From contig CBDCUE010000017.1 of the NCBI GenBank assembly GCA_965222515.1, forward strand, positions 71,040 through 135,039: a stretch of 64,000 nt of DNA, in the 5' to 3' direction. This DNA is from Rickettsiales bacterium (GTDB lineage: Bacteria > Pseudomonadota > Alphaproteobacteria > Rickettsiales > JABIRX01). Position 1 is the first letter of the stretch. Every line of letters begins with the position of its first letter. The translations under genes were made by a program, and so were the position numbers. Positions 1 to 64,000 of the stretch are shown here, in pieces. The notes below the pieces were generated by a model, which was not told the DNA's origin, searched no databases, and worked only from the letters and a program-made list of their open reading frames with translations.

Positions 1-1283
1 AATTCAGTTTTTTTATCTAATTTTAGATTAATTTTATCATTTAATGCATAGGATGATAGGCTTAAATCAAAAATATTGTTGATTTTTACATTTTCTTGAG
101 CAAAAAACTCACGATAAAATGATTTGTAATCAAAAAATATCTTTTTTATTGATTTTTCTGCCAAAATATCTGCTATTTCTAGTAAAAACAGTTTTTTACT
201 GATGTTATTACAACTATTTACAGCTAATAAATCTAATGTTTCTTCTTCTTTTAAGTCAAAATAGTAAATTTCTCTAAAATTTGCCAAAATTACTTTATTT
301 AAGTAAAAAAATATAAAAATCTCCGAAGAAATAGATAATTTTTTTAAAACAGCATTTTTTAAATGAGAAATATCAATTAATTGATAAATTTTTTGCAGTT
401 TTCGAGGTTTTTCACTAGCTTTAATGTTTAACTTATTAAGTAAAGAGGCAAAATTATGATAATTTAAGAAATTTGATATTTTTTCTTGATCTATTTCTTT
501 AATTTTTAAGTCATCTAAAGAATTTATAGGCACAATAACATCAGTTTTTAAAGTGACCAATCTCTCTGATAAAAAAGCATTATCTTTGTTTTCCTGCAAA
601 GTTTCTTTTCGTTTTTTTTGAGTTATTTCTTCAATATTTTCATATATTCCAGCAAGAGATTGATATTTATTTAATAAATCTGCTGCTGTTTTAGGACCAA
701 TTCCTGCAACTCCAGGAATATTATCAGCACTATCTCCTGCAAGTGATAATAAATCTTTCATTTTACTAGGTTCAACTCCGTATCTTTCCAAAACTTCATT
801 TTTTCCTATTATTTTTTGTTTCATAGGATCATAAATTTTAACTTTTTCATTGATTAATTGAGTTAAATCCTTGTCTGATGAGATAATCGTTACTTCAAAA
901 TCTTCTTTTTCTGCTTGCTTGCTTAAGCTGGCTATAATATCATCTGCTTCCACTCCTTTTTGATCAATAGTGTTAATATTTAAAGATTCGCTAAATTCTC
1001 TTACCAATGAAAATTGCGGAATTAAATCTTCTGGTGCAGGGGGGCGATTAGCTTTATATTCTTTATAAATATCATTCCTAAAAGTTTTTGATCCTGCATC
1101 TAAGATAACTGCTAAATGGCTAGTTTTTAGCTCTTGTCTTAATTTAATAATCATATTTGCATAACCATAAACAGCACCAACCACCACACCATAAGGATTA
1201 GTAAGAGGTGGCATTGAATGATATGCCCTAAATAAAAAACTATATCCGTCAATTAAAACTAGTCTTTTTTTGGTTGAATCCAT
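1..1283 (-). CDS. polA: DNA polymerase I, N-terminal part (5'-3' exonuclease domain plus the start of the next domain); C-terminus runs off the window
   Basis: Absent from the ORF track because it is open at the window edge. Manual minus-strand translation from the ATG at 1283..1281 gives MDSTKKRLVLIDGYSFLFRAYHSMPPLTNPYGVVVGAVYGY...ILDAGSKTFRNDIYKEYKANRPPAPEDLIPQF...SSDKDLTQL...LAGDSADNIPGVAGIGPKTAADLL. These are the classic Pol I 5'-3' exonuclease motifs. The frame stays open to base 1. Confidence 0.85.
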   Translation of the reverse strand, partial: MDSTKKRLVLIDGYSFLFRAYHSMPPLTNPYGVVVGAVYGYANMIIKLRQELKTSHLAVILDAGSKTFRNDIYKEYKANRPPAPEDLIPQFSLVREFSESLNINTIDQKGVEADDIIASLSKQAEKEDFEVTIISSDKDLTQLINEKVKIYDPMKQKIIGKNEVLERYGVEPSKMKDLLSLAGDSADNIPGVAGIGPKTAADLLNKYQSLAGIYENIEEITQKKRKETLQENKDNAFLSERLVTLKTDVIVPINSLDDLKIKEIDQEKISNFLNYHNFASLLNKLNIKASEKPRKLQKIYQLIDISHLKNAVLKKLSISSEIFIFFYLNKVILANFREIYYFDLKEEETLDLLAVNSCNNISKKLFLLEIADILAEKSIKKIFFDYKSFYREFFAQENVKINNIFDLSLSSYALNDKINLKLDKKTE

Positions 1284-1702
1284 TGTTTATATTGTGTTTT
1301 TTGTTAAGATAAAAGAACTATAACTTCATCAAAACTTTTTGCAATTTAAAAGAAAAGGTAACAGCAATTTTAAATTAAAAAATAGAAATGATAAATAATT
1401 TTTTCTTGAATTTATTGTTTTATTCTTTAAAAGAAAATTTAAGTTACTCTTTTTGGATTATTAGTATGACAGACAATAATAATGAGTTATCAACATCTTT
1501 GATATTAAAAAACACTTCAAACGAGGGAATTGCAATAATGCTATAAATTAGTGTTAATGGAATTATTGCTTGTCAGCAAAAAATATGTCTTACTTTATTG
1601 ATAATAAAGGTTTATATCAATCTTTTAAAACACTTTATCAACATCCATCACTTATGGTGTCTGGAATTATAAGTAAATTTACAGCCGAGACAATAGTTAA
1701 AA

Positions 1703-2014
1703 ATGTCTTGTGAATTTATTAATTATAAAATGCAACAGAAATATCCACCCGTGATGACAGGAGTTATGTCTAGTGTTATAATAAGCTTTGACGTAGCACC
1801 AATGTCATCATATCAGAGAAAGATTCTTTTAAAAAGATATGGAGTGGATATTGATTTCTTACAAACAGCAAACATAACATTAAAGAATAGAAAACAGTTA
1901 TTCAAAAATTTTACAAGAGTTGCTACGATTAATTATCCTGCAGTTATAGCTATGGGTGCAACAGGTCATAGTGCTAATAATATAAAAACAGACCCATTAA
2001 TAGATGGCTATTAG
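1703..2014 (+). CDS. hypothetical protein, possibly a fragment of a decayed gene
   Basis: ORF-track ORF with no recognisable motif. It lies in 1466..2395, where short same-strand ORFs follow one another in different frames. Confidence 0.2.
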   Translation: MSCEFINYKMQQKYPPVMTGVMSSVIISFDVAPMSSYQRKILLKRYGVDIDFLQTANITLKNRKQLFKNFTRVATINYPAVIAMGATGHSANNIKTDPLIDGY

Positions 2015-2122
2015 GTTGCTCTGTTGGAGTTTTTTGTTCTGTTGCTGATATGCTAAGAAATAGGGCAATATTACATTCATCAATTTTTGATAAGAGTGTA
2101 TTTGGAGTTTATAAAGAAGTAG

Positions 2123-2395
2123 TTGGAAATATTATCTTTATATAAGAAATCAAGGAGTGGTACTAGGGTTTCAAGTATATTCCTGCAAAAAATGCCAATT
2201 CAGATAATTAGATCGGGGATAGGAATTTTTATAATGGACCCAAGAAATACAGAACTTTTAGCTGAAAAGATAAAATTTTATTTAGAACATTGGAATGAAA
2301 AAGCTCTTTTTTCTGTTCCTAAAACAGATATTGATCCACGAAATAATTCTTTTGAAGCAAAAAAAATATTAGCTCAAGAAAACCAAAAAAATTAG
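2123..2395 (+). CDS. hypothetical protein, possibly a fragment of a decayed gene
   Basis: TTG-initiated 90-aa ORF with no motif, in the same fragmented stretch as 1703..2014. Confidence 0.2.
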   Translation: MEILSLYKKSRSGTRVSSIFLQKMPIQIIRSGIGIFIMDPRNTELLAEKIKFYLEHWNEKALFSVPKTDIDPRNNSFEAKKILAQENQKN

Positions 2396-2553
2396 TAATT
2401 ATCTCTAAAAACAAGGGTTTGATTTAAGTGCAGATTTATGAACAATTCTTTTGTTTTAAAAAAAACCTTGAAATATTCAAGTCAATGATTATATCTACTC
2501 TAGTGGCTAGAGAAAGTTTACAAAATTAACAAAAAAAATAACAATATTTAATT

Positions 2554-4452
2554 ATGACCAATAAAACAGAAAAAATGAAATTTGATGCTGAAATAAGCAA
2601 AGTATTAGATTTAATGATCCATTCTTTATATACAAATAAAGAAATCTTTTTAAGAGAGTTGTTATCTAATGCTAGTGATGCTTGTGATAAATTAAGATAT
2701 TTAATTAATACTGATGAGAAATTAGCACAAAATTTACAAGATCAAAAATTTAAAATATCTATTGCAACTGATTCAAAAGCAAAAACCTTGACTATTAGTG
2801 ATAATGGTGTGGGGATGAGCAAAGAAGAAATGATCAGCAATCTTGGAACAATTGCAAGATCTGGAACTGAAAGATTTGCGGCAAATATTGCTAAAAAAGA
2901 TGATGCTAAAAATAATGAATTAATTGGTCAATTTGGAGTAGGCTTTTATTCTAGTTTTATGGTAGCAAATAAAGTTGAGGTTGTTTCTAGTAAAGCAGGA
3001 GAAGAAAAAACTTATCTTTGGCAATCAAGCGGAAAAGGAGAATTTGAGATTCAGGAACTAGATGAGCAAATAAGAGGAACAAAAATCACTCTTCATTTAA
3101 AAGAAGAAGAGATAGAATTTTTAGATAGTTTTAGAATCAAAAATATTGTAACAACTTATTCAGAGCATATTCCTTTTACTATTGAGTTAATTGGTCAAAA
3201 AGATGAAAAAGATAGTAAAGATGATAAAACAGAAATTGCTAATGAAATTTTAAATAGTGGAGGAGCAATTTGGACAAAAGATAAATCTTCTATTAAAAAA
3301 GAAGATTATGAAGCTTTTTATAAATCTTTATCGCACGATATAGAAGCTCCATATTTAACTCTTCATAATAAAGCAGAAGGAATTTTGGAATATACAAATT
3401 TATTATTTGTGCCAAATAAAAAGCCTTTTGATTTATTTCATCCTGATAGAAAATCTCATATTAAATTATATGCAAAAAAGATTTTTATAACTGAGGAAAA
3501 TGTAAAATTACTACCTTCATATTTAAGATTTGTAAGAGGTGTGGTTGATTCTTCTGATTTGACTTTAAATGTTAGCAGAGAAACTTTGCAAAGTAATGCT
3601 ATTATTACTAAAATTAGCTCTGCAATTGTAAAAAAGATTCTTAATGAATTAAAAAAGAAGTTTGAAAAAGACAGAGCAACTTATGAAATTTTTTGGGATA
3701 ATTTTGGTGCTGTAATAAAAGAAGGATTGTGTGAATATACTACTAATAAAGAAAAAATATTAGATATTTCATTATTTAAATCATTAAAATTTCCTGAAAA
3801 ATATATTTCTATAAATGATTATTTAGAAAATATAAAAAAAGATCAAAAAGAGATATATTATCTAATTGGAAGTGATATTAATGTAATGAAAAATAGCCCT
3901 CAATTAGAAGGATTAAAAGAAAAAGATGTAGATGTATTATTTTTCTTAGATGGTGTTGATGATTTTTGGGTTACTACAGGCACACAATATAAAGAAAAGG
4001 ATTTTAAATCTGTAACAAGAATATCTGTTGATGATGAAGCTAATGATGATAAAAAAGATAAAAAAGACGATGAAAAAGAATCAGTTTTATCTGGCTTACT
4101 GGCTTATTTAAAAGATGAATTAAAAAATGAAGTTGCTGATGTAAAAATCTCTAAAAAACTTACTTCAAGCCCAGTATGTTTGGTAGCAGGAGATAGTGGA
4201 ATGGATATTAGAATTGAAAGAATGTTAAGAGAACAAGGTCAATTAAAAGAGGCTAGCAAAAAAATTCTAGAAATTAATAAAAATCATAGAATTGTTAAAA
4301 ATTTAGATAATTTATTTAAAACAGACAAAATTCAAGCTAAAGAAATTGCATTTACTTTATTTGATCAGGCTTGTATTTTAGAAGGAGAATCAATCAAAGA
4401 TCCAATTTCTTTTTCTCAAAGAATTACTAGATTGTTAGAGAAAGCTAGTTAG
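2554..4452 (+). CDS. htpG: molecular chaperone HtpG (Hsp90)
   Basis: 632-aa ORF with the GHKL ATPase motifs of Hsp90 (LRELLSNASDACDKLRY, DNGVGM, GQFGVGFYS) and full-length middle and C-terminal regions. Confidence 0.95.
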   Translation: MTNKTEKMKFDAEISKVLDLMIHSLYTNKEIFLRELLSNASDACDKLRYLINTDEKLAQNLQDQKFKISIATDSKAKTLTISDNGVGMSKEEMISNLGTIARSGTERFAANIAKKDDAKNNELIGQFGVGFYSSFMVANKVEVVSSKAGEEKTYLWQSSGKGEFEIQELDEQIRGTKITLHLKEEEIEFLDSFRIKNIVTTYSEHIPFTIELIGQKDEKDSKDDKTEIANEILNSGGAIWTKDKSSIKKEDYEAFYKSLSHDIEAPYLTLHNKAEGILEYTNLLFVPNKKPFDLFHPDRKSHIKLYAKKIFITEENVKLLPSYLRFVRGVVDSSDLTLNVSRETLQSNAIITKISSAIVKKILNELKKKFEKDRATYEIFWDNFGAVIKEGLCEYTTNKEKILDISLFKSLKFPEKYISINDYLENIKKDQKEIYYLIGSDINVMKNSPQLEGLKEKDVDVLFFLDGVDDFWVTTGTQYKEKDFKSVTRISVDDEANDDKKDKKDDEKESVLSGLLAYLKDELKNEVADVKISKKLTSSPVCLVAGDSGMDIRIERMLREQGQLKEASKKILEINKNHRIVKNLDNLFKTDKIQAKEIAFTLFDQACILEGESIKDPISFSQRITRLLEKAS

Positions 4453-4464
4453 TAAAAAATGTTT

Positions 4465-4790
4465 TAGTGTAGCCTTACCCCTACATTTAGACCGTGTCAT
4501 AATAGAAAAAAGGTTAGGTATAATAGCTCCTCCATGAGAGGAGCCAAAACCACGAAGTGGTTTTGGTGGGGGTCCCTTTGTGTAGAAAAGGAAAGCAAAA
4601 AATTCGGGGTTAACTATTCCCTCCTACTAGGGCTGTGACGAAATAGAGAAAAAGGGGAATTTTCTAGTTTCTTTAGATTCTGATTAGTAATAAAAAATAT
4701 CCTTTTTTTCTATTTCGTCACAGTCTGCAAGGATAGAGCAATTGCCCATACATAATTTTCCTATTGTATTATTGCCCTCAAGCTTTAAAT
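4465..4790. repeat. cluster of nested palindromic (RPE/MITE-like) repeat modules
   Basis: Contains the hairpin ccaaaaccacgaagtggttttgg. Also contains the inverted pair gtgacgaaatagagaaaaagg / cctttttttctatttcgtcac and the module cacagtctgcaagg. Segment ~4530..4640 is the reverse complement of the element at 21986..22083. Confidence 0.8.
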
Positions 4791-4829
4791 CTGCTAGGAG
4801 TAGATAGATAATTTAAAACATTAGCAACA

Positions 4830-7529
4830 ATGAATGATTTTCCAAAAAAATACCAAGCTCAATTAAGAGAAAAAGCAATACAAAAAGAATGGGAAGAAAA
4901 AGCTGTCTATCAATGGCAAAATGATAAAAGCAAAGAAGAAACTTTTGTAATTGATACTCCACCTCCTACTGTATCTGGATTACTTCATATGGGTCATATC
5001 TTTAGTTATTGCCAAGCTGATTTTATTGCAAGATATCAGAGGATGAAAGGAAAAGATGTGTTTTATCCTATGGGTTTTGATGATAATGGCTTGCCTACAG
5101 AGAGATTGGTTGAGAAAGTAAAAAAGGTTAAAGGATCAAGATTGCCAAGAAAAGAATTTGTAGAAATGTGCAAAGAAGTGGTTTTGGATGCTGAAAAAGA
5201 TTTCAAGAATCTTTTTCAATCAATTGCACTTTCTGTTGATTGGCATCAAAAATACCAAACAATTTCAGACAAAACTAGAAAAATATCACAATTATCTTTT
5301 GTAGAACTTTACAAAAAAGGTTTGTTGGAACGAAAATATGAACCTTGTTATTGGTGTGTTGAAGATCAAACCGCTTTGGCTCAAGCAGATATTATTGATC
5401 GAGAATTACCATCTAAAATGATTGATATTGAGTTTAAAATAGAAGGAGGAGGAAGTGTTGTAATTGCTACAACAAGACCAGAACTACTTGCTGCTTGTAT
5501 TGCAGTATTTGTTCATCCCGAAGATGATAGATATAAAAATCTAGTTGGGAAAAATGCTATAACGCCTCTTTATCAACAAAAAATAAAAATTATTGCTGAT
5601 GATTTGGTGGATAAAGAAAAAGGAACTGGAGCGGTGATGTGTTGTTCTTTTGGAGATATGAGCGATGTTATTTGGTGGAAAAAGTATAATTTAGAAAATA
5701 GAACTATTATTAGTAAATATGGAAAAATTTGTTCGTACTTAGAATTAACTTCTATTTTTATAAATAACAATGGAATAGTAGGGGATGGAGTTACAAGTGC
5801 TTGGACTGGTAGTATAAGTGGTACGGTGTTTAAAGAAGAATATCAAAAGATAGCAGAAAAAAAAGTTTTTGAAGCAAGAAATATAGTTTTGGCAAGATTG
5901 GCAAAAGAAAAGTTGATTAAAGGTCAAAAAGATATTGTTCATTCAGTGAAATGTTCCGAGAGATCAGAAAAACCGATAGAAATTATTGCAACAAAACAAT
6001 GGTTTGTAAAAATTTTAGACAAAAAAGAAGAACTTTTAAAAAAGGTTCAAGAAATAAATTGGTACCCTGCTCATATGAAAATTAGAATTGAGCAATGGAT
6101 TGAAGGTCTAGCTTATGATTGGTGTATTTCAAGACAAAGATTTTTTGGAGTGCCTTTTCCAGTTTGGTATTGTTTTAAATTAAAGACTGAAAGAATAGGG
6201 GAGGTTAGAAGAAAAGAAGACGAGATTATTGTAGAAGATAAAGATTTACCATTTGATCCTTTATATAATTTGCCAGAAGGTTATAGAGAACCAACAGGAC
6301 AAGAAATAGAGTTTTTGAAGGATGAGCAAAAAGAATATATTAAAAATAGAACTATAAACACAGATAAAAAAGAGTTTGTAGTGGTAAAAAAAGATGACAA
6401 AAACGAGCAAAAACAATTTTATCTATTAATCCCTGAAACAGATGTAATGGATACTTGGGCGACATCTTCGCTTACTCCGCAAATATCATCTCAAGGAATA
6501 AATGAAGAATGTTTTGTAGAGAAAGAAAAGCATAAAAAACTTTTTCCAGCAGATTTAAGACCTCAAGCTCACGAGATTATTAGAAGTTGGGCATTTTATA
6601 CCATTTGTAAAGCTCATCTACATCAAAATTTAATCCCTTGGAAAGATGTAATGATTTCTGGTTGGTGTTTGGCTGCTGATAAAACAAAAATGTCAAAATC
6701 TAAGGGGAATGTTATAACTCCTGTAAAATTGATTGAAGAAAAGGGGGCAGATGTGGTGAGATATTGGGCAGGAACTTCATCTTTGGGGGCTGATGCTGCT
6801 TATAGTGAAGATTTGCTTTCTATTGGAAAAAAATTAATTAATAAATTATGGAATAGCAGTAAATTTGCTAATACTCATTTAGTAGATTTTCAAAAATTAG
6901 AAGCCGACAAAATATATCACCAAACAGATTTATGGATTTTAAATCTTTTGCAGGAAGTTAAGAAAAAAGTAGAGAAATATTTTGCAGAATATAGATATTC
7001 TAAAGCATTATCGGTTATTGATGATTTTTTTTTAAAAAATTTTTGTGATTATTATTTAGAAATTTCAAAAGTAAGAATTTATGGAAATAAAGAGCAAATA
7101 GAACTTACTTGTAAAAATCTTAATGATAATGAAATAGAGCAGGGCAAGGCAAGTGCTAAAAATACACTTTATATAGTTTTAAAAAATATTTTAAAATTAT
7201 ATGCTCCATTCCTGCCTCATATTACAGAAGAATTATATAAGTTGATCTTTAAAAAAGAACATTCAATTCATAGCAGAGGAAATTGGCTTGATTTAAGTGA
7301 TTTAAAAAATATTAAAAAAGTAGATTTTTCTAATATTTTAGAAATCATAGATAAAATTAGAAAAGATAAGGCAGATAAAAATTATTCTATAAAAAAAGAA
7401 ATAAAAAAGTTAATTATAAAATCTAAAAATAAAATTGAGACCAATAATGATTTAAAATTTGTTTGTTCAATAAAGAAAATAGAATTTTATTCAGCTGACA
7501 AAGAAGGTATTGAAATTATTTATGAATAA
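4830..7529 (+). CDS. valS: valine--tRNA ligase, archaeal/Rickettsia-type
   Basis: 899-aa class I aaRS with a HIGH-type motif (SGLLHMGHIFSY) and KMSKS (KMSKSKGN). The N-terminal IDTPPPTVSG layout is that of the archaeal-type ValRS known from Rickettsia, not the bacterial PPPNVTG type. Confidence 0.85.
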   Translation: MNDFPKKYQAQLREKAIQKEWEEKAVYQWQNDKSKEETFVIDTPPPTVSGLLHMGHIFSYCQADFIARYQRMKGKDVFYPMGFDDNGLPTERLVEKVKKVKGSRLPRKEFVEMCKEVVLDAEKDFKNLFQSIALSVDWHQKYQTISDKTRKISQLSFVELYKKGLLERKYEPCYWCVEDQTALAQADIIDRELPSKMIDIEFKIEGGGSVVIATTRPELLAACIAVFVHPEDDRYKNLVGKNAITPLYQQKIKIIADDLVDKEKGTGAVMCCSFGDMSDVIWWKKYNLENRTIISKYGKICSYLELTSIFINNNGIVGDGVTSAWTGSISGTVFKEEYQKIAEKKVFEARNIVLARLAKEKLIKGQKDIVHSVKCSERSEKPIEIIATKQWFVKILDKKEELLKKVQEINWYPAHMKIRIEQWIEGLAYDWCISRQRFFGVPFPVWYCFKLKTERIGEVRRKEDEIIVEDKDLPFDPLYNLPEGYREPTGQEIEFLKDEQKEYIKNRTINTDKKEFVVVKKDDKNEQKQFYLLIPETDVMDTWATSSLTPQISSQGINEECFVEKEKHKKLFPADLRPQAHEIIRSWAFYTICKAHLHQNLIPWKDVMISGWCLAADKTKMSKSKGNVITPVKLIEEKGADVVRYWAGTSSLGADAAYSEDLLSIGKKLINKLWNSSKFANTHLVDFQKLEADKIYHQTDLWILNLLQEVKKKVEKYFAEYRYSKALSVIDDFFLKNFCDYYLEISKVRIYGNKEQIELTCKNLNDNEIEQGKASAKNTLYIVLKNILKLYAPFLPHITEELYKLIFKKEHSIHSRGNWLDLSDLKNIKKVDFSNILEIIDKIRKDKADKNYSIKKEIKKLIIKSKNKIETNNDLKFVCSIKKIEFYSADKEGIEIIYE

Positions 7530-7788
7530 ATATCATAAACCAACTTTGATTTAATATAAAAGATAAAAACTCAATTGTATAAAAAAGTTATGAATTTTAA
7601 CCTTTATTGCTTGATAAAATTAAGTTAGATAATATGATATTCTTATATTACAATTTTATCAGTATGATATTTTGAATAAGTAAGTGTAGTTACAAAACCC
7701 TTACAATCTTTACTAACCACTTAAATTACAAGCATGTAAATGCTTAAAAGATTACAATCTATTCATAGCAATTTTATCAAAAAAAATA

Positions 7789-8505
7789 ATGAAAATAATC
7801 CCAGCAATAGATTTGAAGAATGGTCAGTGTGTTAGGCTCTATAAGGGAAATTTTTTGCAAGAAACTATTTATAATAACAACCCTCTTGAGGTAGCAATAA
7901 ATTTTCAGGAAGAGGGTAGTAAATATTTACATATTATTGATTTGGATGCTACTATTTCAGATATTTCTAATAAGAATATTATCAAAGAAATTGCTCAAAA
8001 AACAGATTTAGAAATTCAAATAGGAGGGGGAATTAAAACTAAAGATCATATAAAAGATTTGCTTGATGCAGGAGCAAAAAGAGTTATTTTAGGAAGTGTG
8101 GCAGTAAAAAATTTAGAGCTTACTCAAAAAATTTTGGCAGAATTCGGTGTAGATAAAATAGTTTTTGCCTTTGATGTAAATATAGTAAATAAAGTTCCAA
8201 TGATTGCCATAGGTGGTTGGAAAAATATTTCTTCAATGTCTTTGTGGAGTGCATTAGATTTTTATAAAAATGCAAAACATATTTTATGCACGGATATATC
8301 AAGAGATGGAACATTGACTAGTCCAAATTTTGAATTTTATCAAGAAATATTAAAAAAATATCCAAAAATAGAATTACAAGCATCAGGAGGGGTTAGTTCT
8401 TTAGATGATTTAAAAAAATTAAAAGAAATGGGAGCTCATTCTGTTATTGTGGGTAAAGCTCTGTATGATAAGAAATTTACTTTAAAAGATGCTATAATTA
8501 GCTAA
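7789..8505 (+). CDS. hisA: ProFAR isomerase HisA
   Basis: 238 aa. MKIIPAIDLKNGQCVRL start, GGGIKT and SGGVSS phosphate-binding motifs of the HisA/HisF TIM-barrel family. Confidence 0.9.
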   Translation: MKIIPAIDLKNGQCVRLYKGNFLQETIYNNNPLEVAINFQEEGSKYLHIIDLDATISDISNKNIIKEIAQKTDLEIQIGGGIKTKDHIKDLLDAGAKRVILGSVAVKNLELTQKILAEFGVDKIVFAFDVNIVNKVPMIAIGGWKNISSMSLWSALDFYKNAKHILCTDISRDGTLTSPNFEFYQEILKKYPKIELQASGGVSSLDDLKKLKEMGAHSVIVGKALYDKKFTLKDAIIS

Positions 8506-8683
8506 TTTTCTATTTATCTTGAATGTTCTTATCTATTGAGATAGTATAAAAATTAGCTAATTCACTTACAAAATAGCTATTTCTCATGGCTGTTTTTACT
8601 TTTGAATTTAAAATGTTTGATAAATAATATTATTACCACTACCATTGTATTAGTATGATAATGCAGTTTGACAAAAAACTATA

Positions 8684-8971
8684 ATGAAAGAATCTTTGTT
8701 TTCTTTAGAAAAATTATTTCTTAGCTTGAAAAATGAGCAAGAAGTGAGTAATTTATTGAAAGATTTATGTACTCCAAAAGAGCTTAAATCTTTAGAGGAA
8801 AGGTGGCAGGTTGCTCAATTACTAGAAAAAAAAGACATTTCTTATAGAGAAGTTAGTAATCAACTTAATGTTAGCACAACAACGGTAACAAGGGTTGCTA
8901 GATTTTTGAATGATGAAATTTATCAAGGTTATAAATTAGTTTTAAATAGAATAAAAAATGGAAAATCTTAG
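8684..8971 (+). CDS. TrpR/YerC/YecD-family small DNA-binding protein
   Basis: 95 aa. The pattern LCTPKELKSLEERWQVAQLL...SYREVSNQLNVSTTTVTRVARFL...GYKLVLNR matches the Trp-repressor-like HTH family. Its stop overlaps the hisG start by 14 nt. Confidence 0.65.
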   Translation: MKESLFSLEKLFLSLKNEQEVSNLLKDLCTPKELKSLEERWQVAQLLEKKDISYREVSNQLNVSTTTVTRVARFLNDEIYQGYKLVLNRIKNGKS

Positions 8972-9824
8972 AGTAGCAGTGCAAAAATCTGGTAGATTGA
9001 GCGAAGAAAGTTTAGCATTATTAAAAAAATGTGGTTTAAAATTACATATTGATAAAAGAAAATTGCTTTGTAGGGATAGCAATATGAATATTGATATTCT
9101 TTTAGTAAGAGACGATGATATTCCATATTTTGTAGCGGGTAAAATTTGTGATTTAGGGATTGTAGGTAAAAATATTGTTGCAGAACATAAAGATATTTCT
9201 AATGTTGTAGTAAAAAAAGAATTAGGGTTTTCTAAATGTAGATTGTCAATTTCCACTCCCAAAAATCAAGAAAAGACTTCTTTAAAGCAATTGCAAAACT
9301 CAAGAATTGCAACATCCTATCCTAATATTTTACAAGATTTTTTAGCAAAAAAAAACATCACAGCTCAAATTATTAATATGAAAGGTTCTGTGGAGGTGGC
9401 TCCTCAATTAAACATAGCAAATGCTATTTGTGATTTAGTTTCTACTGGTTCAACATTAGAGGCCAATTCCTTAATAGAGCTTACAACTATTTTTAACAGC
9501 CAAGCAGTTTTGATAGCTAATAAAGATTCTTGTTCAGAGCAAAAAGTAGAATTAATCAATAAATTATTATCTAGAATAGAGGGCATAATTAATGCTAGAG
9601 AAAATAAATATATTATGTTTAATGCTCCAAAAGATCAGTTAGAAAATATTTTACAAATTTTGCCAAAAAACGATTCTCCAACTATTATTCCTTTGAGTGA
9701 TATGGCTAGAGTTGCTGTGCATATAGTGTGCAGAGAAGAATTTTTTTGGGATACAATGGAGCAATTAAAACTAGCAGGAGCAACTTCTATTGTAGTATCT
9801 CCAATAGAAAAAATACTTGTGTAA
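8958..9824 (+). CDS. hisG: ATP phosphoribosyltransferase, long form
   Basis: 288 aa. MENLRVAVQKSGRLSEESLALLKKCGL start, DLVSTGSTL motif. The length includes the C-terminal regulatory domain. Confidence 0.9.
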   Translation: MENLRVAVQKSGRLSEESLALLKKCGLKLHIDKRKLLCRDSNMNIDILLVRDDDIPYFVAGKICDLGIVGKNIVAEHKDISNVVVKKELGFSKCRLSISTPKNQEKTSLKQLQNSRIATSYPNILQDFLAKKNITAQIINMKGSVEVAPQLNIANAICDLVSTGSTLEANSLIELTTIFNSQAVLIANKDSCSEQKVELINKLLSRIEGIINARENKYIMFNAPKDQLENILQILPKNDSPTIIPLSDMARVAVHIVCREEFFWDTMEQLKLAGATSIVVSPIEKILV

Positions 9825-9835
9825 TACTAAAAAAA

Positions 9836-11110
9836 ATGAAAAATTATTATTATAATGATTTGAGCAAAAAAGAGGTTTTAGCTCTTTGCGAAAGAAAAAA
9901 TATTAGCAACCAAGAAGTAATTGATGTGGTAGCTAAAATAGAAAGAGAAGTTGTGTCAGGAGGTGATAAGAGTCTTTTTGATATGATAGAAAAATTTGAT
10001 GGAGCGGGAATAGTTGATCTAAAAATCTCTGAAAAAGAATTAAAAAATGCTAAAATAGATGATGAATTGGCAAAGGCTATTAAAATAGCTTATAAAAATA
10101 TTTATAAATTTCATCAAAAAAACTTTTTAAATGATGCAAAAAAACTAGAAACTAGTGAAGGAATATTTTGTTGGAAAGCAAAAAAAGCTATAGAAAAAGT
10201 TGGTTTATATATTCCAAGTGGAACTGCTCCTTTATTTTCTACTCTTTTAATGCTTGCAGTGCCTGCTATTATTGCTAAATGTTCAGAAATTTATATTTGC
10301 TCTCCTGTTAATAAAAATGGAGAAATTGCTCCTGAAATTTTATGGGTAGCAAATTTTTTGAATTTAAAAAATATTTTTAAAATAGGTGGAGCGGGGGCAA
10401 TTTTTGCTCTTTCTTATGGCACAGAAACTGTTCCTAAAGTAGATAAAATTTTTGGACCTGGCAATAGTTATGTGACAGTTGCTAAACAAAAAATTGTTGC
10501 TAAAACAGCAATTGATATGCCAGCAGGACCGAGTGAGGTTTTAGTTATTGCTGATAAAGAATCTAATGCTAGTTTTGTTGCTTCTGATTTATTGTCTCAA
10601 GCAGAACATGGCAATGATTCAAGGGCGATTTTAGTTTCAGATAGTGAGTTTAAAATTGAGGAGGTGATGAAAGAGTTAGCTAAGCAAAAAAAATTATTTC
10701 CTGTTAGAAAAAATATTATAGAATTATCTTTAAAAAATAGCTTTTCATTATTGGTTGATAATCTTAATGATGCTATAAAATTCTCTAATATTTATGCTCC
10801 AGAGCATTTGATATTATCTTTAGAGAATTATCAAGAATATTTAGCAAAAATAATTAATGCTGGTTCGGTATTTTGTGGTAAATATACTAGTGAATCTTTG
10901 GGAGATTATGCAAGTGGCACAAATCATACTTTACCTACTAGTGGTTTTGCTAAAAGTTTTTCTGGAATTTCTGTTGATAGTTTTTGTAAAAACATTACTT
11001 TTCAAACTGCAACTAAAGAAGGTTTAGAAAATATTGCTAAAACAATAGAAATTATGGCAGAAAAAGAAGGCTTATTAGCTCATAAAAATTCTATTACCAT
11101 TAGGAAATAG
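9836..11110 (+). CDS. hisD: histidinol dehydrogenase
   Basis: The track ORF begins at 9728 inside hisG. The ATG at 9836 (MKNYYYNDLSKKEVL...) lies 12 nt after the hisG stop and gives a normal ~424-aa HisD with SQAEHG, YAPEHL and GDYASGTNHTLPT motifs. Confidence 0.9.
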   Translation: MKNYYYNDLSKKEVLALCERKNISNQEVIDVVAKIEREVVSGGDKSLFDMIEKFDGAGIVDLKISEKELKNAKIDDELAKAIKIAYKNIYKFHQKNFLNDAKKLETSEGIFCWKAKKAIEKVGLYIPSGTAPLFSTLLMLAVPAIIAKCSEIYICSPVNKNGEIAPEILWVANFLNLKNIFKIGGAGAIFALSYGTETVPKVDKIFGPGNSYVTVAKQKIVAKTAIDMPAGPSEVLVIADKESNASFVASDLLSQAEHGNDSRAILVSDSEFKIEEVMKELAKQKKLFPVRKNIIELSLKNSFSLLVDNLNDAIKFSNIYAPEHLILSLENYQEYLAKIINAGSVFCGKYTSESLGDYASGTNHTLPTSGFAKSFSGISVDSFCKNITFQTATKEGLENIAKTIEIMAEKEGLLAHKNSITIRK

Positions 11111-11162
11111 TTGCTTTATCTTTTCTGTTTGTATAATATTACCAAAGCATTTTTTTAATTGA

Positions 11163-11275
11163 AACACAGTCTGCAGGGGGTCACAATTGCTCCAAGTTTC
11201 TCTTCTATCTGTGTAAATGTTAAAAAGATTGCACATATGCAATAAACAACCTTAACTAAGAAAACTAAAAAAAGA
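11163..11275. repeat. intergenic repeat module in the hisD-hisB spacer
   Basis: cacagtctgcagggggtcacaattgctccaag matches the repeat family at 21976..22106. The following tatctgtgtaaatgtta...aacaaccttaact...ATG block recurs upstream of hisH at 12402..12463. Confidence 0.75.
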
Positions 11276-12343
11276 ATGAAAATATTGTTTATAGATAGAG
11301 ATGGGACTTTGATTTTGGAGCCTTTAAAAACACATCAAGTAAATTCGTTGGAGGAGATGGTGTTTTTGCCAAATGTTATTTCTTCTCTAAAAAAACTTAA
11401 TGATAATGATTATAAATTAGTGATTATTAGTAATCAAGATGGTCTTGGAACGGAGGCTAATAGCATCGAAAATTTTGATAATATTAATAAAAAAATGTTA
11501 GAAGTTTTTTTGGGTGAGGGAGTAGAATTTATAGAGTTTTTTATTTGCCCTCATTATCAAAAAGATAATTGTGATTGTAGAAAACCAAAAACTAAAATGG
11601 TGCAGGAATTTTTAGAAAAAAATAACATTGATAAGAAAAATAGTTTTGTAATTGGTGATAGAAAAACTGATTTAGAATTTGCTAAAAATATAGATATAGA
11701 AGGTTTTTTAATTAATAAAAAACAGAATTGGCAAGAAATTACAAAAAAGATTCTAAAAAGATCTAATAGACAGGCAGAAATAATTAGAAAAACTAAAGAG
11801 ACAGAGATAAGGGTGTTTTTAAATTTAGATGGAGAAGGGCAGTATAAAATAGATACAGGATTAAAGTTTTTTGATCATATGTTGGAGCAATTAGCAAAGC
11901 ATAGTAATTTTGATTTAGAGATTAAATGTCAAGGTGATTTGTATATAGATGAGCATCATACAATTGAGGATGTGGCTATTGCTTTAGGTGATGCCTTTAA
12001 AAAAGCTATGGGAGATAAAATAGGAATTGAAAGGTATGCTTGGCAGAGAATTTTGGTTATGGATGAAGCAAAAACAGAAGTTTCATTAGATTTATCAGGA
12101 AGAGCTTTTTTGTTATTTGAGGGAAAGTTTAATCGAGAATTTATAGGTGATTTTCCAACGGAAATGTTACAGCATTTTTATCATAGTTTTTGTTTGGCAG
12201 GGTTGATTAATGCTCATATTATTATAACAGGAAAAAACACACATCATATGATAGAATCATCTTTTAAAGCATTTGCAAGAACTTTAAAAGATGCTAGCAG
12301 AATAACAGGAGATAAGGTTAGTTCTACAAAAGGAATGTTATAA
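11276..12343 (+). CDS. hisB: bifunctional histidinol-phosphatase / imidazoleglycerol-phosphate dehydratase
   Basis: 355 aa. N-terminal HAD phosphatase (FIDRDGTL, CxC zinc motif CDCRKP), C-terminal IGPD (DEHHTIEDVAIALG, TGKNTHHMIESSFKAFAR). Confidence 0.9.
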   Translation: MKILFIDRDGTLILEPLKTHQVNSLEEMVFLPNVISSLKKLNDNDYKLVIISNQDGLGTEANSIENFDNINKKMLEVFLGEGVEFIEFFICPHYQKDNCDCRKPKTKMVQEFLEKNNIDKKNSFVIGDRKTDLEFAKNIDIEGFLINKKQNWQEITKKILKRSNRQAEIIRKTKETEIRVFLNLDGEGQYKIDTGLKFFDHMLEQLAKHSNFDLEIKCQGDLYIDEHHTIEDVAIALGDAFKKAMGDKIGIERYAWQRILVMDEAKTEVSLDLSGRAFLLFEGKFNREFIGDFPTEMLQHFYHSFCLAGLINAHIIITGKNTHHMIESSFKAFARTLKDASRITGDKVSSTKGML

Positions 12344-12401
12344 AATATTTTTGCAACACAAGCTAAAAAGCAATTACTACTAATAACTATTTACCTATTT
12401 T

Positions 12402-12463
12402 TATCTGTGTAAATGTTATATAGATTGCCAATATATTATTAACAACCTTAACTTAAAAAAAGA
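12402..12463. repeat. intergenic repeat module in the hisB-hisH spacer
   Basis: About 60 bp highly similar to 11206..11275, and it also ends at the start codon of the downstream gene. Confidence 0.75.
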
Positions 12464-13051
12464 ATGAAGAAAATAGTTATTATAGATAGTGGGGGGACTA
12501 ATATTTCTTCAATAATTTTTGCTTTAAAAAGATTGGGTTTTGAGGGGGTGTTGACTAAGGATAAGCAAGAAATAAAAAATGCAGAAAAACTACTTTTACC
12601 AGGTGTGGGGTCTGCTAAATGGACTATGGAATATTTGCAAAAGAATGATTTAATCAGCACAATAAAATCTTTAACACAGCCAGTATTGGGGATTTGTTTG
12701 GGAATGCAGATTTTATATGAATTCTCGGAAGAGGGGGATGTAGAATGTTTGGGAATTATAGATGGTAAAATAAAAAAAATACCAAATGGGGAGCAAAATT
12801 TATCAGTACCTCATATGGGTTGGAATAAAATTATTTGGAGTGATGAAAGAACAAGAACAACCAAAGAATATGCTTATTTTATTCATAGTTATTATGCAGC
12901 AGTAACAAGCGATACTGTTGCTATGACGAGATATTCAACAGAAATAACTGCAATGGTCAAAAAAGATAATTTTTGGGGATATCAGTTTCATCCTGAAAAA
13001 TCTGCAGATTTTGGAGAAAATATATTAAAAGAATTTTTAGAAAAAATATAA
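12464..13051 (+). CDS. hisH: imidazole glycerol phosphate synthase, glutaminase subunit
   Basis: 195 aa. Class I amidotransferase motifs GICLGMQ and FHPEKS. Confidence 0.9.
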
Positions 13052-13052
13052 A

Positions 13053-13823
13053 ATGTTAACAAAAAGAATAATTCCTTGTTTAGATGTAAAAGATGGCAAG
13101 GTGGTAAAGGGGATGCAATTTAAAAATCACGAAATAGTAGGAGATATTTTAAAACTTGCTGAGTTTTATAGCAAAAAAGGAGCTGATGAATTGGTTTTTT
13201 ATGATATTACTGCAAGTAGTGATAATCAAGTTGTAGATAAATTATGGGTAAAGAAAATAGCAGAGAAAATAAATATTCCTTTTTGTGTTGCAGGTGGCAT
13301 TAGAACTTTGCAACAGGCGGAAGAAATTTTAAATTATGGAGCAGATAAAATTTCAATAAATTCTCCTGCTTTAGAAAATCCAAAATTAATAGAAGAGTTT
13401 GCTAAAAGATTTGGCACTCAATGTGTGGTGGTTGGAATAGACAGTAAATTTGAGGGTGGTGATTATGTGGTTTATAAATATACAGGAAGAGAAGAGAAAT
13501 CTCAATCCAGCAGAAAATTAACTAAAGATTGGGCAAGGCAAGCTCAAGAAATGGGAGCAGGAGAGATAGTTCTTAATTGTATGAATAAAGATGGTATGAG
13601 AGAAGGTTATGATTTAGAACAGTTATATTTGATAAAAAAACAAATTTCCATTCCTCTTATTGCATCAGGTGGTGCTGGAAAAAAAGAAGATTTTTTGAAT
13701 CTTTTTCAAAAAATAAATATTGAAGGAGCATTAGCTGCTAGTATTTTTCATAAAAAGATCTTATCCATTAAAGAATTAAAAGATTTTCTAAAAAACAATA
13801 ATATTAATATAAGAAAGATATGA
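13053..13823 (+). CDS. hisF: imidazole glycerol phosphate synthase, cyclase subunit
   Basis: 256 aa. [17 protein letters not shown] start, GGGIRT and SGGAG motifs. Confidence 0.95.
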
Positions 13824-14143
13824 AAAAAATATTTGATATAGATAAATTAGATTGGCAAAAAACTGATGGTTTAATTCCTGCTATTATTCAAAATTATAAA
13901 AGTAAGAAAATTCTGATGTTGGGTTATATGAATAAGCAAGCCTTGAAGCAGACATTAGAGACAAAAAAGGTAACTTTTTTTAGTAGAACAAAAAATAGAT
14001 TATGGCAAAAAGGGGAAGAGTCAGGGAATATTCTGGAGCTAATAAGCATAGCAGAAGATTGCGATCAAGACACAATTCTAATCCAAGTAAAGCCAGAAGG
14101 AAACACTTGTCATTTGGGTAAGGAAAGTTGCTTTGATTTGTAA
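13820..14143 (+). CDS. hisI: phosphoribosyl-AMP cyclohydrolase (HisI domain only)
   Basis: 107 aa. ATGA overlap with his[19 protein letters not shown] and CHLGKESCF motifs. No HisE domain follows. Confidence 0.85.
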
Positions 14144-14155
14144 TACTATAGTATT

Positions 14156-14480
14156 TTAACTAGTAAAGTAATTTTTGTTATGTATCAAGACATGGTCAAT
14201 AGCCTCAATAAAATGATTAAATTTATTTTTAATTTTTTTTATTTGATTTTTCATAACAACCCAATAGTTTTCTATAGGATTGAGGTCAGGAGAGTATGGA
14301 GGCAAGAAAATTAATCTATATTCCGCTTCTTCAATTAACTCTTTAATTTTATTTGATTTATGTATGGAGCAATTATCCATTACCACTATTTGTCCTTTTT
14401 TTAATTATTTGTTAGCCATAGTTAACAGATTATTAAAAAAAGCAATTTATGTTGAGCAGATTGAAGGTATAGGTCAATTA
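14156..14480 (-). pseudogene. IS630/Tc1-mariner-family transposase remnant
   Basis: The 76-aa ORF VMDNCSIHKS...LIFLPPYSPDLNPIENYW is the C-terminal DDE region of IS630-type transposases. Manual upstream translation meets in-frame stops (LTMANK*LKKGQIVVMDN). Confidence 0.7.
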
Positions 14481-14591
14481 TAAAACTAAAATAGTATTAG
14501 TTATCGGACTGCACCAAATGGATAATATACAACTTTATACTAAACTTGCAATTCTATCCTTTTTTGAACATAGAACCCCTTTGGAATTTAA

Positions 14592-15068
14592 CTATCTTTG
14601 TCTTGATTTTCTTTTTCCTTTGGCTTTGTCTTGTGCTATTATCATATTTTGCCAAAATTTATCACTTTCAGTTTTGGTTCCTACCATTGCCATTAGCCAA
14701 GACATTTTTTGATTAGTAACAAATTGTGTCCATTTGCCGATTGGCTCAGTAATGGATACAATCCTGCTTTCTTGTGTAAATAATGATTTATTTTGTTCTT
14801 GTCCAATTTCTGCGATTTTTTTTTCTTCTTTTTCCTTGTTCTTTTCCTTAAATTCATCTGAAAAGAAATTAGGTTTTTTCTTTTTTACTTTTTTACTTTT
14901 TTGGCTATATCTAACTCTATATTTATAACTTAAAAAAAAATACCTAATTAAATTATAAATAAATCTAAAAATTCTTAATAAAAAGAACAATAAAAAAATA
15001 GCAATAATAATGCTAAGCATAACATATGCTATATCTGAAGTAAAAAGATTTTGTAGTGCTTCTAGCAT
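14592..15068 (-). CDS. hypothetical membrane-anchored, lysine-rich protein
   Basis: 158 aa. One N-terminal TM helix (VMLSIIIAIFLLFFLL), then a K/E-rich linker and a short conserved-looking C-terminal segment. Confidence 0.4.
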   Translation of the reverse strand: MLEALQNLFTSDIAYVMLSIIIAIFLLFFLLRIFRFIYNLIRYFFLSYKYRVRYSQKSKKVKKKKPNFFSDEFKEKNKEKEEKKIAEIGQEQNKSLFTQESRIVSITEPIGKWTQFVTNQKMSWLMAMVGTKTESDKFWQNMIIAQDKAKGKRKSRQR

Positions 15069-15274
15069 ATTATAAAGATCAAATTATTTAAAATCAGTCA
15101 TCTATGATTGATAACCAATTTTGAGATTTTTGCATTAGATTATATTAATTAAAAATAAATATTGCAAGGGTTATTATTTTGTGCTATGATTGAGATTAGT
15201 TCTAAATGTTTTGATTCATTTTTGATTTTAGAATTTAATATTAAAATAATAACTTTAATTTGATAATATAATAT

Positions 15275-18200
15275 ATGCCTAATAATAATAATGACGGTCT
15301 TGCTTCTTTAACTAAGGAAGAGAAGGAAGGTTTTTCACGAGATTTAAATCAACAGAAAGAAAATGAAAAGTCCAACTATCAAGGTAAAGTTAATCTTATT
15401 AGTCAATTAATGAAGAAGAAAGAGAATGATACAAGACTTTATGAAGATACTATTAATAGTAATATTGATGGTAAAATAGAAGGTGCATTAAAAAATATAA
15501 TAGATAGTTGGATTGATTTTTTTCTAGAATTATTTACCTCTAATAATAATGCAAAAAAAGAAGATATAAATTGGGAAAGTAAAACAAATGAATTTAATGC
15601 AATTTTTACTCAAGCTGTATCTGCTAGTAATAGATCACCAGATTTAGAAATTGGTGCATCTAATATAAATACAAAAGGTAACACAGAATTATTACAAAAT
15701 TTAAAGAATAAAGAGTGTGATTTTGAATCATTAGCAGGAGTAGATAAAAAAGATGAATCTCCAGTAAAAAATAATACAAATGCTTTACACTTATTTCTTA
15801 GAGGTGCTACGGCAACAATAAGAAAAGAAGTAAATTCTTCTGAAAAGATAGTTATTACTTTAACTGCAGAAGCTAAAAACCTTTATGACACTCAAAATGA
15901 AAAGCAAAAAGAATCTTTCATAGAGTGTATAAATAATGATTCAATGTTTAAAACACAGAGATCTAATATAAAAAGTAATACAAATCTTGCACTTAACTTT
16001 AATAATAATAACTTATCAAGTTTTGTTAATGATCAGAATGAAACTCAGAATGAAGCTCAGAATGAAACTCAGAATGAAGCTCAGAATGAAACTCAGAATG
16101 AAACTCAGAATGAAACTCAGAATAAAAAAAGTCAAACATTGAATGATATAAAAGTATTTCAAAAAAAGTGGAATCAAGATTATAATAATAATGCTCAGAA
16201 TAATAAATATAAGAGGGCATTGGTTGATAATTTTAAAAATGATGATGAATCTGATTATTCTATTTTAAACAAATCAGTAACATCTTTAAATAAGTTTGTT
16301 GAAAAGCAGTTTGAGTTAATAACAGAAAAAAATAGAACTATTAAATTACAATGTGATTATAAAACAAGATATTATCAAGAAATTCAAAAAGAAGAAGGAT
16401 TAATAGCAATAAAAAATACAGAAGTAGAAAGATTAAAAGTAAATATTAAGAACTTAGAAAAAGGAAAAGAAGATAAAGAAGATAAAGAAGATAAAGAAGA
16501 TAAAGAAGATGGTAATAATGAAAAATATAAGCAAAACATTAAAAGTTTTAGTGACAATTTGCAAGAGGAAGGTCTAGATGAAGAGATACAAAGCTATGTT
16601 CAAAATATTAAAAATATACTTAACCTATATAATATGAGTGAGGTAAATAAAAATGAGTTATATAAATATTTTTCAGAAGAAGAAAAGAAATCTGTTACAC
16701 GAGGGGATTATCTGAAAATGACTCTAGAAGAATGTTTGACAAAATTTATAGAGATTAAGCAAGATAGCTTGAGTTTTGATTTACAAGATAGTGATATTAA
16801 AACAGCAACTGATAGTATAATAAATAATTTTAATGATATAAATAAAAACAATAACAATATAAAAAACTTTAATAAAGATAAAATCACTTTGGATAAAGAA
16901 AAAGCATCAAAATTGAATTTATTACATAAAGAATTGAGTACATTAAAAAATAATATATTAAAGAAACAAGAAAATATATTAGAACTAAACAATAATATAT
17001 TAACAGCAGATACAATAATTAAAAATACAACAGGAGATAAAGAAAATATAAAGAATGCCATAAAAGTAGAAATAGATAAAATAAAGGAGATTAATGCTAA
17101 AAGTTCATCTGATAGGGATTTTAATAAAATGAGAAACAAAGTAGTTGAAGAAGATACAAATATAAATAAACTTAAACAGTTTTCAGCACATATAAATATA
17201 GAAGATGCACTAAAAAAAATCATAGTTTCAGGATATAAAGACTCAGAAAAAGAAAGTAATATATTAAAAGAAGTAAAAAAAAATCTTGTATCATTAATAA
17301 ATGCAGAAAAAGAATATACAAAGAATTATAGACAAGAAATTAGAAAAATAAATATTTCTCAAGATCAACAGGATAAGGCAAACAATGAAATAGGTGATAA
17401 TAGATCTCTAAACTCAGTTGTCAATGATAGGTTTTTATGTATGAAAAAGTTTTATGAAAATATGAGTAATAAATTAGAAGGGATAATTAAAGACAAAAAT
17501 ACAAAAGAACATCAACTTAAAAAACTGAGAATATTGACTGGTGACATAAAAAGAAATATAGAAATAGAAAAAAAAGAATTAAATAATCTCGAAAATGAGA
17601 GTAATATTAAACAGAATAATGTAGAGAAGCTTACAAAAGAGAAAGAAAAGAACAAAACTGAGAAAGCTGTTGTATCTAAAGATATCAATAAGAGAAAAGA
17701 AGAAACTAAACTACTTATTAATAAGTTATATGAATTTAAACGAGGAAGTAGGGGCGGTATAGGAAAATTTTTGTGGAGAAATCGAACAGATAATCAGAAT
17801 CTAGAAAATGCTCAACAAAAGTTTCAATCTTATAACGAGGGGAATATTAAATTTTATGAGCTAGAAAAAGATATATGTAAAGATTATGAGGACATCCCAG
17901 ACGAAGATATCAAAAAACATGTTAAGAATATAAAGGATAGCATTAGCAAACTAGATGAATATAAGAAAAAAGAAATCTTATTTGAAGCAGACATACAAGA
18001 GTGTGACTTAAAATTAGCTAATGCTAAAGAGCTAGTAGTAGCAAAAACTGATTATCAAAAGATGATTAATGAACAAAAAAAAAAGGTTAGTGATTTAATA
18101 ACTTTAGAGGAAGAGTTAATTAAAGAAACAAGTATAAATAAGAAAGAAATTAGCGAATTATCAGCAGAAGATAATAATAATATAAAAAAGGTTAATGATT

Positions 18201-18454
18201 ATAATACAGAGTTAAATAACAGAAGCACAGATATAAGGTTTACAGTAGCCAGTCAGGCAGGTTTAGATACAGCTAGATCGTTAGCAGGTAAAATTATAGG
18301 TGAAAAACATGTTGATGCACTAGGTAAAAAAGAAATACTTAATAATTGGAAGAAAAATGAGTCTGAATTAATACAAACTTTAGGACAACCTTCTTCACAA
18401 GAAATAACAGAAGCTACTAAGACGCCGATAATAAAGCAAGAAGTGAACATATAA
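15275..18454 (+). CDS. large low-complexity coiled-coil protein with internal tandem repeats; candidate secreted or surface protein
   Basis: 1059-aa uninterrupted ORF, N/K/E-rich with long heptad-like stretches. Carries NETQ/NEAQ and KED repeats. No enzymatic motif seen. Confidence 0.7.
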   Translation: MPNNNNDGLASLTKEEKEGFSRDLNQQKENEKSNYQGKVNLISQLMKKKENDTRLYEDTINSNIDGKIEGALKNIIDSWIDFFLELFTSNNNAKKEDINWESKTNEFNAIFTQAVSASNRSPDLEIGASNINTKGNTELLQNLKNKECDFESLAGVDKKDESPVKNNTNALHLFLRGATATIRKEVNSSEKIVITLTAEAKNLYDTQNEKQKESFIECINNDSMFKTQRSNIKSNTNLALNFNNNNLSSFVNDQNETQNEAQNETQNEAQNETQNETQNETQNKKSQTLNDIKVFQKKWNQDYNNNAQNNKYKRALVDNFKNDDESDYSILNKSVTSLNKFVEKQFELITEKNRTIKLQCDYKTRYYQEIQKEEGLIAIKNTEVERLKVNIKNLEKGKEDKEDKEDKEDKEDGNNEKYKQNIKSFSDNLQEEGLDEEIQSYVQNIKNILNLYNMSEVNKNELYKYFSEEEKKSVTRGDYLKMTLEECLTKFIEIKQDSLSFDLQDSDIKTATDSIINNFNDINKNNNNIKNFNKDKITLDKEKASKLNLLHKELSTLKNNILKKQENILELNNNILTADTIIKNTTGDKENIKNAIKVEIDKIKEINAKSSSDRDFNKMRNKVVEEDTNINKLKQFSAHINIEDALKKIIVSGYKDSEKESNILKEVKKNLVSLINAEKEYTKNYRQEIRKINISQDQQDKANNEIGDNRSLNSVVNDRFLCMKKFYENMSNKLEGIIKDKNTKEHQLKKLRILTGDIKRNIEIEKKELNNLENESNIKQNNVEKLTKEKEKNKTEKAVVSKDINKRKEETKLLINKLYEFKRGSRGGIGKFLWRNRTDNQNLENAQQKFQSYNEGNIKFYELEKDICKDYEDIPDEDIKKHVKNIKDSISKLDEYKKKEILFEADIQECDLKLANAKELVVAKTDYQKMINEQKKKVSDLITLEEELIKETSINKKEISELSAEDNNNIKKVNDYNTELNNRSTDIRFTVASQAGLDTARSLAGKIIGEKHVDALGKKEILNNWKKNESELIQTLGQPSSQEITEATKTPIIKQEVNI
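16034..16125 (+). repeat. 12-bp in-frame tandem repeat (cagaatgaaRct, about 7.5 units)
   Basis: Read directly. Encodes QNETQNEAQNETQNEAQNETQNETQNETQN. Confidence 0.9.
16469..16510 (+). repeat. 9-bp in-frame tandem repeat (gaagataaa, about 4.7 units)
   Basis: Read directly. Encodes KEDKEDKEDKEDKED. Confidence 0.9.
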
Positions 18455-18506
18455 TTGTATAGAAAGATTACTAATTCCAATTCATAAAATTATAACATAA
18501 AAAAAA

Positions 18507-18731
18507 ATGTCAGCATCACAATTAGAAATATTAGAAATTTTGCGAGAAAGATTTGTTAATGGAGAGTTTAAGGTTATTGATAATATGGGGACTGGTGATA
18601 ATTGGACTATTTTGGTTAAGTCGCAAGAATTCAAAAATTTACCTAAGGTAAAGCAACATCAGATGGTTATGCGGGCTTTAAAACCTCTTTTACAAACAAA
18701 AATTCATGCCGTTACCATAAAAACTAGCTGA
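18507..18731 (+). CDS. BolA-family protein
   Basis: 74 aa. C-terminal HQMVMRALKPLLQTKIHAVTIKT matches the BolA signature (H..V...L....IHA..I.T). Confidence 0.7.
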   Translation: MSASQLEILEILRERFVNGEFKVIDNMGTGDNWTILVKSQEFKNLPKVKQHQMVMRALKPLLQTKIHAVTIKTS

Positions 18732-18825
18732 TGAACGGGGTATTGCTTTAGAAAGCCTGTAAAAATTGCCAAATCCTCAAAAATTATCATCTGTGAAAGC
18801 AGAAATCCAAGGCAGAAAACAGTTT

Positions 18826-45925: not shown

Positions 45926-47866
45926 TTATGCTATATTTTTATTATTATCATTGGTTTGTATTTCTTCCGTCCAATTCTTTACAATATTATTATTTCCACT
46001 TTTAGGCAAAGGATTGGCATCTTTTACTTTAAACAAAACAGGTAAATTAGTTGCTGTTCCAAATATTAAAGCTTCTTGGTTTGGAATAGAGGGGAGCTGC
46101 TCTAATAATGTTCTAGAAATAAAAGGAGTCATTGCTCTAATAAAATTCAAATCGTTTGGATTCTGTATTCTGTGAATAATAAAGTTGCTACATTGTGATA
46201 AAACTGTTTCGTTAAGCTCACTAGGTCTTTGACTAGACAACATTAATAACAAACCATATTTTCTAGCTTCTTTTGCAATTCTTTCAAAAATTCTATTAGC
46301 TTCAAAAAAATATTCTTTTCCTTTATTATTTGATATATATCTATGAGCTTCATCTAAAATAAGATGAATTGGTTCTGTATTTCGTGATTCTAATTTTTTA
46401 ACATATTCAAAAAATATTCTTGCAAGAACAGAGGAAACAACTTCAATTACCTCATCATCAATATTATCAAAATTAATAATAGAGATATTGAAGTCTTTTA
46501 TAAACTTTTCTATGTACGAATCTAGATCTTCTTTGTTTTTAAAAAAAGAAAACTCTGTTCTTGTGCTTAAGGATTTTAATCTTGTAATCATAGAGGAACA
46601 ATAATCCCGTACCTGTTTATTACCATGTGCCTCTTCCCAAGATATAGCTAACTCTATATACTCTTCTAGTCTATCTAATTTTATTTCACTCTCACCGTTA
46701 TAATTAAAATCTATAAATTCTTGAGTATTTTCTTGTTCTAGTTTGCTCAAATATTCTTTAAATTCGGTACAATTTTTAATTTCTCCATAATGCGTTCCTA
46801 GATAGAGATCTAGCTTTTCTTTTGTAAATTTTATACAAGATGTAGAAATTTTATTATTATCAAATGAATGTTTCTCTATAAAAAATTGTAATCTATTATT
46901 TTGTAATTTATTATAATTAGCAATAATTTTACTAACTGTATAATTAGAATCAGTTTCTAATAATGATTGAGAGATTTTACAAAAAATATAAGTTTTAAGC
47001 TTGTTTTTAGAATCATTAGAATCATTATCCTCTTGGTTTTCACATAAACTATATAAACCTAAAGCATTTCTTAAAATAGGGGACTGGGCTTTAGAACTTG
47101 CCTTTAATAATAATTCCCATTCATCAATATTTAATAAATTTAACGGCAAATAAAAATTATTATTGTTTTCTTTATTTTTAAAATCAAAGCATTTCAATTC
47201 TATATGTTCTAATAATTCTTCCTTTTCTTCTTTAATAAAGGCCTTTTTATATTCTCCATTTACATCAAAAAAGATAAATTTAGATTTTGGATATTTATTT
47301 TTTTTGTAAATAGTTTGTAAAATTGATGAAATCGTGCAACTTTTTCCACTCCCTGTATTTCCTAAAATAGCACTATGGAGTCCAAAAAAATTATTTATAT
47401 TTATTTTAACTCTATATTTCTCTAATAATGTCCAAGTCCCTATATCTAAATATTTATCTTTTTCTTGTACCGCACTACCAAATAATGCATTTAACTCCTT
47501 TTCTTTGATATAAAGAACATCACTATAAAGGTTAGGGTAATTAGAAACTCCAAAGGTAAATTTTTCTTTTTCTAAAATTCCCATAGGAAAAAGTTCTAAA
47601 ATTTTATTAGAATTAATTTTGCTCAAACCATCTTTATCTACAAAAGTAGAGTTGTCCTCTTTTTCTCTTATTGAAGAAATAGAAGCGACAATGAAGTTAT
47701 TTTCAATACAGACTAAGACATAACCATTTAATCTAATAAATTGATATATATCATCAAAGTCATTAATATTAAAACTATTAATACTACTTAATAATTCTGC
47801 TTCTAACTTATAAGCATTAATACTAATAATTTTGGCTATAGCTCTTTCTTTTTTACTTTGAATCAT
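45926..47866 (-). CDS. herA: HerA/FtsK-type (DUF87) ATPase, partner of the SIR2 domain
   Basis: 646 aa. Walker A GNTGSGKSCT, Walker B IHLILDEAHRY, LSSQRPSEL. Overlaps the upstream ORF by 14 nt and ends 3 nt before hsdR. Confidence 0.8.
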   Translation of the reverse strand: MIQSKKERAIAKIISINAYKLEAELLSSINSFNINDFDDIYQFIRLNGYVLVCIENNFIVASISSIREKEDNSTFVDKDGLSKINSNKILELFPMGILEKEKFTFGVSNYPNLYSDVLYIKEKELNALFGSAVQEKDKYLDIGTWTLLEKYRVKININNFFGLHSAILGNTGSGKSCTISSILQTIYKKNKYPKSKFIFFDVNGEYKKAFIKEEKEELLEHIELKCFDFKNKENNNNFYLPLNLLNIDEWELLLKASSKAQSPILRNALGLYSLCENQEDNDSNDSKNKLKTYIFCKISQSLLETDSNYTVSKIIANYNKLQNNRLQFFIEKHSFDNNKISTSCIKFTKEKLDLYLGTHYGEIKNCTEFKEYLSKLEQENTQEFIDFNYNGESEIKLDRLEEYIELAISWEEAHGNKQVRDYCSSMITRLKSLSTRTEFSFFKNKEDLDSYIEKFIKDFNISIINFDNIDDEVIEVVSSVLARIFFEYVKKLESRNTEPIHLILDEAHRYISNNKGKEYFFEANRIFERIAKEARKYGLLLMLSSQRPSELNETVLSQCSNFIIHRIQNPNDLNFIRAMTPFISRTLLEQLPSIPNQEALIFGTATNLPVLFKVKDANPLPKSGNNNIVKNWTEEIQTNDNNKNIA

Positions 47867-50291
47867 TTTTAAATAAATATTTATTTAATATCGTTTCTAA
47901 TCGCTCATCATCTTCATTACTTTCTAATAAAAAATTCTCTATAATATAACTAAAATCTGATATATTCTTACCCTCACCTTCTATACCTTCTAGAATCCAA
48001 ATTCTAGGATCATCAAAATCTTTTATTTTTTTTAACTCTTTATTTTTCTCAATATCTGCATATGAAAAAATAATAAGCCTAAACTTAGGAATTGTTGCCA
48101 AAGCTTGATATATAATATTATTAATATGCTCATCAGCAAAACTATAGCCAATTACAACTAAAATATTATCTGGTTGTAATAATTTTTTTTGAAATTCCCT
48201 AAAAAGATCGCTATAAGGAGATGCAAAACTACTATTTTGTTTTGTGGGGGTAGGATAAATCATTATATTATTATCATCATTATTAAAACTAGGATTTTGT
48301 ATTTCTTTTATTTTAAATAATTTATTTTCATTTGCTTCTTCAATCCAATTAATTGAGCCGTGTAATTTATATAAATAAATATATTTATCTATAATATGAT
48401 ATTTTTTATCACTTAAGCCTATTTGCTCGGCATATGCATAATTAAAAGTCATTGGATTAAAACATCTATTAATATTGCCACTAAATCCATTACAATAAAT
48501 AATTCTCAAATCATCCATTGCTTTCTCACTAAACAAATCATAGTTTGTTGTGAAAATATTTATTTTTGAGAAAAAATTTTCTCTATACATTAATTTTTTA
48601 TAAAAAGATTTATAGATTTCTAATGTTGTAGAATATCTAATTTTTATATTATCATCATCTTGTTTAACTTTGCAAAGAGCTGCATCAAAAACTAACTTCT
48701 TTATTTCTTTTATTAAATCCCTAATTGTTTTAGTTTCGTTCTGTTCATTTAAGCTTGAAATATATTCTTTTGCATAAAGATATTGCAACATTTTTTCTAA
48801 GTTTTTATTATTAAGAACTTTATCCGGTACTTCTTTCTCAATAAGATTTACATCCAATTTTTTAAATAAGTCTGTCATTGTTGGAATTGCTCCACTAGAA
48901 CAACCTGCCCCTAATAAGAAAGATAGATGGGAAGAGGAAAATATTTTATTAATATCTTTTTTAATTAACTCAATATTGTTTTCTTGGTTTTCTAAAAAGT
49001 TTTTATTTCCTTTAAAAAATTTTATCATTATTTTTATAATTTTAATTATATTTACCCTAATTTCTCCACTAATTAATTTAGGGAGGAGCAGATCTCTTTG
49101 TTTTTCTAGGGTTTGGATTTGTTGTTGATTTTTTTTGATTTTATTAAAAATCTCTTCGACTTGATTTTTAAAAGCTAACATATTTCTTTCGCTAGGGATA
49201 AACAATAATATTTTTTTTATCATTCCTGAATTTATAGAAGTAACAATAGAAGATGTGCTCCCCAAAATATTATATTTAAATTGTTTTAAAAAAAGGTATA
49301 AAAACTCCTTACAAATTACAGTTGTGTTTTTTATTTTAAAATGCGCGATAGCTTCATTTGAAACCATATCTTCTGATGTTATAGCTACCCTACCAACGGT
49401 CATTTTAAAGCTTAGAATAACTGTATCTTGGGTAATCACAGGCACTCTAAATTTTTCAATAGCTTCTTTTGTTAAATATTCTGATGTATTGAATGTAAAA
49501 ACTCCATTATTACCTAAATCTTTAATAGAAATCCATTTAATATCATTATTATTTTGAGAAAACCATTTAAATTCTTTTCGTGGAGGAGTTCTTCCTATAG
49601 CAATATCTGTAATGTCTCCCAACCTGCCTTCCTTCCAACTATCATCTTTATTTTCAATAAAATAATGTTTAAAGAGAGTTTCTGCTAATTTTTCTAAGGT
49701 TTTATTTTGTCTGTGTAAAAGGTCAATTTTATCATCTAGGCTTGATTCTGCTAATTTTTCTAAGGTTTTATTTTGTCTGTGTAAAAGGTCAATTTTATCA
49801 TCTAGGCTTGATAATATTTCTGCTATTGCTTCTTGTTCGGGAAGAGGGGGGATATTAAATAAATAATTTGTAATTACATCTGTTTGCACTCTTTGCCTTC
49901 CAGAGCTACCTGACATAGATGAAATAGCTATCTTTCTAAATTGAGGGGATATAGCAAAATAGTAAATAAAAGATTTATTTGATAATAGGTGCTTTTCTCT
50001 TAATACAATAAATTCAGTGCTACCAAAAGCTACTGTGCTATTTTCTAATATATCTACAAAGGCAGTTTTGCCATTTTCTAAACAAGGAGTTATTCTAGCT
50101 AATAAAGTATCTCCATTTCTAAATTTTACACCTCCTTTATATTTTTCTTTTATAACCTTATTAATTTTTTTTGTAAAAGGAAAAACTGCATCCATACAAA
50201 CCTTAGAATGTAGAGTTTCTTTTTTTAAAATCTCCCTAGGGTTTATATCCACCACATCCCCCAACCGACATTTTTTCCAACCTTCTCTCAT
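47853..50291 (-). CDS. hsdS: type I restriction specificity subunit (HsdS) fused in-frame to a SIR2_2-type domain
   Basis: 812 aa. Residues 1-413 are two TRDs plus the central helix (LPEQEAIAEILSSLDDKIDLLHRQNKTLEKLAE) and the distal helix (QTLEKQRDLLLPKLISGEIRV). Residues ~422-812 carry FLLGAGCSSGAIPT, FTTNYDLFSEKA, LYKLHGSINW and VVIGYSFADEHIN. Confidence 0.8.
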   Translation of the reverse strand: MREGWKKCRLGDVVDINPREILKKETLHSKVCMDAVFPFTKKINKVIKEKYKGGVKFRNGDTLLARITPCLENGKTAFVDILENSTVAFGSTEFIVLREKHLLSNKSFIYYFAISPQFRKIAISSMSGSSGRQRVQTDVITNYLFNIPPLPEQEAIAEILSSLDDKIDLLHRQNKTLEKLAESSLDDKIDLLHRQNKTLEKLAETLFKHYFIENKDDSWKEGRLGDITDIAIGRTPPRKEFKWFSQNNNDIKWISIKDLGNNGVFTFNTSEYLTKEAIEKFRVPVITQDTVILSFKMTVGRVAITSEDMVSNEAIAHFKIKNTTVICKEFLYLFLKQFKYNILGSTSSIVTSINSGMIKKILLFIPSERNMLAFKNQVEEIFNKIKKNQQQIQTLEKQRDLLLPKLISGEIRVNIIKIIKIMIKFFKGNKNFLENQENNIELIKKDINKIFSSSHLSFLLGAGCSSGAIPTMTDLFKKLDVNLIEKEVPDKVLNNKNLEKMLQYLYAKEYISSLNEQNETKTIRDLIKEIKKLVFDAALCKVKQDDDNIKIRYSTTLEIYKSFYKKLMYRENFFSKINIFTTNYDLFSEKAMDDLRIIYCNGFSGNINRCFNPMTFNYAYAEQIGLSDKKYHIIDKYIYLYKLHGSINWIEEANENKLFKIKEIQNPSFNNDDNNIMIYPTPTKQNSSFASPYSDLFREFQKKLLQPDNILVVIGYSFADEHINNIIYQALATIPKFRLIIFSYADIEKNKELKKIKDFDDPRIWILEGIEGEGKNISDFSYIIENFLLESNEDDERLETILNKYLFKNDSK
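49680..49811 (-). repeat. perfect 2 x 66-bp tandem duplication inside the hsdS central conserved region
   Basis: Units 49680..49745 and 49746..49811 are identical base for base. They duplicate SSLDDKIDLLHRQNKTLEKLAE. Confidence 0.95.
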
Positions 50292-50518
50292 CTGCTTTTC
50301 CTTTCTAAAATTATTGCCTCAAAAGCTGGATTATCATTTTTAACTAAATCACTTTCTTCATAATCTCCTAGCCAATCTTCTGAATTTTCTTTCTTCAATT
50401 TTTTTTTACAAATTCTTTTTTCATCAATATCATCATATCCACCTTCATAACCATCAACCATAATTTCTAGTTCTTTTGGGTATGTTTCTAATATTTTAAT
50501 TAATTCTGCTATTTTCAT
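50288..50518 (-). CDS. hypothetical acidic 76-aa protein
   Basis: ORF overlaps the hsdS start by 4 nt (translational coupling). No motif. Confidence 0.4.
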   Translation of the reverse strand: MKIAELIKILETYPKELEIMVDGYEGGYDDIDEKRICKKKLKKENSEDWLGDYEESDLVKNDNPAFEAIILERKSR

Positions 50519-50541
50519 TTTAATTTTTTATATTTTTATAG

Positions 50542-50856
50542 CTATTTCTTTGTAATAATATTTCCATTTGCTGTATTGCGATTTGATTTAATCCATTTCA
50601 ATGGAGATAATACAAAATGATTAAAGCCTGCCTCATTTTTAAACTGGTCGAATTCTACCAGTTTAAAATCAGGATTATTTAATTTCTCCCATAAACCAAG
50701 TAATTCTATAGTATTTTTAGTTCTTATCCAATTTTTGATTACATCAGCAGGTGCATTAGGATTTTTATATTTTGCAATATCTGTAATAGAGATAAAATCT
50801 TCTTGTTGATTTGTTGCTAAATTAATTTCAATATTACTAACTTTTATTTTATTCAT
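50542..50856 (-). CDS. KilA-N domain protein (short, N-terminal domain only)
   Basis: 104 aa. FISITDIAKYKNPNAPADVIKNWIRTKNTIELLGLWEKLNNPDFK...EFDQFKNEAGFNHFVLSPLKWI resembles the KilA-N DNA-binding domain often found in R-M loci. Confidence 0.5.
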   Translation of the reverse strand: MNKIKVSNIEINLATNQQEDFISITDIAKYKNPNAPADVIKNWIRTKNTIELLGLWEKLNNPDFKLVEFDQFKNEAGFNHFVLSPLKWIKSNRNTANGNIITKK

Positions 50857-50859
50857 AGC

Positions 50860-51846
50860 TTATTTCTCTTTAATTAAATTTTCTAAATCTTTTAAATCCT
50901 CTTCATCAGCTATTTTTGCCTCATCTTTTTTTCTTTTTTTATCAAAATCACTGTAAATTTGATTAACTTTCTCCTCCATTTTTTTATGACTAATTTTTCC
51001 TTTATGATTTAAAATCATAAAATCATTAGAGGTTAAAATTCTATCTACATTTTCTTCCCAAAATTTTAAAGTAAGCTCTTTTTGATTTTTTGCTCTTAAT
51101 TCTGCCGTTTCTAAAAATATTACTACCAATCTATTTAAACTATCTAACTCATCTTTTAATAAATAGTTTTTAGCAGTAATAATATCAGCCTTTCTAACTA
51201 TTTTACCCTTCCAAGCAGTAAGCCCCATATTAGATTTATTGCTATCTGCTCTTGAGTTAATAATTTCTGCAGCTGTTTGTCCTGTTATAGCATATAAAAG
51301 TTTATTTTGTATTTCTGCAAAAAACAACCTCGTTTTTTTATCAGTTTTATCATAATCACTAGATAATTTTAATAAATCTCTTATTTTTTGATAAAATCTT
51401 TTTTCAGATGCTCTAATATCACGGATTTGCTCTAAAAGCTCATCAAAATAATCTATTCTACCATCTGGGTTTTTTAATCTCTCTGTATCAATAATAAAGC
51501 CTTTTACGACATAGTCTTGCAAATAATCATTTGCCCATTTTCTAAATTGTGTTCCTCTTTTGCTTCTTACTCTAAAACCTATTGCTAAAATCATTTTTAA
51601 TGAATAAAAAGCAACATTGTAATCTTTACCATCTTTTGCAGTTCGTCGGAAATTCCGACATACTGAATTTTCTTCTAATTCTTCTTCTTGAAAAATACTA
51701 GATATATGTTCTGTAATTGTGCTTCTAGCTTTATCAAAAAGCTCAGCTATTTGATCTTGGCTTAACCAAATATCTCCATTTTTAGCATAAAGAGAAACTT
51801 CACTTTTACCATCATCTGTATTATAAATAATTATCTTATCATTCAT
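50860..51846 (-). CDS. rhuM: RhuM-family protein
   Basis: 328 aa. ...SEVSLYAKNGDIWLSQDQIAELF...STITEHI...NVAFYSLKMILAIGFRVRSKRGTQFRKWAN...RASEKRFYQKIRD... is the characteristic RhuM pattern. Overlaps hsdM by 4 nt. Confidence 0.75.
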   Translation of the reverse strand: MNDKIIIYNTDDGKSEVSLYAKNGDIWLSQDQIAELFDKARSTITEHISSIFQEEELEENSVCRNFRRTAKDGKDYNVAFYSLKMILAIGFRVRSKRGTQFRKWANDYLQDYVVKGFIIDTERLKNPDGRIDYFDELLEQIRDIRASEKRFYQKIRDLLKLSSDYDKTDKKTRLFFAEIQNKLLYAITGQTAAEIINSRADSNKSNMGLTAWKGKIVRKADIITAKNYLLKDELDSLNRLVVIFLETAELRAKNQKELTLKFWEENVDRILTSNDFMILNHKGKISHKKMEEKVNQIYSDFDKKRKKDEAKIADEEDLKDLENLIKEK

Positions 51847-53354
51847 AACTGAACTTTCTTTAAATTATCCAAAATTCTCTTATTCAGCTCTGTTTCTTCT
51901 GTTAATTGCTCATTAAATTCTTTTTGTAATCTAGTAAATTCTGTTTTAAAATCAAATTCTTCTTCTACCTCCTCTAAGCCGACATATCTACCTGGAGTTA
52001 AGACATAATCCAATTTTGCAACCTCTTCTATTGTTTCACTTTTGCAAAAACCTGCTATATCTTGGTAAGAATCATTTTCTTTTTTCCAATTATGATAGGT
52101 AGAGGATATTTTATTAATATCATCTTTTGAAAGTTCTTTTGTTCTTCTATTAATAAGATGCCCTAATTCCCTTGCATCAATAAATAAAATCTCATTTTTT
52201 CTATATGTTTTGTCACGACTCATAAACCAAAGACTGGCTGGAATTTGGGTATTTAAAAATAATTTTGCAGGTAAATTTACAATACAATCAATTAATCCTG
52301 CTTCAATTAATTTTTTTCTAATTTCTCCTTCTCCTGATGTTTGTGAAGTAAGAGAACCCTTAGCTAAAACAAATCCTGCTGTTCCACCATTTGGTGATAG
52401 ATGATATAAAAAATGTTGAATCCAAGCATAATTTGCATTACCAGTTGGTGGTGTTCCATATTGCCATCTTCCATCATTTTTTAATAATTCACCATTCCAA
52501 TCACTCACATTAAAAGGTGGATTTGCTATAATATAATCTGCTTTTAAATCTTTATGAGCATTATTTAAAAATGATCCTTCATTATTCCATTTAACTTGCG
52601 AGCTATCAATTGCCCTAATAGCTAAATTCATCTTTGTTAATCGCCAAGTGGTTTGATTGCTTTCTTGTCCATAAATAGAAATATCATTTATTTTTCCTTG
52701 ATGCTCTGTTATAAATTTTTCAGATTGCACGAACATCCCACCACTTCCACAACAAGGATCAAAAACTCTACCTTTATAAGGTTCTAACATCTCAACAAGC
52801 AGGCCTACTATAGATTTTGGAGTGTAAAACTGCCCACCTTGTTTTCCTTCAGCAAGTGCAAATTCTCCTAAAAAATATTCAAAAACATGACCTAAAATAT
52901 CAGCATTTTTAGCTTTAGCATCACCTAGGGCAATATTTCCAATAAGATTGATTAATTCTCCAAGATTAGTAGTATCTAAATTTCCTTTTGCATAAACTTT
53001 AGGCAAAATAAATTTTAATGATGAATTATCTTTTTCAATCATATCCATAGAATGATCAATATATTTGCCTATTTCAGGGTCTGTTGCTTTTGCTTGTAAA
53101 TATGACCATCTTGCAACAGGAGGCACAAAAAAAACATTTTCTGCTTTATATTCATCTTTATCTTCAGGATCAGCTCCAGCATATTCACCTTCCCCTTTTA
53201 TTAATTTCTCATGCAATTCTTCAAATGAATCAGAAATATATTTCAAAAACATTAAGCCAAGTACAATATGTTTGTATTCTGCTGCATCAATATTTTTTCG
53301 TAATTTATCCGCAGTTGCCCAAAGTTGCTTCTCTATAGGTTCTTTATTTGCCAT
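51843..53354 (-). CDS. hsdM: type I restriction-modification system, M subunit (N6-adenine methyltransferase)
   Basis: 503 aa. HsdM N-terminal domain, motif I VFDPCCGSGGMFV, motif IV IIANPPFN. Confidence 0.95.
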   Translation of the reverse strand: MANKEPIEKQLWATADKLRKNIDAAEYKHIVLGLMFLKYISDSFEELHEKLIKGEGEYAGADPEDKDEYKAENVFFVPPVARWSYLQAKATDPEIGKYIDHSMDMIEKDNSSLKFILPKVYAKGNLDTTNLGELINLIGNIALGDAKAKNADILGHVFEYFLGEFALAEGKQGGQFYTPKSIVGLLVEMLEPYKGRVFDPCCGSGGMFVQSEKFITEHQGKINDISIYGQESNQTTWRLTKMNLAIRAIDSSQVKWNNEGSFLNNAHKDLKADYIIANPPFNVSDWNGELLKNDGRWQYGTPPTGNANYAWIQHFLYHLSPNGGTAGFVLAKGSLTSQTSGEGEIRKKLIEAGLIDCIVNLPAKLFLNTQIPASLWFMSRDKTYRKNEILFIDARELGHLINRRTKELSKDDINKISSTYHNWKKENDSYQDIAGFCKSETIEEVAKLDYVLTPGRYVGLEEVEEEFDFKTEFTRLQKEFNEQLTEETELNKRILDNLKKVQL

Positions 53355-53531
53355 TTTTTTTATAACTACACTATTAATAGTCTTTTGAGTATAAATTAAG
53401 GAATATCTTTAACAACAATTTTCTTTTTTTATATATAGAAAAACACCAAGCAACCACCAAAAACTGTAAATAAACCGTAAACAGCAAAAACAACTATAAA
53501 GATAAAAAGTGAATAAAGCCTTACAAGACTT

Positions 53532-53576
53532 TGGTTGCGGGGGCAAGATTTGAACTTACGACCTTCAGGTTATAAG
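53532..53576 (-). pseudogene. 3' half of an initiator-type tRNA-Met (fragment)
   Basis: The reverse complement CTTATAACCTGAAGGTCGTAAGTTCAAATCTTGCCCCCGCAACCA parallels the E. coli tRNA-fMet 3' half (CTCATAACCCGAAGGTCGTCGGTTCAAATCCGGCCCCCGCAACCA). No D-arm or 5' acceptor strand is present upstream. Confidence 0.7.
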
Positions 53577-53826
53577 TCACAGGCTTAATATATATTTAAA
53601 AGTATTTGTTTATATTTAATCCTTGATTTTAAAAGGCTTTTGACTTATTTAATATATTTGTTAATATTTAAAAATCACTAAATAGAGTCTGCAGAATTAG
53701 ATAATATTTTCCAATAAAAAATTAATTCTTTCCAAAAGACATTTTTTTAAATTTTAAAAATATATTTTTAAATTATTTTTTAATCCATTTTTAGTTTTTT
53801 ATTTAATTTTTAATGTAATATTTGTA

Positions 53827-54321
53827 TTAAACCTCTCTTAATGCTTTAAATAAGTTAAAACTAACCATAGCTATACTAGTTTGAATGCCAGCTCCATTCA
53901 TAGTTTTCAACACTATTTTATTTAATGTGTAATCTTTTTTTAAATTTCCTATTACCCCCTCAACTCTAGACCTTGATTTCCTCAATCTCCTTTTTTCTAA
54001 TTTTTGCTTAGCTGTAGATTTTCCTTGATTCTTAAGACTATGTTTTATATCAAAACTCTTTAATAAAGCTTTATTATCAAACGAAGAATAACCATCATCT
54101 ATCAGAACCTTCTTCGGCAATCTCTCAAATCTATCTTGATGATTTGCTAAACTATTCTTTAATTCTAACTTCTCATTAAATGCTCTATGCTCTACTTTAT
54201 CACTAAACACATAACCATCTGTTAAAGCTATTTTTAATATATCTATTTGCTTAATTGCATAACTTCTTACAGTATTAAGCAATTTTACATCATTTGGATA
54301 TTCTATTTTACTCTCAAACAT
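53827..54321 (-). CDS. IS5-family transposase, C-terminal part (different frame)
   Basis: 164 aa: ...KIEYPNDVKLL...VLIDDGYSS...RSRVEGVIGNLKKDYTLNK.... The frame differs from that of the N-terminal ORF, so this is either a frameshifted pseudogene or a programmed frameshift. Confidence 0.65.
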   Translation of the reverse strand: MFESKIEYPNDVKLLNTVRSYAIKQIDILKIALTDGYVFSDKVEHRAFNEKLELKNSLANHQDRFERLPKKVLIDDGYSSFDNKALLKSFDIKHSLKNQGKSTAKQKLEKRRLRKSRSRVEGVIGNLKKDYTLNKIVLKTMNGAGIQTSIAMVSFNLFKALREV

Positions 54322-54755
54322 GTACCATCAAGCAACAATTCTTTTCCTTTGACAAACCTTTTATCCTTTAGCACCTCTAATATTTCTGATTCAAATTTTA
54401 AAAAATACTCTGCTCCTAATTTATTTCTTCTTTTTGTTAATAAGCTAGGATCCATCACTTTTGTTATCTTGCTTACAAAAGTATCATAACCACAAAAATA
54501 TTGAAAATATGGATTTTCATAAAAATATTCTAATATCTCAACATCACTCAAACCTAATCTTACTTTACCTATAAGCAAACCTAGCACTAATTTAGCTGAT
54601 TTTACCACTCCCAATTTTTTAGGATCAAAATATTTATCATGAAGTGCAATCAAATTATCCCAAGGAACTAGCTCTGATAATTTTATCCATCTGTTGTTTT
54701 CGTCTAACTTACCTCCAAAAGGCATCATATCTACAAATAATGGTAATGTTCTCAT
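54303..54755 (-). CDS. IS5-family transposase, N-terminal (DUF772) part
   Basis: 150 aa with ...LEYFYENPYFQYFCGYDTF.... Confidence 0.7.
   Translation of the reverse strand: MRTLPLFVDMMPFGGKLDENNRWIKLSELVPWDNLIALHDKYFDPKKLGVVKSAKLVLGLLIGKVRLGLSDVEILEYFYENPYFQYFCGYDTFVSKITKVMDPSLLTKRRNKLGAEYFLKFESEILEVLKDKRFVKGKELLLDGTCLRVK

Positions 54756-64000: not shown

What the first reader, a model, noticed from the sequence alone, without database searches (positions are those of the whole stretch)
45926..50291. HsdS specificity subunit fused in-frame to a SIR2 domain and followed by HerA, inside a type I R-M operon
The 812-aa minus-strand ORF begins as a complete type I specificity subunit. It has two target-recognition domains, the central conserved helix (LPEQEAIAEILSSLDDKIDLLHRQNKTLEKLAE) and the distal helix that normally ends HsdS proteins (QTLEKQRDLLLPKLISGEIRV, to about aa 413). 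Instead of a stop, the frame continues for ~400 aa. This extension carries the motif set of the SIR2_2 family used in phage defence: FLLGAGCSSGAIPT (Rossmann GAGxS), FTTNYDLFSEKA (catalytic Asn), LYKLHGSINW (catalytic His) and VVIGYSFADEHIN. The next ORF overlaps by 14 nt and is a 646-aa HerA/FtsK-type ATPase (Walker A GNTGSGKSCT, Walker B IHLILDEAHRY). SIR2+HerA is a known two-gene NAD-depleting anti-phage system. Here the pair sits between hsdS and hsdR, with a 3-nt gap to hsdR, and the SIR2 half is covalently joined to the DNA-sequence reader of the restriction enzyme. I know of no described HsdS-SIR2 fusion. One reading is sequence- or methylation-state-specific activation of a SIR2-HerA NADase on the M2S1 scaffold. 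Another is a PrrC/EcoprrI-like arrangement, where an abortive-infection effector is held in check by the R-M complex. An internal ATG at 49028 (MIKFFKGNK...) lies just after the HsdS end. No purine-rich Shine-Dalgarno-like run lies within 15 nt upstream of it (AAATTATAAAAATA-ATG), so the fusion reading is favoured but not proven.
Basis: partly seen in the sequence, partly recalled or inferred. Interest (0 to 1): 0.92.

Follow-up and report, generated by a model that had tools for sequence, protein, structure and literature searches.

The report
SIR2-HerA cassette read-through-fused to hsdS
A known NAD-depleting phage-defence gene pair (SIR2-HerA) sits in its usual slot inside a type I restriction operon, and in this one genome the hsdS reading frame runs on into sir2 without a stop, which looks like a recent accident and not a new kind of enzyme.

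Summary
Window 47853..50291(-) is one 812-aa ORF. It holds a complete HsdS (aa 1-413), an 8-codon all-A/T linker and a complete SIR2 (aa 422-812). HerA follows with a 14-nt overlap and HsdR after a 3-nt gap, inside an hsdM...hsdR operon.

- The fusion is a singleton. An exhaustive search of 1.84 billion representatives found no other protein with both halves.
- SIR2-HerA does recur in the hsdS-hsdR slot in metagenomes, always as separate genes. Junctions there are a 14-nt spacer with AAGGA(G), or a TAATG stop/start overlap.
- The sir2 ATG (49028) keeps the full start-site signature of this genome, which hardly uses Shine-Dalgarno sequences.
- In solved SIR2-HerA complexes the SIR2 N-terminal helix docks into HerA.
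- hsdS also carries a unique perfect 66-bp duplication in its coiled coil.

Most likely this is an ordinary R-M-embedded SIR2-HerA system with a recent stop bypass at the hsdS/sir2 junction. An assembly indel, or a truly functional fusion, cannot be excluded without reads or protein data. Interest is modest.

The parts
51843..53354 (-). hsdM (503 aa), first gene of the array
   Evidence: Pfam N6_Mtase 4.5e-108 and HsdM_N 2e-24. PADLOC MTase_I 1.6e-191.
50860..51846 (-). rhuM-family gene (328 aa) embedded after hsdM, with a 4-nt overlap
   Evidence: Pfam Virulence_RhuM 1e-104. PADLOC PDC-S05 4.5e-141.
50542..50856 (-). Truncated KilA-N gene (104 aa)
   Evidence: Pfam KilA-N 5e-08. PADLOC PDC-S22 matches only profile positions 5-96 of 281.
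50288..50518 (-). 76-aa ORF with no family match; its stop overlaps the hsdS start (ATGA)
   Evidence: no Pfam hit.
49053..50291 (-). hsdS part of the fused ORF (aa 1-413): two TRDs, a central helix and a distal helix ending GEIRV
   Evidence: Pfam and PADLOC. Alignment with 34 HsdS homologues that end 1-25 aa after GExRV. AF2 model with mean pLDDT 83, and Foldseek matches to HsdS structures 1YF2, 3OKG, 5YBB and 7VS4.
49680..49812 (-). Perfect 66-bp x2 tandem duplication (22 aa SSLDDKIDLLHRQNKTLEKLAE twice) in the hsdS central conserved helix
   Evidence: TRF reports 100% match and 2.0 copies. It is absent from all 34 aligned homologues. AF2 gives pLDDT below 50 for aa 169-189.
49029..49052 (-). 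24-nt all-A/T linker (AATATAATTAAAATTATAAAAATA, NIIKIIKI) joining the hsdS and sir2 frames
   Evidence: The other two frames are closed by TAA codons at -20, -8, -2 and at -16 relative to the ATG. The sequence contains a TAATG motif like the stop/start overlap in L012.
47853..49028 (-). sir2 part (aa 422-812, 391 aa) starting at the retained ATG 49028
   Evidence: PADLOC SIR2 1.3e-122. It is 57-61% identical to stand-alone SIR2 proteins of 384-409 aa, one of which (P0128) starts MKFFKG. Catalytic N, D and H lie in invariant columns. PDB 8YHX at 2.9e-44. Start-site signature.
45926..47866 (-). herA (646 aa), overlapping sir2 by 14 nt
   Evidence: Pfam DUF87 5e-21. PADLOC HerA 5.2e-193 over the full length. 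PDB HerA chains of SIR2-HerA complexes, 1e-40 to 7e-49.
42806..45922 (-). hsdR (1038 aa), 3 nt after herA
   Evidence: Pfam HSDR_N, SWI2_SNF2, T1R_D3-like and T1RH-like_C. PADLOC REase_I with E=0 over the full length.
39957..42517 (.). IS remnants flanking the island downstream of hsdR: an rve integrase fragment and a 560-aa transposase
   Evidence: Pfam rve, rve_2 and rve_3. The transposase occurs on 3 contigs.
53827..54755 (-). Split DDE/DUF772 transposase flanking the island upstream of hsdM
   Evidence: Pfam DDE_Tnp_1_2 and DUF772 fall on two overlapping ORFs.

Best explanation
This is a standard two-gene SIR2-HerA abortive-infection system (an NADase effector plus a HerA ATPase). It lies in the slot between hsdS and hsdR of a type I R-M operon, an arrangement that recurs in other bacteria. 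In this single uncultured Rickettsiales genome, the hsdS frame runs through a 24-nt all-A/T junction into the sir2 frame. The likely cause is a recent 1-nt indel or a TAA-to-AAA change.

Inferred consequences:
- The sir2 ATG and its unstructured, A-rich, SD-less initiation region are intact, so free SIR2 of about 45 kDa is still made and assembles with HerA.
- The 812-aa read-through protein is a lineage-specific by-product, not an evolved DNA-sequence-guided NADase.
- hsdS carries a second fresh lesion (the 66-bp duplication), which points to relaxed constraint on that gene.

Shown: the anatomy, the uniqueness of the fusion, separate genes in relatives, and the start-site signature.
Inferred: internal initiation, the recency of the event, and the lack of adaptive value.
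For: - Singleton: no other protein has both halves in the word-indexed searches. None appears among the top 150 (at least 238 bits) of an exhaustive phmmer search of 1.84 billion representatives.
- No stop-to-stop ORF holds both domains in the 88 fetched loci, which contain 90 SIR2 ORFs.
- The same gene order occurs with separate genes. L076, L072 and L070 have the hsdS stop, 14 nt holding AAGGA(G), then the ATG. L012 has a TAATG overlap. L037 has HsdM 67% and HsdR 60% identical to the window, with sir2-herA in the same slot.
- HsdS homologues end 1-25 aa after GExRV, and the closest ones (P0241, P0257, P0253) 2-6 aa after it. One stand-alone SIR2 relative (P0128) starts MKFFKG, matching M422 here, and K6/G7 are invariant across the family.
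- Every single-base deletion in the linker restores a stop at -20, -8, -2 or +1 relative to the ATG. Two A-to-T substitutions give TAA.
- Only 5 of 39 genes have an SD core.
- ATG 49028 has a 63-nt MFE of -0.6, 73% A and 0% GC upstream. Real starts average -2.4, 57% and 13%. Internal ATGs average -7.7, 37% and 31%. Only 0.5%, 2.6% and 1% of 194 internal ATGs are as extreme.
- The SIR2 N-terminal alpha1 helix is bracketed by HerA beta-barrels, and N-terminal deletions abolish binding and NADase activity (PMC11472057, PMC11514289).
- The 66-bp duplication is unique to this hsdS.
Against: - No transcript, ribosome-profiling or protein data exist, so internal initiation is inferred from context only.
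- The promoter-like matches at the junction do not exceed chance.
- Ribosomes translating hsdS will pass over the ATG and make the fusion protein, whose fate is unknown.
- Only the HerA-proximal SIR2 layer uses its N-termini, so fused subunits might still be tolerated in a mixed ring.
- Both halves of the ORF are otherwise intact, with all catalytic residues present. That fits a functional product as well as it fits a very recent event.
Confidence: 0.55

Rival explanations
1. Assembly or sequencing artefact. The real genome has a 1-nt difference in the A/T runs of the junction, so hsdS stops at one of the TAA codons just upstream of, or overlapping, the sir2 ATG, as in relatives.
For: - The linker is 24 nt of pure A/T with A4 and A5 runs, and any 1-nt deletion recreates the canonical junction, including the TAATG overlap seen in L012.
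- There is only one assembly of this lineage. All tested proteins are singletons at 90% identity, and no independent contig carries the locus.
Against: - 44 kb of ORFs in the window contain 1530 A/T runs of at least 4 nt (131 of at least 7 nt), and none breaks a frame.
- Housekeeping proteins match their profiles over the full length, so homopolymer error looks rare.
- The 66-bp duplication in the same gene is not a typical assembler error. It suggests that real recent mutations have accumulated in hsdS.
Confidence: 0.15
2. Functional covalent coupling. HsdS::SIR2 is the working protein, and it tethers the SIR2-HerA NADase to the M2S1 / R2M2S1 complex. NAD depletion is then triggered by target-site or methylation-state recognition, or by restriction-generated DNA ends.
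For: - The ORF is open and both halves are intact, with catalytic N and H present.
- The tight hsdS-to-sir2 adjacency recurs in several lineages, which suggests a functional link between the two systems.
- HsdS tolerates fusion at its other end: many homologues carry an N-terminal nucleotidyltransferase, and an hsdM-hsdS fusion of EcoKI was built by removing the frameshift between the genes (PMC3510504).
- One Sir2-HerA type is licensed by end-exposed DNA (PMC13434337), which HsdR cleavage could supply. This last step is my inference.
Against: - There is no second example among about 15 billion proteins.
- The linker looks like translated intergenic DNA.
- The internal start signature is fully retained.
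- The SIR2 N-terminus is the HerA docking element, and SIR2 forms 12-14-mers against one HsdS per M2S1.
- AF2 gives falling confidence across the linker (pLDDT 74 down to 34) and no extended coiled coil.
Confidence: 0.1
3. Decaying locus. The read-through, together with the 22-aa coiled-coil duplication, has inactivated HsdS. It has also crippled SIR2, through little internal initiation or fused subunits that poison the ring. Both the R-M specificity and SIR2-HerA are then on the way to becoming pseudogenes in an IS-ridden intracellular bacterium.
For: - There are two rare lesions in one gene.
- A truncated KilA-N neighbour and IS remnants lie on both sides of the island.
- The host is an uncultured Rickettsiales lineage. 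That such genomes commonly decay is background knowledge, not tested here.
Against: - HsdM, HsdR, HerA and both halves of the fused ORF are full-length, with no internal stops or frameshifts.
- The duplication is in frame and perfect, so it is very recent.
Confidence: 0.15

Closest known systems
SIR2-HerA (GAO_19 / Nezha) abortive-infection systems; solved complexes from S. aureus (8YHX), Paenibacillus (8W9L, 8WLD) and 8J4U / 8SU9
   Same: - A full-length SIR2_2-type NADase with catalytic Asn, Asp and His.
- A HerA/DUF87 ATPase with Walker A and B motifs.
- Overlapping genes on one strand.
- Sequence matches to the solved chains: SIR2 at 2.9e-44 to 8YHX, HerA at 1e-40 to 7e-49.
   Different: Here SIR2 has no upstream stop and is read in frame with HsdS. 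Sequence identity to the solved proteins is low. Activity was not tested.
SIR2/HerA inserted between or next to R-M genes (S. thermophilus CR3 defence island, PMC11514479) and defence genes embedded in type I R-M, BREX and DISARM (Payne et al., bioRxiv 10.1101/2024.01.29.577857)
   Same: A defence cassette nested inside a type I R-M operon. I found the same hsdS-sir2-herA-(rhuM)-hsdR order in metagenome loci L012, L070 and L076, with a partial copy in L072 and a related arrangement in L037.
   Different: In all of those the cassette genes are separate ORFs. Here the hsdS stop is missing.
PrrC anticodon nuclease embedded in the EcoprrI type I R-M locus
   Same: An abortive-infection effector that is almost always found embedded in type I R-M. 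From my own knowledge it occupies the same slot, between hsdS and hsdR.
   Different: The protein is unrelated (an ABC-ATPase-like anticodon nuclease). PrrC is a separate polypeptide held in check by the R-M complex. No such regulation is known for SIR2-HerA.
Frameshift-level fusions in type I R-M (hsdM-hsdS of EcoKI, PMC3510504)
   Same: Neighbouring, translationally coupled type I genes differ from a fusion by a single frameshift at an overlapping stop/start.
   Different: That fusion joins two subunits of the same enzyme and was engineered. Here the partner is an unrelated defence effector.

Membership tests
Type I restriction-modification system | HsdM with an N6-adenine methyltransferase domain and the HsdM N-terminal domain | tested here: met
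   Pfam N6_Mtase 4.5e-108 and HsdM_N 2e-24.
Type I restriction-modification system | HsdS with two target-recognition domains separated by two conserved helices | tested here: met
   Pfam Methylase_S with 2 stretches. PADLOC Specificity_I. AF2 model and Foldseek matches to 1YF2, 3OKG, 5YBB and 7VS4. Caveat: the central helix carries a unique 22-aa duplication.
Type I restriction-modification system | HsdR with an N-terminal nuclease domain, a SWI2/SNF2 motor and a C-terminal domain | tested here: met
   Pfam HSDR_N, SWI2_SNF2, T1R_D3-like and T1RH-like_C. PADLOC REase_I over the full length.
Type I restriction-modification system | Sequence-specific methylation and ATP-dependent restriction | not testable with these tools
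   Needs a methylome and restriction assays.
SIR2-HerA (GAO_19/Nezha) | SIR2_2-family protein with a complete fold and catalytic Asn, Asp and His | tested here: met
   PADLOC SIR2 1.3e-122 covering profile positions 7-406 of 414. N162, D164 and H223 lie in invariant columns of a 30-sequence alignment. PDB 8YHX.
SIR2-HerA (GAO_19/Nezha) | HerA/DUF87 ATPase encoded immediately downstream on the same strand | tested here: met
   A 14-nt overlap. PADLOC HerA 5.2e-193. Walker A and B motifs present.
SIR2-HerA (GAO_19/Nezha) | SIR2 made as a separate polypeptide of about 400 aa whose N-terminal alpha1 helix docks between HerA beta-barrels | tested here: inconclusive
   The ORF is fused to hsdS. However, the native ATG and its start-site signature are retained. 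The docking role of the N-terminus comes from PMC11472057 and PMC11514289.
SIR2-HerA (GAO_19/Nezha) | Phage-triggered NAD+ depletion and abortive infection | not testable with these tools
   Needs expression and phage challenge.
   No second protein has both halves. No fused ORF occurs in the 88 fetched loci, which contain 90 SIR2 ORFs. Relatives with the same gene order have separate genes.
   The linker is 24 nt of pure A/T, one indel away from a stop. ATG 49028 is more start-like than 97-99.5% of internal ATGs, depending on the measure.
PrrC-type R-M-guarding effector | Effector gene embedded in a type I R-M operon in the same orientation | tested here: met
   The genes from hsdM to hsdR are co-directional, with gaps of 23 nt or less.
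PrrC-type R-M-guarding effector | Homology to PrrC (an ABC-ATPase-like domain plus an anticodon nuclease) | tested here: not met
   Only SIR2 and HerA families match.
PrrC-type R-M-guarding effector | Effector silenced by the R-M complex and released by a phage anti-restriction factor | not testable with these tools
   Needs biochemistry and genetics.

The most novel reading that the evidence does not exclude
The 812-aa HsdS::SIR2 protein is functional, alone or mixed with free SIR2 in the ring, and it physically couples a type I DNA-sequence reader to the SIR2-HerA NADase. Target-site recognition, methylation state or HsdR-generated DNA ends would then gate NAD+ depletion. The 22-aa lengthening of the HsdS coiled coil, roughly one DNA turn, could be a co-adaptation that changes the spacer or makes room for the appended complex.
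Probability: 0.08. Interest if true: 0.8.

Novelty: new member of a known kind. Interest (0 to 1): 0.3.

Why it matters
If the best explanation holds, the locus adds one more case of SIR2-HerA nested in the hsdS-hsdR slot of type I R-M, here in an uncultured Rickettsiales. It also shows how tightly coupled junctions (a TAATG overlap or a 14-nt spacer) sit one indel away from a chimeric ORF.

The more useful lead is the recurrent, tight hsdS-to-sir2-herA-to-hsdR order across unrelated type I families. That order suggests co-regulation or functional cooperation between restriction and NAD-depleting abortive infection, for example restriction-generated DNA ends feeding HerA.

Only if the fused protein proved active would this become a new, programmable, sequence-guided NADase.

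Tried and rejected
- Exact look-ups of the fusion, HerA and HsdM in public assemblies found nothing.
- A genome-contig scan with the fusion found only one distant SIR2, in Pedobacter.
- A gapped junction DNA pattern in metagenome contigs found 0 hits. No independent assembly could therefore be checked.
- Promoter scan of the junction: 8 sites against 4.5 +/- 2.3 expected, and the minus-strand site upstream of ATG 49028 matches only 9 of 12 positions. This is not evidence for an internal promoter.
- A joint MAFFT alignment of the fusion with HsdS and SIR2 homologues (A2) misaligned the halves, so I did not use it for structure prediction.
- I tested whether the read-through tail extends the distal helix to pair with the duplicated central helix. 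AF2 on aa 1-470 gave a low-confidence loop-out for aa 169-189 and falling pLDDT after aa 414, so the idea has no support.
- The Payne et al. supplements do not mention SIR2.
- In PMC13434337, 'HsdS' refers only to a strain genotype.
- Rfam and tRNA scans gave no taxonomic or regulatory RNA in the locus.

Full report
**Observation.** Pfam finds Methylase_S (6e-27, two stretches) and SIR2_2 (3e-11). PADLOC finds Specificity_I (2e-95) up to about aa 415. It also finds SIR2 (1.3e-122), with aa 423-806 matching profile positions 7-406 of 414. The next ORF (45926..47866) is a full-length HerA (PADLOC 5.2e-193) that overlaps sir2 by 14 nt. hsdR (42806..45922) starts 3 nt after herA.

**Operon.** The minus strand carries, in order: hsdM (51843..53354), rhuM (50860..51846), a truncated KilA-N gene (50542..50856), a 76-aa orphan ORF (50288..50518), hsdS::sir2, herA and hsdR. 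No gap exceeds 23 nt and several junctions are stop/start overlaps. IS remnants flank the island on both sides. The host is an uncultured Rickettsiales. It has an archaeal-type ValS and a VirB4 equivalog, and the best named VirB4 hits are 'Rickettsiales bacterium' at 73% and below. GC in and around the locus is 21-31%. Every protein I looked up is a singleton at 90% identity, so this is the only assembly of its lineage.

**Junction.**
- HsdS homologues stop 1-25 residues after the conserved GExRV. The closest ones (P0241, P0257, P0253) stop 2-6 residues after it.
- Here GEIRV (to aa 413) is followed by eight codons, AAT ATA ATT AAA ATT ATA AAA ATA (NIIKIIKI), and then ATG 49028.
- Met422 matches the N-terminus of the stand-alone relative P0128 (MKFFKG...). 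Other relatives place 2 to about 30 residues before the same F/YxKG motif.
- The 24-nt linker is pure A/T. The other two frames are closed by TAA at -20, -8 and -2, and at -16.
- Every single-base deletion in the linker gives a stop at -20, -8, -2 or +1 relative to the ATG. Two A-to-T changes give TAA.
- The sequence contains TAATG, the same stop/start overlap used at the hsdS/sir2 junction of locus L012.

**Is the fusion found elsewhere?** No.
- The word-indexed search with the whole protein returned only HsdS proteins, covering at most 54% of the query.
- The search with the SIR2 half returned only stand-alone SIR2 proteins of 382-478 aa.
- An exhaustive phmmer search of 1.84 billion representatives gave 39,452 hits. 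None of the best 150 (at least 238 bits, at most 567 aa) covers both halves.
- Exact look-ups, a genome scan and a gapped junction pattern found no second copy of the locus.

**Is the gene order found elsewhere?** Yes.
- Of 80 metagenome loci carrying relatives of this SIR2, 11 have type I R-M genes next to sir2-herA.
- L076 reads hsdM-hsdS-sir2-herA-...-rhuM-hsdR. L012 reads hsdS-sir2-herA-rhuM-hsdR. L070 reads hsdS-sir2-herA-hsdR. L072 is a short contig holding only the hsdS 3' end and sir2.
- L037 has HsdM 67% and HsdR 60% identical to the window. There sir2-herA lies between an extended hsdM and hsdR.
- In all of them sir2 is a separate gene. L076, L072 and L070 have a 14-nt spacer holding AAGGA(G). 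L012 has TAATG.
- No stop-to-stop ORF in the 88 loci holds both domains.
- The closest SIR2-HerA pairs (57-61% identity) are not in R-M operons at all. The cassette has therefore entered this slot more than once.
- Embedding of defence genes in type I R-M, and SIR2/HerA inserted between R-M genes in S. thermophilus, are already published.

That argument fails, because only 5 of 39 ORFs of at least 150 aa in the window have a 4-nt SD core. herA and hsdR lack one too. The context of ATG 49028 compares as follows:

| Site class | 63-nt MFE (kcal/mol) | A in -15..-1 | GC in -15..-1 |
|---|---|---|---|
| Real starts (n=33), mean | -2.4 | 57% | 13% |
| Internal in-frame ATGs (n=194), mean | -7.7 | 37% | 31% |
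| ATG 49028 | -0.6 | 73% | 0% |

Only 0.5%, 2.6% and 1% of the internal ATGs are as extreme on the three measures. The sir2 initiation region is intact, so independent initiation is plausible. This is an inference and has not been shown.

**Structure.** The closest solved relatives are SaSir2-HerA (8YHX, 2.9e-44), 8J4U and the Paenibacillus complex (8W9L). In these, SIR2 forms a 12- or 14-mer on a HerA hexamer. The SIR2 N-terminal alpha1 helix is bracketed by HerA beta-barrel elements, and N-terminal truncations abolish binding and NADase activity. Short His tags are tolerated. A 47-kDa HsdS attached about 25 residues before that helix would be expected to interfere, at least in the HerA-proximal layer. 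This is also an inference. The AF2 model of aa 1-470 is a confident HsdS (mean pLDDT 83) and matches HsdS structures 1YF2, 3OKG, 5YBB and 7VS4. Confidence falls from 74 to 34 across the linker and the SIR2 N-terminus.

**A second lesion.** hsdS holds a perfect 66-bp tandem duplication (49680..49812). It doubles 22 residues of the central coiled-coil helix. None of 34 homologues has it. AF2 loops it out at pLDDT below 50. Two fresh, rare changes in one gene suggest relaxed constraint on hsdS, or very recent change.

**Artefact?** An indel error in the A4 or A5 runs would explain everything, and I cannot check reads. Against this, 44 kb of ORFs in the window hold 1530 A/T runs of at least 4 nt without a broken frame, and housekeeping proteins match their profiles end to end. 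I put this reading at about 0.15.

**Mechanism.** Type I R-M acts as the first line of defence (M2S1 methylates, R2M2S1 restricts). SIR2-HerA acts as a co-transcribed abortive-infection back-up that depletes NAD+ when triggered. For one E. coli type, phage SSB proteins and end-exposed DNA are the activating inputs. HsdR cleavage could supply such ends, but that link is speculation. The fused ORF is most simply a recent stop bypass at a tightly coupled junction.

| Reading | Confidence |
|---|---|
| Best explanation (recent stop bypass, free SIR2 still made) | 0.55 |
| Assembly artefact | 0.15 |
| Decaying locus | 0.15 |
| Truly functional fusion | 0.10 |

**Verdict.** The sequence observation is right, and the fusion is unique among the sequences I could search. 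However, the evidence points to an ordinary R-M-embedded SIR2-HerA with an incidental read-through, not to a new class of sequence-guided NADase. Interest is 0.3. The recurrent hsdS-sir2-herA-hsdR order is the better lead.

Noticed in passing
window 49680..49812: A perfect 66-bp x2 tandem duplication in the hsdS central conserved helix (22 aa repeated). It is unique among 34 homologues. About 33 A of extra helix is roughly one DNA turn, so it could lengthen the recognition spacer or inactivate HsdS.
   Followed up: partly
proteins P0002, P0003, P0004 and others: Most of the closest HsdS homologues carry an N-terminal nucleotidyltransferase (Pfam PF18765, PF01909) fused to HsdS. The window's HsdS lacks it. 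Natural fusions to HsdS exist, but at the other end and with a different partner.
   Followed up: partly
window 50288..51846: Three more genes lie between hsdM and hsdS: rhuM (PADLOC PDC-S05), a KilA-N gene truncated to 104 aa (against a 281-position PDC-S22 profile), and a 76-aa ORF with no family match whose stop overlaps the hsdS start.
   Followed up: partly
window 39957..42517 and 53827..54755: The R-M island is bracketed by IS remnants: an rve fragment, a 560-aa transposase present on 3 contigs, and a split DDE/DUF772 transposase. This suggests IS-mediated acquisition or rearrangement.
   Followed up: partly
whole window: The genome hardly uses Shine-Dalgarno sequences (5 of 39 genes). 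Starts lie in unstructured, A-rich, GC-poor contexts that separate sharply from internal ATGs.
   Followed up: yes
whole window (e.g. 4830..7529, 59159..61558): The host is an uncultured Rickettsiales lineage: archaeal-type ValS, and VirB4 73% identical to the best hit named 'Rickettsiales bacterium'. Every protein checked is a singleton at 90% identity. A multi-layer defence island in such a bacterium is itself unusual.
   Followed up: partly
L037 3643..5808: In a marine contig with the same type I family, hsdM carries a C-terminal extension of about 230 aa with no Pfam HsdS match, and there is no separate hsdS before sir2-herA-hsdR. This may be a divergent M-S fusion.
   Followed up: no
proteins P0005 and P0006: HsdS homologues from AT-rich contigs have a low-complexity tail of about 65 aa after the distal helix. 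It looks like read-through into intergenic DNA, so stop loss at hsdS 3' ends may not be rare in AT-rich genomes.
   Followed up: no
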